Shown one piece after another: positions 1 through 64,000 of a stretch of DNA of 64,000 nt (its first letter is position 1; each line of letters opens with the position of its first letter). The notes below the pieces were generated by a model. It saw only the letters and a program-made list of their open reading frames with translations. It was not told where the DNA came from and searched no databases. Source of the stretch: an uncultured delta proteobacterium. Its GTDB lineage: Bacteria; Desulfobacterota; Syntrophia; Syntrophales; UBA2185. The stretch is taken from contig CAVSPA010000003.1 in the NCBI GenBank assembly GCA_963729715.1, positions 318,957 through 382,956 on the forward strand, written 5' to 3'. The position numbers were made by a program, and so were the translations under genes.

Positions 1-1286
1 TGCTCGGGCTCGTACACCGGATAGACTCCACTGGTGAACAGGAGTCGCTGACAGGAATCCTCCCGGGAACTTACCCCAACAATCCACACGGGGAGCTTGA
101 ACCGGGCTATGGACCGCGCCGTTGTGCCGCTGTGGGTCGGAACAAATACGGCTGCGGGGGTGATGCGCTCCAAAGCCGCTTCGACGCTCAAGGCGATCAG
201 ATCCGTGACACTGACCGGGCCAGTACGTTCATGAGTTGTGAGAGCCTCTTTGAGACCGTGGCGGGAACGGTATGGCTCTGTTGCTGCGGCAATCTTCGCC
301 AGCATGGTTACGGCATCCACGGGATATTTGCCCATGGCTGACTCTTCGGAAAGCATGACGCAGTCCGTGCCGTCAAGCACCGCATTGGCCACATCGGTAG
401 CCTCCGCTCGAGTGGGACGTCGGTTATCCGTCATAGACTCCAACATCTGCGTGGCCGTGATGACTGGTTTTCTCGCTCTGTTTGCACTGTGAATGAGGCG
501 CTTCTGAACAATGGCAATCTGCTCAATGGGTATTTCCACACCGAGGTCTCCTCGTGCGATCATGATGGCGTCCGCTGCTTCGATGATATCGTCCATGTGT
601 TCCAATGCTCTTGAGCGTTCAATTTTCGCAATTATGAAGGGGTTGTATCCCAACTCAGCCGCGTACTCCCGTACAGCAACAACATCCGCAGCACTTTCCA
701 CAAAGGACTGACTGATCGCATCCACTCCCTGTTCAAGAGCAAATGAAAGGCATTCGCGGTCGTAATCGGTGAAGGCGCTAATCCCGAGGTCGATGCCGGG
801 CAGGTTGAGTCCCTTGTGGGAGCGCAATTCTCCACCTACAAGGACCCGGCAGATGACCTCATTAGCCTCCACTTTTACTGCTTCAAGCTGTATAAGGCCG
901 TCATTCAGAAACAGGGTATCACCGGGATTAACCGATTCCGGGAGACGGTCAAAGCTAACCGACGCCCGTGTGGCATCTCCAACAATGTCCTGGGTCGTAA
1001 GGGTAAAAGAAGCCCTAGGCTGCAAATTAACCGGTTCATTTGCCAGATGGCCTATCCTTATCTTCGGGCCAGGCAGATCTGCCATGATGGCGATTCGTCG
1101 TCCCGCTGCAAGGGCCGAGGCGCGGAGGTTGTCGATAACCTGCTTATGACCGCCAAAATTGCCATGCGAGAAATTGAGCCGGGCCACATTCATACCGGCC
1201 TGTATCATCTCTGCCATGCATTCTCGCGATTCCGATGCCGGTCCAATGGTGGCCACAATTTTAGTCTTCTGTTCCGGAAGCTTCAT
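1..1286 (-). CDS. pyk: Pyruvate kinase (3' end outside window)
   Basis: Manual minus-strand translation: MKLPEQKTKIVATIGPASES, MNVARLNFSHG, IMIARGDLGVE, ITATQMLESM, PTRAEATDVANA, VMLSEESAMG. GGAGGT RBS upstream. Absent from ORF track because it runs off the window. Confidence 0.95.
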   Translation of the reverse strand, partial: MKLPEQKTKIVATIGPASESRECMAEMIQAGMNVARLNFSHGNFGGHKQVIDNLRASALAAGRRIAIMADLPGPKIRIGHLANEPVNLQPRASFTLTTQDIVGDATRASVSFDRLPESVNPGDTLFLNDGLIQLEAVKVEANEVICRVLVGGELRSHKGLNLPGIDLGISAFTDYDRECLSFALEQGVDAISQSFVESAADVVAVREYAAELGYNPFIIAKIERSRALEHMDDIIEAADAIMIARGDLGVEIPIEQIAIVQKRLIHSANRARKPVITATQMLESMTDNRRPTRAEATDVANAVLDGTDCVMLSEESAMGKYPVDAVTMLAKIAAATEPYRSRHGLKEALTTHERTGPVSVTDLIALSVEAALERITPAAVFVPTHSGTTARSIARFKLPVWIVGVSSREDSCQRLLFTSGVYPVYEPE

Positions 1287-1337
1287 AATAAGCCTGCACC
1301 TCCCCGGACACGATCTGCCCGTTAATTCAATGAGACT

Positions 1338-1373
1338 TGGCCTTTTTCAGGGCAACGCCCAAGAAAAAGGCCA
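1338..1373. other. Long hairpin in the pyk leader
   Basis: TGGCCTTTTTC(1338-1348)/GAAAAAGGCCA(1363-1373) plus inner GGGC/GCCC. Confidence 0.6.
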
Positions 1374-1422
1374 TGGGCGCATTGACCTCGTAAGATAGAT
1401 CACCTTACCTCTTTACTGCAAA

Positions 1423-1450
1423 ATTATATCTTTTTTTCTTTAAGAGTCAA
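1423..1450 (-). promoter_or_regulatory. Sigma70-type promoter for pyk
   Basis: Minus strand TTGACT-N16-TATAAT pointing at pyk. Confidence 0.65.
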
Positions 1451-1639
1451 AACATCTTGGACGTAATATATAAACAGATATGCTGTTTTAGTTGACAAGG
1501 AATGCCATTTGAAAGGGCGGATGTCCATCAAAATTGAACGATGCTCGACTTCAGCTTACTATAAGGAAGAGAAGTGAGGACATGGTATTCTCGATCTGTT
1601 AAAGTTGAATATCCCAAACAAAAATAACAGAAAGGAGAA

Positions 1640-2929
1640 GTGACCATGTCCGAAAGAGATTATAACAGGCAGGCAGCAAGGCGTCAAAGGATCAGTAAGA
1701 CAACACTGATAGTCGGGGTGGATGTCGGCAAAGCATTCAATGCAGTGGGATTTATGAATAAGGACGGCAACGTATTGGGCAGCTGTGCGAAGCTGTATAA
1801 CAACCGGGAAGGGTTTGAGCAGTTTGTAAAGATGATCGAAGGGTTTAAGGCAAGACATCGTCTCAGAGACGTCCTCATCGGGATGGAGCCAACGGGGCAT
1901 TACTGGAGGAAGCTTGCCTATTTTGCGAAAGAGCATGGCTATGAGGTACGCTTTGTGCGTACCACGGCGCTGAAGCATCACCGGGAGCTGGATGAGAGCT
2001 CCTCTGCCAAGAGCGACCGGAGAGATGCATTAACCATAGCGAACATTACCCGCGAGGGTAAATATATTGACACAGTCATCGAGGATGGAGTGCTGAGACA
2101 GCTGCGGACATTATCAAAGGCACGGGAGCGACTCCTCCGGTACAGTGTGAGTGCAAAGAACTCCCTGCATGCGGCCCTGGATGACTATTTTCCCGAACTG
2201 CATGAGATATTCCGGTCAATGGGGGCGCGGAGCTTGTGGGTGATTCTTGAGAAGTGTCCTTTCCCTGAGGACGTTGTGTTGATGGAGACGTCGATTCTTC
2301 AGGAATTGATTGCACGGAGTTCACGAAAGAAAGCGGGATCTGCCGGGAAGGCAAAAGCGCTCTGCGAGGCAGCTCAAAAGAGTATTGGAGTAAAGCAGAT
2401 CGGCACTGCTGACCGGTACCGGGTATGGATGTGCCTGGAAGAAGTGAAGCGGACGGTCCTGACGCTCAAGGATATGGATCGACAGCTGAAAAGCATGGTG
2501 AAGGACATTCCATCAACGCCCTATCTTATGAGCATCCCGGGCATAGGTTACCTGTCTGCAGCTGTATTTCTGGGAGAACTGGGAAACCCTGCGCATTTTC
2601 ATAATGCCCGCCAGATTGTGAAGTACGCCGGGTACGATCCCCAGGAGAGTGATTCGGGATCCCGGGTAGGCCGGAAGTTCATTTCCAAGAAGGGGCGGTG
2701 GCTCTTACGGAAGTATCTCTTCTTTATGAGTATGAGAGTGATAGTTTTGAGTAAATATTTTCAGGAGTATTATCACCGCAAATTAGAGACAAAGAACAGA
2801 GTGGGTCAGCAGCCCAGAAGGAAGGAGATTCTCTGCGCAGTGGCTATCAAGCTGATCAAAGTGATCTTTGCGCTGTTACGGGACAAACGGGGATTTGAAG
2901 ATATGGCGCCTGCTGTAGCAATTGCATAA
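1640..2929 (+). CDS. IS110-family transposase A (ATG at 1646 is an alternative start)
   Basis: GVDVGK, GMEPTG, KSDRRDA (DEDD RuvC-like domain); SIPGIG and YAGYDPQESDSG (Tnp domain with catalytic Ser motif). Confidence 0.95.
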   Translation: MTMSERDYNRQAARRQRISKTTLIVGVDVGKAFNAVGFMNKDGNVLGSCAKLYNNREGFEQFVKMIEGFKARHRLRDVLIGMEPTGHYWRKLAYFAKEHGYEVRFVRTTALKHHRELDESSSAKSDRRDALTIANITREGKYIDTVIEDGVLRQLRTLSKARERLLRYSVSAKNSLHAALDDYFPELHEIFRSMGARSLWVILEKCPFPEDVVLMETSILQELIARSSRKKAGSAGKAKALCEAAQKSIGVKQIGTADRYRVWMCLEEVKRTVLTLKDMDRQLKSMVKDIPSTPYLMSIPGIGYLSAAVFLGELGNPAHFHNARQIVKYAGYDPQESDSGSRVGRKFISKKGRWLLRKYLFFMSMRVIVLSKYFQEYYHRKLETKNRVGQQPRRKEILCAVAIKLIKVIFALLRDKRGFEDMAPAVAIA

Positions 2930-2936
2930 AACAAAA

Positions 2937-3118
2937 AAGTGGTTGTGGTGGAAGGAAGGACCGAATACCTTCGTAGGTCATAGGGCTTGCCTGATTCAGC
3001 TTGGTCAACTTCCACCACCCTTTTCGTCCTGCATAAGGTAAGTTGGGCAGAAGGCCCGTAGAATAAAAGAGGTTAGGTGAAAAGGAATAAAAAGGTTGAA
3101 GTACCACCACAACCATTT
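2937..3118 (+). ncRNA. Candidate bridge/seek-type RNA in the 3' end of IS110-A
   Basis: TGGTTGTGGTGG(2940-2951) pairs perfectly with CCACCACAACCA(3104-3115), closing ~180 nt directly after the transposase stop. Confidence 0.55.
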
Positions 3119-3250
3119 ACAGCTTTAACAGTGTGTCACAAGAAAATACTTGACTCTCTTCTCTAGAAGCAATTGACCCCGGTGCTACGCAACGGTGTTA
3201 TTCATGGAAGAAACTGGCTTTATTAAATACAATTTTATAAAGTAGGCAGC

Positions 3251-3424
3251 GGGTGCGCCCCGGCAGTCAATATCGACTCCTCACTGGTGTTTTCATACCC
3301 GTCTAGAAGCATGGTACCGAGTTTTCTTTGGTTATTACATTGGTGACAAATCATGTCTTTTCGGCATGTCAGATCCCGTTCAGGAGATTAACCGTTTTTT
3401 ACCGACTCGGGCCGGGGCATGCCC
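3251..3424 (+). ncRNA. Candidate bridge RNA in IS110-B left end (also at +1846, +4252, +59120)
   Basis: Closing stem GGGTGCGCCCCGGC/GCCGGGGCATGCCC; internal TCTAG (target-like, 3302-3306) and TCAGGAGA (donor-junction-like, 3380-3387). Confidence 0.65.
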
Positions 3425-3449
3425 CAAAAACCAATCAGGGGGCAAGTTT

Positions 3450-4850
3450 ATGGGGAACAGTCTTAAAAGGCAACAAAAGAAGTTATCCGTCCAATCTAAG
3501 GATTCCGGTATGCTATCCAAGCTTAATTTAAATGCCGCCGGCATAGATATCGGTGCAGAGGAGCATTATGTCGCCGTCCCCGAAGATCGTGATAAGCGTC
3601 CCGTGCGTCCCTTCCGTTGTTTTACATCCGATCTTCATGCGATGGCCCAGTGGCTGAAAGAGTGCCGAATCGATAGTGTTGCCATGGAGTCAACGGGTGT
3701 TTATTGGATCCCGGTGTTTCAAATTCTTGAGACTTACGGGTTTGAGGTCAAACTGGTTAATGCCCGGCATGTGAAGAATGTTCCCGGCCGTAAATCGGAT
3801 GTTCAGGATTGCCAATGGCTGCAAAATCTCCATGCCTACGGTCTTTTAAGCGGTTCGTTTCGACCGGAAGACCAGATTTGTGTTATGAGGAGTTATTGGC
3901 GCCATCGTGACAATCTTCTTCGTTATGCATCCTCTCATATCCTGCATATGCAGAAGGCGCTTACGGAGATGAATATCCAGTTGCACAAAGTCATCTCGGA
4001 CATTACCGGTGTTACCGGCATGCGTATTGTTCGTGCCATCATTGCCGGTGAACGTGACCCCCTTGTTTTGGCCGACATGAGAGATCGCCGTATTATGTGC
4101 AGTGTCCAGGACATCGTCAAATCTCTGGAAGGGGACTATCGTGAAGAACATATGTTTGCTTTAAAGCAGGCCGTTGAACTTTATGATTTTTATCACCAGA
4201 AGATTGAAGCCTGCGACCGGCAGATAGAGAATTGTTTGGCCCAATTCGACTCCAAATTAGACATAAACACTAACCCGGTGCCTCCTTCAAAAAAGGCAAA
4301 CAGAAAGCGAAGACGCAACGAGCCTAAAATCGATTTGCATACTCACTTATACCGGATAACCGGCGCCGATTTAACCCGGATTGACGGGTTGGATGTAATG
4401 ACTGTCCAGACGGTCATTAGCGAGGTTGGCCTTAATCCTGGATCTTTCCCTACGGAGAAGCATTTTGCATCCTGGCTGGGATTATGCCCGGATAATCGCA
4501 TTACCGGCGGAAAAGTAAAATCCAGTAAAACCCGTAAAGTGGTAAATCGAGCCGCTGAAGCCTTTCGTATGGCCGCTGAATCTTTGCACAGCAGCGCAAG
4601 TGCCTTAGGCGCATATTACCGCCGTATGCGTGCGAGGCTTGGGGCACCCAAAGCGATTACCGCGACAGCCCATAAGCTTGCCCGCATATTCTATCGTCTT
4701 TGGAAAAACGGAGAAGCCTATCTGGACCCCGGAGTAGACTATTATGAACAAAAATACAAAGAACGAGTAATTAAAAATATTAAAACTAAAGCCAAACAAT
4801 TAGGTTATGCCATTACTTTGGAACCTCTCGCTAGCAATGTACGTTCTTAG
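3450..4850 (+). CDS. IS110-family transposase B
   Basis: GIDIG, AMESTG, KSDVQD, IDGLD, FASWLGLCP motifs; start placed at 3450 (AGGGGG RBS) rather than 3366. Confidence 0.95.
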   Translation: MGNSLKRQQKKLSVQSKDSGMLSKLNLNAAGIDIGAEEHYVAVPEDRDKRPVRPFRCFTSDLHAMAQWLKECRIDSVAMESTGVYWIPVFQILETYGFEVKLVNARHVKNVPGRKSDVQDCQWLQNLHAYGLLSGSFRPEDQICVMRSYWRHRDNLLRYASSHILHMQKALTEMNIQLHKVISDITGVTGMRIVRAIIAGERDPLVLADMRDRRIMCSVQDIVKSLEGDYREEHMFALKQAVELYDFYHQKIEACDRQIENCLAQFDSKLDINTNPVPPSKKANRKRRRNEPKIDLHTHLYRITGADLTRIDGLDVMTVQTVISEVGLNPGSFPTEKHFASWLGLCPDNRITGGKVKSSKTRKVVNRAAEAFRMAAESLHSSASALGAYYRRMRARLGAPKAITATAHKLARIFYRLWKNGEAYLDPGVDYYEQKYKERVIKNIKTKAKQLGYAITLEPLASNVRS

Positions 4851-4883
4851 GAAACCCTTATTGGACGTGAAGTTTCTCAGGAG

Positions 4884-5010
4884 GTAAGTTGGGCAGAAGG
4901 CCCGTAGAATAAAAGAGGTTAGGTGAAAAGGAATAAAAAGGTTGAAGTACCACCACAACCATTTACAGCTTTAACAGTGTGTCACAAGAAAATACTTGAC
5001 TCTCTTCTCT
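4884..5010 (+). repeat. 127-bp duplicate of 3038-3164 (left flank of IS110-B)
   Basis: Identical at offset 1846. Confidence 0.92.
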
Positions 5011-6729
5011 AGAAGCAATTGACCCCGGTGCTACGCAACGGTGTTATTCATGGAAGAAACTGGCTTTATTAAATACAATTTTATAAAGTAGGCAGCGGGT
5101 GCGCCCCGGCAGTCAATATCGACTCCTCACTGGTGTTTTCATACCCGTCTAGAAGCATGGTACCGAGTTTTCTTTGGTTATTACATTGGTGACAAATCAT
5201 GTCTTTTCGGCATGTCAGATCCCGTTCAGGAGATTAACCGTTTTTTACCGACTCGGGCCGGGGCATGCCCCAAAAACCAATCAGGGGGCAAGTTTATGGG
5301 GAACAGTCTTAAAAGGCAACAAAAGAAGTTATCCGTCCAATCTAAGGATTCCGGTATGCTATCCAAGCTTAATTTAAATGCCGCCGGCATAGATATCGGT
5401 GCAGAGGAGCATTATGTCGCCGTCCCCGAAGATCGTGATAAGCGTCCCGTGCGTCCCTTCCGTTGTTTTACATCCGATCTTCATGCGATGGCCCAGTGGC
5501 TGAAAGAGTGCCGAATCGATAGTGTTGCCATGGAGTCAACGGGTGTTTATTGGATCCCGGTGTTTCAAATTCTTGAGACTTACGGGTTTGAGGTCAAACT
5601 GGTTAATGCCCGGCATGTGAAGAATGTTCCCGGCCGTAAATCGGATGTTCAGGATTGCCAATGGCTGCAAAATCTCCATGCCTACGGTCTTTTAAGCGGT
5701 TCGTTTCGACCGGAAGACCAGATTTGTGTTATGAGGAGTTATTGGCGCCATCGTGACAATCTTCTTCGTTATGCATCCTCTCATATCCTGCATATGCAGA
5801 AGGCGCTTACGGAGATGAATATCCAGTTGCACAAAGTCATCTCGGACATTACCGGTGTTACCGGCATGCGTATTGTTCGTGCCATCATTGCCGGTGAACG
5901 TGACCCCCTTGTTTTGGCCGACATGAGAGATCGCCGTATTATGTGCAGTGTCCAGGACATCGTCAAATCTCTGGAAGGGGACTATCGTGAAGAACATATG
6001 TTTGCTTTAAAGCAGGCCGTTGAACTTTATGATTTTTATCACCAGAAGATTGAAGCCTGCGACCGGCAGATAGAGAATTGTTTGGCCCAATTCGACTCCA
6101 AATTAGACATAAACACTAACCCGGTGCCTCCTTCAAAAAAGGCAAACAGAAAGCGAAGACGCAACGAGCCTAAAATCGATTTGCATACTCACTTATACCG
6201 GATAACCGGCGCCGATTTAACCCGGATTGACGGGTTGGATGTAATGACTGTCCAGACGGTCATTAGCGAGGTTGGCCTTAATCCTGGATCTTTCCCTACG
6301 GAGAAGCATTTTGCATCCTGGCTGGGATTATGCCCGGATAATCGCATTACCGGCGGAAAAGTAAAATCCAGTAAAACCCGTAAAGTGGTAAATCGAGCCG
6401 CTGAAGCCTTTCGTATGGCCGCTGAATCTTTGCACAGCAGCGCAAGTGCCTTAGGCGCATATTACCGCCGTATGCGTGCGAGGCTTGGGGCACCCAAAGC
6501 GATTACCGCGACAGCCCATAAGCTTGCCCGCATATTCTATCGTCTTTGGAAAAACGGAGAAGCCTATCTGGACCCCGGAGTAGACTATTATGAACAAAAA
6601 TACAAAGAACGAGTAATTAAAAATATTAAAACTAAAGCCAAACAATTAGGTTATGCCATTACTTTGGAACCTCTCGCTAGCAATGTACGTTCTTAGGAAA
6701 CCCTTATTGGACGTGAAGTTTCTCAGGAG
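5011..6729 (+). mobile_element. IS110-B copy 2
   Basis: Same sequence and identical ORF as copy 1, offset 1846. Confidence 0.93.
5296..6696 (+). CDS. IS110-family transposase B
   Basis: Identical protein to copy 1. Confidence 0.95.
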   Translation: MGNSLKRQQKKLSVQSKDSGMLSKLNLNAAGIDIGAEEHYVAVPEDRDKRPVRPFRCFTSDLHAMAQWLKECRIDSVAMESTGVYWIPVFQILETYGFEVKLVNARHVKNVPGRKSDVQDCQWLQNLHAYGLLSGSFRPEDQICVMRSYWRHRDNLLRYASSHILHMQKALTEMNIQLHKVISDITGVTGMRIVRAIIAGERDPLVLADMRDRRIMCSVQDIVKSLEGDYREEHMFALKQAVELYDFYHQKIEACDRQIENCLAQFDSKLDINTNPVPPSKKANRKRRRNEPKIDLHTHLYRITGADLTRIDGLDVMTVQTVISEVGLNPGSFPTEKHFASWLGLCPDNRITGGKVKSSKTRKVVNRAAEAFRMAAESLHSSASALGAYYRRMRARLGAPKAITATAHKLARIFYRLWKNGEAYLDPGVDYYEQKYKERVIKNIKTKAKQLGYAITLEPLASNVRS

Positions 6730-7317
6730 GCAAACAGAAAGCGAAGACGCAACGAGCCTAAAATCGATTTGCATACTCACTTATACCGGATAACCGGCGC
6801 CGATTTAACCCGGATTGACGGGTTGGATGTAATGACTGTCCAGACGGTCATTAGCGAGGTTGGCCTTAATCCTGGATCTTTCCCTACGGAGAAGCATTTT
6901 GCATCCTGGCTGGGATTATGCCCGGATAATCGCATTACCGGCGGAAAAGTAAAATCCAGTAAAACCCGTAAAGTGGTAAATCGAGCCGCTGAAGCCTTTC
7001 GTATGGCCGCTGAATCTTTGCACAGCAGCGCAAGTGCCTTAGGCGCATATTACCGCCGTATGCGTGCGAGGCTTGGGGCACCCAAAGCGATTACCGCGAC
7101 AGCCCATAAGCTTGCCCGCATATTCTATCGTCTTTGGAAAAACGGAGAAGCCTATCTGGACCCCGGAGTAGACTATTATGAACAAAAATACAAAGAACGA
7201 GTAATTAAAAATATTAAAACTAAAGCCAAACAATTAGGTTATGCCATTACTTTGGAACCTCTCGCTAGCAATGTACGTTCTTAGGAAACCCTTATTGGAC
7301 GTGAAGTTTCTCAGGAG
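6730..7317 (+). pseudogene. 588-bp partial IS110-B (3' third of transposase plus right end)
   Basis: Tandem duplicate of 6142-6729; encodes only the C-terminal 171 aa. Confidence 0.92.
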
Positions 7318-7318
7318 G

Positions 7319-7416
7319 AAGAGGTTAGGTGAAAAGGAATAAAAAGGTTGAAGTACCACCACAACCATTTACAGCTTTAACAGTGTGTCACAAGAAAATA
7401 CTTGACTCTCTTCTCT
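7319..7416 (+). repeat. 98-bp duplicate of 3067-3164
   Basis: Identical at offset 4252. Confidence 0.9.
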
Positions 7417-9135
7417 AGAAGCAATTGACCCCGGTGCTACGCAACGGTGTTATTCATGGAAGAAACTGGCTTTATTAAATACAATTTTATAAAGTAGGCA
7501 GCGGGTGCGCCCCGGCAGTCAATATCGACTCCTCACTGGTGTTTTCATACCCGTCTAGAAGCATGGTACCGAGTTTTCTTTGGTTATTACATTGGTGACA
7601 AATCATGTCTTTTCGGCATGTCAGATCCCGTTCAGGAGATTAACCGTTTTTTACCGACTCGGGCCGGGGCATGCCCCAAAAACCAATCAGGGGGCAAGTT
7701 TATGGGGAACAGTCTTAAAAGGCAACAAAAGAAGTTATCCGTCCAATCTAAGGATTCCGGTATGCTATCCAAGCTTAATTTAAATGCCGCCGGCATAGAT
7801 ATCGGTGCAGAGGAGCATTATGTCGCCGTCCCCGAAGATCGTGATAAGCGTCCCGTGCGTCCCTTCCGTTGTTTTACATCCGATCTTCATGCGATGGCCC
7901 AGTGGCTGAAAGAGTGCCGAATCGATAGTGTTGCCATGGAGTCAACGGGTGTTTATTGGATCCCGGTGTTTCAAATTCTTGAGACTTACGGGTTTGAGGT
8001 CAAACTGGTTAATGCCCGGCATGTGAAGAATGTTCCCGGCCGTAAATCGGATGTTCAGGATTGCCAATGGCTGCAAAATCTCCATGCCTACGGTCTTTTA
8101 AGCGGTTCGTTTCGACCGGAAGACCAGATTTGTGTTATGAGGAGTTATTGGCGCCATCGTGACAATCTTCTTCGTTATGCATCCTCTCATATCCTGCATA
8201 TGCAGAAGGCGCTTACGGAGATGAATATCCAGTTGCACAAAGTCATCTCGGACATTACCGGTGTTACCGGCATGCGTATTGTTCGTGCCATCATTGCCGG
8301 TGAACGTGACCCCCTTGTTTTGGCCGACATGAGAGATCGCCGTATTATGTGCAGTGTCCAGGACATCGTCAAATCTCTGGAAGGGGACTATCGTGAAGAA
8401 CATATGTTTGCTTTAAAGCAGGCCGTTGAACTTTATGATTTTTATCACCAGAAGATTGAAGCCTGCGACCGGCAGATAGAGAATTGTTTGGCCCAATTCG
8501 ACTCCAAATTAGACATAAACACTAACCCGGTGCCTCCTTCAAAAAAGGCAAACAGAAAGCGAAGACGCAACGAGCCTAAAATCGATTTGCATACTCACTT
8601 ATACCGGATAACCGGCGCCGATTTAACCCGGATTGACGGGTTGGATGTAATGACTGTCCAGACGGTCATTAGCGAGGTTGGCCTTAATCCTGGATCTTTC
8701 CCTACGGAGAAGCATTTTGCATCCTGGCTGGGATTATGCCCGGATAATCGCATTACCGGCGGAAAAGTAAAATCCAGTAAAACCCGTAAAGTGGTAAATC
8801 GAGCCGCTGAAGCCTTTCGTATGGCCGCTGAATCTTTGCACAGCAGCGCAAGTGCCTTAGGCGCATATTACCGCCGTATGCGTGCGAGGCTTGGGGCACC
8901 CAAAGCGATTACCGCGACAGCCCATAAGCTTGCCCGCATATTCTATCGTCTTTGGAAAAACGGAGAAGCCTATCTGGACCCCGGAGTAGACTATTATGAA
9001 CAAAAATACAAAGAACGAGTAATTAAAAATATTAAAACTAAAGCCAAACAATTAGGTTATGCCATTACTTTGGAACCTCTCGCTAGCAATGTACGTTCTT
9101 AGGAAACCCTTATTGGACGTGAAGTTTCTCAGGAG
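7417..9135 (+). mobile_element. IS110-B copy 3
   Basis: Same sequence as copy 1, offset 4252; followed by unique DNA from 9136. Confidence 0.93.
7702..9102 (+). CDS. IS110-family transposase B
   Basis: Identical protein to copy 1. Confidence 0.95.
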   Translation: MGNSLKRQQKKLSVQSKDSGMLSKLNLNAAGIDIGAEEHYVAVPEDRDKRPVRPFRCFTSDLHAMAQWLKECRIDSVAMESTGVYWIPVFQILETYGFEVKLVNARHVKNVPGRKSDVQDCQWLQNLHAYGLLSGSFRPEDQICVMRSYWRHRDNLLRYASSHILHMQKALTEMNIQLHKVISDITGVTGMRIVRAIIAGERDPLVLADMRDRRIMCSVQDIVKSLEGDYREEHMFALKQAVELYDFYHQKIEACDRQIENCLAQFDSKLDINTNPVPPSKKANRKRRRNEPKIDLHTHLYRITGADLTRIDGLDVMTVQTVISEVGLNPGSFPTEKHFASWLGLCPDNRITGGKVKSSKTRKVVNRAAEAFRMAAESLHSSASALGAYYRRMRARLGAPKAITATAHKLARIFYRLWKNGEAYLDPGVDYYEQKYKERVIKNIKTKAKQLGYAITLEPLASNVRS

Positions 9136-9510
9136 AGGAAGGTAGTCTCACCCACCACATCTATCATAACTGAAGTTGTTCCTAGAAGGATTACAACCCG
9201 TTATCAATATCGATGCGGAAGATCGTACACCTCATCTCTGTACGAATGGGTGTAAACACTATAATGGTCTCACTGATGTCAATGATGGGAAGTTCAAGGA
9301 ATTCTGTTGGGAAGATGGATGCAAAAAAATTTACGAAGGTCATTATTGTAGATTGCATGATAGTAATAAACCCATATTCTAGTCAGGATCTCTGTTCAGT
9401 TCATACGGGGTCGGAAGACCAGTAACTTTTGAGGGAGGGGGAAATTTGGTCTGTATTTGAAGACCAGCATGCTTTATAGTGTATTAAACTACTAATAGGA
9501 GGAACAAAAT

Positions 9511-9693
9511 ATGCCCACTGTGATTATCGAAGCAGATGAAGGAAGAACAGTCGAGCAAAAGAGGGGTCTGGTGAAAGACATTACCGATGCCGTTTGCAGG
9601 AATTTCAAAGTCCCTCCGGATGCTGTGACCATTTTTATTCACGAAGGGAAAAAGGAAAATCGCGGGAAAGCGGGAAAGCTCGCTATAGACTGA
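9511..9693 (+). CDS. 4-oxalocrotonate tautomerase family protein
   Basis: 60 aa, N-terminal Pro after Met, EGRTVEQKRGLV motif, AGGAGG RBS. Confidence 0.92.
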   Translation: MPTVIIEADEGRTVEQKRGLVKDITDAVCRNFKVPPDAVTIFIHEGKKENRGKAGKLAID

Positions 9694-10104
9694 GGCCTCC
9701 ACCACATTTATTCTCCCTCGTTCGAGCCGCTGTGTTTCGGGAATTTCTTCAGTACGCAGACGTCTGCGCTTTTTAGTAAATTCAGACCTCACCTGTCCGA
9801 TAGGCGTAGTCCTTATGGAGATCCTCATAACTTTATCTGATTAGTACGCCCGTCTTTAGATGAAGAGAAGTCGCGGCTGCCGAAGGTCGTTTCAATAGAG
9901 GCCGTTCCTTCTATTTTGTGAGGGGTTTTCCATGATCCAGCTCAGACAGGATACAAGACACATGGAAAGGGTGAGCAGGAACAATATACTAAGATCCACC
10001 ATCCATTTTTTTGCTTTCAGATTATTCATGCATAATGATTTATCAACAATGACCAAGGCAGCTCATTTGTTTTTCATGCTTGCCATGGGGGCTATATATG
10101 CATA

Positions 10105-10495
10105 ATGATAGGTCCGCCGGGTTCAGGAAAGGCGATGCTGGCACAGAGGCTTCCCACCCTGACCTTTCCTGAGGCCATTGATATTACCAAGATATTTTCC
10201 GTCACAGGACTGCTTAACAAGAAAGAGACAATGCTGGGGACAAGGCCGTTTCGAGCGCCCCACCGCACAATTTCAGATGCCGGACAAAGAGATAAAGCTG
10301 TATTGCAGTGTAGATGAGGAATCGCAGAAATTGATCGAAATGGCCATAGAGAAACTCGGCTTCTCAGCTCGGGCCTATACCAAAGTACTGAAGATCGCCA
10401 GAACCATCGCGGATATTGAGGGAGATGAGAATATCCGCTCCCGCCATGTCGCTGAAGCCATCCAATACAGAAGCCTTGATAGAAAAATGATTTAG
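10105..10495 (+). pseudogene. comM: ComM/YifB Mg-chelatase-like ATPase remnant
   Basis: GPPGSGKAMLAQRLP and RPFRAPH in one frame; SARAYTKVLKIARTIAD...HVAEAIQYR in another; N-terminus and middle are missing. Confidence 0.85.
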
Positions 10496-10547
10496 TGATA
10501 AAGAACTCTACCTATGCCGATGGCAGAGCAAAGGGGGGAATGAATGT

Positions 10548-11624
10548 ATGGAGATTAAGATTGTTCGAGCTAAACCGAAGCAAATGAAGGCGAAGCCCGG
10601 GGACGAATCAAAGCTCGGGTTCGGGAAAATATTCACGGATCACTTCTTCACAATGAAATACCATGCGGATCGTGGCTGGTATGATGCGATGATAGAGCCC
10701 TATCGGCCTTTGTCCCTTGATCCCACGGCCATGTGCCTTCACTACGGACAGGAAATTTTTGAGGGGCTGAAGGCGTACCGGGGAAAGAACAACGGCCTCT
10801 TTCTTTTCAGACCGGACCGGAATATAAATCGGATGAATAACTCCGCGGATAGACTGTGTATGCCGCAGGTCGATCCCGATCTGTTTCTGGAGGCCATAAA
10901 AAAACTTGTTCTCTTCGACAAGGACTGGGTGCCGAGATCCCACGGAGCGTCCCTTTATATCAGGCCGACGATGATTGCTACTGAGGCGGCCCTAGGCGTG
11001 CACAGCTCCAATGCATACCTGTTTTTCATTGTCATTGGTCCAGTTGGTCCATACTACGCCGAGGGATTCAGTCCGACAAGCCTCTATGTGGATACGGAGT
11101 TTGTCCGTGCTGTGCGGGGGGGCATAGGGTTCATTAAGGCTGGGGGCAATTATGCCGCCAGTCTCCTGGCAAGTAAATTGGCCGCTGAAAAGGGATTCAC
11201 GCAGGTGCTCTGGTTAGATGCCATCGAGAGAAAGTATATCGAAGAGGTGGGGACGAGCAACATCTTTTTTCTCATCGGCGATGAGTTGATTACACCTCCC
11301 CTCACGGGAAGCATCCTGCCCGGTGTGACCCGTGATTCGGTGATACAGATGGCCAGGAGGTGGAATATTGCTGTTTCCGAAAAACCGATATCAATAGATG
11401 AGCTCATGGATGCTTCCGCCAAGGGCACACTGAAAGAGGCCTTTGCCTCCGGGACGGCGGCTATCGTCTCACCCATAGGGGAGATATTTTACAAGGGGAA
11501 GCCGACATCGATAGGCGGCGGGAAAATAGGGGCGCTAACCGAAAAATTATACAATGAAATTCTCCAGATACAATACGGCGAAAAAGATGATCCCTTTGGC
11601 TGGAGGGTGTCTATCTCGGACTGA
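10548..11624 (+). CDS. ilvE: Branched-chain amino acid aminotransferase
   Basis: LHYGQEIFEGLKAY, KAGGNY (PLP Lys), EVGTSN, ILPGVTR. Confidence 0.96.
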   Translation: MEIKIVRAKPKQMKAKPGDESKLGFGKIFTDHFFTMKYHADRGWYDAMIEPYRPLSLDPTAMCLHYGQEIFEGLKAYRGKNNGLFLFRPDRNINRMNNSADRLCMPQVDPDLFLEAIKKLVLFDKDWVPRSHGASLYIRPTMIATEAALGVHSSNAYLFFIVIGPVGPYYAEGFSPTSLYVDTEFVRAVRGGIGFIKAGGNYAASLLASKLAAEKGFTQVLWLDAIERKYIEEVGTSNIFFLIGDELITPPLTGSILPGVTRDSVIQMARRWNIAVSEKPISIDELMDASAKGTLKEAFASGTAAIVSPIGEIFYKGKPTSIGGGKIGALTEKLYNEILQIQYGEKDDPFGWRVSISD

Positions 11625-11905
11625 GATATGTATTTTGAAAGATATTCCCCTTGAAACAAGCACTTGTGATTCAAATCCACAGGAGTGTGGATGAGGTTGT
11701 TGATAAACTTGTTGATAATATACGTAAGTCCTCAATTGTGACAATTTTATACCTCATTGCATGCTATTGAGGCATTAAATAAGCTAAGCAATTACAATAT
11801 GATAGATAAGTGGTCTTTAGTTCCTGCTACTTAATGCTCGCTTCTTGTGTGATATGAACTTTTGAAAAAAATATGCCATTCTTGTTCTTATTTGGTGGAA
11901 AAAAA

Positions 11906-12598
11906 ATGAAAAGAAAATGCAAAAGAAGTAATCGTTACTTATTAAAGATAGCAATAATCTTGAATTTACTTCTATTTTTTGGTTCCGGAGTATCATTTGC
12001 GGATACCAAATCTCTCGACAAGTTGATTGCCAAAACGCAGGAGAGATATGAAAAAACTGGGGATCTCAAAGCGCAATTCATACAGGAAGTGACGATCAAG
12101 GCCATGAATAAGACAGAAAGGGAGGAAGGGGTTGTTTACGTAAAAAATCCGAGGAGAATGTTATGGGTCTATTCGAAACCAAAGGCAAAGAAATTAATCA
12201 TCAACCCCAAGAAAGCCTGGTTATATATTCCGGAGGACCATGCGGCCTACGTGCAGGATACGGAAAATATCTATAAGTCGAAGCTGGCCGTAAAATTTCT
12301 TTCAGGCATAGGCAAACTGAGCGAGGATTTTCACGTAGGCTTTTCCAAGCCTGATAATTTGGATAGGAATGGCAACTATCTCCTTACGCTTGTTCCTAAG
12401 GTTTCGGACACAGGTGTCGATAAGTTGTATGTCACTATTGATAAGGAAAACTTTCAAATCATACAATGCAGTTTTACAGACCTGTATGGAAATCTTACCC
12501 GTATCAGGCTCTCAGATATAAGAATCAACAACAATCTTGACGATAAGCTTTTCAGCTTCAAGCCGCCGTCAGGCGTAGATGTATTCAATATGCCATGA
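11906..12598 (+). CDS. lolA: Outer-membrane lipoprotein carrier LolA family
   Basis: Signal peptide, AQFIQ, MLWVYSKP, C-terminal LFSFKPPSGVDV. Confidence 0.85.
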   Translation: MKRKCKRSNRYLLKIAIILNLLLFFGSGVSFADTKSLDKLIAKTQERYEKTGDLKAQFIQEVTIKAMNKTEREEGVVYVKNPRRMLWVYSKPKAKKLIINPKKAWLYIPEDHAAYVQDTENIYKSKLAVKFLSGIGKLSEDFHVGFSKPDNLDRNGNYLLTLVPKVSDTGVDKLYVTIDKENFQIIQCSFTDLYGNLTRIRLSDIRINNNLDDKLFSFKPPSGVDVFNMP

Positions 12599-12705
12599 TT
12601 GATGGCCGCGCCGCCTTTTCTCCAGCCAACTTCTGGTTTTTTTTGCAGGTAAGTGTAATTCTTTCTGTAAGAGTATGTTTGCATGAATATTGAAGGTTGA
12701 CACAG

Positions 12706-14697
12706 ATGAAACAATTTGCCCTTGACGATCATTCTTGCTCGAATCTTGAAAAGGCGCTGACCTTGGAGTGGCTTGATACCAACGGTTTGGGGGGGTATGC
12801 CTCGAGTACGATCCTTTCTTGCAATACGAGAAAGTATCATGGCCTTTTGGTGGCAAATCTCAGGATGCCAAAAGGTAGGCATGTCCTTCTTTCGTGGATC
12901 GAGGACGCGGTCATTTCACGCAAAAAGGAATTATTCCTTTCCTGCTGTCAATATCCCGGCTTCTTTTTCCCCCACGAGAAACATTTCCTCACGGAATTCA
13001 GCCTCGATGATTCACCCCGGTTTACCTATGAGGCGGATGGGATATGCATCCATAAGGCAATCATGATGATCCACAACGAGGATCGCGTACTCATCCGTTA
13101 TGATATCGAAGATTGTCAGTCTCCGGGCCTCTTGCGCCTGAGGCCATTCGTTGCGTTTCGGGGTTACCATGCCTTGACCAAAGAGAACATGTTCCTGCAA
13201 ACGGAAACAGAGAAGACGGAAAGGGGATTCAGGCTGCACCCTTATGACGGTATGCCTCCCCTGGTTATGCAAACGAATGCAGAAGCGAAATTTTTTCCTT
13301 CTCCTTTATGGCACAATAATTTTGAATACAAGAGAGAGGAAGAGAGGGGCTTCGACTGGCATGAGGACCTCTTCTGTCCAGGCGCTCTAGAGATTCGCAT
13401 TGAAAAAGGAAGTGCAGTCATCATCTCCGCATCAACGGATGCCTGCCGGGAAAAGCTCGAAGACATATGGATGAAGGAAACGGCGAGACGCGCCAAGGAG
13501 GCGTCAAGAGACGAGAAGATTGCGGACAAGTTCGAAAATGAGGATAGGGTTCACGTCCGAAACCTGATTGCTTCGGGCCGGCAATTTCTCATCAGCTCTC
13601 CCACAGGCAGACCGGCGATCATCGCCGGATATCACTGGTTCGGCGACTGGGGGCGGGACACGCTCATCTCACTTCCCGGTCTGACATTTTTAAGCGGCCG
13701 TTCCGAGGAGGGGGTGGCCATACTCAACTCGATGGGTGCATACGAGAAAAATGGCCTGCTTCCCAATTATTTCTCCGATGACGAGACGGAAAATGCCTAC
13801 AATACTGTTGATACTTCACTCTGGTATTTCTGGGCCGTTCAGCAGATGCTGAAGTGCACAGGCGACATAGGGTTTATTAAGAACCGGCTGTGGCCGGTCA
13901 TGAAGAGGATTCTGAAAGGGTATATGGATGGCACTGCATTCAATATCCATATGGGAGAAAACGGTTTGCTCCACGCAGGCGATAAAGACACGCATATCAC
14001 ATGGATGGATGCAACCGTGAGAGGCACGCCTGTTACCGCGCGATGGGGATATCCCGTGGAGATCAATGCCCTCTGGTACAACGCCATCTGCGTTGCCGAG
14101 GACCTCGGGAAACTTTTTGATGACCGTAAGCATTCTTTCCGGGACCTGATCCCGATGATAAGGAAATCATTTGTCGATACCTTCTGGATCGAGAAAGAAG
14201 CCTATCTCGGTGACGTCTTCCGCGACGGTATCCTGGACTGTGCCGTCAGACCGAATCAGATTCTGGCCGTCTCGCTTCCCTATTCACCGTTGGACGCCGA
14301 TAAATGGCAGGGTGTCGTTGATAAGGTCAAGAAGCATCTTCTTACCCCGGTTGGCCTGAGAACCCTCTCACCGGAAGATAGAGACTATAAGGGGAGATAC
14401 GAAGGCGACAGCTTCACGAGGGATGCGGCCTATCATCAAGGCACTGCATGGCCCTGGCTGATAGGACAATTCGGCGAGGCATATATGAAGGCCGCAGAAG
14501 ACAAAACAGCAGCGAAGACATTCCTCCTTGATTATATGCGAACATTTATCCGCGGGCATATGCCGGAGGCCGGCATCGGCTGCATATCTGAAATCTTCGA
14601 CGGCGATGTCCCGCATCGCCCGAATGGTTGCATTTCGCAGGCCTGGAGCGTGGCCGGATTTATCAGTTTGTATACGCTGCTAAAACGATACTCCTGA
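12706..14697 (+). CDS. Glycogen debranching enzyme (amylo-alpha-1,6-glucosidase)
   Basis: EWLDTNGLGGYASST, IIAGYHWFGDWGRDT, TWMDA, AYHQGTAWPW, QAWSVA. Confidence 0.93.
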   Translation: MKQFALDDHSCSNLEKALTLEWLDTNGLGGYASSTILSCNTRKYHGLLVANLRMPKGRHVLLSWIEDAVISRKKELFLSCCQYPGFFFPHEKHFLTEFSLDDSPRFTYEADGICIHKAIMMIHNEDRVLIRYDIEDCQSPGLLRLRPFVAFRGYHALTKENMFLQTETEKTERGFRLHPYDGMPPLVMQTNAEAKFFPSPLWHNNFEYKREEERGFDWHEDLFCPGALEIRIEKGSAVIISASTDACREKLEDIWMKETARRAKEASRDEKIADKFENEDRVHVRNLIASGRQFLISSPTGRPAIIAGYHWFGDWGRDTLISLPGLTFLSGRSEEGVAILNSMGAYEKNGLLPNYFSDDETENAYNTVDTSLWYFWAVQQMLKCTGDIGFIKNRLWPVMKRILKGYMDGTAFNIHMGENGLLHAGDKDTHITWMDATVRGTPVTARWGYPVEINALWYNAICVAEDLGKLFDDRKHSFRDLIPMIRKSFVDTFWIEKEAYLGDVFRDGILDCAVRPNQILAVSLPYSPLDADKWQGVVDKVKKHLLTPVGLRTLSPEDRDYKGRYEGDSFTRDAAYHQGTAWPWLIGQFGEAYMKAAEDKTAAKTFLLDYMRTFIRGHMPEAGIGCISEIFDGDVPHRPNGCISQAWSVAGFISLYTLLKRYS

Positions 14698-14854
14698 TAC
14701 TTAGCATGCCGTAAAGGCGTTCGCTGGTAAATCAATGAAAGGATTTTCTGGTTTACTTTGACCCGGCCTTATGACATTATAAAAATATATTCCAGCGGTA
14801 TCGTGCAAGAGTCACCCCTGTAATAACATTCCGGTACAGACACATAATTGTTTT

Positions 14855-16165
14855 ATGGCAAGGAGGCGGAGAGCCTTGAGAATCCTTATGTTCGGGTGGG
14901 AATTCCCGCCCCGTGTAAGCGGCGGTCTCGGAACAGCCTGTTTCGGTATCACAAAGGCTCTCGTCGCGTTGGGTCACAAGATATCCTTTGTCATTCCCAA
15001 ATGGCATGGTGAAGCGTTGCCGTCACACGTGGAATTGATTTCGGCGCCGGCAATTCCCGTGAGGGCGGAGGATGTTGGTGCGCTGGATATCTTTGCCGGA
15101 CTCCGCGTGAGGTTGATTAATTCTGCTCTTAGACCTTATCTGAACGACGGCCAATATGAAAAGCAGTGGCGACAATCAGACCTGCCGTTAAACGAAAAGG
15201 ACTGGATGGATAAGGAAGGCTCCCGCGTCTTCGGAGCATCAGGGCCATATGGTCCGAATCTGATTGCCGAAGTTATGAGGTATGCAAGGGCGGCCGGTGT
15301 CATTGCCGGAGATCAGCCGTTTGATGTCATTCACGCCCATGACTGGATGACCGTCTTTGCCGGTCTCTATGCCAAGAAGGCGAGCGGGAAGCCCCTTGTG
15401 CTTCACATTCATTCTCTGGAATTTGACAGGAGCGGCGAAAACGTGAATCAGGATATCTTTTGTCTCGAGCGCTCGGGCATGGTGTTGTGCGATCATATTA
15501 TTGCTGTCAGCAATTATACGAAAAATTTGATTATCAAGCGCTATGGTATTGACCCTGACAAGATATCGGTGGTTCATAACGCCGTTTCGCGCCGCGAAGC
15601 ACCGCGGGTCTACCATTGGGAAAAGAATCCCGACAAAAAGGTTGTGCTTTTTCTCGGCAGGATTACCCTTCAAAAAGGTCCTGACTACTTTGTCGAGGCA
15701 GCGGCAAGAGTCTTGAAAGAATTTCCGGAGGTCACGTTCGTCATGGCGGGCGCAGGAGATATGATGCCCCGCATGATTGAGAGGGTCGCCGAACTCCACA
15801 TAGGGAAGAATTTTCACTTTACCGGTTTCCTTCAGGGAACGGAAGTCGAGCGTATATTTTCCATGAGCGACATGTATGTCATGCCCAGCGTGTCGGAACC
15901 TTTTGGCATATCTTCTCTTGAGGCGATGGTTTACGATGTGCCTGTCATAATCTCCAGACAGTCAGGTGCAGCGGAGATCCTGGACCATGTCTTAAAAGTG
16001 GACTTCTGGGATGTGGATGAAATTGCCAATAAGATAATCGCTATTCTAAGATACCCGAGCCTGGCAGAAGAGATTGTCAAAAGGTCGCGTGGACAGCTGC
16101 GAAGCGTTCACTGGGGAAAGGCTGCTGAAAAGATCGCCGATGTCTACAGGCTCGTGACACATTGA
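14855..16165 (+). CDS. GT4 glycosyltransferase (glycogen synthase-like)
   Basis: GWEFPPRVSGGLG, HAHDW, PSVSEPFG. Confidence 0.92.
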   Translation: MARRRRALRILMFGWEFPPRVSGGLGTACFGITKALVALGHKISFVIPKWHGEALPSHVELISAPAIPVRAEDVGALDIFAGLRVRLINSALRPYLNDGQYEKQWRQSDLPLNEKDWMDKEGSRVFGASGPYGPNLIAEVMRYARAAGVIAGDQPFDVIHAHDWMTVFAGLYAKKASGKPLVLHIHSLEFDRSGENVNQDIFCLERSGMVLCDHIIAVSNYTKNLIIKRYGIDPDKISVVHNAVSRREAPRVYHWEKNPDKKVVLFLGRITLQKGPDYFVEAAARVLKEFPEVTFVMAGAGDMMPRMIERVAELHIGKNFHFTGFLQGTEVERIFSMSDMYVMPSVSEPFGISSLEAMVYDVPVIISRQSGAAEILDHVLKVDFWDVDEIANKIIAILRYPSLAEEIVKRSRGQLRSVHWGKAAEKIADVYRLVTH

Positions 16166-16177
16166 AAAGGTGGGAAA

Positions 16178-17377
16178 ATGCCAAGTATCTGTCTTCTCTT
16201 TCACGTGAATAAGCCTCGCTGGCTGAAGCACTATACCTTCTTTGATATTGACCATGACCACATCTACGAGGATTCGGAAAGAAACCTCGAGAACCTCAAC
16301 ATATCGGCTGAAAAATGTTATCTTCCTGCCAACCGCATCATGCTTGATCTGATCAAGAGCTATAAGGGAGATTTCCGGGTAGCGTTTTCGATAACAGGCG
16401 TTCTCCTTGATCAATTTGAAAAACATCGTGTCGACGTTCTTGAAAGCTTCAAGCGACTTGCTGATACGGGATGCGTGGAGTTTGTCAGTGAGACTTATTA
16501 CCATTCCCTCGCATATCTCTATTCCGTCCGGGAATTCAGAGAACAGGTCATGATGCACAGGAAGAAAATAAAGGCCCTGTTCGGTCAGACTCCGAGGACA
16601 CTTCGTCACACCGAGCTCATCTATAACAGCGCCCTCGCGAAATTGGCAGAAAAAATGGGATACCGCGTCATTGTGGCCGAAGGGGCGGATAAGATTCTAG
16701 GATGGCGGTCTCCCAACTATGTTTACCGACCATCAGGGTGCAAGACCCTGAAACTGCTCTTGAGAAACTACCGCCTCTCCGATGATATTGCCTTTCATTT
16801 TTCGGACCCCAAGTGGTCTGAACATCCATTCGCGGCCGATAAATATGCCAACTGGATTCACAGTATGAACGATACCGGGGATGTCATAAACCTTTTCATG
16901 AATTATGAGACCTTTGGTGAACATAATCCGGATGAAACGGGGATACTTGACTTTCTCCGTCTCCTGCCCCGCGAAATTCTCGCGCATCGCGAGTTCAGGT
17001 TTCAGACACCATCGGAGATTGTCGGAGACTACGCTCCAGCTGACGAGCTTAGTGTGGAGGATTATATCTCATGGGCGGATGCGGATAGGGATTTGGAGGC
17101 GCGGCTGGGAAATGCATTGCAGAAAGACGCGATCGATGCATTGTACAGTATGGAGTCGAAAGTGAGGCGCCGGAAAGACGCGATATTTCTCCACACGTGG
17201 CGCATGCTTCAGGCATCTGATCATTTTTTCTACATGCGCACCAAAGAGCATGCCGAGGGGGACATGCATAAACATTCCAATCCCTACGGGTCGCCTTATG
17301 ACGCGTATATCAACTATATGAATATCATCGACGACTTTTCCGGATTCTTAGGCAAGAAAGAGGAGCGCAATTCATGA
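16178..17377 (+). CDS. GH57 alpha-amylase-like protein
   Basis: ETYYHSL, TELIY, LSDDIAF, YETFGEH, SWAD, SDHFFYM. Confidence 0.9.
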   Translation: MPSICLLFHVNKPRWLKHYTFFDIDHDHIYEDSERNLENLNISAEKCYLPANRIMLDLIKSYKGDFRVAFSITGVLLDQFEKHRVDVLESFKRLADTGCVEFVSETYYHSLAYLYSVREFREQVMMHRKKIKALFGQTPRTLRHTELIYNSALAKLAEKMGYRVIVAEGADKILGWRSPNYVYRPSGCKTLKLLLRNYRLSDDIAFHFSDPKWSEHPFAADKYANWIHSMNDTGDVINLFMNYETFGEHNPDETGILDFLRLLPREILAHREFRFQTPSEIVGDYAPADELSVEDYISWADADRDLEARLGNALQKDAIDALYSMESKVRRRKDAIFLHTWRMLQASDHFFYMRTKEHAEGDMHKHSNPYGSPYDAYINYMNIIDDFSGFLGKKEERNS

Positions 17378-20300
17378 AGAGGCAGACTAAGGGCTATCTA
17401 TTTGAGGTCAGCTGGGAGGTATGCAATAAAGTCGGAGGAATATACACCGTTATTGCCAGCAAGATGAGGGAGGCCATTCGCAACTATGGTGAACGGTACT
17501 TTCTTCTCGGACCCGACCTCAAGACGAACCCCGATTTTGAAGAAACAGACGAAGACTGCTGGGTCAAGATCAGGGAAAGTACGGCCATTAAAGAGATACC
17601 GTGCCGTTTTGGCAGGTGGAAGATTCCCGGCGAGCCGAAGGTCATCCTTGTCAATTTCGGAAAGAAATATGACAAAGACCAGTTGCTCTACAGGCTCTGG
17701 GAAGATTACGGAATAGATTCCATAGCCGGCGGATGGGACTACGTGGAACCCTTGATGTTCAGTTACGCCTGCGGTGAAGTAATCGAAACGATCTACAACC
17801 TGATGGTCAGACCGCATAATAACGCGTCCGCCATCGCCCAGTTCCACGAATGGATGTGCGGTGCCGGCCTCCTCTGTGTGAAAAAAAAGGTTCCCGAAAT
17901 AGGCACCATATTTACGACACACGCAACTATTCTCGGAAGAACACTCGCAGGTTCAGGGGTGGATATATACACGGATATGGACAACATATCGCCGCTTACG
18001 GAAGCGAGCGCCCACAACATCAAAGCGAAATATTCCATGGAAGTGGCCTCCGCAAGGGAGGCGGACTGTTTTACAACAGTCAGTGAGATAACCGCTGCCG
18101 AGGCGAAGAATTTTCTGGGCAGGTACCCGGATGTTATTACACCCAACGGCCTCGATGTGGACCACATCCCCGATCTTACGGCAAACAGAGCGCCGGCATT
18201 GAAAGTGAGGGAAAAGCTCCTCGCCGCGGCTTCACGGTTCTTGAGAAAAGATTTTCCTGCGCATACGAAGATATTGATCATATCAGGACGCTACGAATTC
18301 CATAATAAAGGCATTGATATTTTTCTGAATGCGTTAGGACGTCTCGAAAAGGACATGACCAAAGATGAAGAAGTTCTGGCCTGCCTTTTCGTACTCGGAG
18401 GACACATGGATCTGATTCCCACCCTGCAGTGCGAGCCCGGAAGAGTCGAACCGGGCAACCCTCCCATTGCCACCCACAGGCTACATTATGAGGCATCCGA
18501 TCCTATTTTGCAGACATGCAACAGATTGGGACTTATGAATACGTCCCAAAACAGGATTCACGTCATCTTTGACCCGGCGTACTTAAACGGTCATGACGGA
18601 CTGATCGACATGACCTATTATGAAGCACTGTCGGGATGTGATCTCGGGGTCTTCCCGTCATACTATGAACCGTGGGGATACACGCCCCTCGAGAGCGTAG
18701 CTCACTGCGTACCTACGGTAACTACCGATCAGGCTGGTTTCGGTCTCTGGGTCCAGGAGAAGGCGGGTGAGAGCAGCGGGGTCATCCTCTTGAAACGTAA
18801 AGGGCAGAAGATCGATCTGATTGAAGAAGACCTGTATAACATCTTCAAGGGATTTCTATCTTGGAACGATCAGGAAATAGTAGAGAGGCGGAAGAGCGCG
18901 AGACATGTAGCCCTTCAGGCAAACTGGAGAGACTTCTTCAAGTTCTATCTCCAGGCCTATGACAGGGCCATCTCCACTGCCCATGAACGTGCGGAAAAGC
19001 TTGTCCTCATTGACGACAGGGTGGAAAGGAAATATGTATTCGCCGGCAGTGTATCTACGCAGCCACATTTTCGCGCATTTACGGCCGTGGTAAATCTTCC
19101 TCACAAGATTGAGCGGCTGCGGGAGCTCGCCTACAACCTCTGGTGGACGTGGCACCCCAACGCACGCAGCCTCTATATTTCCCTTGATCCAAAAGTATGG
19201 CAGCAAATGGGAAATAACCCGGTTCGTATGTTGGAAAATGTGTCTCCGGAGAAATTATTGGAGGCGTCGGAAAACCCCAGCTATATGACAATGTATGCGC
19301 AGATCATGCAGCAGTTCGACGAATACATGAATGACAAGACTACCGACAAAAGGGTACAGGCCTCCCAGGCAATCAAGTGGTCTTCGCCGATTGCCTATTT
19401 CTCGGCAGAATACGGCCTGCACGAATGCATCCCCATCTATTCGGGGGGATTGGGTACGCTCTCCGGCGATCATCTGAAAACCGCGAGCGATCTCAATATG
19501 CCGCTTGTGGGCATCGGTCTTCTCTATAAGAACGGCTATTTTAGGCAGGTCATTGATAAGAACGGCATTCAGATAGAGGAATATCCGGAGAATGAATTCT
19601 CTATGATGCCTGTGCAAATTGTCAGGGACGACATGGGCAATGAGGTTCAGATATCTCTCGAATTGCCCGGAAGAACGCTGTATGCGAATATCTGGGAGGT
19701 CAAGGTGGGGCGCGTATCGCTATACCTGCTCAACGCAGACGTTCCGGGGAATACCGTGCAGGACAGAAAAATAACGGAGCGTCTCTACCCGGCGGACCAG
19801 AGGATAAGGATTGAGCAGGAGATCCTTTTGGGCATGGGCGGCGTCAGGCTGATAAAGAAGCTGGGCATCCGGCCGCGTGTCTACCATCTCAACGAGGGTC
19901 ATTCCGCATTTCTTATTTTCGAACGCATCACCGGTCTGATGGCGGAGGAATCCCTTTCCCTCGATGAGGCCATTGAAGTCGTTTGCGGAAGCACGGCATT
20001 CACCACCCATACGCCCGTTGAAGCAGGTATTGAGAGGTTTCCGAGGGATTTGATGGAACATTACTTTTCCAGCTTCATCAAGAAAACGGGCATGTCCTGG
20101 TCACAGTTCTGGGAACTGGGAAGGAAGGAGGGTGGAGAAGAGCGAACGTTCTTCATGGCCATTTTTGCATTGAAGATGGCCCACATGAGCAATGCCGTAA
20201 GCCACGTTCATGAGGAAGTGTCGAAACGCATGTGGCGTGATGTGTGGAAGGGTTTTAACATCTCGGATATCCCCATCAGTCACATTACGAACGGCGTCCA

Positions 20301-21630
20301 TGTGATGTCTTATATCTCGCCGAGGATGCAGTCCCTCTTTGATAAATATCTCGGGGATTGGGAAAAGGACATAGGGAACCCGGAAATCTGGGAAAAGGTT
20401 CAAGACATCCCCGATTCGCTGCTGTGGGACACGAGATACGAGCTCAAGCAAAAGACCATCAACTTCTTGCGGGAATATCTCTCCAAACACTGGGTGAAAT
20501 ATGGTTATACGAAGACATGGCGGGAAGAATTCTTTTCTAAGATCAATCCCGCCGCCCTGATGATCGGATTCGCAAGACGCTTTGCTCCTTATAAGCGCGC
20601 GGACATGCTCCTGTCCGACTTGGACCGTCTCGACAGGATCCTGAATCATCCGATGCGTCCCGTTCATATAATTATGGCCGGGAAGGCGCATCCCAACGAC
20701 GGCATGGGAAAAAGCCTCATCAAGAAAGTTATAGACGTCTGCAGGGATGAAAGATTCAGAGGCAAGATATTTTTCATCGAAGACTATGATATCAGCATCG
20801 CTCGGCGTCTCGTTCAGGGCGTCGATGTGTGGCTGAATACTCCCCGAAGACCCTATGAGGCAAGCGGCACAAGCGGTCAGAAGGTCGTCGCAAACGGCGT
20901 GCTCAACATCAGCGTGTCCGATGGCTGGTGGTGCGAAGGCTATGACGGAACCAATGGTTGGACCATAGGACCCGCCTGTAAAGGTTTTGTCGAAGAGAGG
21001 GCGAACGCCGACGAGGAAGACAGCCAGTCGCTTTATGCGACACTCGAGCATTCAGTTATACCCGCATTCTACAGCCGGGAAATATCCGGGCTGCCGGAAA
21101 AGTGGATCAGCATGATCAAGAGATCGCTGCAAACACTCATGCCCAAATTCAACACGGAAAGGATGCTGCTTGATTATTACAACGATATGTATCTGCCCAC
21201 GGCAGAGAGGGAACACGAACTTTATACGGACACGCACAAACTGGCGCGCGAGCTGGCGGACTGGAGGCGCAAAATTCCCATGCGTTTTTCCTCGCTCAGG
21301 CTCCTGGATGCCAGCATCGAAGGGATCCACGGGGATACAGTGCTCGTCGATCAGCCGCTGATCATCAGCGCCAGGGTTGATCCGGGGAAGGTGGAGCCGG
21401 AAGAAATATTGGTTGAGCTGGTAATAGGAAGAAGGGAGGGGTATGAATTTGCCGATTCCCCCGATTGTATTCCTTTGAGCATAGCCAAAAAGGGATCGGA
21501 TGGAATCCTCACATATTCCGCGGAATACATCGTGAAAAATAATGGGCCCTATGCATACGGTATCAGGGTGCTGCCGCACCATAAGAATCTTGCCGCCAAG
21601 CACGCAACCGGCCTTATCCTCTGGGCGTGA
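17374..21630 (+). CDS. Fused GT3 glycogen synthase / GT35 alpha-glucan phosphorylase
   Basis: N-half: FEVSWEVCNKVGGIYTV, PSYYEPWGYTP. C-half: YSGGLG, FARRFAPYKR, EASGTSGQK. Confidence 0.93.
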   Translation: MKRQTKGYLFEVSWEVCNKVGGIYTVIASKMREAIRNYGERYFLLGPDLKTNPDFEETDEDCWVKIRESTAIKEIPCRFGRWKIPGEPKVILVNFGKKYDKDQLLYRLWEDYGIDSIAGGWDYVEPLMFSYACGEVIETIYNLMVRPHNNASAIAQFHEWMCGAGLLCVKKKVPEIGTIFTTHATILGRTLAGSGVDIYTDMDNISPLTEASAHNIKAKYSMEVASAREADCFTTVSEITAAEAKNFLGRYPDVITPNGLDVDHIPDLTANRAPALKVREKLLAAASRFLRKDFPAHTKILIISGRYEFHNKGIDIFLNALGRLEKDMTKDEEVLACLFVLGGHMDLIPTLQCEPGRVEPGNPPIATHRLHYEASDPILQTCNRLGLMNTSQNRIHVIFDPAYLNGHDGLIDMTYYEALSGCDLGVFPSYYEPWGYTPLESVAHCVPTVTTDQAGFGLWVQEKAGESSGVILLKRKGQKIDLIEEDLYNIFKGFLSWNDQEIVERRKSARHVALQANWRDFFKFYLQAYDRAISTAHERAEKLVLIDDRVERKYVFAGSVSTQPHFRAFTAVVNLPHKIERLRELAYNLWWTWHPNARSLYISLDPKVWQQMGNNPVRMLENVSPEKLLEASENPSYMTMYAQIMQQFDEYMNDKTTDKRVQASQAIKWSSPIAYFSAEYGLHECIPIYSGGLGTLSGDHLKTASDLNMPLVGIGLLYKNGYFRQVIDKNGIQIEEYPENEFSMMPVQIVRDDMGNEVQISLELPGRTLYANIWEVKVGRVSLYLLNADVPGNTVQDRKITERLYPADQRIRIEQEILLGMGGVRLIKKLGIRPRVYHLNEGHSAFLIFERITGLMAEESLSLDEAIEVVCGSTAFTTHTPVEAGIERFPRDLMEHYFSSFIKKTGMSWSQFWELGRKEGGEERTFFMAIFALKMAHMSNAVSHVHEEVSKRMWRDVWKGFNISDIPISHITNGVHVMSYISPRMQSLFDKYLGDWEKDIGNPEIWEKVQDIPDSLLWDTRYELKQKTINFLREYLSKHWVKYGYTKTWREEFFSKINPAALMIGFARRFAPYKRADMLLSDLDRLDRILNHPMRPVHIIMAGKAHPNDGMGKSLIKKVIDVCRDERFRGKIFFIEDYDISIARRLVQGVDVWLNTPRRPYEASGTSGQKVVANGVLNISVSDGWWCEGYDGTNGWTIGPACKGFVEERANADEEDSQSLYATLEHSVIPAFYSREISGLPEKWISMIKRSLQTLMPKFNTERMLLDYYNDMYLPTAEREHELYTDTHKLARELADWRRKIPMRFSSLRLLDASIEGIHGDTVLVDQPLIISARVDPGKVEPEEILVELVIGRREGYEFADSPDCIPLSIAKKGSDGILTYSAEYIVKNNGPYAYGIRVLPHHKNLAAKHATGLILWA

Positions 21631-22202
21631 TTCGCGCTGTTTGATATTCCTCTTAGGATAATTTCGTTCCCTCATTGTGGAGTACTGGGAATGTGTTCTA
21701 TCATCTTCGAGATTGCAGCGGTTGACACATGACTGGCCTGCTGTTTCGGCATGGGCAGCCCAATCTCTTTTCATGATCGGGTTCAGACCTGCTAATTGAC
21801 CTTGATAATAACCGGTGCTTGTCACCGGTTATTCTATATGTGTTGAGGTTTATCATTTTCAATTAAGTCCCCGCCCCCATTCCGCCGCGTTCAGTCGGCT
21901 GTTACCACGCTGCCCGCGTGAATGTGTATCACGGCGTCAGCGCTGCCTTTCGGGGCCGCATCACAATTATATTTTGAGTTTTGTCAGTCACATAGAAGCA
22001 GATCCTTCCATACTCCCTGTATGGGTGAGTGTTTGCCTGCTGGCAATCATGGCCGGGTTGTGAAATTACACCATTGTGTTGCCGTTTATTCTTATCACTC
22101 ACCATTAGCATTTCGAAAATAAATCTATTCCAACATTCCTCGAAACACAGACTGAGAGCGGAAAATAGCGCTCTGCCTGTCCTAAGATGGCAGTGAGGCG
22201 CA

Positions 22203-22218
22203 TGCACAAAAATGTACA
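22203..22218. promoter_or_regulatory. Candidate sigma54 enhancer-binding site
   Basis: Near-palindrome TGCACA-N4-TGTACA ~140 bp upstream of the -24/-12 promoter. Confidence 0.45.
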
Positions 22219-22349
22219 TCAATTACGTATACTATATTGTTCCTTTCACAAAATAATTTACCATAATTGTTCATTATGTCGTGAGAGCGGAAGAGACATT
22301 GAGCACGCATTATCCAGTCAAATAGGCATGTTGAATCTTCAAGGGCGCT

Positions 22350-22365
22350 TGGCATCGTAATTGCT
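22350..22365 (+). promoter_or_regulatory. Sigma54 -24/-12 promoter of amtB-glnK
   Basis: TGGCATCGTAATTGCT (GG-N10-GC). Confidence 0.8.
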
Positions 22366-22422
22366 CTTTATACTTGGCACTGGTTGTTCAATCTCTAAAA
22401 TATGAACACGGAGGTAACAAAA

Positions 22423-23658
22423 ATGAATACAGGAGATACAGCGTGGGTATTGACTTCTTCAGCATTAGTTCTACTCATGACAATGCCGGGGCTGGCCTTT
22501 TTCTATGGGGGCCTGGTGCGGAGAAAAAATGTTCTATCCATCTTGATGCAGTGTTTCATTATCTTGGCCGTGATTAGTCTGCAATGGATGTTGTGGGGCT
22601 ACTCATTGACCTTCGGTCCTGACGTGGGAGGAATCATCGGCAACCTGGATTGGTTTGCCCTAAAAGGTGTGGGCGGGACTCCAAACCCGGACTATGCAGC
22701 CACAATCCCCCATGGGGCATTCATGATCTTCCAGTGCATGTTTGCTGTAATCACACCGGCCTTGATTCTCGGTGCGTATGCGGAGAGGATAAAATTTTCT
22801 GCTTTTCTCGTTTTTACTATCCTCTGGGCCACTCTTGTCTATGATCCGCTCGGCCACTGGGTATGGGGGACCGGCGGTTGGTTAAAAAGTCTCGGCGCCC
22901 TGGACTTCGCGGGCGGCATCGTGGTTCACACCAGTTCCGGCATTTCCGCCCTGGTCATGGCTATCCTGCTCGGCAAAAGGATAGGGATGGATAAAGGGAT
23001 GACATATAAGCCCCATAACATGCCCTTCGCAGTACTCGGTGCGGGACTTCTCTGGTTCGGCTGGTTCGGTTTCAACGCGGGCAGTGCGCTGGCGGCAAAT
23101 GAACTTGCTACCAGTGCATTTATTGCGACCAACATGGCTACTGCGGCGGCTGCGTTTACATGGCCCATGATCGAATGGATAGTTGGCGGCAAACCGACGG
23201 TTTTAGGTGCTGCCACCGGTGCCGTCGCCGGACTCGTTGCCATCACGCCCGCCTGTGGGTTTGTGAACCCCGTAAATGCGCTGTTCATAGGCATTTTGGT
23301 AAGCGTCTTCTGTTACATTGCTTGTGCGAAAGTAAAAGCTATATTCAAATATGATGATTCTCTCGATGTCTTCGGCGTCCATGGTGTAGGCGGTATCTGG
23401 GGAACTCTTGCAACCGGACTCTTTTGCGAAAAGGTCATAAATAACGACGGTGCGAATGGACTATTCTTCGGCAATACGCACCAGTTCTTAATTCAGTGCC
23501 TCCTCGTGGTAGTGGCTGTAATTTTTGCTGTAGTGATGACTGTAATTATCTTCAAACTGGTCGATGCTATCATCGGAGTAAGAGCTGAAAAAAAAGATGA
23601 GGTGATCGGACTTGATCTAACCCAGCATAGCGAATCAGGCTACACCCTGATTGAATAG
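22423..23658 (+). CDS. amtB: Ammonium transporter
   Basis: DFAGGIVVH, LWFGWFGFNAGS, DDSLDVFGVHG; GGAGG RBS. Confidence 0.97.
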   Translation: MNTGDTAWVLTSSALVLLMTMPGLAFFYGGLVRRKNVLSILMQCFIILAVISLQWMLWGYSLTFGPDVGGIIGNLDWFALKGVGGTPNPDYAATIPHGAFMIFQCMFAVITPALILGAYAERIKFSAFLVFTILWATLVYDPLGHWVWGTGGWLKSLGALDFAGGIVVHTSSGISALVMAILLGKRIGMDKGMTYKPHNMPFAVLGAGLLWFGWFGFNAGSALAANELATSAFIATNMATAAAAFTWPMIEWIVGGKPTVLGAATGAVAGLVAITPACGFVNPVNALFIGILVSVFCYIACAKVKAIFKYDDSLDVFGVHGVGGIWGTLATGLFCEKVINNDGANGLFFGNTHQFLIQCLLVVVAVIFAVVMTVIIFKLVDAIIGVRAEKKDEVIGLDLTQHSESGYTLIE

Positions 23659-23670
23659 GAGGTACTAAAA

Positions 23671-24012
23671 ATGAAATATATAGTTGCTATTATACAGCCG
23701 CATAAACTGGATGAGGTGATGACGGCGCTCGAAGAAGTTCAAGTTAATCTGATGACGGTATCCAATGTTCTCGGCCGGGGCACGCAGAAGGGGCTTACAG
23801 AAGTTTACCGCGGCGCCAAAGAAGTGGGGAGCCTCTTGAAGAAAATCAAACTGGAAATCGCCTGCAATGAAGATTTTGTGGAACGCACTACTCAGGCCAT
23901 TATCAAGGGCGCCAGAACGGGCGAAATCGGCGACGGCAAAATATTCATCTTTGACCTTCCCGAGGTAATCAGGATCCGTACCGGAGAAAAAGGCGGCAAG
24001 GCGATTGGGTAG
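23671..24012 (+). CDS. glnK: P-II nitrogen regulatory protein
   Basis: EVYRG T-loop, [17 protein letters not shown]; linked to amtB. Confidence 0.95.
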
Positions 24013-24125
24013 GAAGAGGTGAAGAGCATGTGGCTCTATTTAACCAAAATTGACAGACAGATTATATCATCTATGCTCCTCTACAACATAATAATTGTCA
24101 TTGAAATCATAAGAGGTATGCCAAG

Positions 24126-24440
24126 ATGTCTGCAAAAGAACTCAAAACTGAACAGGATGGCCTAAGAGATCTCATTGAGTCATATGAACGGGACCTTATT
24201 GTAGACGCCCTGAAGATCACGTTCGGGAACGTGTCACACGCCGCCAAACTTCTCAAGACAACGAGGCGAATATTCGGCTATAAGGTTCATAAATACGGCA
24301 TCAATCTGACGGATTTCAGGTTAACACGTCTTAGGTCGCGAAAAAGCATACAGAAATCCACGCTCGGAGGCGACAAAGACAGTGGCAGTCATGTATCTAA
24401 CACTCATGACCGCAGGCCGCAGCAAAATGATTTCCCCTGA
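24126..24440 (+). CDS. Stand-alone Fis-type HTH protein
   Basis: YERDLIVDALKITFGNVSHAAKLLKTTRRIFGYKVHKYGI resembles the C-terminal HTH of sigma54 activators; GAGGT RBS. Confidence 0.75.
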   Translation: MSAKELKTEQDGLRDLIESYERDLIVDALKITFGNVSHAAKLLKTTRRIFGYKVHKYGINLTDFRLTRLRSRKSIQKSTLGGDKDSGSHVSNTHDRRPQQNDFP

Positions 24441-24589
24441 CGGGAATCCATGCAGACGTCATGTGAAGACATTTTTGAATCGGGTGGTTATGAAGTTCAT
24501 TCACCATGAATTTTAAAACTTGTTAACAGATTATTAACCAATATGCCTTAGAGGATATCTATGGCCAATATTATACCAGGAGGTCTGAG

Positions 24590-26059
24590 ATGGCGAAGAA
24601 AGCAATGAAAGGTGCATTCGATGAGAAAGCAGTCAAGAATGTTATAAAGATGGTTAAAGAAAATGACATCAAAATCATTGATCTTAAATTTAATGATTTG
24701 CCGGGTATGTGGCAGCATTTTTCAATTCCGGCAGCGGAGATAACCGGGATTGATGACCCAGCAACGAGTATCTGGGTAGAAGGCATTGGCTTTGATGGAT
24801 CATCCATCCGGGGCTTCCAGAAGATTCACGAATCCGATATGGTTTTGCAATTAGACGCGGGCACCGCTGTCGTTGACCCTGCTTGCGATGTGCCCACCTT
24901 GAGTATTATCTGTGATGTCTATGACCCCACAACTAAGAAGCCATACTCCCGCGACCCCCGCTATGTGGCCAAGAAAGCTACTGGCTATTTGAAATCCACC
25001 GGTATTGCCGACACGAGTTATTGGGGGCCGGAGATGGAATTCTTCATCTTTAATGACATCCGGTTTGCCCAGACGACAAACGCAGGCTTTTACTTTATTG
25101 ACTCCGTAGAAGGAGAATGGAATTCAGGAAAAGATGAAAAGCCGAATTTAGGATACAAGCCGCGTTATAAAGAAGGGTATTTTCCTGTTCCTCCGCATGA
25201 TTCGATACAGGATTTAAGAAGTGAGATGATGCTGGCGATGATTAAGACAGGCATCGGCATAGAGGTTCACCACCATGAGGTTGCCACTGCCGGCCAGTGC
25301 GAGATAGACATGAGGTATGGTCCCTTAGTAAAAATGGCAGATAACTGCCTGATGTATAAATATATCGTCAAGAATATATCCAAGAAGCACAATATGGTGG
25401 CTACCTTCATGCCTAAACCGCTCTTTGGCGATAACGGCTCAGGCATGCATACGCACCAATCTCTCTGGAAGGGAGAGAAAAATATCTTTTTTGACCCCAA
25501 AGGATATGGGCTTATTTCCCAGACTGCCAAATACTATATCGGAGGCCTGTTGAAACATGCACCTGCCCTCATGGCTTTCTGTGCCCCCACCACAAACTCC
25601 TATAAACGCTTAGTGCCGGGATATGAGGCGCCGGTTAATTTAGCCTATTCGCAGAGAAATCGTTCTGCAGCTATAAGAATTCCGGTTTATTCCGAGAACC
25701 CGAAGACAAAACGCATTGAATTCAGGCCGCCGGATAATTCCTGCAATCCGCATTTGGCTTTTGCCGCAATGCTCATGGCCGGTCTCGATGGAATACAGAA
25801 TAAGATAGATCCGGGTGAACCATTGGAGAAGGACATTTATGAGTTGAGCCCTAAGGAAGCGGCGAAGGTTCCCACTGTTCCGGGCTCTTTAGACGAATCC
25901 GTCGCTGCCCTGGAGAAGGATTATAAGTTTCTTCTCAAAGGCGATGTTTTTACACAAGATGTAATTGACGTCTGGATTGACTATAAGAGAGCAAAAGAAA
26001 TAGATGGATTGCGCCTCCGGCCGCATCCATATGAGTTCTATCTTTATTTTGACGTTTAA
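24590..26059 (+). CDS. glnA: Glutamine synthetase type I
   Basis: [24 protein letters not shown], adenylylation-site DIYEL. Confidence 0.98.
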
Positions 26060-26082
26060 GAATCGCGTGATCTTGGAAAGAC

Positions 26083-26126
26083 CCGTGCCGAAGTTACCCG
26101 GATTCATCCGAGTGGCTTCGGCACGG
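26083..26126. terminator. Long hairpin between convergent genes
   Basis: CCGTGCCGAAG/CTTCGGCACGG arms; no strong U-tract. Confidence 0.55.
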
Positions 26127-26150
26127 CAGTGATATTAAAAATAGAGGAGA

Positions 26151-26375
26151 TTATTTTCTGTTGATGAACATCAGGATAATCGTGAGGATGATACTGATGA
26201 TTATGCACGTGGCGAGTGGAAAATAGAACGAGAAATTCTTGCCTTTGTAAAAGAAGTCACCGGGAAGTTTTCCAAACCATGGTATCTTCCCTCCCAAGAG
26301 GAGCAGGAATCCCAGGCCTGCGATGACCAAGCCGATAACAATTAGAATCTTGCCGAAGCCGGAAAAATCAAGCAT
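26151..26375 (-). CDS. DUF2905-like small membrane protein
   Basis: GKLPGDF...FYFPLATCIIISIIL. Confidence 0.8.
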   Translation of the reverse strand: MLDFSGFGKILIVIGLVIAGLGFLLLLGGKIPWFGKLPGDFFYKGKNFSFYFPLATCIIISIILTIILMFINRK

Positions 26376-26408
26376 ATAAATTTCCCTTGTATACTGACTC
26401 TTGTAAAA

Positions 26409-26495
26409 GAGATTGCATGTCCATTCGTTCGTCGCAATGACAGCAAGTCGATGTCGATGCATGATTTGTCACTGCGAGTATGGAGAAGCAATCGC
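26409..26495. repeat. Degenerate REP-like palindromic element
   Basis: GATTGC...TCGCAATGACA / TGTCACTGCGA...GCAATC nested inverted arms. Confidence 0.55.
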
Positions 26496-26524
26496 ATTGC
26501 CGCTTTCAATGAATTATATCACAT

Positions 26525-27469
26525 TTATGACCAGTTAAACGGCGCTTTCTTTCTGAAATCCGGAACCAGCGCCTTGTCGTCAACATCTTGGGTGAAGATG
26601 TTTTCAAAACCCATATCGAGGGCATGATTTATGATAAGCTCATATTCGTCGCGCGTAATTCTTCTTTTCAAATGGGGATGATTCTTAACAGAGGGCACGG
26701 GCGTATACTGGGACATGATGCTCAGCGGTACGGAAACGGATATATGCTTTTTGATTAAGCGGAGGACTTCTAGGCTGTTCGATATGAATCCGGGGATGAT
26801 GAGATGGCGGATGAGTGTGCCCCTTTTTGCTGCGCCCTCTTCCATTAAAATTTCATCTCCTACCTGACGCACCATTTCTTTGAGGGAAGGGATGGCATGC
26901 GCGGTGTAATCCTTCACTCCGGAAAGGGCAAGAGCGGCATTCTCCGTGCCGTACTTAAAATCCGGCAGGTAGATATCCACCATGCCTTCGAGGATTTCCA
27001 GGACTTCCGGGTTCTCATATCCGCCGCAATTGTATACGAGGGGGAGATGCAAACCTCTTTGGCGGACGATGAGAAGGGCCTCCATGATCTGCGGTATCTG
27101 GGGAGTGGGCGTAACAGGCTCGATGTTATGACAGTTCTCTTTCCCGAGTGCCAGCATGATTGCGGAGAGTCTTTTAATGTCTATCCTCTCCCCGGAAATT
27201 TCACGGCTTAACTGATAGTTCTGGCAGTAGATGCATTTGAGATTACAGGAAGAAAGGAAGATTGTTCCGGCGCCCTGTGTACCCGAGATGGGAGGCTCCT
27301 CGCCATAATGGGGCAGGGCGTGGCTTACTGCGACGTCGTCTGCGAGACGGCAGAATCCTGGTTCACCTCTTGTCCTGTCGACGCCGCATTTTCTGGGACA
27401 CAGTGTGCAGCTTTTCAGGATTCCCTTCAGCCGGTCAATGCGTAGCCGCAAGATAGTTTCAGCGTCCAC
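26525..27469 (-). CDS. Radical SAM protein, PflX-like
   Basis: CTLCPRKC, GEEPPISG, CNLKCIYC, YLPDFKY. Confidence 0.9.
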   Translation of the reverse strand: MDAETILRLRIDRLKGILKSCTLCPRKCGVDRTRGEPGFCRLADDVAVSHALPHYGEEPPISGTQGAGTIFLSSCNLKCIYCQNYQLSREISGERIDIKRLSAIMLALGKENCHNIEPVTPTPQIPQIMEALLIVRQRGLHLPLVYNCGGYENPEVLEILEGMVDIYLPDFKYGTENAALALSGVKDYTAHAIPSLKEMVRQVGDEILMEEGAAKRGTLIRHLIIPGFISNSLEVLRLIKKHISVSVPLSIMSQYTPVPSVKNHPHLKRRITRDEYELIINHALDMGFENIFTQDVDDKALVPDFRKKAPFNWS

Positions 27470-27482
27470 TTCCGCTCATGCC

Positions 27483-28559
27483 TCACTGAATTTCTATCTT
27501 TTCCACAACGTTCTTGATCTTCTTGCTTTCTATAAGCTCGAGGAATTCTTCTCCGAGAGGTTGCGCACGGTCCACCACACTCCACCAGTTTCTGATCCTG
27601 GTAGACGGGTCATCGATGTGGATCGCGAAATCGTCCCGGTCAGGTACTTTTCCCCCGGGGAGCTGCGCGACAAAGCCTTGGGAGGGATGAATCATCAGGA
27701 CATTATCAAGATCATCTGCCCGCGGGAGGCGGTAGGAGAGTTTTTTATCCAACCATCCCGGTATAATTCTCTCCTGATGGTTAAAGAACAGTACGATGTC
27801 GTCATCTTTTGCGGCGTAGTTGTGGGTGAGATGATAATCGATCAGACCACCGTCACGGTATACTCCTAAAGGCGCCCCGTAGATGTTTCTGACACCGGCA
27901 ACAACCAGAGGAATGGCGCCCGAAGCCACAAGGGCATACTTGAAATTGATCTGGTTGAGCGGAATGTACCGTCCGCGGAAACCGGGCCTGAGGCAAAAAG
28001 GCGGCGGCTTCGGCCCGTTATAGAATACAACCCGCTCGGCAAAATAATGGATGTATGATCTCTTAATGGCATTGAGGAGAAAGCCTATACCGAGGCCGAG
28101 CTGCTGCGCCCACTTCGATTCAGAGGCCACAAGGTTCTTTGCACGAGCTGTAATGATCGCAAAACGGTACTTTTTATTGGCCAGCGCAAAGGGCAGGGCG
28201 TCGTCCTCAATATATGAATTTACAATGCCTATCAGGGACGCCTGAACACTGGCCGGCGTATCGGCTCTCGTATAAGTTGTGCTGATGTAGGATTCCATGA
28301 GAGTGCGGTAACTCTTTTCCGGCTCAGGTTGCAGCCAGGCGGCAAACCGCATTGCCCCTGCCGATGAACCGACGAGGTGCGTCGCCTTTGCGCATCCGAA
28401 GAGGCCCTTCGTCAGGAGAGTGAGGTCGAAGCCGCTCGCCACCAGCCACCGGGGACCAGTCGCCGGGGCGAAATAGGTCGTGACGCGGTCGAAATTAAAA
28501 CCGCCGTCCTGGATGATTTCATAGGCCCGCTTGCCTGCTCTTATACAGATATCGTTCAT
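27483..28559 (-). CDS. Patatin-like phospholipase family protein
   Basis: GSSAG nucleophile elbow and DGG motif. Confidence 0.8.
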   Translation of the reverse strand: MNDICIRAGKRAYEIIQDGGFNFDRVTTYFAPATGPRWLVASGFDLTLLTKGLFGCAKATHLVGSSAGAMRFAAWLQPEPEKSYRTLMESYISTTYTRADTPASVQASLIGIVNSYIEDDALPFALANKKYRFAIITARAKNLVASESKWAQQLGLGIGFLLNAIKRSYIHYFAERVVFYNGPKPPPFCLRPGFRGRYIPLNQINFKYALVASGAIPLVVAGVRNIYGAPLGVYRDGGLIDYHLTHNYAAKDDDIVLFFNHQERIIPGWLDKKLSYRLPRADDLDNVLMIHPSQGFVAQLPGGKVPDRDDFAIHIDDPSTRIRNWWSVVDRAQPLGEEFLELIESKKIKNVVEKIEIQ

Positions 28560-28656
28560 TGTTATCGACCGTGGGTAACTTCTAAATCCTGCAGCCCTGG
28601 GTAAAATTTCTTACAGATATGCTGAGAATCACCGGGGATTGCAACAACAAATGACC

Positions 28657-28685
28657 TTGACAGTATCCCGGCCGTTCGGTAGAGT
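28657..28685 (+). promoter_or_regulatory. Sigma70-type promoter of proA operon
   Basis: TTGACA-N17-TAGAGT. Confidence 0.55.
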
Positions 28686-28820
28686 AACGCATCTGAGAGG
28701 GGTTTACCCGCTTGCTCAATGTGATGGCGGTTAATACATAAACTCTGACTGTTTTGTCAACGTCTATTGTTGGATGTATCCCCCCCCCAATATGTGCCGA
28801 TGGTCAGGGAAAGTATTCGT

Positions 28821-30077
28821 ATGGATATCAAAACCCGTGTGGCGGAAATAGCAAAAAATGCAAAAAAGGCGGCCGTGTCGCTTGCCCGTCTGCCATCGGA
28901 CCTGAAAGACAGGGTTCTCCTCGACATGGCCGAGGCACTTACCAGGCAAACCGGCATTCTCATGAAGGAAAATGCCAAGGACCTCGAAAAAGCAGCCCAG
29001 ATGGGCCTTTCCGCCGTCATGATGGACAGGCTCGTATTGAACGAAAGTATAATTGAAGGCATTGCAAAGGGTCTCACGGAAGTGGCCTGTCTCCCGGACC
29101 CGATAGGAAAAGTAACGTCCATGTGGCGCAGACCGAACGGCCTTCTGGTCGGCCGCAAGAGAATCCCTCTCGGTGTAATCGGCATCATCTATGAGTCCCG
29201 CCCCAACGTGACTGCGGACGCAGCGGCCCTCTGTCTGAAATCAGGCAATGCGGTCATCCTGCGCGGAGGGTCTGAGGCGATAAACTCGAATATTGCGATA
29301 GCAAAAATTCTTCAGGGCGTCTTGACGAATCATGCCATTCCCGAAGGGGCCATTCAGGTAATCCCCATGATCGAGAGGGAAGCGGTCCGGGAGATGCTGC
29401 AGCTTGAAGAATATATAGACGTGATTATCCCGAGAGGGGGCGAAGATCTGATCAGGGCTGTTGTCAATGAATCGAAGATTCCCGTCATCAAGCATTACAA
29501 AGGGGTCTGCCATATATTTGTGGACGCCGGCGCCGATATTGAGATGGCCGTAGATATTTGCATGAACGCAAAGACCCAGCGTCCGGGACTCTGCAATGCC
29601 ATGGAGACTATGCTTGTCCACCAGGACATTGCAGGGGAATTTTTGCCGCTTGTCGCCCGCCATCTCAAGGGGGCAGGTGTTGTCCTCCGGGGGTGTGATA
29701 GGACAAGACGAATCGTGAAGGATGTCGAACAGGCAAAAGAGGAAGATTGGTATCAGGAATACCTCGACCTCATTTTATCCGTGCGCGTCGTGGATGATCT
29801 TGATGAGGCTGTGGCCCATATTGAAAAATACGGTTCTCTGCATACGGAGTCAATCATCACGAACAATTACCAAAACGCGCAGCGCTTCTTGGATGAAGTC
29901 AACTCGTCCACTGTCCTCGTCAATGCGTCCACCCGCTTCAGCGACGGGTTTGAGCTGGGCCTCGGCGCGGAAATAGGAATCAGCACGACAAAACTTCATG
30001 CCTTCGGTCCCATGGGACTCGAAGAGCTGACAACAACAAAATTCATTATCTATGGGAATGGACAGGTGAGAACATGA
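28821..30077 (+). CDS. proA: Gamma-glutamyl phosphate reductase
   Basis: [32 protein letters not shown]. Confidence 0.97.
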
Positions 30078-30727
30078 AATGGGGATTATTGGGAGGCACA
30101 TTCGATCCGATACACAATGGCCATCTCAGATGCGCCGAGGAAGTGCTCGAAATTTTTGATCTGAACAGGATCATCATTGTTCCCGCTGCGAAACCGCCGC
30201 ACAAGATAGACGGCGATATCACATCATTTCATCACCGGGAGCAGATGATCAAGCTGGCTATTGAGGGGAACCCGGTGTTTACGTTCTCCGATGTGGAGAA
30301 GCAGCGTGAAGAGAAGTCTTACTCGGTGGAAACTGTTGATTACATCCTCAAGAAATACATGACAGACCTGCAATTGTATTTCATCCTCGGGCAGGATGCC
30401 TTTCACGCCATTCATAGCTGGAAAGACTGGCAGAGGCTGCTGCTCTTGTGCAATTTTGTCGTTATGACAAGACCCGGTTACGAAGACAAGGGCCTGGATG
30501 GAATCCTTTCCGCCGATTTCGCTTCCCAATTTAAGTACGACGACAGTGTGAAGGGTCTCAGAGGGCCGACGGGGCACGTCATTTATTTCAGGGGTGTTAC
30601 CTTCCTGGATATCTCGTCGAGTGATATCAGGCAAAGAGCGAGAGAGGGGAGGTCCATTAAATACCTCGTCCCTGAGTCGGTCCGGCATTACATCGTAAAG
30701 AATTCTCTGTACAGAAACTCAAAATAG
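30074..30727 (+). CDS. nadD: Nicotinate-nucleotide adenylyltransferase
   Basis: [18 protein letters not shown]. Confidence 0.96.
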
Positions 30728-30825
30728 CAGGTACTCATACGTCTAATCCTAAGCTTACCGCCAATCGGTCTCACTCCGTACGAGCCGGGAAAATTATCCT
30801 TGCACTGGGCATTATCGCACTTCTT

Positions 30826-31554
30826 TTGGGGGCCGCCGCATCAGGGGCCGCAGAGAATTTTCCTAAACCGGCAGGCGCAGTCAATGATTTTGCACGCGTG
30901 ATCCCGCCGGAATATAAAAACCGCATGGAGAGTCTCTCTCGAGAGGTGCTCGAAAAAACAGGAACTGCCATTGTTGTTGTCACGATGGAAAGCATCGGGG
31001 ATAACGAACTGAACGATTATGTCAACAGCCTGTACAAGGCGTGGGGCATTGGCAGGAAAGGCGAAGACAAGGGCGTTCTGATTTTCCTCACCTTGAAGGA
31101 GCGGAAATTCAGGATCGAAACCGGATACGGTGTGGAAGGCATCCTCCCCGACGGGCTCGTCGGGGAAATTCGTGACAGGTACGCAATCCCTTTTTTCAGG
31201 AAAGGTGACTTCGGGCAGGGACTTTCCAATACTGTAACCGCCGTGGCTTCTGTTGTGGCGAAGGCAGCCAATGTATCCATCACAGGCGGTGTACCCGTCG
31301 CGCAGCCGGAAGAGAGAAAAGTCAGGCAGAGGGGCAGCTATTGGCCGCTTATCATCCTTGTTCTGATACTGGCTGCACTTTTAGGCACGAGGCAGGGACG
31401 GGACATGCTCCCCTGGCTGCTGCTCTTTGCATTTACCGGCAGAGGTGGAGGCTATGGCGGCGGCGGTGGAGGATTTGGGAGTTTTGGCGGCGGCGGCTTC
31501 GGCGGTTTCGGCGGCGGTGGAAGCGGGGGCGGCGGAGCAGGCGGCGATTTCTGA
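30826..31554 (+). CDS. TPM-domain membrane protein (start uncertain)
   Basis: VNDFA, WGIG..DKGVL, RIETGYGVEG.LPD, Gly-rich tail. Confidence 0.9.
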   Translation: MGAAASGAAENFPKPAGAVNDFARVIPPEYKNRMESLSREVLEKTGTAIVVVTMESIGDNELNDYVNSLYKAWGIGRKGEDKGVLIFLTLKERKFRIETGYGVEGILPDGLVGEIRDRYAIPFFRKGDFGQGLSNTVTAVASVVAKAANVSITGGVPVAQPEERKVRQRGSYWPLIILVLILAALLGTRQGRDMLPWLLLFAFTGRGGGYGGGGGGFGSFGGGGFGGFGGGGSGGGGAGGDF

Positions 31555-31560
31555 CGAGAG

Positions 31561-32301
31561 GTGATCGACATGGCAAAGGTACCGAAAAATCCGGAGGAGA
31601 TTTTTGAGGAGTTCACGGACGATTTCAAGAACGTTTTCGGCAGTGATCTCGTTTCCATTATTCTCTATGGCAGCGGGGCGAGCGGCCATTACGTCCCCGG
31701 GAAATCGGATCTCAATTTTCTCATAGTCCTCTCCGAGGGAGGGATTGATAATCTGGATAGGGCCTTCAATACTGTGTCGCGGTGGCGGAGGCGCAAGGCG
31801 GCAATTCCCCTTTTCATGACGAAGGCGGAAATATTGTCTTCCCGCGACACATATCCCATTGAGTTCCTCTCGATGAAGAAACATTATGTCCTTGTAACCG
31901 GAGAGGATGTCCTCGGCGGGCTGTCCTTCGAGCTGGCCCATCTCCGCTTGCAGTCTGAAAGAGAATTCAAGGGGAAGCTGGTTCATTTGAGGAGGGGCTT
32001 CCTTGAAGCGGAGGGACGCACGCGGCAGATGCGCGAACTGATCAAAGCCTCCTTCACGGCATTCATCTCCATATTCAGAGCCCTCCTGTATATCAAGGGA
32101 ATTGACATACCTCAGGCGCGAAGAGACATAATCAATACCGTCGCCAGGGAATATTCTGTTGATCCTGCGATCTTCCTGAAATGCGCAGATATCAAGGAAA
32201 ACATTGACCGGATTACCGCGTCCGAGATTCAGAATGTTTTTAAAGATTACGTAAGAGAGATCGAAAAACTATCCGCCATCGTCGACGGCATGAGTGTATG
32301 A
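31561..32301 (+). CDS. Nucleotidyltransferase-domain protein
   Basis: ILYGSGASG..SDLNFL pol-beta-like motif. Confidence 0.75.
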   Translation: MIDMAKVPKNPEEIFEEFTDDFKNVFGSDLVSIILYGSGASGHYVPGKSDLNFLIVLSEGGIDNLDRAFNTVSRWRRRKAAIPLFMTKAEILSSRDTYPIEFLSMKKHYVLVTGEDVLGGLSFELAHLRLQSEREFKGKLVHLRRGFLEAEGRTRQMRELIKASFTAFISIFRALLYIKGIDIPQARRDIINTVAREYSVDPAIFLKCADIKENIDRITASEIQNVFKDYVREIEKLSAIVDGMSV

Positions 32302-32371
32302 AAACACTCGAGACCGCAAAACTTAAGTGAATGCGATTCCTAAAAAATTGCACAATATCGGGAGGTGCGAC

Positions 32372-32935
32372 ATGACCAGCGGGAAAAAAATTCTCATTAT
32401 TGCAGGAGTAATTGTTCTTGTCCTTGTGCTTTTTCTATACTCCAATTACAACTCTTTCGTTTCTCTTGATGAGACTGTAAAAGCTTCCTGGGCGCAGGTG
32501 GAAAATCAATTGCAGCGACGCTACGACCTGATACCCAACCTTGTGGAGACGGTAAAGGGGTATGCCAAGCAGGAAAAAGATGTTCTCGTCGAAGTTACCA
32601 ATGCCAGGGCCAAGGTGGGCGGCGCGGTTAACGTGCCTGATAAGATCAGCGCCAATAACGAATTGTCCGGTGCCTTGAACAGACTCCTGGTTGTCGTCGA
32701 AAGATATCCTGATCTCAAGTCCAACCAGAATTTCATGCGCCTTCAGGATGAGCTTGCGGGCACGGAAAACAGAATTGCCGTGGAAAGAAAGCGATACAAT
32801 GATGCGGTGAGAACTTACAATATCGCGATCAGAAGCTTCCCAGGGAATCTGTTTGCGGGGATGTTCGGTTTCCATAGTGCAGCCTTTTTTGAGGCGCCGG
32901 CACAGGCCAAGACGGCCCCACAGGTCAAATTCTAA
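32372..32935 (+). CDS. lemA: LemA family protein
   Basis: QLQRRYDLIPNLV, ERYPDLKSNQNF, ENRIAVER. Confidence 0.95.
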   Translation: MTSGKKILIIAGVIVLVLVLFLYSNYNSFVSLDETVKASWAQVENQLQRRYDLIPNLVETVKGYAKQEKDVLVEVTNARAKVGGAVNVPDKISANNELSGALNRLLVVVERYPDLKSNQNFMRLQDELAGTENRIAVERKRYNDAVRTYNIAIRSFPGNLFAGMFGFHSAAFFEAPAQAKTAPQVKF

Positions 32936-33065
32936 AGTTATAGGTTCATCTCCGAAAGAATTGCCGGCATCTTGGGGATTCGTGAGGCCAAGGAGTCGGG
33001 GAAGCGAGTGACGACAAAAAACGATCGAGTCCTCCAATCCCGGAATTCTTACACAGGAGAACAGG

Positions 33066-33974
33066 ATGGACAGAAACGTTACGACATTCATCGACAGTGA
33101 GAAGTGTATCGGGTGTGGTTTATGTGTAAAGGTTTGTCCGCGCATAACCATTTCCATGCAGGACAAAAAGGCGGTCGTTACCGGTGACAGGTCAATTCAA
33201 TGCGGACATTGTGTCGTTGTATGTCCTGTGGAGGCCGTTACGGTGAACTCAGTCGATAAGGAGTCTTCACGGTTCAGTACTTTCGCACAGGAAGATTCAT
33301 GGCTCCCCTTTGGCGAATTTGATACGAAGCAGCTCGTGAGGCTCATGGGGTCGCGACGTTCGTGTCGCAATTACACGGACAGACCTGTGGAGCGCGCTAT
33401 TCTCGACGATCTCATCAAAATCGGCGTTACGGCCCCTTCGGGGACAAATAGCCAGTCATGGACATTCACGGTGCTCCCCACGCGGAAGGGTGTTATAAAT
33501 CTGGCGGAATGCGTTGCCATCTTTTTCAGGAAGCTCAACCGAGTATCCGAGAATAGATACCTCCGAGGATTTATGAAGCTGATCGGCAGACCGGGGCTTA
33601 ATGAATACTACCGCGAATATCACGATTCTGTTTCGGAGGCGCTCGCCGATTGGAAGACTTCCAGTATTGACAGATTGCTTCATGGGGCAACGGCTGCGAT
33701 AGTTGTAGGATCAAGGCCGGGAGCATCCTGCCCCGCGGAAGACGCCCTTCTTGCCACACAGAATATACTCCTAGCTGCCCACAGTATGGGACTGGGCTCC
33801 TGTCTCATCGGTTTTGCCGTCGAGGCCATGAGATGGGATAAGAGAATCAAGAGGTCTTTGGGCATTCCTGATGACGAGAAAGTGTATTCCGTGATCGCTT
33901 TGGGATATCCCGATGAGAGATACAGGCGCGTGGCGGTCAGAAAGAAATATGTTCAGCGTTATTATGAAGCATAA
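33066..33974 (+). CDS. Ferredoxin-fused nitroreductase
   Basis: CIGCGLCVKVCP, RRSCRNY, APSGTNSQ. Confidence 0.9.
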   Translation: MDRNVTTFIDSEKCIGCGLCVKVCPRITISMQDKKAVVTGDRSIQCGHCVVVCPVEAVTVNSVDKESSRFSTFAQEDSWLPFGEFDTKQLVRLMGSRRSCRNYTDRPVERAILDDLIKIGVTAPSGTNSQSWTFTVLPTRKGVINLAECVAIFFRKLNRVSENRYLRGFMKLIGRPGLNEYYREYHDSVSEALADWKTSSIDRLLHGATAAIVVGSRPGASCPAEDALLATQNILLAAHSMGLGSCLIGFAVEAMRWDKRIKRSLGIPDDEKVYSVIALGYPDERYRRVAVRKKYVQRYYEA

Positions 33975-34040
33975 TGAGAGTGATATTTGCGGGCATTCTT
34001 CCGAGATTTTCAATATGAGCAGGATTGTTCGACAGGTGAG

Positions 34041-34247
34041 CTATTGAAGCCGCGTCCGATCCGCTTCATTTTTCATGAGACGCAACATCGATTGCGGGAC
34101 AAGATAGTCGCGCATTTTTGAGACGATATAGATCAGGATCCAGATGTCGTCAGGATTTCTCTTGCCCCTCTTCCCGATGATCTTGCCCTCACAGCCATAG
34201 AGAGGGTGTCTCGGATAATCGACAATGACCATATCTCCTAATTCCAT
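34041..34247 (-). CDS. Small hypothetical protein (SH3/KOW-like)
   Basis: GGAGG RBS; MELGDMVIV..HPLYGCEGKII pattern. Confidence 0.6.
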   Translation of the reverse strand: MELGDMVIVDYPRHPLYGCEGKIIGKRGKRNPDDIWILIYIVSKMRDYLVPQSMLRLMKNEADRTRLQ

Positions 34248-34467
34248 CTTCCCTTCCTCCTTGTTTCTCACGGCATCATTAATCGGAAGTAGTCCCCTGC
34301 CGTTTTTTAATTCGTAACACAATTTAAGTAAGAAGTCCCATCTTTTTAGATTATCAATACATTCGGTATTGCCTGTGTTTTCCCGCCATAACGAGTTAAT
34401 CATCATTGAAGAAAATATTTTAGAAAAAGCTTGACATCTTGCCGGGTATATAATAGTCAGAAGCACG

Positions 34468-34490
34468 TGGTAAGTAAATGTTACTTACCA
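34468..34490. promoter_or_regulatory. Perfect palindromic operator candidate
   Basis: TGGTAAGTAA-ATG-TTACTTACCA just downstream of TTGACA and TATAAT boxes in a divergent intergenic region. Confidence 0.7.
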
Positions 34491-34751
34491 TCCTTTCAAC
34501 CATCCATTGTCGGTAGTCTTTCATGTACTCGTTAAATTGCATCAGGTAATTAAAGGCTCATATTCCGGGGGTATGAACCCTTCCCGTACACTTTCGATCA
34601 CGAGTTAGCTTGTTCTTGCAAATAGTTCGGCTGCGAATCTGAGAGATAGCCCTCTGTGGGATATTCTTGTAAGCATGACTTGTCATGGTTACTGAGAAAT
34701 ATTGTCAATTTGGCGACACTTCTGGGGAAAACCAAAATTAAATGAGGAGGC

Positions 34752-35903
34752 ATGTATATGGGCAGGAGTTTGTTCGGAGAGGAGCATGAGATATTCCGTG
34801 ATTCATTCAAAAAGTTCCTGGCAAAGGAGGTAACCCCCTTCATAGAAAAGTGGGAAGAGGAAGGTATTGTACCCAGAGAAATGTGGAACAGGCTGGGTGA
34901 CAATGGATTTCTCTGCCCGTGGCTTGACGAGAAATACGGCGGCTCCGGGGCAGGCTTCGAATACTCCGCCATCATCATTGAAGAGCTTGCCTACATCGGA
35001 AGCCATGGACTCATAGCGGGCCTGCACAGCGATATTATTGTTCCCTACATTTACAGTTTCGGAAATGAAGAGCAGAAGATGAAGTGGCTCCCCGGCTGCG
35101 CCTCAGGCGATGTTGTGACGGCCATAGCCATGACCGAACCGGGCACGGGGTCGGATCTCGCCGCGGTCCGGGCTACGGCGGTGAAGGACGGCGATTCATA
35201 TGTGATCAACGGTGCGAAGACTTTCATATCCAACGGCATTCACTGCGATCTGGTCATCGTGGTGGCAAAAACGGACACCCATGCCGATCCGCCTTTCAAG
35301 GGCATCAGTCTCATCTGTGTCGAAAAAGGAACCCCGGGTTTCCAGAAGGGGAGAAAGCTCAATAAAATGGGATTTCACAGCCAGGACACGGCAGAGATGA
35401 ACTTCGAAGACTGCCGGGTGCCCGTGTCCAATCTATTGGGGAAGGAGGGGCAGGGCTTCTATTATCTGATGCAGAAACTGCAGGCGGAGAGGCTAGTGGT
35501 TTGCATTATGGCCCAGGCGATGGCGGAGGCCATGCTGGAAATGACTATCAAGTATTGCAGGGAGAGAACCGTTTTCGGAAAACCCATCAGTTCTTTTCAG
35601 CATAATACGTTCAAAATTGTGGAGATGGCTACAGAGATTGAACTCGGAAGGACTTTTGTCGATTCTCTCCTTTTGGATTATTGTGCAAAGAAAGATATCG
35701 TGAAAAGAGTTTCCATGGGCAAGGCCTGGCTTTCAGAGATGGCGAACCGTGTAGCCTATGACTGTTTGCAGCTTCACGGCGGCTACGGCTACATGGAAGA
35801 ATATCCGATTTGTCGTTTTGCAAGAGACGTGCGGGTCATTCCCATATTTGCAGGTACCACGGAGGTCATGAAGGTAATCGTGGGCCGCATGATGGGACTG
35901 TAG
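34752..35903 (+). CDS. Acyl-CoA dehydrogenase
   Basis: AMTEPGTGSD, INGAKTFISNG, QLHGGYGY. Confidence 0.96.
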   Translation: MYMGRSLFGEEHEIFRDSFKKFLAKEVTPFIEKWEEEGIVPREMWNRLGDNGFLCPWLDEKYGGSGAGFEYSAIIIEELAYIGSHGLIAGLHSDIIVPYIYSFGNEEQKMKWLPGCASGDVVTAIAMTEPGTGSDLAAVRATAVKDGDSYVINGAKTFISNGIHCDLVIVVAKTDTHADPPFKGISLICVEKGTPGFQKGRKLNKMGFHSQDTAEMNFEDCRVPVSNLLGKEGQGFYYLMQKLQAERLVVCIMAQAMAEAMLEMTIKYCRERTVFGKPISSFQHNTFKIVEMATEIELGRTFVDSLLLDYCAKKDIVKRVSMGKAWLSEMANRVAYDCLQLHGGYGYMEEYPICRFARDVRVIPIFAGTTEVMKVIVGRMMGL

Positions 35904-35940
35904 TCGTTAAAAAAGGAGGGAAAGGAAGGAGGGAGGGACA

Positions 35941-37266
35941 ATGAGGACTTATATGTCGTGGCAGGATGAGTACAAGAGCAAGCTCATGACGGCGGAAGAG
36001 GCAGTCAAAAAAGTGAAATCGAATGATGTAGCGGGATTCGGACTTTCATTGGGCGCGCCTACAGCTCATCTTGTGGACGCCCTCTTGGCGCGTGCCGGTG
36101 ATTTAAAAGGCGTTCGAATCTTGGATGCTGTGCCGATCCGGCCGATGAGATTGTACGATCCCGATTTCATGAACAGCATCCGGGAATCTTTCACCTACAG
36201 TTCATTATTATACAATCCGCTCAACCGGAAATTGGCTCAGGGCAAAAATGTGGATTATCAAAGTGTCAACAGCTCTGATGCAGGCGAGCGGATGGGGCGG
36301 ATTTGCAATGTGGCCATGGTCTGTGTGTGCCGTCCCGAGGCGGGCATGGTCAATCTGGGACTGACCAACTTCTTTTCTCCGGAGATGATTCGGGGAGCTG
36401 AAATCGTGATAGCAGAGGTTAATGACCAGATGCCCATGGTCTATGGTGATAACTGGATGCCGATATCGGAATTCGATTGCTTTGTCGAACATTCCAGCGC
36501 GATTCCCGAATTCAAACGCAAGGGCGAGCCCTCCCATCTGGAATTCGCCATCGCGGAAAACGTAGCCTCGCTCATCAGGGACGGGGACTGCCTGCAGATG
36601 GGGATAGGAACACTGCCGGAGGCCATTGTCCGGCTTTTGCGGGATAAAGGTAAAAAAGACCTCGGCGTGCATACCGAGATGTTTCCCATGGGATTGCCGC
36701 ATCTCGTGAGGGAAGGGATTGTCACAAACAAGTTAAAGAGGGTTCACACGGGAAAGACGGTCGCGAGCTTCTGCATGGGAGACCGTGATATGTATGACTT
36801 CGTTACGCGCAATCCGGACTGTGTCTTTTATCCCACCTCCTATATCAACGCTCCTCACCTGCTGCGGGAGATAGACAATCTGGTATCGATAAACATGGAT
36901 CTGGAATGTGATTTCATGGGCCAGCTAAATGCCGAGAGGGTTGATTTCCGTATGGTGGGCGCTGCCGGAGGCCAGCTGGATTTCGTTATCGGAGCCGTCT
37001 GGTCAAATGGCGGGAGGGCAGTCAACGTCCTGCCTTCCACGCGGACCCTGAAATCCGGCCAGGTTGTTTCTACTATTGTACCTCAGTTATCACCGGGCTC
37101 ACACGTCATCGTGCCGCACATGTACAGCCAGTTTGTGGTAACAGAGCACGGCATCGCTGATCTGTATTACAAGTCCATGCGTGAGAGGGCCGATGCCCTG
37201 ATTGCCATAGCCCATCCAGATTTTAGAGCGGAGCTCCGCAAGGAAGCCAAACGAATTCTTTATTGA
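35941..37266 (+). CDS. Acetyl-CoA hydrolase/transferase family (4-hydroxybutyrate CoA-transferase-like)
   Basis: LQMGIG, HTEM, GGQLDF, VTEHGIA, IAHPDFR. Confidence 0.92.
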   Translation: MRTYMSWQDEYKSKLMTAEEAVKKVKSNDVAGFGLSLGAPTAHLVDALLARAGDLKGVRILDAVPIRPMRLYDPDFMNSIRESFTYSSLLYNPLNRKLAQGKNVDYQSVNSSDAGERMGRICNVAMVCVCRPEAGMVNLGLTNFFSPEMIRGAEIVIAEVNDQMPMVYGDNWMPISEFDCFVEHSSAIPEFKRKGEPSHLEFAIAENVASLIRDGDCLQMGIGTLPEAIVRLLRDKGKKDLGVHTEMFPMGLPHLVREGIVTNKLKRVHTGKTVASFCMGDRDMYDFVTRNPDCVFYPTSYINAPHLLREIDNLVSINMDLECDFMGQLNAERVDFRMVGAAGGQLDFVIGAVWSNGGRAVNVLPSTRTLKSGQVVSTIVPQLSPGSHVIVPHMYSQFVVTEHGIADLYYKSMRERADALIAIAHPDFRAELRKEAKRILY

Positions 37267-37319
37267 AGAGGAATATGATTTTAAAAAAGTTAAGTCTCAT
37301 GTTGAAAGGAGAAAATTAA

Positions 37320-38087
37320 ATGGATGTTAAAGGTTGTAAAGCAATTGTAACAGGCGGTGCATCGGGACTCGGCGAAGCGTGCGTCCGCAATCTGGTGGGC
37401 CTGGACGGGAAGGCGGCGATTCTGGATTTTGATGCGACGAAGGGAGAGAAACTTGCCGCAGAGCTGGGAGGCAACGTCATCTATGCCAATACGGATGTGA
37501 CCGGCGAGGAAAGCGTGCAGGCGGCCATCAAGAAGGCGATGGATGCCTTTGGAGCAATAAATGTTTTGATCAACTGCGCCGGCGTGGGAGATCCCGGGAA
37601 AGTTCTTTCCAAGAAAGGCCCCATGGCGCTCTCATACTTCAACCGCGTGGTGCAGATCAACCTGGTTGGCACCTTCAATGTCATCAGGCTCGCGGTGGAG
37701 CAGATGGTCAAGAATACCGGAAATAAAGACGGTGAAAAGGGTGTTATCATCAATACCGCCTCGGTTGCTGCCTTCGACGGTCAGATCGGGCAGCCGGCGT
37801 ACAGCGCCTCCAAGGCCGGTGTCGTCGGCATGACACTGCCCATTGCCAGGGAGTGCGCCGAGTATGGAATCAGGGTAATGACGATTGCGCCGGGACTCTT
37901 CAACACGCCGATGCTCGCGCAACTGCCTGAGGCGGCGCGCGAAGCTTTAGGCAAGATGGTTCCGTTCCCGCAGCGTCTCGGCGATCCCATGGAATATGCA
38001 AAGATGGCCCAGCATATAATTGAGAATCCCATGCTCAATGGAGAGGTCATAAGGCTCGATGGCGCTATCCGGATGGCGGCGAAGTAA
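37320..38087 (+). CDS. 3-hydroxyacyl-CoA dehydrogenase, SDR type
   Basis: TGGASGLG, GQIGQPAYSASK, NGEVIRLDGAIRM. Confidence 0.93.
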   Translation: MDVKGCKAIVTGGASGLGEACVRNLVGLDGKAAILDFDATKGEKLAAELGGNVIYANTDVTGEESVQAAIKKAMDAFGAINVLINCAGVGDPGKVLSKKGPMALSYFNRVVQINLVGTFNVIRLAVEQMVKNTGNKDGEKGVIINTASVAAFDGQIGQPAYSASKAGVVGMTLPIARECAEYGIRVMTIAPGLFNTPMLAQLPEAAREALGKMVPFPQRLGDPMEYAKMAQHIIENPMLNGEVIRLDGAIRMAAK

Positions 38088-38174
38088 TAAATTTCAAACA
38101 ACAAAATCCAGCATCGCATTGCTGGGATTTTGTATGCAAGGCTGAAAAGAAACCAAGAAGGAGAATAGAAAGAG

Positions 38175-39392
38175 ATGGAAAGCAAAAATGGTATCGTGAT
38201 GGTAAGTGCGGTGAGAACTCCGTTCAGCAAATTCGACTCCGCCATGGCGGATATACCGAGCATCGACCTCGGTGTAATGGTCATGAAAGAGGTGATCGAA
38301 CGCGTAAAAATCAAGCCCGCGGAAGTGGATGACATCAGTTACGGGAGCTGCATTCCCGCGGAAGTAGCCCTGGAAACGGATGTGCCGGCAAGGCAGGCGA
38401 CGCTCCTTGCGGGGTTCCCGGCGGATAATATTTCCCTGACCCTTGACAGGGCATGCTGTTCGTCACTGACCTGTCTCCGCTTAGGCGTCAGGGCGATCAA
38501 GGCCGGAGAGGCGGAGATCGCCATGGCCGTGGGTGCGGAGAACATGCCGCGTACACCCCATCTGGCCCCCGGTTTGAGAAAGGGAGCAAGGATAGGACAT
38601 ATCAAGCTTATCGATTGCCTCTTCGAGCTTGGCTATACGGCAAAGGGGTTCAACCCGGTTGCCAAGGACGCGGGGGAAGTGGCGCTGGAGTATGGAGTGA
38701 CAAGAGAGATGCAGGACGCCTGGGCGCTTGGGAGCCAGGAGAAATATGCAAAGGCCTTTGCGGAAGGGAAGTTCAAGATCGGGGAGGAACTCATGCCCGT
38801 GGTGATTCCCCAGAAGAAGGGTGATCCTATCGTCATCGAAAAGGACGAATCGCCGAGGAAGACGAACATGGAGTCCTTGGCGAAGCTGAAAACCATCTAC
38901 GGCAGTCCCACCGTGACAGCAGGAAACGCGCCTCCCATCAGCGCGGGGGCGAGCGCGATCCTTATAATGACCGCCAAGAAGGCTAAGGAGAAGGGCCTTA
39001 AGCCCCTGGCAACAGTAATTGCAGTAGCGGCATCGGCTACAGTCCCCCGTGAAATCGCCGTCATTCCGGCTTATACAATTCAAAAGGCCCTGAAGCAGGC
39101 AGGTCTGACACTCGACGACATGAAATTGATTGAAATAAATGAAGCCTTTGCAGTTCTGCCCCTTGTTTCCACGAAGATACTTGCTAATAACGATGAGAAA
39201 AAGTGGAAAGAGCTTCAGGCCAAGACCAACGTGAATGGCGGAGCCATCGCCATCGGTCATCCCGTGGGAGCAAGCGCCGCAAGGCTCATGATGACTCTCG
39301 CATACGAACTGAAACGTCGCGGAGGCGGTTACGGCGTAGCGGCTATCTGCGGCGGTCTAGCGCAGGGCGAGGCGGTTATCATCAAGGTGTAG
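38175..39392 (+). CDS. Thiolase
   Basis: RACCSS, NEAFA, GHPVGASA, CGG. Confidence 0.95.
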   Translation: MESKNGIVMVSAVRTPFSKFDSAMADIPSIDLGVMVMKEVIERVKIKPAEVDDISYGSCIPAEVALETDVPARQATLLAGFPADNISLTLDRACCSSLTCLRLGVRAIKAGEAEIAMAVGAENMPRTPHLAPGLRKGARIGHIKLIDCLFELGYTAKGFNPVAKDAGEVALEYGVTREMQDAWALGSQEKYAKAFAEGKFKIGEELMPVVIPQKKGDPIVIEKDESPRKTNMESLAKLKTIYGSPTVTAGNAPPISAGASAILIMTAKKAKEKGLKPLATVIAVAASATVPREIAVIPAYTIQKALKQAGLTLDDMKLIEINEAFAVLPLVSTKILANNDEKKWKELQAKTNVNGGAIAIGHPVGASAARLMMTLAYELKRRGGGYGVAAICGGLAQGEAVIIKV

Positions 39393-39459
39393 GAATAAGT
39401 TCAACTCGCTCAACCCGTCATAATGATTGCGAGCGATAGAAGAGCAAAGGAGGAAGAGG

Positions 39460-40242
39460 ATGGACTATCAGACGATTCTATATGAGAAGGGCGAAGGGAT
39501 AGCCGTCATCACCTTGAATCGCCCCAAGAGCATGAATGCCCTCAACAGCCGGCTGTTCAGTGAACTGGATCACGTCTTCACAGAGATTGACGGTGCTGAG
39601 GAAGTGAAAGTGGTAATCCTTGCGGGGGCGGAAAAGTTCTTCGCCGCAGGTGCCGATATCACCGAGATTGGAGGAATTGCTACGCCTGTAGACGCGCATC
39701 GGTTTCTGAAGGATGTCCAGGCGGTATTCAACAAGATCGAGGACCTCGAAAAGCCTGTTATTGCGGCAGTGAGCGGGCTGGCATTGGGCGGCGGCTGTGA
39801 ACTTACGCTTGCCTGCGATCTGAGGATCGCCGCGGATAACGCAACCTTCGGGCAGCCGGAGATCAAGATCGGCGTGATTCCCGGGGCAGGGGGTACTCAG
39901 CGGCTTCCCAGGATTATTGGCATCACCAAGGCCAAGGAACTTCTCTACACCGGCGATTTCATCGATGCACAGGAGGCCTATCGTATAGGCCTCGTGAACA
40001 AGGTGGTGCCTGCTGCTTCCCTGATGGACGAAGCCAGGAAGATGGCCAGGAAGATCGCCCGCCAGCCGGGCTTCGCCTTGAAGATTACGAAGATCGCGGT
40101 CAATGGCGGGATGAATATGGACATGAAGTCAGCAATGGCCTACGAGGCGCGATGTTTTGAAATCCTCTTTTCCACTGCGGATCAGAAAGAAGGGATGAAG
40201 GCGTTCGTGGAAAAGAGGAAACCTTCGTTCACGAACAAGTGA
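39460..40242 (+). CDS. Enoyl-CoA hydratase
   Basis: FAAGADI, ALGGGCE, QPEI..PGAGGTQRL. Confidence 0.95.
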   Translation: MDYQTILYEKGEGIAVITLNRPKSMNALNSRLFSELDHVFTEIDGAEEVKVVILAGAEKFFAAGADITEIGGIATPVDAHRFLKDVQAVFNKIEDLEKPVIAAVSGLALGGGCELTLACDLRIAADNATFGQPEIKIGVIPGAGGTQRLPRIIGITKAKELLYTGDFIDAQEAYRIGLVNKVVPAASLMDEARKMARKIARQPGFALKITKIAVNGGMNMDMKSAMAYEARCFEILFSTADQKEGMKAFVEKRKPSFTNK

Positions 40243-40243
40243 T

Positions 40244-41251
40244 ATGGGCAAAGTTGTTTCATTGAAAGATGCCGTCGGCTGCATCCGCGACGGGGACGTC
40301 CTGTTCTTAGGGTCCCTCATCGAATGCCGGCGTCCCATGGCAGCCGCATATGAGATCGTCAGGCAAAAAAAGAAGGGGCTGATCCTCCTTGCGGAATGTT
40401 CGCTTGCGGAAGATATACTGGTGGGCATGGGCTGTGCTGCGGCCTGGCGCGGCTGCTATACAGGGATGGCTAATTTCGGACTTTCTCCGGCAACTCTAAG
40501 AAAAATAGAAACTGGTGAATTCATCATCGATGATATCGGTCATATTGATATCATCCTTGGCGCCATGGCGTCCATGGCCGGGAGTCCCTTTGTCGCCACC
40601 CGCGCCACCTTAGGAAGCGACGTTCTCAATCCCGAGTTCTCGCGGACGGAACAGATCCGAAAGCTGGCGCGTGATCCTTCCATGATTCCAGAGAAGAAGT
40701 TTGTGTTGATGGATGACCCCTTTTATGGGAACGGCCCCATAAAACTTCAGCCCGCCATGCCCGCGGACGTGGCTGTCATCCATGTCCAGCAGGCGGGAGA
40801 GGACGGCACTGGGCGGATAGAAGGCAGCCTCGCCTTCGACCATTATTTCATCCATGCCGCCAAAAAGGTTATCCTGACCGCGGAGCAGGTCGTCCCGGAA
40901 GCCTATCTCAGGAGAGATCCGAACCGCAATCAGATTCCCTGCACGAGCGTGGATATGGTCGTGGAAATCCCATGGGGCGGGCATCCCAGCCAGGTACAGG
41001 GATTTTACGACGTCGATATGCCCTTTATCAGGGAATATGTGAAAGCCGCAAAGACCGAGGCCGGCTTGGAGAGCTGGGTCCATGAATGGGTATTTACGAT
41101 GAACACGCACGATGAATATCTGGACAGGATAGGGGCGTCGCGGCTTCAATATCTGCGGTCGATTCCACCTTATGGATACCGGCCCCGCAATAATTGTGAG
41201 AGATCGCATAATCATAAAAACATGTTGAATGAGACGGGAGGTGATGCATAA
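40244..41251 (+). CDS. Class I CoA-transferase alpha subunit (GctA-like), copy 1
   Basis: RRPMAAAYEIVRQ, DVAVIHVQ, VILTAE, PWGGHP. Confidence 0.88.
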   Translation: MGKVVSLKDAVGCIRDGDVLFLGSLIECRRPMAAAYEIVRQKKKGLILLAECSLAEDILVGMGCAAAWRGCYTGMANFGLSPATLRKIETGEFIIDDIGHIDIILGAMASMAGSPFVATRATLGSDVLNPEFSRTEQIRKLARDPSMIPEKKFVLMDDPFYGNGPIKLQPAMPADVAVIHVQQAGEDGTGRIEGSLAFDHYFIHAAKKVILTAEQVVPEAYLRRDPNRNQIPCTSVDMVVEIPWGGHPSQVQGFYDVDMPFIREYVKAAKTEAGLESWVHEWVFTMNTHDEYLDRIGASRLQYLRSIPPYGYRPRNNCERSHNHKNMLNETGGDA

Positions 41252-41322
41252 GAACCGGCATTGGACGATCACGAACGGTTATCTGGTCACAATTGATTGA
41301 GATACGCTGAAGGAGGAAAAGT

Positions 41323-42297
41323 ATGCAGAAAAGCAAGGTCGTCAGTTTGAAAGAAGCAATGCAGGAAATACAGGAAGGTGATTGTCTTGTCATGGGCGGC
41401 GTGGTGGAGGATCGTCGTCCCATCGCCGCTGCCCTGGAACTGATACGGCAGGGCAAGAAAAATCTCATCATGCTCGCGGAGTGTTCTCTTTCGGAGGACA
41501 TGCTCGTTGGCGCTGGCTGCGTCTCGGCGTATCGCGGCACCTACACGGCGATCGGGGCCTTCGGCATCTCTCCTTCCCTGAAGAGAATGTCGGAAGCGGG
41601 CCGCATCGTCATCGATGACATCGGCCACACGGATGTATGTCTGGGCGCGATGGCAGCCATGGCGGGCGCGCCGTTCATCGCATCGAGAACGACATTCGGA
41701 ACGGATGTGCTGAATCCCGCGTATGACAATGTGGCCAAGATAAGGGCATTGGCGAGAAACAAGGAGATGATTCCGGAGAAGAAGTATATTCTCATGGAGG
41801 ATCCTTTCTATGGCCGCGGCACGGTCCAGCTCCATCCCGCCATGAAAGCGGACGTTCTCATCTGCCACGTCCAGTATGCGGGCGAAGAAGGAACGGCCCG
41901 GATCGACGGCAGTCTGGTCTTCGACCATTTTGCCGCCCACGGAGCCGCAAAAGTCATTATTACGGCAGAGCAGGTCGTCCCTGAGGAATATCTCAGGCGC
42001 GATCCCAACCGCAATCAGATCCCCTGCACGAGTGTTGACATGGTCGTTGAGGTCCCCTGGGGCGGTCATCCGGGACAGGTACTCAATTTCTATGACATGG
42101 ATATTCCGTTCCTCATGGATTATGTCGGAAAAGCGAAAACGGAAGCGGGATTTCAAGAATGGGCCGATTCCTGGGTTTATGGGCTGAAAGGCCACGACGA
42201 TTACCTGAATAAGCTGGGCGCTTCACGCCTGGAAAAGTTGCGGGCCATACCGCCGTTCGGCTATCGTCCAAGACCGAAAGGAGGGACACGATCATGA
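41323..42297 (+). CDS. Class I CoA-transferase alpha subunit (GctA-like), copy 2
   Basis: Paralog of the preceding gene. Confidence 0.88.
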   Translation: MQKSKVVSLKEAMQEIQEGDCLVMGGVVEDRRPIAAALELIRQGKKNLIMLAECSLSEDMLVGAGCVSAYRGTYTAIGAFGISPSLKRMSEAGRIVIDDIGHTDVCLGAMAAMAGAPFIASRTTFGTDVLNPAYDNVAKIRALARNKEMIPEKKYILMEDPFYGRGTVQLHPAMKADVLICHVQYAGEEGTARIDGSLVFDHFAAHGAAKVIITAEQVVPEEYLRRDPNRNQIPCTSVDMVVEVPWGGHPGQVLNFYDMDIPFLMDYVGKAKTEAGFQEWADSWVYGLKGHDDYLNKLGASRLEKLRAIPPFGYRPRPKGGTRS

Positions 42298-43100
42298 CAG
42301 AACAATACGCAAAAGCGCAAGACTACAAGCCGACGGAGGCAATGGTTATTTACGGCGCACGGATGCTAAGCGAATTCAACGGCAAGACCGGGATCATCGG
42401 GATTGGAGCGCCGCTTCTCGCTACACACCTGGCAAAGATACTTTATGCGCCGGATATGAAGATGATCGTGGAAACGGGTCAGGCGGATGCCGACCCGATC
42501 GAGGTACCGCTCTCCATTATGGACAGTCGCCTAACCTATGGTTCGTCCTGGCAGATGGGCGACCCGGAAGGCCTCTTCCCACTTATGCGGGGAGAAATCG
42601 ATTTCGGTTTCATCGGGGGGGCGCAGATCGACAAATACGGCAGCCTGAACTCGACCTTTATCGGCACCGACTACAACAAGCCGACGAAGAGACTGGCTGG
42701 CACGGCAGGCGCAGTAGATATCGGCGGCTTCGCCAAGGCGACAATTATTACCATGGCTCACCAGAAGCGCCGGTTGTTGGAAAAGGTGGATTATCTCACT
42801 ACGCCGGGCTGGATGGTGAAGAAATGGCCGGAAGGCAAGATGGTCAGAAGGGAAGAGATTGGTCTCCCCGGAGGGCCTATCGCTTTTATTTCCTCGATGG
42901 GGATTATGAGATTCGATGCGAAAACGAAGGTCATGTATGTGGAAAAATATTTCCAGGGGGTAACGCCCGAGGCGATCAAGGAGAACACGGGCTTTGATAT
43001 CGATATCTCCCGTGCTACGGAGGCAGACCCCTTACTCCTGGAGGAATTGAAGGTCCTGAGGGAAAAGTGCGATCCCTTGAACATATACCGCACACGCTAA
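42294..43100 (+). CDS. Class I CoA-transferase beta subunit (GctB-like)
   Basis: GIGAP, VETG (catalytic Glu position), GGAQIDKYGSLNST. Confidence 0.9.
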   Translation: MTEQYAKAQDYKPTEAMVIYGARMLSEFNGKTGIIGIGAPLLATHLAKILYAPDMKMIVETGQADADPIEVPLSIMDSRLTYGSSWQMGDPEGLFPLMRGEIDFGFIGGAQIDKYGSLNSTFIGTDYNKPTKRLAGTAGAVDIGGFAKATIITMAHQKRRLLEKVDYLTTPGWMVKKWPEGKMVRREEIGLPGGPIAFISSMGIMRFDAKTKVMYVEKYFQGVTPEAIKENTGFDIDISRATEADPLLLEELKVLREKCDPLNIYRTR

Positions 43101-43259
43101 GCGGCAGAGAAGCACGGAGATAGAGAGACACGGGGCCGGGCGTGGGCGACACAGCGCGACCCGCGCGCGGCCCACGCTCATGGGGCGGAGTAGAAGCCAT
43201 TTGCTTCTCTATCCAAGAAACATATAATCAGCTAATAAATAATTTCCACTGGAGGACAT

Positions 43260-43898
43260 ATGCCGGCGGTACGTGAAAAGATCAAGAAAGGGTCGGGCAG
43301 ATTGCTTGTAAGGCCTTTGCCTGTCGGGGGCGTGAAGATCAGAGAGGCCTTCAAAGCGCTCTTGGAAGAAAAGGAATTCAATGCGATTACGACTGCGCAG
43401 ATATCCAGAAAATCCGGCGTCAACGAAGCCCTCATCTACAAGTATTTTGGCGACAAGCGAGGGCTCTTGCATCAGGTCCTCCGGGACTATCTCGATGAAT
43501 ATCTCGGGGTGATGGAATCGGAGCTGAAAGGGATCAAGGGCACCTTCAATAGATTGAAAAAGATCGTCTGGTCCCAGATGAACCTCTATGAGACGAAACG
43601 GGTGCTCGCTAAAATTCTCCTTCTCGAAGTGAGAAATTACCCGGGTTATTTTGAAAGTGAAAGTTACGGTCAGGTGCAGAGGTACAGCGGAATCGTAACG
43701 GAGGTTCTGAAGGAGGGGATAAAGAATGGTGAAATCCGCAGCGACATACCGGTCACGTCCATGAGACAGGTGATACTGGGCGGCGTAGAGCACCTATGCC
43801 TGCCAAAGATCATCTACGGGAAGCCGTATTCTGCCAAGGAGCTCACGAAGGAATTATGTATGGCCGTATTTCAGGGGATAGCAAAACGTTCATCGTAA
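43260..43898 (+). CDS. TetR/AcrR family regulator
   Basis: ITTAQISRKSGVNEALIYKYFGDK. Confidence 0.93.
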   Translation: MPAVREKIKKGSGRLLVRPLPVGGVKIREAFKALLEEKEFNAITTAQISRKSGVNEALIYKYFGDKRGLLHQVLRDYLDEYLGVMESELKGIKGTFNRLKKIVWSQMNLYETKRVLAKILLLEVRNYPGYFESESYGQVQRYSGIVTEVLKEGIKNGEIRSDIPVTSMRQVILGGVEHLCLPKIIYGKPYSAKELTKELCMAVFQGIAKRSS

Positions 43899-43961
43899 AG
43901 GAACGAAGAGACAAATTCCTAATGATCGCTCCACACATTTCGCAGAAGGAAATCAGACACA

Positions 43962-44891
43962 ATGAAGAACCGTGTAACCGAACTCTTCAAAATAAAATAT
44001 CCCATCGCTCTGGGGGGAATGGCCGGTGTGACGGATGCCAAACTGGCCGCCGCAGTCAGTGAGGCAGGAGGGCTCGGCACAATTGCCGGTGCCACGGAGT
44101 CCGCCGAAAGCCTCACTACGGAAATCCGCCGTTTAAGGGACATAACGAAGCTTCCCTTTGCGGTAAATATTCCACTCATGGCTCCCCAGGCGAAAGACCT
44201 GATTCAGGTGGTGATTGAAAGCAGGGTTCCCGTCGTAATCACCGCCGCTGGCAGTCCGGCCATCTTCACAGCGGCTCTGAAGCAAGCCGGCAGCCGCGTG
44301 GTGCATGTCATACCTTGTGTAGATGCAGCGAAGAAGGCGGAAGAAGCCGGAGTCGATGCCGTCATTGCCGAGGGTTTCGAATCCGGGGGATTTGCGTCTC
44401 CTTTTGAAATAGGCACCCTTGCGCTGATTCCGCAGGTCGTCGACGCCGTCCGGATACCGGTTCTTGCAGCCGGGGGGGTGGTTGATGCGCGAGGATATGC
44501 GGCCTGCCGCATTCTTGGCGCGGACGGGGTCAGCGTGGGTACGGCTTTTCTGGCTACGGTGGAATGCACTAAAATAGGCAGTGCATGGCGGGAACAGATT
44601 TTAAGTGCAAGGGACGTCTCTACCAAAATCATGGGCCGCGGAATCGCTCCGCTCAGGATGCTTGTAAATCGATGGACGGAAAAATTGGAAACACTTATCT
44701 TAGAGGGCGTGACAAAAAAAGACATCATGAAATTTATTTTTTCAGGCAACCCGCCGAGAAGTGAAGACGGCCCTTTTCCCTGCGGACAGGCGGTAGGCCT
44801 GGTCGGGCGGATTCGGACTGTGAAAGAAGTCATGGAAGATTTTGTCGTCGGCTCCGAAGAACTACTGAAGAGAATGGCAGCGAGCGATTAG
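43962..44891 (+). CDS. Nitronate monooxygenase / FabK-like FMN oxidoreductase
   Basis: YPIALGGM, AVSEAGGLG, AEGFESGG, AAGG. Confidence 0.9.
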   Translation: MKNRVTELFKIKYPIALGGMAGVTDAKLAAAVSEAGGLGTIAGATESAESLTTEIRRLRDITKLPFAVNIPLMAPQAKDLIQVVIESRVPVVITAAGSPAIFTAALKQAGSRVVHVIPCVDAAKKAEEAGVDAVIAEGFESGGFASPFEIGTLALIPQVVDAVRIPVLAAGGVVDARGYAACRILGADGVSVGTAFLATVECTKIGSAWREQILSARDVSTKIMGRGIAPLRMLVNRWTEKLETLILEGVTKKDIMKFIFSGNPPRSEDGPFPCGQAVGLVGRIRTVKEVMEDFVVGSEELLKRMAASD

Positions 44892-45021
44892 ATTCTTATT
44901 CTCGAATAAATCACAATACTGACGAATAGAGTCAGTCCCGCATCTTAGATTTATTAACCATATAGATAAATCTGAACGGTTGAAAACTGACAGAGTGGGA
45001 ACTGATTCTGGCTATTACAAG

Positions 45022-45705
45022 TTAGAATTTTATGATCTTAGAGAAATTGTGATTCCTCGACAAAGATTTCACAATAGCAAGCTTGATCGTCTGGATATGT
45101 GACCGCATAAGCCGCTCGGCTTGGGCGGAGTCCTTCTTCCCGCAGGCAACTAAGATCGCCGCGTGCTGCCCGATGTATGTTTCAAAATTGGGAGAATAGT
45201 TGAAAGACAAGGTCTGATAATGATACGTCCTCCGTCTGAGCATAATGATAAGCTGGCTGAGATTCTCGTTATCCGCCTTATCTCTAAAATAGCCGTGGAA
45301 AAGCGAATTATTCTGGAGCCACGCTTCTATGTTGTTATCCCGGGCGGCTCTAATTAGGTTCTTATGAAATTTGGTCAAGTCGCTGACGTCCTTTTTATTC
45401 ATTTGCCCGACGCTGAGACGCACAGAATATCCTTCCAGCAATTCTCGAATGTTGAATATCTGTTCCACCTGCTTTAGTGTAGGTTTGGAGACCTCGATAC
45501 CCTTATTCCTTTCAAAACTGATTAATCCTTCACTTTCAAGCTGTCTCAGCGCTTCGCGGATAGGGCTGCGACTGGCTTTGTATATATCGGAAAGCTTTTT
45601 TTCTGTCAGCCGCTCTCCAGGCATGAAATGCCCAAACGTGATATCATCTCTCATCGTCTCATATATATCTTGGCGTACAGATCTATCAGCTTTTACGGAA
45701 TTCAT
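45022..45705 (-). CDS. GntR family regulator (FCD domain)
   Basis: PGERLTE, SRSPIREAL..LESEG. Confidence 0.93.
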   Translation of the reverse strand: MNSVKADRSVRQDIYETMRDDITFGHFMPGERLTEKKLSDIYKASRSPIREALRQLESEGLISFERNKGIEVSKPTLKQVEQIFNIRELLEGYSVRLSVGQMNKKDVSDLTKFHKNLIRAARDNNIEAWLQNNSLFHGYFRDKADNENLSQLIIMLRRRTYHYQTLSFNYSPNFETYIGQHAAILVACGKKDSAQAERLMRSHIQTIKLAIVKSLSRNHNFSKIIKF

Positions 45706-46017
45706 CTTCTACCCTTAATGATAAGACCTTCCTTGCCTGCCACGCTTAGAGACTTGGTCACTACTGCCCTCGCATTTTCCCGTAAATTTAGTGCCGTCAA
45801 CTGCCATTTCAGAAAATTCTCTCCGGTTTGAAGCGCAGAAGCATAAACGTGTTATGTTTATCGTGCTTACAACTTAACCAACTGATTTTTTATCATTAAA
45901 TATTAATGACATCAATACCGATTTAAATATGGAAGCAAGCAATCTTTTATTCTAATTAGCTTCGCAGTTTATCTCTATCGTCCAATTCCGATATGAAGAT
46001 ATGTACGGGAACGGAAT

Positions 46018-47415
46018 TTACGGCACCAAACCGAGATATCTCCATAGCGGGACGGACGCAAGAAGGCCGATCAGTGACACGCCCATGAACGCATAGGACA
46101 GACGAGCCATTTGCTTATGCGTCACCATTTCTCCGCCAACGGCGTAGAAAGAAGTTAAGAAAGTTGAATTCTGATAGAATACATTCCATAATTGTGTTGA
46201 TGTCCAAACCGCGAAGCCCGTGACCCATGGGTTAATGCCTGCCCTTACTGCGAAAGGCACGAACAAGACAGTAAAGATAGCCGTCGTTGCCGTAAAGGAA
46301 ACAAGCAAGTAACGAATCGCATAGATTGCAACAGCGAGGACAATGATGAAGAGATATATATTGGAAATCAGGGGGGTGATCACGGGACTACACGCATCTG
46401 CAATCCACTTATCAATTTTCAGCGCCGGAAGAACAGATCCCAAATTAATGATCCCACCTATGAAGATGATATTGTCCCAACCCATACCCGTACGGAAATC
46501 AGGCCGGTCATAGACCCTGCAGCCCAGCAAGACGATAAGTCCCACTAAAGCGATAATTGTAGCATTGATACCGTGAAGCGGCTCAGTCATCCAGCAGAGA
46601 AGAGCTATGACCAGCACTACCGTTGTGATTTTTTCATTTCGATTCATGGGACCGAGCTTTGCTAATTCGCCGGCAGCATAACCTTTTGGGAGGATGTCCT
46701 TTTCTTTCGGCTTGTACAAAAGCCTGATGGCTAAAGACATGAGGACGAGTACTGTAATGGTCCAGATGCCGGCAGATATGAACCAAAAAGTCCAATTGAA
46801 CTGGGCTTGAACGTCAGCAGGCAGTAATCCTCGCAACATATAACAAATAAAGGAAGCGCTTATAAACATCGGCCCGGTTAATATGAAGCCAACATACATG
46901 GCGCCGAATAATCCGGCTGCACCGGAGCTTTTTCGCTTATAGCCCATGGCATCACTGATACCCATGCTGATCGGGGCTACGATGGCTGCTTTCGCCGTCA
47001 TGCTCGGAATCAATGGCGCAATGATGGTACCGGCAGCGATCAGCCCCAGTGTCTGGCCATTAAAAGTAGCTGGGAAAATGTTCATCACCCAAAGAGATAT
47101 ACGCCTGAGTAGACCGCTTCTCGATACAGCTAATCCCATGCCCAGTGCGCCCACAAGCAGCCACCATACAGTACCACTAAAAGTCGCAAATGCCGTTTTG
47201 AATGGAACACATCCAAATAAAGCCCACAGCGTGCACATTGCCATTGCGACCACATATTCAGGCGCAACATCACATATCCAGTAAACAACAGCCCATGTAA
47301 TAATGCCGAGAGCATACATGGCCTGCGGAGTCAGGCCTTGAGGCGGCGCTATAAACGCCACTATTATACCTAATACAATTCCAGATATTCCCCCGATGAT
47401 TTGCTTTTTAGACAT
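46018..47415 (-). CDS. DASS/SLC13-like anion transporter
   Basis: Many TM segments, SGLLRRI, LIPSMTAK. Confidence 0.8.
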   Translation of the reverse strand: MSKKQIIGGISGIVLGIIVAFIAPPQGLTPQAMYALGIITWAVVYWICDVAPEYVVAMAMCTLWALFGCVPFKTAFATFSGTVWWLLVGALGMGLAVSRSGLLRRISLWVMNIFPATFNGQTLGLIAAGTIIAPLIPSMTAKAAIVAPISMGISDAMGYKRKSSGAAGLFGAMYVGFILTGPMFISASFICYMLRGLLPADVQAQFNWTFWFISAGIWTITVLVLMSLAIRLLYKPKEKDILPKGYAAGELAKLGPMNRNEKITTVVLVIALLCWMTEPLHGINATIIALVGLIVLLGCRVYDRPDFRTGMGWDNIIFIGGIINLGSVLPALKIDKWIADACSPVITPLISNIYLFIIVLAVAIYAIRYLLVSFTATTAIFTVLFVPFAVRAGINPWVTGFAVWTSTQLWNVFYQNSTFLTSFYAVGGEMVTHKQMARLSYAFMGVSLIGLLASVPLWRYLGLVP

Positions 47416-47503
47416 GACTCTTTCCTCCGTTATCGTATTTAAGAAACAAATGTTGCGGTTAGTATCTCTGAAAAGTATGATTCGATGCGAAATTTATGCT
47501 TGC

Positions 47504-47538
47504 ATTGTATACAATATTTGTATATAAAAATGTATACT
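47504..47538. promoter_or_regulatory. Three tandem TGTATAC-type GntR operators
   Basis: ATTGTATACAAT perfect palindrome (47504-47515), TTGTATATAA (47518-47527), TGTATACT (47531-47538). Confidence 0.7.
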
Positions 47539-47629
47539 AATGCTGCGCCAAAGTCAATTCAAATTTGCAGGTAATTACGCTTTCAAAAAACATCCGTCTT
47601 CTTAGTTGGAAGGTTACAGTTTATAGGTC

Positions 47630-48469
47630 ATGCGAAAAGTCATCATCACCGCCGCTTTAACAGGCGGCCTGCATAACAAAGAGAATGATCCATATTTGCC
47701 GGTGAAACCGGAAGAGATTGTAAAAGAGGCCGTTGAATGTTGGTGGGCCGGCGCTTCAATTGTTCATATTCATGCCAGGGATGAGCAAGAAAAGGTGACA
47801 GCCGATCCCATTGTATATAAGAAGATTAATCGCGCCATTCGAGATCAATGTGATGTAATCATCAATAATACAACTGGTGTCGGTCCGGGCTTTGCGGCTG
47901 AAGATAGAATAAAGGTTTTGGATGCTCAACCGGATATGGCTTCGTTTAACATGGGTACAATGGTGAGAACAAAATTCAATCCCGGCTCCATATTCCTTAA
48001 TACCCGGTCTCAAATAGAGGCGATTGCCCAAGGTATGCTGGATAGAGGCATTAAACCGGAATTAGAAATCTTCAGCCATCCAATGTTTGTGGAGGCGAAG
48101 AACCTAATCGAAAAGGGATTGGTTAAGAAACCGTATTTCATAAATATTGTTCTGGGCAGCAGTAACCAGGGCGCTATTCCGGCGAGTGTTCACGACGTGC
48201 TCTCGATGCATGACTACTATCTAAAATACATAGGATCTGAGAGCAACTTTGGAATAACCATTATAGGAAAATCACAATTGCACCTAACCACCCTCGGCTG
48301 CATTCTCGGAGGACATATAAGGGTTGGAATGGAAGATAATATTTATCTCGAAAAAGGCGTTTTGGCTAAGAGCAATGCTCAGTTTGTATCCAGGACTGTG
48401 AAATTAATTGAAATGCTGCAAATGGAGCCTGCGACCCCTCATGAAGCAAGGGCTATCATAGGAATCTAA
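47630..48469 (+). CDS. Beta-keto acid cleavage enzyme (BKACE/Kce, DUF849) family
   Basis: IITAALTG, GASIVHIHAR, RVGMEDN, ATPHEAR. Confidence 0.93.
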   Translation: MRKVIITAALTGGLHNKENDPYLPVKPEEIVKEAVECWWAGASIVHIHARDEQEKVTADPIVYKKINRAIRDQCDVIINNTTGVGPGFAAEDRIKVLDAQPDMASFNMGTMVRTKFNPGSIFLNTRSQIEAIAQGMLDRGIKPELEIFSHPMFVEAKNLIEKGLVKKPYFINIVLGSSNQGAIPASVHDVLSMHDYYLKYIGSESNFGITIIGKSQLHLTTLGCILGGHIRVGMEDNIYLEKGVLAKSNAQFVSRTVKLIEMLQMEPATPHEARAIIGI

Positions 48470-48554
48470 TCCGTGTTCTCTTATGAGCATGGAATAGGGG
48501 CTATCATTTTAACTTGTAATAAGAAATGAATTTTTAGAGCAAGGAGATCGAATT

Positions 48555-49166
48555 ATGAAATTAGAGCATCAGATGTCGGTCGTGGATAAGGAAAAGTGTA
48601 CCGGATGTAAAACATGTGTGCAGCTCTGTCCGGTTGCGGCCATAGCACTCGTGAATGATAACGGCAAATCCAAAGCGTTTATTGACGGGAAATACTGTCA
48701 AGCCTGCGGAATCTGCGTATCGCGCTGCCCGGAAGAAGCGATTGGAATGCAATTAAGAAGCTCACCTCTGGAGATAGGCATTGATGCCACAAAGATATCG
48801 GATGAAGAGATGCATATAATCTGTCAGGCTGCACATATGTATCCCGATCAAATTATCTGCTATTGTCGTCGAGTACAGGTGAAAGAAATAGTGGCCGCCA
48901 TTTTAGCCGGAGCAAAAACACCCGAAGATGTTGCCCGAATGACGGGAGCACGGACCGGCTGCGGGGTGCTATGCATAAATGGCGTGATAAGATTACTGCG
49001 GGCTTCCGGTTTGGAGCTTAAGCACGCTGTGGGGAACCAATGGTACGGAAACACAATTTCAATATGGAGTTTGTCGGATGATATAATGAAAAAATTTGAT
49101 AAGGAGTTTTACCTTATTAGAGATCGAAAAGCGATAGATGAAGTTTTTCCGGGAGGTGAACAATGA
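48555..49166 (+). CDS. 2x[4Fe-4S] ferredoxin fused to BFD-like [2Fe-2S] domain
   Basis: CTGCKTCVQLCP, CQACGICVSRCP, ICYC...TGCGVLC. Confidence 0.88.
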   Translation: MKLEHQMSVVDKEKCTGCKTCVQLCPVAAIALVNDNGKSKAFIDGKYCQACGICVSRCPEEAIGMQLRSSPLEIGIDATKISDEEMHIICQAAHMYPDQIICYCRRVQVKEIVAAILAGAKTPEDVARMTGARTGCGVLCINGVIRLLRASGLELKHAVGNQWYGNTISIWSLSDDIMKKFDKEFYLIRDRKAIDEVFPGGEQ

Positions 49167-50599
49167 TAATGAGAAATGCAACTTTTACACCGTCGCCAGT
49201 GCGAAGCACGCCGTATTCTATTGACCCTTCTCTTTTAGGCGAAAGGGCGGCAAGTTTGCCAAATATGACCGGGGTCTTAATCAGCGATCTTTTCCCGGAT
49301 GTTCCCAAAGCAATCTCTCTTAATTCTCCGGAAATTATTCGCAAACAAATACGGAAAGCTACTTTAGACACGTTGGCAAAAGTGGACTTAAGCAAGATTC
49401 AGCCCCAGGACTCGGTTAATATCATGGCATCACACCATGGTTTTAACCTTTATGGGGGTGAAGCCTATGCGGAAATGATCAGGACGATCAGGGACGAAGT
49501 TGAACGCCGCTGCCGCACAAACAATGTCCACCTCATCGTTGGAGCGGGAATGCGCTTCAGGGAAACAGAAGCGCAACTTCAAAGGTATGAACTGGACAAA
49601 TATTTCAAAGGAAAAGCCGCAGGCATGGCGCCGGTGGATCAAGGGATTCCTATCGAAACCGAGATTGGAACTTTTTACGGCGTCAAGCGCGGCTATTCAG
49701 CGCGATGGATAATTCATGCACACCATAGTGATATCAGGGAAATTCATTATCACAGGCTGATGGGCAGGCTCTTCAAGCCGTTCGCCATGTCCTATGCAAC
49801 AATTGAGACTCGATCGATTTATCACCAGAGTATGGGACCACGCGCGGCAAACATCATCCCTCGTATGATTTTTGAGTCGCCTTTTGTTCAAAATAAATTC
49901 GTCTGTTCTGTAATTCTCCAAATAGCGCCGACTGGAATCGTAGGCGTTGATGCCAATAATGATCTGGTGGAGCAGGATAAGCTATTCACCCGGCTCAACC
50001 TGTCCTGGTACGCCAAAATCATTACATTGCTGAGCAGCATTAAAGATGTAATTCTGATCATAGACTATCCCAACTCCATTCCCTATACAACCTCCGGTGG
50101 AATACTGTTTTGCAATCTTCTCAACGCCAATGTAGACGAATTTGATTTGGATGTGCCATTCACTCCGTTCACACGTTACACTGATATGTTATACCCAAGC
50201 GCCAAGCCTTTATATAAAGGAAAATTGTTACCACCCCCTAACCCTGCCATTAAGGCGTTAATCATAAATTATTGCTTCATAGGCTATCCGGGCATCTTCT
50301 TTGCCCAGCAATTACCAACGCTGGTAGTGGGAGCCCAGGCTGACAAATTAAGAAGTTGCGTACAAAACACGACTTTTATGGATTATGCAGTGCAGGTCGA
50401 GAGTTTAAGAAAAGCCGTTGATTTTGCGCGGCGTTTTTCAAGCACCGATCAGATACTGGCTTTCGATGGCGCTCTGGGAGGTCTCAATGTCAGCGATGCA
50501 CTGGCGGAAACGCTATTCAAACAAGCTCCGGATGTGAGCCGGGAGGTTGACGAAGTATTGATGAACAAATGGCTAAAACAACGTGGGTTACTTCAATAG
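49163..50599 (+). CDS. Uncharacterised 478-aa protein (N-part weakly LarA/DUF362-like)
   Basis: Long ORF, GGAGG RBS, 4-bp overlap with the ferredoxin gene; family guess from IQPQDSVNIMASHHG only. Confidence 0.75.
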   Translation: MIMRNATFTPSPVRSTPYSIDPSLLGERAASLPNMTGVLISDLFPDVPKAISLNSPEIIRKQIRKATLDTLAKVDLSKIQPQDSVNIMASHHGFNLYGGEAYAEMIRTIRDEVERRCRTNNVHLIVGAGMRFRETEAQLQRYELDKYFKGKAAGMAPVDQGIPIETEIGTFYGVKRGYSARWIIHAHHSDIREIHYHRLMGRLFKPFAMSYATIETRSIYHQSMGPRAANIIPRMIFESPFVQNKFVCSVILQIAPTGIVGVDANNDLVEQDKLFTRLNLSWYAKIITLLSSIKDVILIIDYPNSIPYTTSGGILFCNLLNANVDEFDLDVPFTPFTRYTDMLYPSAKPLYKGKLLPPPNPAIKALIINYCFIGYPGIFFAQQLPTLVVGAQADKLRSCVQNTTFMDYAVQVESLRKAVDFARRFSSTDQILAFDGALGGLNVSDALAETLFKQAPDVSREVDEVLMNKWLKQRGLLQ

Positions 50600-50643
50600 A
50601 CAAAGCGTCGAACGGTCGAAATCACGTGCGGTTCGCGATTGGC

Positions 50644-50757
50644 TCATCCCTGCGCGTTCTTGCCGTAAGGGTAGCTTTCCTGCCCATCCGAGCCCTGGGC
50701 CATGCAGGAGACGAGTCGCCAAGTGCCGATAATATTGGATGTAATGTCAGTGTTCAT
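50644..50757 (-). pseudogene. Truncated lipocalin-like (Lipocalin_5) gene
   Basis: AAGGAG RBS; MNTDITSNIIGTWRLVS...DG..YPYGKNAQG then stop at codon 38. Confidence 0.6.
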
Positions 50758-51073
50758 GTCGTGACTCCTTGTTAAATTTTGAGATACTCTTCATTGCTCA
50801 CATCTCATAATACTGAGGCTATGCGATAATAGCGACAACAATTTGTGTTATGATGGCGATGTTGCATATATATCTGAAATGGTCAATGGAAGATTACAGA
50901 AAGGAATGGTTATTGATATCCATAGAAAAGCCTTATTCCACAAGTGCATCACTCTAAAATACATATACAAGGTTGAAACCAGATTAAGTCCCGGCCAATT
51001 TCACGACCAATCTTTTTTCCTGCAGTATTGTTTTTTTCATTATTTCCACCCAATGCGATATTTCAATCAGTAA

Positions 51074-52907
51074 GTGCGCCACGAGGCTGCACAAGAGATG
51101 AGGGTAGGTCCCTCGAAGCCGGCTTGCAGGGGCTGGCTTCAAACCACCTTAAGCTGCAATGGTAAAGAGTCATTGTGGTGAGCATTAAGGAAAAGGCATG
51201 GCAAAAGACCATGTCAGGTGAGGTTCAGGGAGGCGAGCGCAAGCGAACTACTTCTGAGGTGTCGAAATGAATTGGACGATGTCAAAACTGGAGGGCTTAC
51301 TGATCTCCAGGATAAGTTCAAGGGGAACCTGTTTACTGATTGGGCGGCATCCGGCATAAAGGTAGCGCGAACCTGATCCGGGCTTTTGTGTGGAACGTGG
51401 GAACCTGTCGTCCCGATGCTAAGGGAGAAATTCAAGTGGAGGAAACCACAAGAATGAGAGTACCAATGCGGGACACGGGGGCGGAGCAGCCAGTATTAGG
51501 GATGAAGGTTCTGTAATGGAACTGGACTGAAGGGGCTGCGTTGTTCAGCTTTATTTTCAAGTCAACCAGAAATGGGAGGAGCTTCGTGAATAAAGCAAAG
51601 CCGTTTTGTATTTCGAAATGGGAAGTATGGGAAGCCTACAAACTGGTGAAGGCAAACAAAGGAGCAGCCGGAGTAGACGGGCAATCCATTGCAGAATTTG
51701 AAGAGGATGTGAAAGATAACCTTTTTAAGATCTGGAATCGGATGTCCTCAGGCAGCTATTTTCCACCACCTGTACGTCGGGTCGATATACCGAAGGACAA
51801 TGGGAGAACTAGGCCACTGGGAATACCAACAGTGGCAGACCGCATTGCCCAGACGGTAGTCAAACGATACCTGGAGCCGATCTTGGAAGAATATTTCCAT
51901 CCGGATTCATATGGGTACCGTCCAGGGAAGTCCGCGAGAGAGGCCATAGGGGTTGCACGTCAGCGGTGCTGGCGATACGACTGGGTACTTGACCTCGACA
52001 TCAAACGTTTCTTTGACAATATCGACCATGATCTGTTGATGCGGGCGGTAAGGAAACATACTGATTGCAAATGGGTGCTTCTGTACATCGAAAGATGGCT
52101 GAATGCCCCGGCGCAATTGGCAATTGGCAGCCTGATTAATCGGGATAAAGGGACTCCGCAAGGGGGAGTGGTTAGTCCATTACTTGCGAATCTCTTTTTA
52201 CATTACGCGTTCGATACGTGGATGAAGAGGCAGTATCCTCAGATTGCATTCGAGCGGTATGCCGATGATGGGATATGTCATTGTCGGAGCAAGGCCGAAG
52301 CTGAGAGGCTTCGTGTAGCGATTGAAAAGCGTTTTGCTGAATGTGGGTTGGAGCTTAACTTGCAGAAGACGAAGATTGTTTACTGTAAGGAAGATGATCG
52401 GCGAGGAAATTATCCTGAGCAGAAATTTGATTTCCTGGGCTTTACATTCCGGCCCCGGAGAGCGAAAAATCGAAAGGGTAAATTATTTGTCGGATTTATG
52501 CCTGCAATCAGCAACAAAGCCAAGAAATCGATATGCGATGCTATGAGGCAATGGAAAATGCACCGGCAAACAGACAAATCTCTGGATGAGCTGGCTCGAG
52601 TGGTCAACCCAGTGTTAAGGGGTTGGATTAACTATTACGGCAGTTTCTATAAATCAGCTCTTTACCGTGTTTTTCAGCAACTGAACAATATTCTTGTTCG
52701 GTGGGCATCCCGGAAATACAAAAGATTGAGGAGGAATAACCAGAGGGCGAGGCAATGGTTGCAAGGCGTATTTCACAGGCAGCCTAAGCTATTTGCTCAT
52801 TGGCAACTCTCAAAAGGTAAGGCTGGACAATAGGAGCTGGATGACGGGAGACTGTCACGTCCAGTTTTGGGAGAGCGTGAGGGTGAAATCCCCTCGCGCC
52901 ACTCGAC
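51074..52907 (+). mobile_element. Group II intron (bacterial class D-like, IIB)
   Basis: 5' GTGCG; domain V GAGCTGGATGACGGGAGACTGTCACGTCCAGTT; domain VI ending CTCGAC; EBS1-like TTACTGA complementary to the 5' exon. Confidence 0.93.
51586..52833 (+). CDS. ltrA: Group II intron reverse transcriptase/maturase without endonuclease domain
   Basis: KANKGAAGVD, RPLGIP, GTPQGG, YADD, RGWINYY; GTG start after GGGAGG. Confidence 0.95.
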   Translation: MNKAKPFCISKWEVWEAYKLVKANKGAAGVDGQSIAEFEEDVKDNLFKIWNRMSSGSYFPPPVRRVDIPKDNGRTRPLGIPTVADRIAQTVVKRYLEPILEEYFHPDSYGYRPGKSAREAIGVARQRCWRYDWVLDLDIKRFFDNIDHDLLMRAVRKHTDCKWVLLYIERWLNAPAQLAIGSLINRDKGTPQGGVVSPLLANLFLHYAFDTWMKRQYPQIAFERYADDGICHCRSKAEAERLRVAIEKRFAECGLELNLQKTKIVYCKEDDRRGNYPEQKFDFLGFTFRPRRAKNRKGKLFVGFMPAISNKAKKSICDAMRQWKMHRQTDKSLDELARVVNPVLRGWINYYGSFYKSALYRVFQQLNNILVRWASRKYKRLRRNNQRARQWLQGVFHRQPKLFAHWQLSKGKAGQ

Positions 52908-53011
52908 TATTCTAATAAAAATGCAGAACTCTAACTCTTAATGTGGTACATATTTTGGCGGCATGAAATGGACAAGAAGTGAGAAAAAAGGCGGAGCGTA
53001 AGAATTAAGAT

Positions 53012-53989
53012 ATGGAAAGTAAGGACAAGGTGAAGATCCTGATCACCCAGCCGATTCACGAATCGGGGGAGAGATTACTCATCAAGAAGGGTTATGACGT
53101 ACGGTTTGCCTCAGACATAACAGAGTCGACACTGGCGAGGGAGGTCCGGGATGTCTCCGGGCTGCTGGTTCGTACTGCGGGAATTCCGGCATCGGTGATC
53201 GAGGCTGGGCGAGCCTTGAGAGTGATTGCGCGCCACGGCGTCGGCTACGACAATATCGACGTGGTCGCGGCGACCCGTAGAAAGATTCCCGTGTGCATCA
53301 CGCCCCGTGCCAATGCCGTTTCGGTGGCTGAGCACGTCCTCGCTCTGATGCTTGCTCTGACGAAGAAGATCGTACCCTACGACCGGGCTACGCGGAAGAA
53401 CAACTGGGAAATCCGCAACGACTTCGGCGCGCTGGATCTGGATGGGAAGATCCTCGGGGTTATCGGGATGGGCCGCACAGGCACCCTTGTATGCCAGAAA
53501 GCCAAAGCGGCATTCAACATGGAAGTGCTGGTTTACAGTCCGCGGGCGTCGCGCGAGATGATAGAAAAGGCTGGGGGCAAGAAGGTGTCCGGTATCCCCA
53601 AACTGCTGAAAGTCTCGGATATCGTCACGCTGCATGTTCCTTTGACGGGGGAGACCGGTGGACTCATCGGCAAGGCGGAATTCCACATGATGAAACCGTC
53701 CGCCTTCCTGATCAACTGCGCCAGGGGACCTCTTGTGGACGAGAGGGAATTGTTCAGGGCGCTCAAGAATGGCATCATTGCCGGGGCGGGACTGGATGTG
53801 TTTGACCCCGAGCCGCCCAAGGATGATAATCCGCTGTTCGGGCTGACTAATGTGGTGCTCAGCCCTCACTCGGCAGGACTCACGGCAGAATGCGTCATGA
53901 GGATGGCGTCTCAGGCGGCGCAGACCATCATAGATGTTCTGGAGGGAAGGCACCCGGAGGGTGTCATCAACCCGGAGGTTTTTAAGTAA
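53012..53989 (+). CDS. D-isomer 2-hydroxyacid dehydrogenase (SerA-like, no ACT domain)
   Basis: RHGVGYDNID, GMGRTG, INCARG, DVFDPEP, SPHSAG. Confidence 0.92.
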   Translation: MESKDKVKILITQPIHESGERLLIKKGYDVRFASDITESTLAREVRDVSGLLVRTAGIPASVIEAGRALRVIARHGVGYDNIDVVAATRRKIPVCITPRANAVSVAEHVLALMLALTKKIVPYDRATRKNNWEIRNDFGALDLDGKILGVIGMGRTGTLVCQKAKAAFNMEVLVYSPRASREMIEKAGGKKVSGIPKLLKVSDIVTLHVPLTGETGGLIGKAEFHMMKPSAFLINCARGPLVDERELFRALKNGIIAGAGLDVFDPEPPKDDNPLFGLTNVVLSPHSAGLTAECVMRMASQAAQTIIDVLEGRHPEGVINPEVFK

Positions 53990-54090
53990 CATGTACGAAC
54001 GGTATTGGACACGAGTACGAGCCTGATCTGCGCGGCTACGGACAACGGTAGCAATTTAAACAGGGCGGACGCCAAGTCCTATTGCGAGAG

Positions 54091-54726
54091 TCATATACCT
54101 CCGGCAAAGCCGGAGGCTTGAATGTATGAACCGCTCAAAGCGGATTTAATTTACTGAACCACCTGAAGGTGGTTACTCCTCAAACATGTTGAGCTGATCG
54201 AGACGCCGGTCTTCTTGCTCTTGTTTTCTGATGTATTCTCGAATGGTGGCTTCATCTCTGCCAACGGTGGAAACTTCATAACCTCTGGCCCAAAAGTGCT
54301 GACCGGTGAAATTCTTGCGATGACCCATAAAGTTTCTCGCAATATGTATCGCGCTCTTGCCTTTGATGAAACCAACCACTTGCGCTACCGCATGCTTCGG
54401 CGGAATGGAGATCAACATATGCACATGATCAACTCGAAGATGACCCTCGATAACCTGACTCTCTTTCTGAATCGCGAGGTCCCTGAATGTTGACCCCAAA
54501 TATCTCCGCAGTTGCTCGTAAATCGCTTTCCTCCGATACTTCGGTATCCATACCACATGGTACTTGCATTCCCATGACGTATGGCTTAAACTCTGCCTGT
54601 CGTTCAACTGAAACCTCCTTCCCCGTAAACTTCGAACGGTTCACGGATAGGAGGTTTCCTTTATATTCCCGGAATTGTCAAACTCTGGGAGTCCCCCGGC
54701 AGAGCCGGGGGTTTACCCAGGATTAA
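54091..54726 (-). mobile_element. IS200-family element, copy 1 (636 bp)
   Basis: tnpA plus subterminal hairpins CCCCCGGC/GCCGGGGG and CCTCCGGC/GCCGGAGG; ends from comparison with copy 2. Confidence 0.92.
54173..54607 (-). CDS. tnpA: IS200/IS605 Y1 transposase
   Basis: YHVVWIPKYR, DHVH (HUH), FWARGY, IREYI. Confidence 0.95.
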   Translation of the reverse strand: MNDRQSLSHTSWECKYHVVWIPKYRRKAIYEQLRRYLGSTFRDLAIQKESQVIEGHLRVDHVHMLISIPPKHAVAQVVGFIKGKSAIHIARNFMGHRKNFTGQHFWARGYEVSTVGRDEATIREYIRKQEQEDRRLDQLNMFEE

Positions 54727-55022
54727 TTATCGGGACGGCGGCTACGCGGACTGGCGGATGCCGACAAACGATGAGTTCGCAGGATTGCATGAGCCGAGCA
54801 AGAAGGATCGACTGGGTTTCCAGTTAACAGAATTCATCGACCTTATATCTTGCTTCCAATGGGCCTCAGGCGGCCAAATGATTATAAATAAAATTGGTCT
54901 CTTGACTTTTCAATGAATTAAGCGCACAAAGTGAAGCGCATTTATATAGGACATCGGCAAACGGTTAACAACTAATCTGAACCCTTTTTACAAGGGCATT
55001 GCCATGAGGAGATTAACGAAAC

Positions 55023-55057
55023 CCCGTTTCTCAAAAGAGAGCGGGTTTTTTTATTTT
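55023..55057 (+). terminator. Intrinsic terminator
   Basis: CCCGTTTCTC-AAAA-GAGAGCGGG followed by T7. Confidence 0.75.
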
Positions 55058-55262
55058 ACACTGAGTTCTCCAGGTGATTAATTATTCAATCAGAAAGATA
55101 ACTTAGCGGTTGAAAACCTATTGAGTCCCGATTCCTGATTTTCACCTTTCACGCTATGTTGCAGTAATGATCGATTTCTTGTTCATGATTTATCATGATG
55201 AAAAATAGTTGGTAGAGAAGGTCGAGCTGCCTATATTCCACCCATAATCATGGGAAATATGG

Positions 55263-56555
55263 ATGAGCGTCAAATCCGTAACAAAGCAGAAGAATACAAG
55301 CAAGAAAGCCAGCGGAACATCTTCCTGGGATGAAAGAGCATTCCAGGGGTTGGCTGAAAACGTCAGTGACGGTGTCTACTTCATCAACGCTGATGGATAT
55401 TTCCGCTATGTGAACAGGATCCTCTCCGAGAGGTCAGGCATTCCTCAGGAGCGATATCCGAGTTTACACTTCCTGGATGTGATCCACCCTGATTACCATG
55501 AACTTGCAAAGAAGAACTTTCAGAGAGTGTTAAAAGGAGAGGATGGGATCCCGTATGAACTGAGGTTCAAAGACACGAATGGGCAGGTTAGGATTGTTGA
55601 AGTCCATTCAAGACCTGTCCTTGACGGGAGAAAGATTATCGGCATCTGCGGCATCTCGCGAGAAATCACTAAGCGTAAGCTGGCAGAGGAATTGTTGCAT
55701 CGGAGCGAAGCCCGCTACCGCGCTGTTGTTGAGGACCAAGCAGAGTTAATCTGCCGCTATCTTCCTGACTGCACGCTGACCTTCGTCAACAATGCGTACT
55801 GCCATTATTTCGGCAAGGCCCGGGATGAATTGCTCGGACAGAAGTTTCAGGCGCTGATTACCGGACAGGAACGGAAGATGGTGGGACAGAAGCTTGCCGC
55901 ATTGACTCCGGAGAGACCTACCACTATGCATGAACAAACAGCGCTTGCCGCAGGCGGCGAGATTCGCTGGCAACAGTGGGTTACACGGGGGCTGTTCGAT
56001 GAGAAGGGCGCTATTAAAGAACTTCAAGCAGTGGGACGGGATATCACCATACAAAAGATAGCTGAGGATGCTCTAAAGGCGTCTGCGATCAGCCTGGAAA
56101 AGCTGGTTAAGGAACGGACGGCGGAGCTGGAGAACAAAAGCAAAATGCTGGAGGAGCTAAACATAGCATTGAAAGTGCTCTTACGACAAAGCGGGGATCA
56201 AAGGACCGAGATGGAAGATCGGTTTATATCACACGTAAAGGGCCTTATTCCCTACGTAGAAGAAATAAAAAGCGGGGCTCTCGATACGCACCAGAAGTCC
56301 TATTTAAGCATGATAGAATCGAATCTAAACGAAATCATCTCCCCTTTTGTGCGAAGAATGCGACATTACAACTTTACCCCGAAAGAACTTATGGTGGCAT
56401 CCCTTATTAAGGATGGCAAGACTACCAAAGAGATAGCTAAAATCCTGGGAGTAGGAACCCACGCAATCGACTCACATAGAACCCGTATCAGAAAGAAGAC
56501 CGGTCTCAGAACGAGAAAATCAAATCTTCAGTCCCATCTCCGCTCCCTCGAATAG
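55263..56555 (+). CDS. PAS-PAS-LuxR HTH regulator
   Basis: Two PAS/PAC domains (REIT.RK, RDIT.QK); FTPKE..GKTTKEIA..HRTRIRKK. Confidence 0.92.
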   Translation: MSVKSVTKQKNTSKKASGTSSWDERAFQGLAENVSDGVYFINADGYFRYVNRILSERSGIPQERYPSLHFLDVIHPDYHELAKKNFQRVLKGEDGIPYELRFKDTNGQVRIVEVHSRPVLDGRKIIGICGISREITKRKLAEELLHRSEARYRAVVEDQAELICRYLPDCTLTFVNNAYCHYFGKARDELLGQKFQALITGQERKMVGQKLAALTPERPTTMHEQTALAAGGEIRWQQWVTRGLFDEKGAIKELQAVGRDITIQKIAEDALKASAISLEKLVKERTAELENKSKMLEELNIALKVLLRQSGDQRTEMEDRFISHVKGLIPYVEEIKSGALDTHQKSYLSMIESNLNEIISPFVRRMRHYNFTPKELMVASLIKDGKTTKEIAKILGVGTHAIDSHRTRIRKKTGLRTRKSNLQSHLRSLE

Positions 56556-56945
56556 TGCATTAATAGTAATATTAATACAGCAATTATTCAGCATTGTAAT
56601 TTTGTCTATTTCCAAATAGTAAATCACACCAGCACTTCCCACAGTATTCAAAATACCTATATCTGACTCAGCCATGGATAAGGTCTTCTGCACTCTCTGT
56701 AATAACGAAGTCAAACCTGAGAAATTTGGGGGCGGATGGGTAGGTATTTGTTGCGATAAGGTTGTGTTTAGCTATTCTGACCAGCCCGAATCTGATTTCA
56801 AGAATCCTAAAAATGAGAAAATCCCCATAGGGGATCGACGATCGTGAGCCATACTTAGACTCTCTTGAGATATTGCGTCAATAACGTGCGGTATTCTTGC
56901 TGTCTCTTGAGAAAGATAACTTTTTGAGAATAGGAGGGTGAAGGA

Positions 56946-57215
56946 ATGAACAAGGAAGAATTGATTGCTGAAGTTGCAAGAATCACCTGTACCAAGTCAG
57001 AGGCCGGGAAGGCCGTGGACGCGCTTTTTGAGGGGGTTAGAAAGGCGTTGAAAAAAGGAGAAAAGGTGACCTTGGTCGGTTTTGGAACTTTTTCCATTGC
57101 GAAGAGATCTGCAAGAATGGGAAGAAATCCCCAGACCGGCAAACCAATCAAGATTGCGGCAAAGAAAGTGCCCAAGTTTGCCGCCGGCAAAGCATTAAAA
57201 AACGCCGTGAAATAA
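56946..57215 (+). CDS. hup: HU DNA-binding protein
   Basis: MNKEELI, GFGTF, GRNPQTG. Confidence 0.97.
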   Translation: MNKEELIAEVARITCTKSEAGKAVDALFEGVRKALKKGEKVTLVGFGTFSIAKRSARMGRNPQTGKPIKIAAKKVPKFAAGKALKNAVK

Positions 57216-57378
57216 TATGTAACTGTTAAGCAAAGAGCGTTACAGACCGCGAGACCCGGCCACATTCACAGGCGATGATTTTCTGGAGCAGCTCATAGTG
57301 TTGCCGATACATCCTTCCATGCGTTATATAAGAGTAGAAAAGCCCACAGTTGATTGGAAAAGTGTGAGGATTGTATAG

Positions 57379-58707
57379 TCAATACCCTAGACGTTGGGCA
57401 TTACTGAGGGCTTTATCTTTCCAGTCACCTATATATCCTGCACTGACAAAGGAATTATAAGCTTTTCTGTAATATCTCCCTGCCATCCCTCTCTCGCCCT
57501 GTTTCTCATATAGAAGCCCAATATTAAAGAGAAGCCCCGCATATCCTGACGTATTTTGCAATCCGATTCTTTCCTGTATGGACTGAGAATCTGTGTAGTA
57601 TCTTAGGGCACGGTTAAGGTCGCCTATAGAGTTATAGACATTACCGATGTTCATAGTGAGCGTGGCATAGTCTGCCGTATCCTGCAATCCGATTCTTTCC
57701 TGTATGGACTGAGAATCTGTGTAGTATCTTAGGGCACGGCTAATGTCCCTTTTGGACCAATAGACTACACCGATGTTCGTTATGAGATTTGCATAGCCTA
57801 CCGTGCTTTGCAATCCGAGACTGTCCCGTATTTTCTGAGAATTCACGTAGTATCTCAGGGCACGGTCAAGGTCTCCTTTGGAGTAGTAGACAGCACCGAT
57901 GTTCTTCATTAGCATGGCATAATCAATCGTTTTAGTAGTCTTTCGGGATTTCAGTGTTTTATCGGCACTATTGAGGTAGTATAATGCCTCATCAAAGAGG
58001 TTCAGCTTTTCAGCGGTGAGTCCCGCTTTAATAAGAGCAGAAACATAGTTTTCATTTATGTAAAGGGCTTCCTTGTAATAGTCGAGAGCCTCCTTCGGGT
58101 TCGTATCATCACGTTCAAGGCCCTTGGCGTATAATTCATAAACAGTAGTTTTCGGCCTTGGCTTTTTCGCTATCTTTTTCCTCTCGGCTTCTGTAACCTT
58201 AACCTTTGTCACATCTGGGATAGTGACCTTAGCGGTCTCAGACAGGAGTGTAAGGACGACCTTGTCCTGCAGGTCAAAGATTTTTTTGAGGCTACCATCG
58301 AGACAGGCAGAACTCTCTTCTCTCCCTGTCTCCACATTGATGAGGCGGGCAATCACCCTTATGTGATTCTCTGAAACCAGATAGCTTCCGGTAAAGATGA
58401 CATTCGCACCGGCAAGTTTACCCACTTTTAACATCGTCTTTTCGGCAACAAGCTCGGAGAAGATCAACTTCATTTCCTCAATAATATTCCTTCTGTCTGC
58501 ATTGGAGATGACGCTGACCTCTCTTATGTCCATGAGGTCATTGATTACCGTTTCGGTCATTCCCGCGGAGATCCAGGAGTATTGCTTGTCCCCTATGTTC
58601 TCGAAAGGGTAGACGAGGATGTTCATCATCTTTGCTATCGCTGGGATGGATAAGGACATGAAAAGCAGAGAGAGAATGAATATTCTATAGAAAAACAGCT
58701 TTTTCAT
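57379..58707 (-). CDS. Secreted TolB/CsgG-like N-terminal domain plus TPR protein
   Basis: Signal peptide, VYPFEN, ARLINVETG, 42-aa TPR repeats (NIG.VY...GD...AL.YY). Confidence 0.85.
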   Translation of the reverse strand: MKKLFFYRIFILSLLFMSLSIPAIAKMMNILVYPFENIGDKQYSWISAGMTETVINDLMDIREVSVISNADRRNIIEEMKLIFSELVAEKTMLKVGKLAGANVIFTGSYLVSENHIRVIARLINVETGREESSACLDGSLKKIFDLQDKVVLTLLSETAKVTIPDVTKVKVTEAERKKIAKKPRPKTTVYELYAKGLERDDTNPKEALDYYKEALYINENYVSALIKAGLTAEKLNLFDEALYYLNSADKTLKSRKTTKTIDYAMLMKNIGAVYYSKGDLDRALRYYVNSQKIRDSLGLQSTVGYANLITNIGVVYWSKRDISRALRYYTDSQSIQERIGLQDTADYATLTMNIGNVYNSIGDLNRALRYYTDSQSIQERIGLQNTSGYAGLLFNIGLLYEKQGERGMAGRYYRKAYNSFVSAGYIGDWKDKALSNAQRLGY

Positions 58708-58830
58708 CGCACTCCCTTCTCAGGATTGAATGTGTTTTATTTTCATCCAATAAATCGGATAATTCAAGGAGTATTTGATAACAGGGGTGATCATTGGTCA
58801 GTTTAGGAACTGATGGTTGATGAGATGTAA

Positions 58831-59466
58831 TTAATCCTGGGTAAACCCCCGGCTCTGCCGGGGGACTCCCAGAGTTTGACAATTCCGGGAATATAAAGGA
58901 AACCTCCTATCCGTGAACCGTTCGAAGTTTACGGGGAAGGAGGTTTCAGTTGAACGACAGGCAGAGTTTAAGCCATACGTCATGGGAATGCAAGTACCAT
59001 GTGGTATGGATACCGAAGTATCGGAGGAAAGCGATTTACGAGCAACTGCGGAGATATTTGGGGTCAACATTCAGGGACCTCGCGATTCAGAAAGAGAGTC
59101 AGGTTATCGAGGGTCATCTTCGAGTTGATCATGTGCATATGTTGATCTCCATTCCGCCGAAGCATGCGGTAGCGCAAGTGGTTGGTTTCATCAAAGGCAA
59201 GAGCGCGATACATATTGCGAGAAACTTTATGGGTCATCGCAAGAATTTCACCGGTCAGCACTTTTGGGCCAGAGGTTATGAAGTTTCCACCGTTGGCAGA
59301 GATGAAGCCACCATTCGAGAATACATCAGAAAACAAGAGCAAGAAGACCGGCGTCTCGATCAGCTCAACATGTTTGAGGAGTAACCACCTTCAGGTGGTT
59401 CAGTAAATTAAATCCGCTTTGAGCGGTTCATACATTCAAGCCTCCGGCTTTGCCGGAGGTATATGA
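58831..59466 (+). mobile_element. IS200-family element, copy 2 (636 bp)
   Basis: Reverse complement of 54091-54726. Confidence 0.92.
58950..59384 (+). CDS. tnpA: IS200/IS605 Y1 transposase
   Basis: Identical protein to copy 1. Confidence 0.95.
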   Translation: MNDRQSLSHTSWECKYHVVWIPKYRRKAIYEQLRRYLGSTFRDLAIQKESQVIEGHLRVDHVHMLISIPPKHAVAQVVGFIKGKSAIHIARNFMGHRKNFTGQHFWARGYEVSTVGRDEATIREYIRKQEQEDRRLDQLNMFEE

Positions 59467-59846
59467 TTGGAGGCAGCAAACACTTCTTCCTCTTGTTTTT
59501 GGCCATTTCCTTCAGAATGCAACATTTCAAATGGAAATCTTTGATTTTGTTCTTTACATAATCGTCAGTCTTTATAAATAAGAGCAGAAAAGCCCAAAGC
59601 GATCAAGTTGGCAAAATCTCGCTTTGGGCTTCTCTGGTAATAACTTCTCTCCATAAGGAGGAAGCGTATGTGATAGTGAGTATTCCGGACCAAATCGGCC
59701 ACTGATTCCGTTTCAAATCGGCCACCCATTCCGTTTGAAATCGGCCGGCGATTCCGGAGCAAATCGCCACCCCCTGTCAGAGCGAAATAGACGCTGGATA
59801 ATTCAATTGAGAGCCATTAAAACTCCTCAAAAAAAGGAGATTGGGA

Positions 59847-61409
59847 ATGGCCAACAGGAGATTATCCATGCGAAAGATAAAAGAAGTATTGCGGCTCAAA
59901 TGGGGGAATAACCTCTCTGTCCGCCAGATTGCCATAAGTTGTGACATTGCCCGCAGCACCGTTCGGGATTATCTTCATCGCGCTCTGATAGCGGGACTTG
60001 CATGGCCCGTCCCCGATGAACTCGATGACACCACCCTCGGACATCTATTGTATCCTCCCGCATGTTGTGTGTCTGCGGGTAAGAAGCCTGTGCCCTCCAT
60101 GGAGGATATCCATCAGGACTTGAAAAAGAAGGGGGTCACCCTTCAGCTCCTCTGGTATGAATACAAACGGGCTCATCCCGACGGGTACCAATACAGCCAG
60201 TTCTGCTATCTTTACCACCGATGGGCGGGTAAACTCGATGTATGCCTCAGGCAGACCTACCGTGCCGGGGAAAAACTCTTTGTCGATTATGCCGGCCGGA
60301 CAATGCCGGTTACCGACCCGGTCACCGGCGGGATCAGGGATGCCTATCTCTTTGTGGCCACCCTTGGCGCCAGCAGCTATACGTATGTCGAGGCAGGTTT
60401 TGCTCAGGATCTCCCTTCCTGGATTTCTTCCCATGTGCGGGCATTTGCTTATTTTGGTGGCGTCACCGAGATTACTATCCCCGATAATTTAAAAGTTGGT
60501 GTTGCCAAACCCTGCCGGTATGAACCGGACATCAATCCGACTTACCATGACATGGCCAGGCACTACGGGACGGTAGTTATCCCCGCCAGGGTTGCCAAAC
60601 CCCGGGATAAGGCCAAGGTCGAGTCGGCCGTCGGGGTCGCTGAAAGATGGATCGTTGCCGCCTTGAGGAACCACACCTTCTTCAGTCTGGAGGAGTTGAA
60701 TAAGGCCATTGCCGAAAAACTAGGCGAGTTCAACGACCGCAAGTTCCAGAAGATGGATACCACACGCAGGGAGCTGTTCGAGAAGATCGACAGGCCTGCA
60801 TTAAGGCCGCTTCCCCTTGAGCCGTATGAGTATGCCGAATGGAAGAAAGCCAGGGTCAATGTCGACTACCACGTTGAGGTCTTCGGGCATTATTACAGTG
60901 TTCCTTATCAGCTTGTCAAAGAGCAGGTGGATGTGCGCCTCACGTCAACTACGGTGGAGATCCTGTTCAAGAATCGCCGCGTTGCCAGCCATCAGCTGAA
61001 CGACCGCCGGGGCATACATACGACACTGGAAGAGCATATGCCGAAAGCCCACCAGAGATATCTTCAATGGACGCCTTCCCGTATCATCCGCTGGGCTGGT
61101 CAAAACGGCCCTAACACCCAGAACCTGGTGACCTGCATCATGGAAAGGAGAAAACATCCTGAACAAGGCTTCCGTTCTTCCCTCGGTATCATGAGGCTGG
61201 GGAAGCGTTACTCGCCGGAGCGGCTGGAGGCGGCCTGCGGCAGGGCGCTCGCGCTCAAGGCCTATAGCTATAAAAACGTGGAATCGATCCTCAAACAGGG
61301 TCTCGACCGGCAGGCCTTGCCGGAACATAATGCCGAGGTGAAACCGGTCCTCCATTACAACATCAGGGGAAAAGAATATTATCACGAAAAGGAGACAGAC
61401 CATGCTTAA
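59847..61409 (+). CDS. istA: IS21 transposase
   Basis: FVDYAG, PDNLK, PRDKAKVE (DDE). Confidence 0.95.
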   Translation: MANRRLSMRKIKEVLRLKWGNNLSVRQIAISCDIARSTVRDYLHRALIAGLAWPVPDELDDTTLGHLLYPPACCVSAGKKPVPSMEDIHQDLKKKGVTLQLLWYEYKRAHPDGYQYSQFCYLYHRWAGKLDVCLRQTYRAGEKLFVDYAGRTMPVTDPVTGGIRDAYLFVATLGASSYTYVEAGFAQDLPSWISSHVRAFAYFGGVTEITIPDNLKVGVAKPCRYEPDINPTYHDMARHYGTVVIPARVAKPRDKAKVESAVGVAERWIVAALRNHTFFSLEELNKAIAEKLGEFNDRKFQKMDTTRRELFEKIDRPALRPLPLEPYEYAEWKKARVNVDYHVEVFGHYYSVPYQLVKEQVDVRLTSTTVEILFKNRRVASHQLNDRRGIHTTLEEHMPKAHQRYLQWTPSRIIRWAGQNGPNTQNLVTCIMERRKHPEQGFRSSLGIMRLGKRYSPERLEAACGRALALKAYSYKNVESILKQGLDRQALPEHNAEVKPVLHYNIRGKEYYHEKETDHA

Positions 61410-62139
61410 TCAACAAACAATCGAAAAACTACACATCATGAAACTCACCGGCATGGCGGAAGCGTTCCAGGAGCAATCAGCACAAACTGATATGGACAGG
61501 CTCTCATTCGAAGAACGCTTCGGGCTCATCGTTGACCGCCAGTGGACATGGAAAGAAGACTGCCGCCTGCAGCGCTATCTCAAGAATGCAAAACTTAAAC
61601 TCAATGCCTGTGTTGAAGATATCGACTATAAAGCATCCAGGGGCATCGATCAGTCCGTCATGATGAAGCTCATCGCCTGCGATTGGATCAGAAAGCATCA
61701 GAACATCCTCATTACCGGGCCCACCGGCGCCGGGAAAACCTTCATCGCCTGCGCGCTCGCCAACAAGGCCTGCCGGGAAGGATACCGCAGCTTCTATATA
61801 CGAAGCCCCCGGTTCTCCTATCAGATGTCCCTGGCCAGAGGAGACGGCAGCTACGGAAATATTATCAATAAGCTCTCCCGGGCCCATGTCCTGGTGATTG
61901 ACGATCTCGGCCTTGCTCCCCTGACGGATACGGAAAGAAGAGACCTTCTGGAAGTTATCGAGGAAAGGCACGGCCATGCATCAACGATCGTCGTCAGTCA
62001 GCTGCCCATGGATCACTGGCACGAGCAGATCGGGGATCCCACGATCGCCGATGCTATCCTCGACCGCCTGATCCACAACGCACATAAAATAAACCTGAAG
62101 GGAGGATCACTGAGAAAAAAATACGCAAACTTGACCTGA
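61402..62139 (+). CDS. istB: IS21 helper ATPase
   Basis: GPTGAGKT, IDDLG, ADAILDRL. Confidence 0.96.
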   Translation: MLNQQTIEKLHIMKLTGMAEAFQEQSAQTDMDRLSFEERFGLIVDRQWTWKEDCRLQRYLKNAKLKLNACVEDIDYKASRGIDQSVMMKLIACDWIRKHQNILITGPTGAGKTFIACALANKACREGYRSFYIRSPRFSYQMSLARGDGSYGNIINKLSRAHVLVIDDLGLAPLTDTERRDLLEVIEERHGHASTIVVSQLPMDHWHEQIGDPTIADAILDRLIHNAHKINLKGGSLRKKYANLT

Positions 62140-62284
62140 ACAATCGTTTATGAGAAAGAACTAAAAAACCAGCGTCGCTTCGCTCCGGCAGGGCGGCCGA
62201 TTTGGTCCGGAACAGCCGGCCGGTTTGCTCCGGAACAGGTGGCCGATTTTAGCGGAATACACAATAGTATACTTATACTACCCT

Positions 62285-64000
62285 AGAAGCAATTGACCCC
62301 GGTGCTACGCAACGGTGTTATTCATGGAAGAAACTGGCTTTATTAAATACAATTTTATAAAGTAGGCAGCGGGTGCGCCCCGGCAGTCAATATCGACTCC
62401 TCACTGGTGTTTTCATACCCGTCTAGAAGCATGGTACCGAGTTTTCTTTGGTTATTACATTGGTGACAAATCATGTCTTTTCGGCATGTCAGATCCCGTT
62501 CAGGAGATTAACCGTTTTTTACCGACTCGGGCCGGGGCATGCCCCAAAAACCAATCAGGGGGCAAGTTTATGGGGAACAGTCTTAAAAGGCAACAAAAGA
62601 AGTTATCCGTCCAATCTAAGGATTCCGGTATGCTATCCAAGCTTAATTTAAATGCCGCCGGCATAGATATCGGTGCAGAGGAGCATTATGTCGCCGTCCC
62701 CGAAGATCGTGATAAGCGTCCCGTGCGTCCCTTCCGTTGTTTTACATCCGATCTTCATGCGATGGCCCAGTGGCTGAAAGAGTGCCGAATCGATAGTGTT
62801 GCCATGGAGTCAACGGGTGTTTATTGGATCCCGGTGTTTCAAATTCTTGAGACTTACGGGTTTGAGGTCAAACTGGTTAATGCCCGGCATGTGAAGAATG
62901 TTCCCGGCCGTAAATCGGATGTTCAGGATTGCCAATGGCTGCAAAATCTCCATGCCTACGGTCTTTTAAGCGGTTCGTTTCGACCGGAAGACCAGATTTG
63001 TGTTATGAGGAGTTATTGGCGCCATCGTGACAATCTTCTTCGTTATGCATCCTCTCATATCCTGCATATGCAGAAGGCGCTTACGGAGATGAATATCCAG
63101 TTGCACAAAGTCATCTCGGACATTACCGGTGTTACCGGCATGCGTATTGTTCGTGCCATCATTGCCGGTGAACGTGACCCCCTTGTTTTGGCCGACATGA
63201 GAGATCGCCGTATTATGTGCAGTGTCCAGGACATCGTCAAATCTCTGGAAGGGGACTATCGTGAAGAACATATGTTTGCTTTAAAGCAGGCCGTTGAACT
63301 TTATGATTTTTATCACCAGAAGATTGAAGCCTGCGACCGGCAGATAGAGAATTGTTTGGCCCAATTCGACTCCAAATTAGACATAAACACTAACCCGGTG
63401 CCTCCTTCAAAAAAGGCAAACAGAAAGCGAAGACGCAACGAGCCTAAAATCGATTTGCATACTCACTTATACCGGATAACCGGCGCCGATTTAACCCGGA
63501 TTGACGGGTTGGATGTAATGACTGTCCAGACGGTCATTAGCGAGGTTGGCCTTAATCCTGGATCTTTCCCTACGGAGAAGCATTTTGCATCCTGGCTGGG
63601 ATTATGCCCGGATAATCGCATTACCGGCGGAAAAGTAAAATCCAGTAAAACCCGTAAAGTGGTAAATCGAGCCGCTGAAGCCTTTCGTATGGCCGCTGAA
63701 TCTTTGCACAGCAGCGCAAGTGCCTTAGGCGCATATTACCGCCGTATGCGTGCGAGGCTTGGGGCACCCAAAGCGATTACCGCGACAGCCCATAAGCTTG
63801 CCCGCATATTCTATCGTCTTTGGAAAAACGGAGAAGCCTATCTGGACCCCGGAGTAGACTATTATGAACAAAAATACAAAGAACGAGTAATTAAAAATAT
63901 TAAAACTAAAGCCAAACAATTAGGTTATGCCATTACTTTGGAACCTCTCGCTAGCAATGTACGTTCTTAGGAAACCCTTATTGGACGTGAAGTTTCTCAG
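62285..64000 (+). mobile_element. IS110-B copy 4 (last 3 bp outside window)
   Basis: Same sequence as copy 1 at offset 59120 with a different left flank. Confidence 0.93.
62570..63970 (+). CDS. IS110-family transposase B
   Basis: Identical protein to copy 1. Confidence 0.95.
   Translation: MGNSLKRQQKKLSVQSKDSGMLSKLNLNAAGIDIGAEEHYVAVPEDRDKRPVRPFRCFTSDLHAMAQWLKECRIDSVAMESTGVYWIPVFQILETYGFEVKLVNARHVKNVPGRKSDVQDCQWLQNLHAYGLLSGSFRPEDQICVMRSYWRHRDNLLRYASSHILHMQKALTEMNIQLHKVISDITGVTGMRIVRAIIAGERDPLVLADMRDRRIMCSVQDIVKSLEGDYREEHMFALKQAVELYDFYHQKIEACDRQIENCLAQFDSKLDINTNPVPPSKKANRKRRRNEPKIDLHTHLYRITGADLTRIDGLDVMTVQTVISEVGLNPGSFPTEKHFASWLGLCPDNRITGGKVKSSKTRKVVNRAAEAFRMAAESLHSSASALGAYYRRMRARLGAPKAITATAHKLARIFYRLWKNGEAYLDPGVDYYEQKYKERVIKNIKTKAKQLGYAITLEPLASNVRS

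What the first reader, a model, noticed from the sequence alone, without database searches (positions are those of the whole stretch)
3038..9135. IS110 tandem array: one fixed right end joined to variable upstream AG sites
Seen: the invariant right end TTTCTCAGG-AG has four different continuations. (a) At 4884 it continues as 3038, whose native context is ataAG|gtaag. (b) At 6730 it continues as transposase-internal 6142 (aaaAG|gcaaa). (c) At 7318 there is one extra G, then sequence from 3067 (imperfect join). (d) At 9136 it continues into unique flank. Two units carry 127 or 98 bp of left-flank DNA and one is a 588-bp sub-element fragment; no simple end-to-end circle junction is present. Known: IS110 recombinases exchange strands at a short core. 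Inference: the right end recombined one-endedly with cryptic AG cores upstream (sister chromosome, or imprecise circles that reintegrated), making tandem duplications that copy flanking DNA.
Basis: partly seen in the sequence, partly recalled or inferred. Interest (0 to 1): 0.85.

Follow-up and report, generated by a model that had tools for sequence, protein, structure and literature searches.

The report
IS110 tandem array from one-ended recombination
A jumping gene of the RNA-guided IS110 type has piled up into a 6-kb head-to-tail array because its right end repeatedly joined to stray AG sites upstream, a behaviour that 2026 preprints describe as half-match recombination, so this is a clear natural example and not a new mechanism.

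Summary
Window 3038-9135 is two identical 1846-bp units, a 588-bp copy of the unit's 3' end, one orphan G, and a 1817-bp unit.

The element (ISb, 1712 bp plus a duplicated AG core) is an IS110-family RNA-guided transposon. It sits 6 bp inside the right end of a second IS110-family element, ISx. Empty ISx ends in related genomes fix ISb's ends and the AG core. Covariation in up to 29 relatives defines its bridge-RNA guides.

All three internal junctions keep the right end (= left donor, LD) plus AG and join it to unrelated upstream sequence. Two are clean AG sites and one is imprecise.

Contigs of two other public runs show cyclic units. One carries junction (a) on a different ISx allele. The other carries a new junction at a fourth AG site. 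So this is not an assembly quirk, although junction (b) was not seen and (c) was not tested.

It matches "LD-only" tandem expansion and half-match recombination in 2026 preprints.

Verdict: new member of a known kind. The scan had earlier noted head-to-tail miniature IS110 arrays in other genomes, not this type.

The parts
1547..3169 (+). ISx, a second IS110-family element (left part). Transposase at 1640-2929. The 3' non-coding RNA region at 2930-3169 has an outer stem 2941-2953/3104-3116. Its last 6 nt lie at 9136-9141.
   Evidence: Pfam DEDD_Tnp_IS110 + Transposase_20. NCBIfam NF033542, 207.4 bits against a cut-off of 140. A second copy lies on contig C4 at 97.7% identity. Uninterrupted right ends in 9 loci of related genomes read ..CTCTTCYYTAGAAGAGGAAG and then diverge.
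3038..4883 (+). Unit 1 (1846 bp): 132 bp of the ISx 3' region (3038-3169, ending in target left half TCTAGA + core AG), then ISb copy 1 (3170-4881), then core AG (4882-4883).
3170..3449 (+). ISb bridge RNA region. Left target guide UCUAGAAG at 3302-3309 with handshake dinucleotide CA at 3310-3311. Left donor guide UUCAGGAG at 3379-3386. Each guide follows a CCCG and a conserved hairpin.
   Evidence: The donor guide's last 7+ nt recur in the 3'-end region (right end) in 21 of 29 relatives by script, and in 6 more. The target guide's last 7+ nt recur upstream at the left junction (left flank + AG) in 20 of 26 relatives. The handshake dinucleotide equals the first 2 nt of the left end in 18 of those 20. 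In the consensus fold, 18 of 28 pairs show compensatory changes. No Rfam family matched.
3450..4850 (+). ISb recombinase gene, 466 aa from the ATG at 3450 (an upstream in-frame ATG at 3366 would give 494 aa). Copies also at 5296-6696 and 7702-9102.
   Evidence: Pfam DEDD_Tnp_IS110 6e-18 and Transposase_20 1e-10. NF033542, 280.6 bits. Weak match to IS621, PDB 8wt6, 1.2e-5.
4884..6729 (+). Unit 2, identical to unit 1. Junction (a) at 4883|4884 joins right end + AG to GTAAGTT (= 3038).
   Evidence: The same junction appears in a cyclic 1874-nt contig of run X1.
6730..7317 (+). 588-bp partial unit (ISb 3' 586 bp + core AG). Junction (b) at 6729|6730 joins right end + AG to GCAAAC (= 6142/4296). 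It carries a 171-aa ORF (6769-7284) holding only the Transposase_20 domain.
   Evidence: Not seen in the four runs laid.
7318..7318 (+). Orphan G at junction (c).
   Evidence: It could be the G of position 3038 if (c) is junction (a) with a 28-bp deletion of 3039-3066. That is inference.
7319..9135 (+). Unit 3 (1817 bp): 103 bp of the ISx 3' region (= 3067-3169), then ISb copy 3 (7422-9133), then core AG (9134-9135).
9136..9141 (+). AGGAAG. This is both the right half of ISb's target and the terminal 6 nt of ISx. Unique DNA follows.
62290..64000 (+). A further solitary ISb copy with left junction ..ACCCTAGA-AG|CAATTG. It is cut 3 nt short of its end (core AG included) by the end of contig C3.

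Best explanation
The array records at least three recent aberrant recombination events of one active IS110-family element, ISb.

Normal behaviour. ISb's bridge RNA reads its target (..TCTAGA-AG-AGG..) with the target loop and its own joined ends with the donor loop. ISb inserts at an AG core that ends up on both sides of the element. Here the target is the right end of another IS110-family element, ISx.

Aberrant behaviour. The right junction (right end + AG, the 'left donor' half-site, matched over 7 nt by the donor guide) was exchanged with an upstream site that shares little more than the AG core. Those sites were 3037|3038 and about 3067 in the ISx non-coding region, and 4295|4296 inside ISb itself.

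How that makes a tandem duplication. Either the exchange happened between sister chromosomes, or it produced an extended or partial circle (1846, 1818 or 588 bp) that re-entered at a resident right end or by homologous recombination. Both routes give a tandem duplication whose junction reads right end-AG-upstream sequence. Three nested duplications of this type reproduce the observed order exactly.

Shown: the anatomy, the AG core, the guide-to-end matches, the single shared right breakpoint, the absence of canonical junctions, and the recurrence of such units in other samples.

Inferred: that the ISb recombinase and bridge RNA catalysed the events, which route was used, and the order of events.
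For: 1. All units are 100% identical, and all 8 ISb right ends in the genome are identical, so the events are recent.

2. Empty ISx ends in 9 loci from related genomes give the target ..TAGA-AG-AGGAAG. They place ISb's ends at 3170 and 4881 with AG duplicated. All 4 independent insertion sites have TAGA-AG on the left. The 3 whose right side is present have AGG.

3. The bridge-RNA guides covary with the ends and flanks across relatives. The donor guide UUCAGGAG covers ..TCAGG+AG, which is exactly the part kept at junctions (a), (b) and (c).

4. Three junctions in the window plus one in run X2 have the same right breakpoint. Three of the four are clean 2-nt AG overlaps, with P about 2e-4 for AG alone.

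5. Independent data. In run X1 a 1874-nt contig closes on itself through junction (a). It has depth 18.1 against 8.0 for the ISx entry contig, and it carries the ISx allele of a different species. In run X2 an 1837-nt contig closes with a 1807-nt period at right end-AG|GTGAAAAGG, native context GGTTAG|GTG at 3076|3077, with 255 nt on the shorter side.

6. Relatives of ISb also form tandem structures. 3 of 78 loci do so: a precise dimer (L087), a 585-bp 3' fragment abutting a full copy through a precise circle-type junction (L046), and a dimer with 2 changed bases after the core (L100).

7. Literature. Hu et al. [quoted passage not shown] Xie et al. (bioRxiv 10.64898/2026.08.31.748434, sections 7-9 read) show that core plus one arm suffices. 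Sun et al. (bioRxiv 10.1101/2025.10.25.684509, passages read) saw tandem cargo repeats in 3 of 96 colonies.
Against: No reads of the source sample were available, so the order and copy number of the array rest on the assembly alone.

Junction (b) lay in the stretch laid on four runs, and no contig crossed it. Junction (c) was outside that stretch.

In X1 the contig has only 28 nt on the far side of junction (a). That is the most a k=31 cyclic contig can show, but it is below the tool's 31-nt rule.

Cyclic contigs cannot tell a tandem array from a free circle.

Junction (c) is not a clean AG join. It needs an extra G, or a secondary 28-bp deletion without microhomology.

The partner sites match no guide arm well. 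Matches to the left target arm are 3/7, 2/7 and 0/7 by my own comparison of the sequences. The half-match papers mostly describe partners that have at least one matching arm.

Three of four left breakpoints cluster within 40 bp (3038-3077), which 'any AG' does not explain.

The supporting papers are preprints. Their figures and supplements were not seen.
Confidence: 0.72

Rival explanations
1. Assembly artefact. Reads from free extended or partial circles, or chimeric long reads, were threaded into the chromosome and made an array that does not exist as such.
For: Only the assembly supports the full order. Junction (b) was not found in four other runs and (c) was not tested. The genome is a 19-contig draft whose contig C3 itself breaks inside an ISb copy. 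Small circles are often assembled as multimers (my own knowledge).
Against: Junction (a) and a sister junction (e) occur in contigs of two other runs from two studies. The X1 contig's depth is about twice that of its flank. Three different junction types in one fixed order, embedded between unique flanks, are hard to make by mis-threading. Solitary ISb copies elsewhere are resolved inside long contigs. Even if true, the odd junctions would still be real molecules.
Confidence: 0.08
2. Recombinase-independent illegitimate recombination. Replication slippage or template switching at 2-nt AG microhomologies made ordinary tandem duplications that happen to include the element.
For: Two-nucleotide microhomology and one untemplated base (junction c) are typical of such events (my own knowledge). 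The partner sites show no guide match.
Against: Four junctions share one right breakpoint, and it coincides to the base with the element's end plus core as defined independently from empty sites. Random duplications would scatter both breakpoints. The same pattern recurs in other samples with the same fixed end.
Confidence: 0.07
3. Canonical circle insertions into pseudo-targets in the ISx region and inside ISb, later rearranged by homologous recombination between copies.
For: The site at 3068-3069 (ATAAA-AG-AGGTTAGG) is a good pseudo-target. It matches 3 of 4 bases to the left of the core and AGG to the right. Relatives do form precise circle-type junctions (L087, L046).
Against: A canonical insertion leaves a new left junction (site-AG|CAATTG). 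None exists: the sequence at 3037|3038 is native, and every left end in the array has the same TCTAGA-AG context. No right end-AG-left end junction is present. The observed (c) junction is not the product expected at that pseudo-target.
Confidence: 0.05
4. The neighbouring element ISx, not ISb, made junction (c). Read as ..CTCAGG-AGGAAG|AGGTTAGG, it joins the exact ISx terminus (AGGAAG) to an AG site at 3069|3070, after loss of one AG from the AGAG run.
For: ISx also appears to use an AG core. Its guide-like motif CCTG-ATTCAG-CT at 2990-3001 matches its left junction ..TTCAG|CT in both copies. Its last 8 nt are intact next to ISb.
Against: It needs an extra unexplained 2-nt deletion. The only thing it explains beyond the simpler reading is the identity of one base (1 in 4 by chance). 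It cannot explain junctions (a), (b) and (e).
Confidence: 0.05

Closest known systems
Tandem expansion of IS110 loci with LD-only repeat-unit boundaries (Hu, Xie, Yang, Rubin, bioRxiv 10.64898/2026.08.14.744561; sections 8, 9 and 26 read)
   Same: Both show same-strand tandem duplication of full and partial IS110 modules. In both, boundaries keep the left-donor (right-end) guide match while the other side is unrelated. Both have partial units that reuse a full-element terminus, and both have recurrent internal endpoints.
   Different: That work is a statistical survey. Here each junction is resolved to the base, the partner sites keep the AG core, the duplicated 'cargo' is part of another IS110 element's guide-RNA gene, and sister junctions are seen in other samples. 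The element belongs to a 466-aa subfamily with an AG core, not the CT core of IS621. I did not see their figures or supplements, so I cannot say whether this locus or subfamily is in their set.
Half-match recombination of IS621 (Xie et al., bioRxiv 10.64898/2026.08.31.748434; sections 7-9 read)
   Same: In both, one guide arm plus the core on one substrate is enough for strand exchange. This explains off-target junctions that retain only LD or only RD.
   Different: That was shown in vitro and in E. coli editing data for IS621. There the partner usually carried a recognisable half-site. Here the partners show only the core. Nothing was reconstituted here.
ISPpu9 modular minicircles (Pares-Guillen et al., NAR 2025, PMC12288879; abstract and outline read)
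   Same: An IS110-family element uses alternative boundaries and so yields circles with more or less than the transposase module.
   Different: ISPpu9 uses repeated, related boundary boxes. Here the alternative boundaries are unrelated sequences sharing only AG.
CazIS110-1 tandem cargo repeats (Sun et al., bioRxiv 10.1101/2025.10.25.684509; abstract and passages of section 6 read)
   Same: Tandem repeats arise as by-products of IS110 excision.
   Different: There they are precise and unstable, and all reverted under induction. Here they are imprecise at one side and fixed enough to be assembled.
One-ended transposition of ISEcp1 or IS91-type elements
   Same: One fixed end is used together with variable surrogate second ends, and this mobilises adjacent DNA.
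   Different: Those use unrelated enzymes (DDE or HUH) and unrelated mechanisms, and no RNA guide.

Membership tests
IS110 family (RNA-guided bridge recombinase elements) | Recombinase with an N-terminal DEDD (RuvC-like) domain and a C-terminal Transposase_20 domain | tested here: met
   Pfam PF01548 (6.1e-18) and PF02371 (1.3e-10). NCBIfam NF033542 'IS110 family RNA-guided transposase', 280.6 bits against a cut-off of 140.
IS110 family (RNA-guided bridge recombinase elements) | A short core present once in the empty target and on both sides of the inserted element, with no terminal inverted repeats | tested here: met
   Empty sites read ..TAGA-AG-AGGAAG in 9 loci. Occupied sites read ..TAGA-AG|CAATTG...CTCAGG-AG|AGG.
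IS110 family (RNA-guided bridge recombinase elements) | A non-coding bridge RNA whose loops covary with target and donor | tested here: met
   The left donor guide matches the right end in 21 of 29 relatives, plus 6 more. The left target guide matches the left flank in 20 of 26. The handshake dinucleotide matches in 18 of those 20. 18 of 28 consensus pairs show compensatory change. The right-side guides (RTG, RDG) were not pinned down.
IS110 family (RNA-guided bridge recombinase elements) | Catalytic serine in the C-terminal domain (S241 of IS621) | tested here: inconclusive
   The phmmer alignment puts Thr (RITGGK) opposite the Ser of IS621's YESGSS. Relatives have either S or T at that position. 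The alignment is weak (10.5 bits for that stretch).
IS110 family (RNA-guided bridge recombinase elements) | Circular intermediate with a right end-core-left end junction | not testable with these tools
   The junction is absent from the assembly, which says nothing about rare circles. Precise junctions of this type do occur in relatives L087 and L046.
LD-only half-match tandem expansion (Hu et al. 2026; Xie et al. 2026) | Adjacent same-strand copies, at least 95% identical, units of at least 50 bp, at least 2 copies | tested here: met
   Units of 1846, 1846, 588 and 1817 bp, all 100% identical.
LD-only half-match tandem expansion (Hu et al. 2026; Xie et al. 2026) | The repeat-unit boundary keeps the left-donor guide match plus core, while the other side lacks the right-donor match | tested here: met
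   All 3 junctions keep ..TCAGG-AG, which equals the guide at 3380-3386. The first 7 nt after the core match the left end CAATTGA at only 1, 2 and 1 positions for (a), (b) and (e), by my comparison of the sequences.
LD-only half-match tandem expansion (Hu et al. 2026; Xie et al. 2026) | Dependence on the active recombinase and bridge RNA | not testable with these tools
   Needs reconstitution.
Simple head-to-tail IS dimer (circle inserted next to a resident copy) | An inter-copy junction equal to the circle junction (right end-core-left end) | tested here: not met
   No such junction exists in the genome. All inter-copy junctions carry 103-132 bp of ISx DNA or start inside ISb.

The most novel reading that the evidence does not exclude
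The left breakpoints may not be arbitrary AG sites. Three of four fall within 40 bp of the neighbouring element's guide-RNA gene, at or next to motifs built like guide segments: CCTG-CATA-AG-GT at 3027-3038, and AAGAGGTT-AG-GT at 3067-3078. The second resembles ISx's own right end, which is ISb's natural target. Junction (a) also occurs on a second ISx allele in another sample. If so, DNA that encodes one bridge system's guides would act as decoy half-sites for a second, nested bridge system. The result, an ISb unit that now carries about 130 bp of another element's guide-RNA gene and may circularise with it, would be a natural route for IS110 elements to swap or acquire guide modules and so change target specificity.
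Probability: 0.1. Interest if true: 0.7.

Novelty: new member of a known kind. Interest (0 to 1): 0.4.

Why it matters
Bridge recombinases are being developed as programmable genome editors, and their off-target and by-product reactions matter for that use. This locus is a base-resolved natural record of several such by-products from one element. The right end plus core is always kept. The partner sites share only the AG core. Two kinds of unit are duplicated: full elements with extra upstream DNA, and a partial sub-element.

The locus supports, in an unrelated AG-core subfamily from uncultured anaerobes, the half-match and LD-only picture proposed in 2026 preprints for IS621 and in genome surveys. 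It adds two details worth testing: clustering of partner sites in a neighbouring element's guide-RNA gene, and recurrence of the same or sister junctions in different populations. It does not reveal a new mechanism.

Tried and rejected
1. Rfam scan of 1300-9600 at E up to 1 gave no family. The bridge RNA had to be defined from relatives instead.

2. Single-sequence fold of 3170-3450 gave z = -1.4, which is uninformative. The promoter and terminator scan was at background level.

3. An exact 20-mer of the right end returned 0 hits in both metagenome contigs and genome contigs. A wide census of right-end junctions was therefore not possible. ISb itself was found only in its own genome among the 41 genomes searched; related genomes hold only ISx.

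4. Junction (b) in other runs: no contig crossed 6729|6730 in X1-X4. Contigs drop rare variants, so this is no evidence of absence. Junction (c) and the native right junction were outside the stretch laid. I chose 4840-6760 to avoid a long internal repeat.

5. I looked for the right-side guides (RTG, RDG) of the ISb bridge RNA by eye in the alignments. I found only weak, wobble-dependent candidates: UUUUCUUU at 3324-3331, CUCCUC near 3279, and GUCAAU near 3257. None is claimed.

6. I compared the partner sites with all four guide arms and found nothing above what short sequences give by chance.

7. The reciprocal deletion product (ISx with 3038-9135 removed at AG) is not in the genome.

8. Earlier scan notes by place and by words held nothing on this locus. 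They did hold notes on head-to-tail miniature IS110 arrays elsewhere.

9. I tried to read ISx's own bridge or seek RNA fully. I got a plausible left target guide (2990-3001) and a plausible left donor guide (GGAAGGAAG, 2953-2961), but no covariation to prove either, because all ISx relatives share the same ends.

Full report
**What is there.** A script shows that 3038-4883 and 4884-6729 are identical, that 6730-7317 equals the last 588 bp of that unit, and that 7319-9135 equals unit positions 30-1846. Position 7318 is a G with no source on either side. Each unit holds a 466-aa (or 494-aa) ORF with the Pfam domains DEDD_Tnp_IS110 and Transposase_20. That ORF scores 280.6 bits on NCBIfam NF033542, 'IS110 family RNA-guided transposase', against a cut-off of 140. 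I call the element ISb.

**Where the element really begins and ends.** The window is contig C3:318957-382956 of a 19-contig, 3.76-Mb genome. BLAST against the laid genome finds eight ISb right ends, all 100% identical. Four are in the array. One lies on C4 with the same 132-bp upstream context. Solitary copies lie at C3:100 kb, on C5, and at the end of C3.

The DNA left of the array is a second IS110-family element, ISx. Its transposase is at 1640-2929 and it scores 207.4 bits on NF033542. ISx has two copies in the genome at 97.7% identity, and both carry ISb at the same place.

Related genomes carry ISx without ISb. In nine loci the ISx right end reads ..CTCTTCYYTAGAAGAGGAAG and then diverges. 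Comparing this with the occupied sites gives four results:
- the target is ..TCTAGA-AG-AGGAAG;
- the AG core is duplicated on insertion;
- the ISb left end is CAATTGACC.. at 3170;
- the ISb right end is ..TTTCTCAGG at 4881, followed by AG.

All four independent insertion sites have TAGA-AG on the left. The three whose right side is present have AGG. The 'left-flank DNA' in the units is 132 or 103 bp of ISx's 3' non-coding region. The six bases after 9135 are the last six bases of ISx.

**The bridge RNA.** Rfam has no match, so I used 78 loci that encode relatives of the ISb recombinase. Their right ends all finish in AG, with consensus GTTnCTnnnnAG.

In the 5' untranslated region, a conserved CCCG is followed by 6 variable bases and then AG. 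The last five variable bases plus AG (7 nt) copy each element's own right end. This held in 21 of 29 relatives by the script. It also held in the six relatives (L032-L037) where that script picked the wrong motif but one search shows the match.

A second such motif about 60-110 nt upstream copies the left flank plus AG in 20 of 26 relatives. The two bases after its AG equal the first two bases of the left end in 18 of those 20. This is the behaviour of the left donor guide, the left target guide and the 'handshake' dinucleotide described for IS621. My sources are Durrant et al. 2024 (PMC11208160, passages read) and Hiraizumi et al. 2026 (PMC13626964, abstract read).

In ISb the target guide is at 3302-3309 (+CA) and the donor guide is at 3379-3386. 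RNAalifold on 22 sequences gives hairpins before each guide and enclosing stems, and 18 of 28 pairs show compensatory changes. I could not fix the right-side guides.

**The junctions.** All three internal junctions keep ..TCAGG-AG, which is exactly the donor-guide match. They join it to:
- (a) GTAAGTT.. (native context CATA-AG|GTAAGTT);
- (b) GCAAACAG.. inside the recombinase gene (native context AAAA-AG|GCAAAC);
- (c) G, then AAGAGGTTAGG.. (native context AATAA|AAGAGG).

No right end-AG-left end junction exists in the genome. Neither does a new left junction or a reciprocal deletion product.

The order A-B-IS-B-IS-i-(G)b2-IS-right flank can be produced by three nested tandem duplications that all end at the ISb right end. 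It cannot be produced by canonical insertions into pseudo-targets, because those would leave new site-AG|CAATTG junctions.

AG occupies 5.9% of positions in 2930-4881. Three clean junctions at AG therefore has P about 2e-4. The shared right breakpoint is the stronger argument.

Junction (c) has two readings. It may be an imprecise join with one untemplated G. Or it may be junction (a) followed by a 28-bp deletion of 3039-3066. A third reading, with ISx's own terminus as the donor, needs an additional 2-nt loss, and I rate it low.

**Independent data.** One search found 20 runs holding part of window 500-9900. I laid Logan contigs of the four best holders on 4840-6760.

- X1: a 1874-nt contig runs from 4882 through the unit and the right end into 4884-4911 and closes on its own start, giving a period of 1844. 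It has depth 18.1, against 8.0 for the contig that enters from ISx. Only 28 nt lie beyond junction (a). That is the limit for a cyclic k=31 contig and is below the tool's 31-nt rule. Its ISx part differs from the window by a 2-nt deletion and one T>C. This is the allele of ISx in related genome G003, while the ISb part is identical.
- X2: this run is from another study. An 1837-nt contig closes with a period of 1807, joining the right end + AG to GTGAAAAGG (native context GGTT-AG|GTG at 3076|3077). It has 255 nt on the shorter side and no differences from the window. This is a fourth junction, (e), again at AG.
- X3: shows the ordinary ISx-to-ISb left context.
- X4: shows the right end followed by a different flank.

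No contig crossed junction (b), and (c) was not in the stretch laid. Units that contain ISb plus a piece of ISx, closed through the right end + AG, therefore recur in different populations with different left breakpoints. Contigs cannot say whether they are tandem or circular.

**Relatives.** Self-comparison of the 78 loci found long, near-identical direct repeats in three:
- L087 is a perfect dimer whose junction is the circle junction;
- L046 has a 585-bp 3' fragment ending in its right end + AG, directly abutting the left end of a full copy;
- L100 is a dimer whose junction differs from its left junction in the two bases after AG.

Many loci are short contigs, so 3 of 78 is a lower bound.

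**Comparison with what is known.** I made two full-text searches.

Hu et al. [quoted passage not shown] They report repeat-unit boundaries that 'preferentially retained LD-only matches', an unmatched side with no residual similarity, partial circles that reuse the full element's termini, and recurrent internal endpoints.

Xie et al. (Sept 2026 preprint) show for IS621 that the core plus one arm is enough, that excision needs only the donor arms, and that a single-stranded circle is copied out.

Sun et al. (2025 preprint) saw tandem cargo repeats in 3 of 96 colonies and call them transient by-products.

In bridge-RNA terms the ISb right end is the left donor (LD). The array is therefore a textbook LD-only case.

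**What remains open.**
1. Which route applies: sister exchange, or an aberrant circle that re-enters.
2. Why three of four partner sites cluster in 3038-3077. This stretch lies inside ISx's guide-RNA gene and includes motifs shaped like guide segments. One of them (..ATAAA-AG-AGGTTAGG) mimics ISx's right end, which is ISb's own target.
3. Whether junction (a) on two ISx alleles means recurrence or inheritance with conversion.
4. Whether the array exists exactly as assembled.

**Verdict.** It is a new member of a known kind, with moderate interest as a clean natural example from an unstudied AG-core subfamily.

Noticed in passing
window 4479-4496 (recombinase motif RITGGK); relatives L031-L108: In the phmmer alignment to IS621 (PDB 8wt6), ISb has Thr where IS621 has its catalytic Ser241 (YESGSS against RITGGK). 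Among relatives the position is S in some (ISGG, TSGG) and T in others (ITGG, VTGG). ISb is evidently active, with 8 identical copies, so a Thr nucleophile may work in this subfamily. The alignment is weak.
   Followed up: partly
window 2990-3004, 1547-1556, 2953-2961: ISx carries guide-like motifs of the same build as ISb's. CCTG-ATTCAG-CT-TGG matches its left junction ..TTCAG|CT in both genomic copies, which suggests an AG core and a true left end at 1555. GGAAGGAAG matches its right end ..AGGAAG. The guides lie 3' of the transposase, as described for the IS1111 group (group placement recalled, not tested). There is no covariation to confirm this, because all ISx relatives share the same ends.
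   Followed up: partly
window 62290-64000 (end of contig C3): Contig C3 stops 3 nt before the end (core AG included) of a solitary ISb copy, so the assembly breaks at this repeat. What lies beyond is unknown.
   Followed up: no
L087:1988-5212; L046:1651-3898; L100:2078-5967: Relatives of ISb in three other MAGs form tandem structures: a precise dimer, a 585-bp 3' fragment fused to a full copy through a precise circle-type junction, and a dimer whose junction differs in the 2 bases after the AG core. The 585-bp fragment of L046 and the 588-bp fragment here both start just before the Transposase_20 domain.
   Followed up: partly
window 6769-7284: The 588-bp partial unit holds an intact 171-aa ORF that consists of the Transposase_20 domain alone (Pfam 3.3e-11). 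Whether it is expressed or interferes with the full recombinase is unknown.
   Followed up: no
run X4, behind window 6729: In one run the ISb right end + AG is followed by AAGATGTCAATTG.., a flank not present in this genome and unlike the usual AGG right half of the target. It is either another off-target insertion or another half-match junction.
   Followed up: no
window 3146-3169 with 9136-9141: ISb's natural target in ISx lies in a near-palindrome, CTCTTCT-CT-AGAAGAG, followed by GAAG. The other three insertion sites share only YYTAGA-AG-AGG, so the palindrome is not required.
   Followed up: partly
L094:1-1281: The flank of one relative holds a roughly 125-bp-period tandem repeat of about 10 copies at 75-83% identity. 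It is unrelated to the IS.
   Followed up: no

What the first reader, a model, noticed from the sequence alone, without database searches (positions are those of the whole stretch)
3251..3424. Candidate bridge RNA of IS110-B with readable target and donor guides and an AG core
Seen: a 14-bp closing stem (one mismatch, two G-U) encloses ~174 nt between an AT-rich -10-like tract (TATAAA 3236-3241) and the transposase RBS. Inside, GTCTAG (3301-3306) matches the left flank of both independent insertion sites (ctCTAG, ccCTAG). TTTTCT (3322-3327) can pair with AG plus a purine-rich right flank (AGAGGA) through G-U wobble. TCAGGAGA (3380-3387) equals the predicted circle junction TCAGG-AG-A. GTTTTT (3394-3399) can wobble-pair with AGAAGC. 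Known: the IS621 bridge RNA has this target-loop then donor-loop guide order. Inference: a reprogrammable recombinase with an AG core whose U-rich right guides give relaxed specificity, which could explain the array. The matches are short.
Basis: partly seen in the sequence, partly recalled or inferred. Interest (0 to 1): 0.8.

Follow-up and report, generated by a model that had tools for sequence, protein, structure and literature searches.

The report
Reversed bridge RNA, fold-back donor end
This is a real guide RNA that aims a jumping gene's DNA-splicing enzyme, but it reads its DNA sites backwards compared with the textbook example, and one guide seems to read the element's own end only when that end folds back on itself, a testable hint that a folded single DNA strand is what gets inserted.

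Summary
Empty sites in relatives put the AG core at 3168-3169, not 3165-3166. Across 52-67 homolog clusters, four guides covary with DNA: 3277-3283 (right flank), 3303-3311 (left flank, core, two handshake bases), 3331-3339 and 3380-3387 (right end). The U-rich 'right guides' do not covary. The layout is IS621's mechanism read on the opposite strand, the order reported for IS1111, although the RNA lies upstream of the gene. Unexpectedly, guide 3331-3339 does not match the left-end terminus. It matches, same-sense, a site about 27 nt inside (3197-3203), behind a DNA hairpin and before an inverted copy of the right end's subterminal motif. The spacing fits a fold-back donor with a 14-nt bubble. 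The ends match the studied element ISPpu9, whose palindrome is unexplained. Fold-back is inferred: no strand bias in folding energy, no transcript or activity shown. The tandem array fits known one-sided (half-match) joints. The scan's notes held no earlier report of this architecture.

The parts
3163..3167 (+). Left target flank (5 nt) read by the target loop; part of the right end of the neighbouring element IS110-A
   Evidence: 5 of 5 match to 3303-3307 at 3 of 4 distinct left flanks, 4 of 5 at the fourth; empty site in relatives
3168..3169 (+). Left core dinucleotide AG (CT on the minus strand)
   Evidence: Empty site in 7 of 8 related loci; AG at this guide position in 132 of 138 loci without being required
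3170..3171 (+). First two bases of the element; handshake bases for 3310-3311
   Evidence: Match in 52 and 43 of 55 clusters vs 38.7 and 17.4 shuffled
3179..3195 (.). DNA hairpin in the left end (extends to 3174-3200)
   Evidence: median z -2.0, 27 of 52 clusters below -2; this copy weak (z -1.7)
3197..3203 (+). Internal site S, same-sense match to guide 3331-3337 (6 of 7)
   Evidence: 4.35 of 6 vs 2.60 shuffled, z 13; no signal at shifted windows (z 2.5 or less)
3209..3215 (+). Inverted copy of the right-end subterminal motif, 40 nt inside the left end
   Evidence: 52 of 58 clusters vs 18.9 shuffled; variable position -7 complementary in 47 of 49 vs 19.8
3236..3241 (+). Possible -10 hexamer of an internal promoter
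   Evidence: TAnnnT in the matching window in 27 of 52 clusters vs 12.6 shuffled; the sigma-70 scan found no full promoter
3251..3424 (+). Bridge RNA: closing stem 3251-3264/3411-3424; target-loop stem 3271-3274/3313-3316; hairpins 3285-3301 and 3341-3378
   Evidence: Consensus of 71 sequences: 94.4% of cells paired, 11 of 18 pairs change on both sides, 0 of 500 shuffles reach it, slid controls 52% or less
3277..3283 (+).
   Evidence: Positions +1..+5 pair in 37-56% vs about 26% (61 clusters); best-register z 8.9
3303..3311 (+). 3' guide of the target loop: 5 nt left flank + AG + 2 handshake nt
   Evidence: Perfect in 48 of 67 clusters vs 2.2% for non-cognate guides
3331..3339 (+). 5' guide of the donor loop: matches internal site S, not the left-end terminus
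3380..3387 (+). 3' guide of the donor loop: 5 nt right end + AG; 3387 a weak handshake with the right flank
   Evidence: 60 of 65 perfect; +1 match 15 of 55 vs 8.6
3450..4850 (+). IS110 recombinase, 466 aa, D33/E81/D117/D120; Thr352 at the place of IS621 Ser241
4871..4883 (+). Right end: subterminal motif 4871-4877, donor arm 4877-4881, core AG 4882-4883
4884..9135 (+). Tandem array: captured 3038-3169, copy 2 (5016-6727), partial copy (6730-7315), captured 3067-3169, copy 3 (7422-9133); all three joints start at a right-end core
9136..9141 (+). True right target flank (rest of the IS110-A right end)
62290..64000 (+). Further identical copy at a different target, cut by the contig end

Best explanation
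3251-3424 is the bridge RNA of a recently spreading IS110 element (3170-4881) of the ISPpu9 kind. SHOWN by covariation: each of two loops has a 5' and a 3' guide. The 3' guides read 5 nt + core on the minus strand (left flank; right end). The 5' target guide reads the plus strand of the right flank. The two bases after the core in the target loop match the element's first two bases. This is IS621's arrangement (CT core, 5 nt + core + 2 handshake bases) read on the strand opposite to the gene. INFERRED from IS621: the minus (CT) strand is cut 3' of CT and exchanged first, with handshake pairing driving insertion. SHOWN: the 5' donor guide matches site S behind a hairpin inside the left end, in the sense that pairs with the minus strand. 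INFERRED: the minus strand of the circle junction folds back so that S stands in for the missing partner strand, giving a pre-opened donor of about 14 nt (7 + core + 5) closed by the hairpin on one side and the inverted repeat on the other. One strand is inserted and replication completes the copy. The array arose from right-end-only (half-match) joints.
For: Guides. Nearest-neighbour cluster pairs, cognate better/tie/worse than swapped: donor 3' guide 18/8/0, target 5' guide 17/2/5, handshake 11/13/2, guide-S 16/10/0, inverted repeat 14/11/1. Guide-S mismatches lean to wobbles that suit the minus strand (23 vs 8; shuffled ratio 0.55). Spacing: median 7 nt from core to hairpin, 12 nt from hairpin to repeat, difference of 1-3 nt in 34 of 52. 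Held-out plasmid loci: RNA motif 13 of 15, repeat 11 of 13, guide-S p 0.00045, right-flank guide p 0.006. ISPpu9: AG crossover, 43-bp A box with palindrome ending in the inverted copy of the B-box motif (my reading of Tables S4/S5), also kept by its MITE. Single-strand excision and one-strand insertion are reported for IS621 and CazIS110-1.
Against: No transcript, binding or activity shown here. Both strands fold equally well (minus more stable in 29, plus in 23 of 52; hairpin wobbles 16 vs 13). Mismatches in the inverted repeat lean to G-T on the plus strand (9 vs 3 inner, 14 vs 3 outer), against minus-strand pairing of the repeat. In this copy the fold-back is weak (z -2.0 plus, -1.4 minus) and the single-sequence optimum differs from the consensus RNA fold (-57.7 vs -51.1 kcal/mol with guides open). 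Guide-S match is only 2-3 of 6 in 7 of 11 held-out loci. The register is 1 nt off the simple model. Mutating the ISPpu9 palindrome did not stop circle formation (PMC12288879). Clusters are related, so p-values overstate.
Confidence: 0.55

Rival explanations
1. Same RNA and guides, but the donor is double-stranded: the left-end hairpin extrudes as a cruciform in the supercoiled circle, the guide reads S in the extruded minus arm, and the inverted repeats are protein-binding sites like IS1111 subterminal repeats that never pair with each other.
For: No strand bias in folding; repeat mismatches do not favour minus-strand pairing; covarying repeats are expected for protein sites too; CazIS110-1 prefers a double-stranded donor for one joint.
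Against: The hairpin is short and in this copy weak, a poor cruciform. The repeat-to-core and repeat-to-S spacings match each other within 1-3 nt in 34 of 52 clusters, as fold-back predicts.
Confidence: 0.25
2. The bridge RNA is real and reversed, but the guide-S match has another cause: S and 3331-3337 are copies of one another or share an RNA partner, or the guide binds S at a separate step (excision or regulation), and the donor loop works with one arm only.
For: The match is partial in an alphaproteobacterial subgroup; one-armed donor recognition is reported for IS621; weak same-sense signal also with the segment after the donor guide (z 3.2).
Against: The match is kept across recombinases 45-91% identical to this one, position-specific (z 13.5 at zero shift, 2.5 or less elsewhere), wobble-directional, and no shared RNA partner was found (z 2.0). 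S lies upstream of the likely transcription start.
Confidence: 0.15
3. One reading: IS621 order, core at 3165-3166, U-rich right guides with relaxed specificity that generate the array.
For: The words are present and wobble pairing is possible on paper.
Against: Empty sites exclude that core; the U-rich segments do not covary; relatives L079 and L080 keep the U-rich segment but have pyrimidine-led right flanks.
Confidence: 0.02
4. The region is only a structured 5' leader regulating translation, or an N-terminal coding extension from 3366, with no guide role.
For: The ISPpu9 leader is a regulatory structured 5'-UTR with an antisense RNA (PMC8450116); an open frame starts at 3366.
Against: A leader cannot explain covariation with flanking host DNA; frame offsets are even (28/25/22) and the ATG is rare. 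A regulatory role may coexist.
Confidence: 0.03

Closest known systems
ISPpu9 / MITEPpu9 of Pseudomonas putida (IS110 group; PMC12288879, PMC8450116)
   Same: Crossover at AG on the gene strand; about 43-bp left box with a palindrome; 16-bp right box of the same GTT-N2-N5-AG build; long leader starting about 84 nt inside the left end; palindromic targets; tandem copies. The cluster representative listed for ISPpu9 shares the diagnostic protein motifs by eye.
   Different: In the parts I read, no guides are mapped for ISPpu9, the A-box/B-box inverted repeat is not mentioned and the palindrome is left unexplained. This element has different guides and Thr at the catalytic Ser position.
IS621 bridge recombinase (PMC11208160, PMC11208158)
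   Same: Two-loop RNA in the left end, target loop first, hairpin-G-U-9-nt guide register, CT core, handshake bases, DEDD plus Tnp domains.
   Different: Sites are inverted relative to the gene; the 5' donor guide reads an internal site behind a hairpin; 7-9 bp subterminal repeat with the left copy 28-44 nt inside; protein is distant (E 1e-5).
IS1111-group seekRNAs (ISEc11, ISKpn4, ISPa11; PMC11187229)
   Same: Top-strand match precedes bottom-strand match; subterminal inverted repeats.
   Different: Their RNA lies downstream of the gene and their repeats lie within a few bases of the ends; here the RNA is upstream.
Integron attC sites (recalled; PMC11641012 seen only as a search listing)
   Same: By analogy: one folded strand as recombination substrate, single strand exchange, replication finishes.
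   Different: Tyrosine recombinase, no guide RNA, no homology.

Membership tests
IS110 family | DEDD RuvC-like domain plus Tnp (Transposase_20) domain | tested here: met
   PF01548, PF02371 above cut-off; NF033542 280.6 bits vs 140; D33, E81, D117, D120
IS110 family | Catalytic serine in the Tnp domain | tested here: inconclusive
   Thr352 aligns with IS621 Ser241; T in 29, S in 28, unscored 18 of 75 clusters; activity with Thr untested
IS110 family | Core dinucleotide shared by both ends and the empty target | tested here: met
IS110 family | Structured non-coding RNA whose loops covary with target and donor | tested here: met
IS110 family | RNA is expressed, binds the recombinase and is reprogrammable | not testable with these tools
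   Only assembled contigs were available
IS621-type bridge RNA | 5' guide matches the left arm, 3' guide pairs the right arm, CT core on the gene strand | tested here: not met
   Order and core are reversed relative to the gene; met only if the minus strand is taken as top
IS621-type bridge RNA | Handshake bases next to the core pair with the partner DNA | tested here: met
   Target loop 52 and 43 of 55; donor loop weak, 15 of 55 vs 8.6
IS621-type bridge RNA | Both donor guides read the arms adjoining the core | tested here: not met
   5' donor guide vs left-end terminus 2.02 of 6, shuffled 2.34; vs internal site 4.35, shuffled 2.60
IS621-type bridge RNA | Promoter formed across the circle junction | tested here: inconclusive
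   Best consensus match at the junction (9 of 12) lies wholly in the left end; internal -10-like enrichment
IS1111 group | Non-coding RNA downstream of the gene | tested here: not met
   Left end 280 nt, right end 31 nt
IS1111 group | Subterminal inverted repeats close to both ends | tested here: inconclusive
   Repeat present and covarying, but the left copy lies 28-44 nt inside
IS1111 group | Top-strand match 5' of bottom-strand match | tested here: met
   against PMC11187229 passages
ISPpu9-like IS110 | AG crossover, A box with palindrome, B box | tested here: met
   Compared by eye with Tables S4-S6
ISPpu9-like IS110 | Recombinase in the same clade | tested here: inconclusive
   Motifs agree by eye with the cluster representative; no alignment or tree with ISPpu9 itself was computed

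The most novel reading that the evidence does not exclude
A widespread IS110 branch that includes ISPpu9 has evolved a self-folding single-stranded donor: the excised CT strand pairs its two subterminal repeats and a hairpin to present a ready-opened 14-nt site, and the donor loop of the bridge RNA binds both sides of that bubble on one DNA strand. This would be an RNA-guided, integron-like single-strand integrase, in half of the branch with a threonine nucleophile.
Probability: 0.4. Interest if true: 0.85.

Novelty: new variant of a known kind. Interest (0 to 1): 0.7.

Why it matters
Whether IS110 circles are inserted as single or double strands is disputed in recent papers. This branch offers sequence-level predictions and a cultured member, ISPpu9, with circle and transposition assays already running and a palindrome its authors could not explain. 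A donor that folds from one strand could let a bridge recombinase use single-stranded cargo.

Tried and rejected
Rfam: 0 matches at E 1 or less in 1300-9700. First covariation scan in fixed offsets found no right-arm guide (best z 3.2-3.8 among 17,172 cells), and an alignment-free search of the 3' sides of both loops found none for the right flank; the guide was 5' of a variable hairpin and appeared only after re-anchoring. The idea that the two bases after AG are the true core was dropped: they match the left end, not the target, and the mirrored IS621 register explains them. Donor 5' guide vs left-end terminus: no signal in any register. Donor 5' segment as a fixed RNA stem: only two weak cells, although it can pair that way in this copy. 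Strand asymmetry of the fold-back: none in energy. Expression: two RNA runs had no contig over 3155-3388; these are assemblies with small shares of the stretch and say nothing. Array reality: no joints listed; one run has a contig spanning exactly 3036-4881 at about twice the depth of the upstream piece, which fits the repeat unit but also fits two upstream alleles merging. No exact match of the target-side pattern in viral contigs. Rows dropped: 25 of 172 loci lacked the N-terminal gene part (8) or the RNA motif (17); later tests use only clusters with the junctions found (49-67 of 75); of 16 plasmid loci fetched out of 468 records, L186 was left out because another element cuts its left end, and L187 had been seen by eye first. 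Scan notes: nothing by sequence or place; one note on a miniature IS110 elsewhere did not bear on this.

Full report
Setting. The finding lies in the left non-coding end of an IS110 element with a 466-aa recombinase (3450-4850). The genome holds 7 full copies, at least 99.9% identical, and one partial copy, at four distinct left flanks. Three full copies and the partial one form an array at 3170-9133 inside the right end of a second, unrelated IS110 (IS110-A, gene 1646-2929).

Observation. The quoted words are all present and the stretch folds better than shuffles (z -2.5). The boundary is wrong, though. Eight loci with IS110-A-like ends were fetched from relatives; the 7 that reach the site (6 genomes) are empty and keep both AGs. 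The core is therefore 3168-3169 and 4882-4883, and the element is 3170-4881.

Data set. Homolog loci came from genomes, metagenomes and the window's phylum. Of 172 examined, 147 carry the two-loop motif and fall into 75 clusters at 85% RNA identity; 25 were dropped. The consensus of 71 sequences has a closing stem, a target-loop stem and two like hairpins, each followed by G-U and a 9-nt guide; 94.4% of cells pair, 11 of 18 pairs change on both sides, and no shuffle or slid control approaches this. The single-sequence optimum of this copy differs from that consensus.

Guides. 3303-3307 matches the left flank: perfect in 48 of 67 clusters against 2.2% for other clusters' guides; 3380-3384 matches the right end in 60 of 65 against 10.9%. 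The left junction was chosen by best match, so the permutation is the test there; the right end was found by a guide-independent motif. The two bases after AG in the target loop match the element's first two bases (52 and 43 of 55; shuffled 38.7 and 17.4) and not the right flank (17 and 13; shuffled 15.7 and 12.8). The right-flank guide lies 5' of the first hairpin, at 3277-3283, antisense to the plus strand (37-56% vs about 26% per position; z 8.9). In this genome the three distinct true right flanks pair with it at 4-5 of 5 positions. ATG 3366 is not conserved (5 of 75).

What this resembles. In IS621 the 3' guide covers 5 nt, the CT core and two handshake bases that pair with the partner DNA after exchange, and the CT strand is cut first (PMC11208158, passages). 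The guides here reproduce that pattern exactly if the minus strand is taken as the CT strand. Top-strand-first order is reported for IS1111 elements, whose RNA lies downstream, and the opposite order for the upstream-RNA element ISEc21 (PMC11187229, passages and section 13). This branch combines upstream RNA with IS1111 order.

The unexpected part. The 5' donor guide (3331-3339) should be antisense to the start of the left end. It is not (2.02 of 6 vs 2.34 shuffled). It matches, same-sense, a site about 27 nt inside (3197-3203): 4.35 of 6 vs 2.60, z 13, and 16 better, 10 tied, 0 worse in nearest-neighbour pairs. The signal is confined to that window, and mismatches lean to wobbles that suit pairing with the minus strand (23 vs 8). 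The site lies between a GC-rich DNA hairpin (27 of 52 clusters with z below -2) and an inverted copy of the right end's subterminal motif 28-44 nt inside the left end (52 of 58 vs 18.9; variable position complementary in 47 of 49 vs 19.8 with an independent anchor). Median spacings are 7 nt from core to hairpin and 5 nt from core to repeat, which is IS621's 7 + 2 + 5 window, with 12 nt opposite. In 15 held-out plasmid loci the RNA motif was found in 13, the repeat in 11 of those, and the guide-site match held (3.27 vs 2.55, p 0.00045), though it was only 2-3 of 6 in 7 of 11.

Mechanism. Both donor guides pair with the minus strand, yet the two sides of one loop must bind antiparallel strands. 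Folding that strand back at the hairpin is the only geometry I found that satisfies both. The internal site then replaces the missing partner strand, and the repeats may close the bubble. No conserved core lies opposite AG on the folded strand, which fits a single strand exchange completed by replication. Single-stranded circles and one-strand insertion are reported for IS621 and CazIS110-1 (10.64898/2026.08.31.748434, abstract and sections 8-9; 10.1101/2025.10.25.684509, parts 1-3 of 5). Against this: folding energy shows no strand bias (29 vs 23); repeat mismatches lean to plus-strand G-T (9 vs 3 and 14 vs 3); this copy folds weakly (z -2.0, -1.4). A cruciform in duplex DNA with protein-bound repeats remains a close rival. 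The likeness to integron attC sites is recalled, not tested.

Closest known element. ISPpu9 recombines at AG, has a 43-bp A box with a palindrome and a 16-bp B box, both kept by its MITE; mutating the palindrome left circle formation intact and the authors suggest a role in integration (PMC12288879, passages, section 17, section 18 part 1 of 2, supplement part 2 of 3). By my reading of those tables the A box ends in the inverted copy of the B-box motif, 35 nt inside. Its transcript starts about 84 nt inside the left end (PMC8450116, passages), matching 3251 here. The protein cluster labelled ISPpu9 shares the motifs of this recombinase by eye; none of the 29 similar rows found by three motif words carried an ISfinder name.

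The array. All three joints begin at a right-end core. Two share AG with the captured upstream site (3036-3037, 4294-4295); the third does not. None fits the right-flank guide. Tandem IS110 expansion with right-end-only boundaries is described (10.64898/2026.08.14.744561, passages and section 8). The array is therefore ordinary if real; raw reads were not available to confirm it.

Is it in print? Nine library searches and the parts read of PMC11208160 (abstract, sections 6, 12, half of the extended legends, supplement files 1 and 3 by search; file 2 unreadable), PMC13626964 (abstract, section 4, passages), PMC13604230, 10.1101/2025.05.14.653916 and 10.64898/2026.03.19.712850 (passages), and 10.64898/2026.10.21.760802 (passages, section 8) showed no guide map for this branch and no internal donor site. 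Figures and bioRxiv supplements were not visible; the last paper built 86 bridge-RNA models and may include this RNA.

Verdict. A bridge RNA: about 0.95. Reversed polarity with handshake: about 0.9. Donor guide reads the internal site: about 0.75. Folded donor of either kind: about 0.65-0.8; single-stranded fold-back specifically: about 0.4-0.55. New variant of a known kind; interest 0.7.

Noticed in passing
window 4503-4505 (recombinase residue 352): Threonine at the place of the catalytic serine, in 29 of 57 scored clusters; 7 near-identical copies suggest the enzyme was recently active. One search listed no paper on it.
   Followed up: partly
window 1551-3169 and 9136-9141: IS110-A, with its long non-coding region downstream of the gene (2930-3169), presumably holding its own bridge RNA. 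Its right end is the target of this element, here and in contig C4.
   Followed up: partly
L187:290-330 and 1947-2070: Nostoc plasmid: a chain of elements of this branch in which each target guide matches the right end of the previous element.
   Followed up: no
L001, L042, L056, L089, L112, L147; L023, L143; L019, L116, L130: Many members target palindromic intergenic repeats, with several unrelated elements sharing one repeat family.
   Followed up: no
L186:380-600; L199:430-560; L200: Members with AA instead of AG at the core positions of the guides, including a copy common on Enterobacter and Citrobacter plasmids whose left end is cut by another element.
   Followed up: no
window 51541-52833: Group II intron reverse transcriptase/maturase.
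   Followed up: no
window 59715-62249: IS21-type element (istA, istB) with inverted ends; a copy of the IS110 element sits 40 nt downstream of it.
   Followed up: no
window 54091-54729 and 58828-59466: 639-nt perfect inverted repeat, 4.1 kb apart, around PAS/LuxR and TPR genes.
   Followed up: no
L060-L078: Planctomycete members have a longer left and right end; their left junction was mostly not found by the fixed search window.
   Followed up: no
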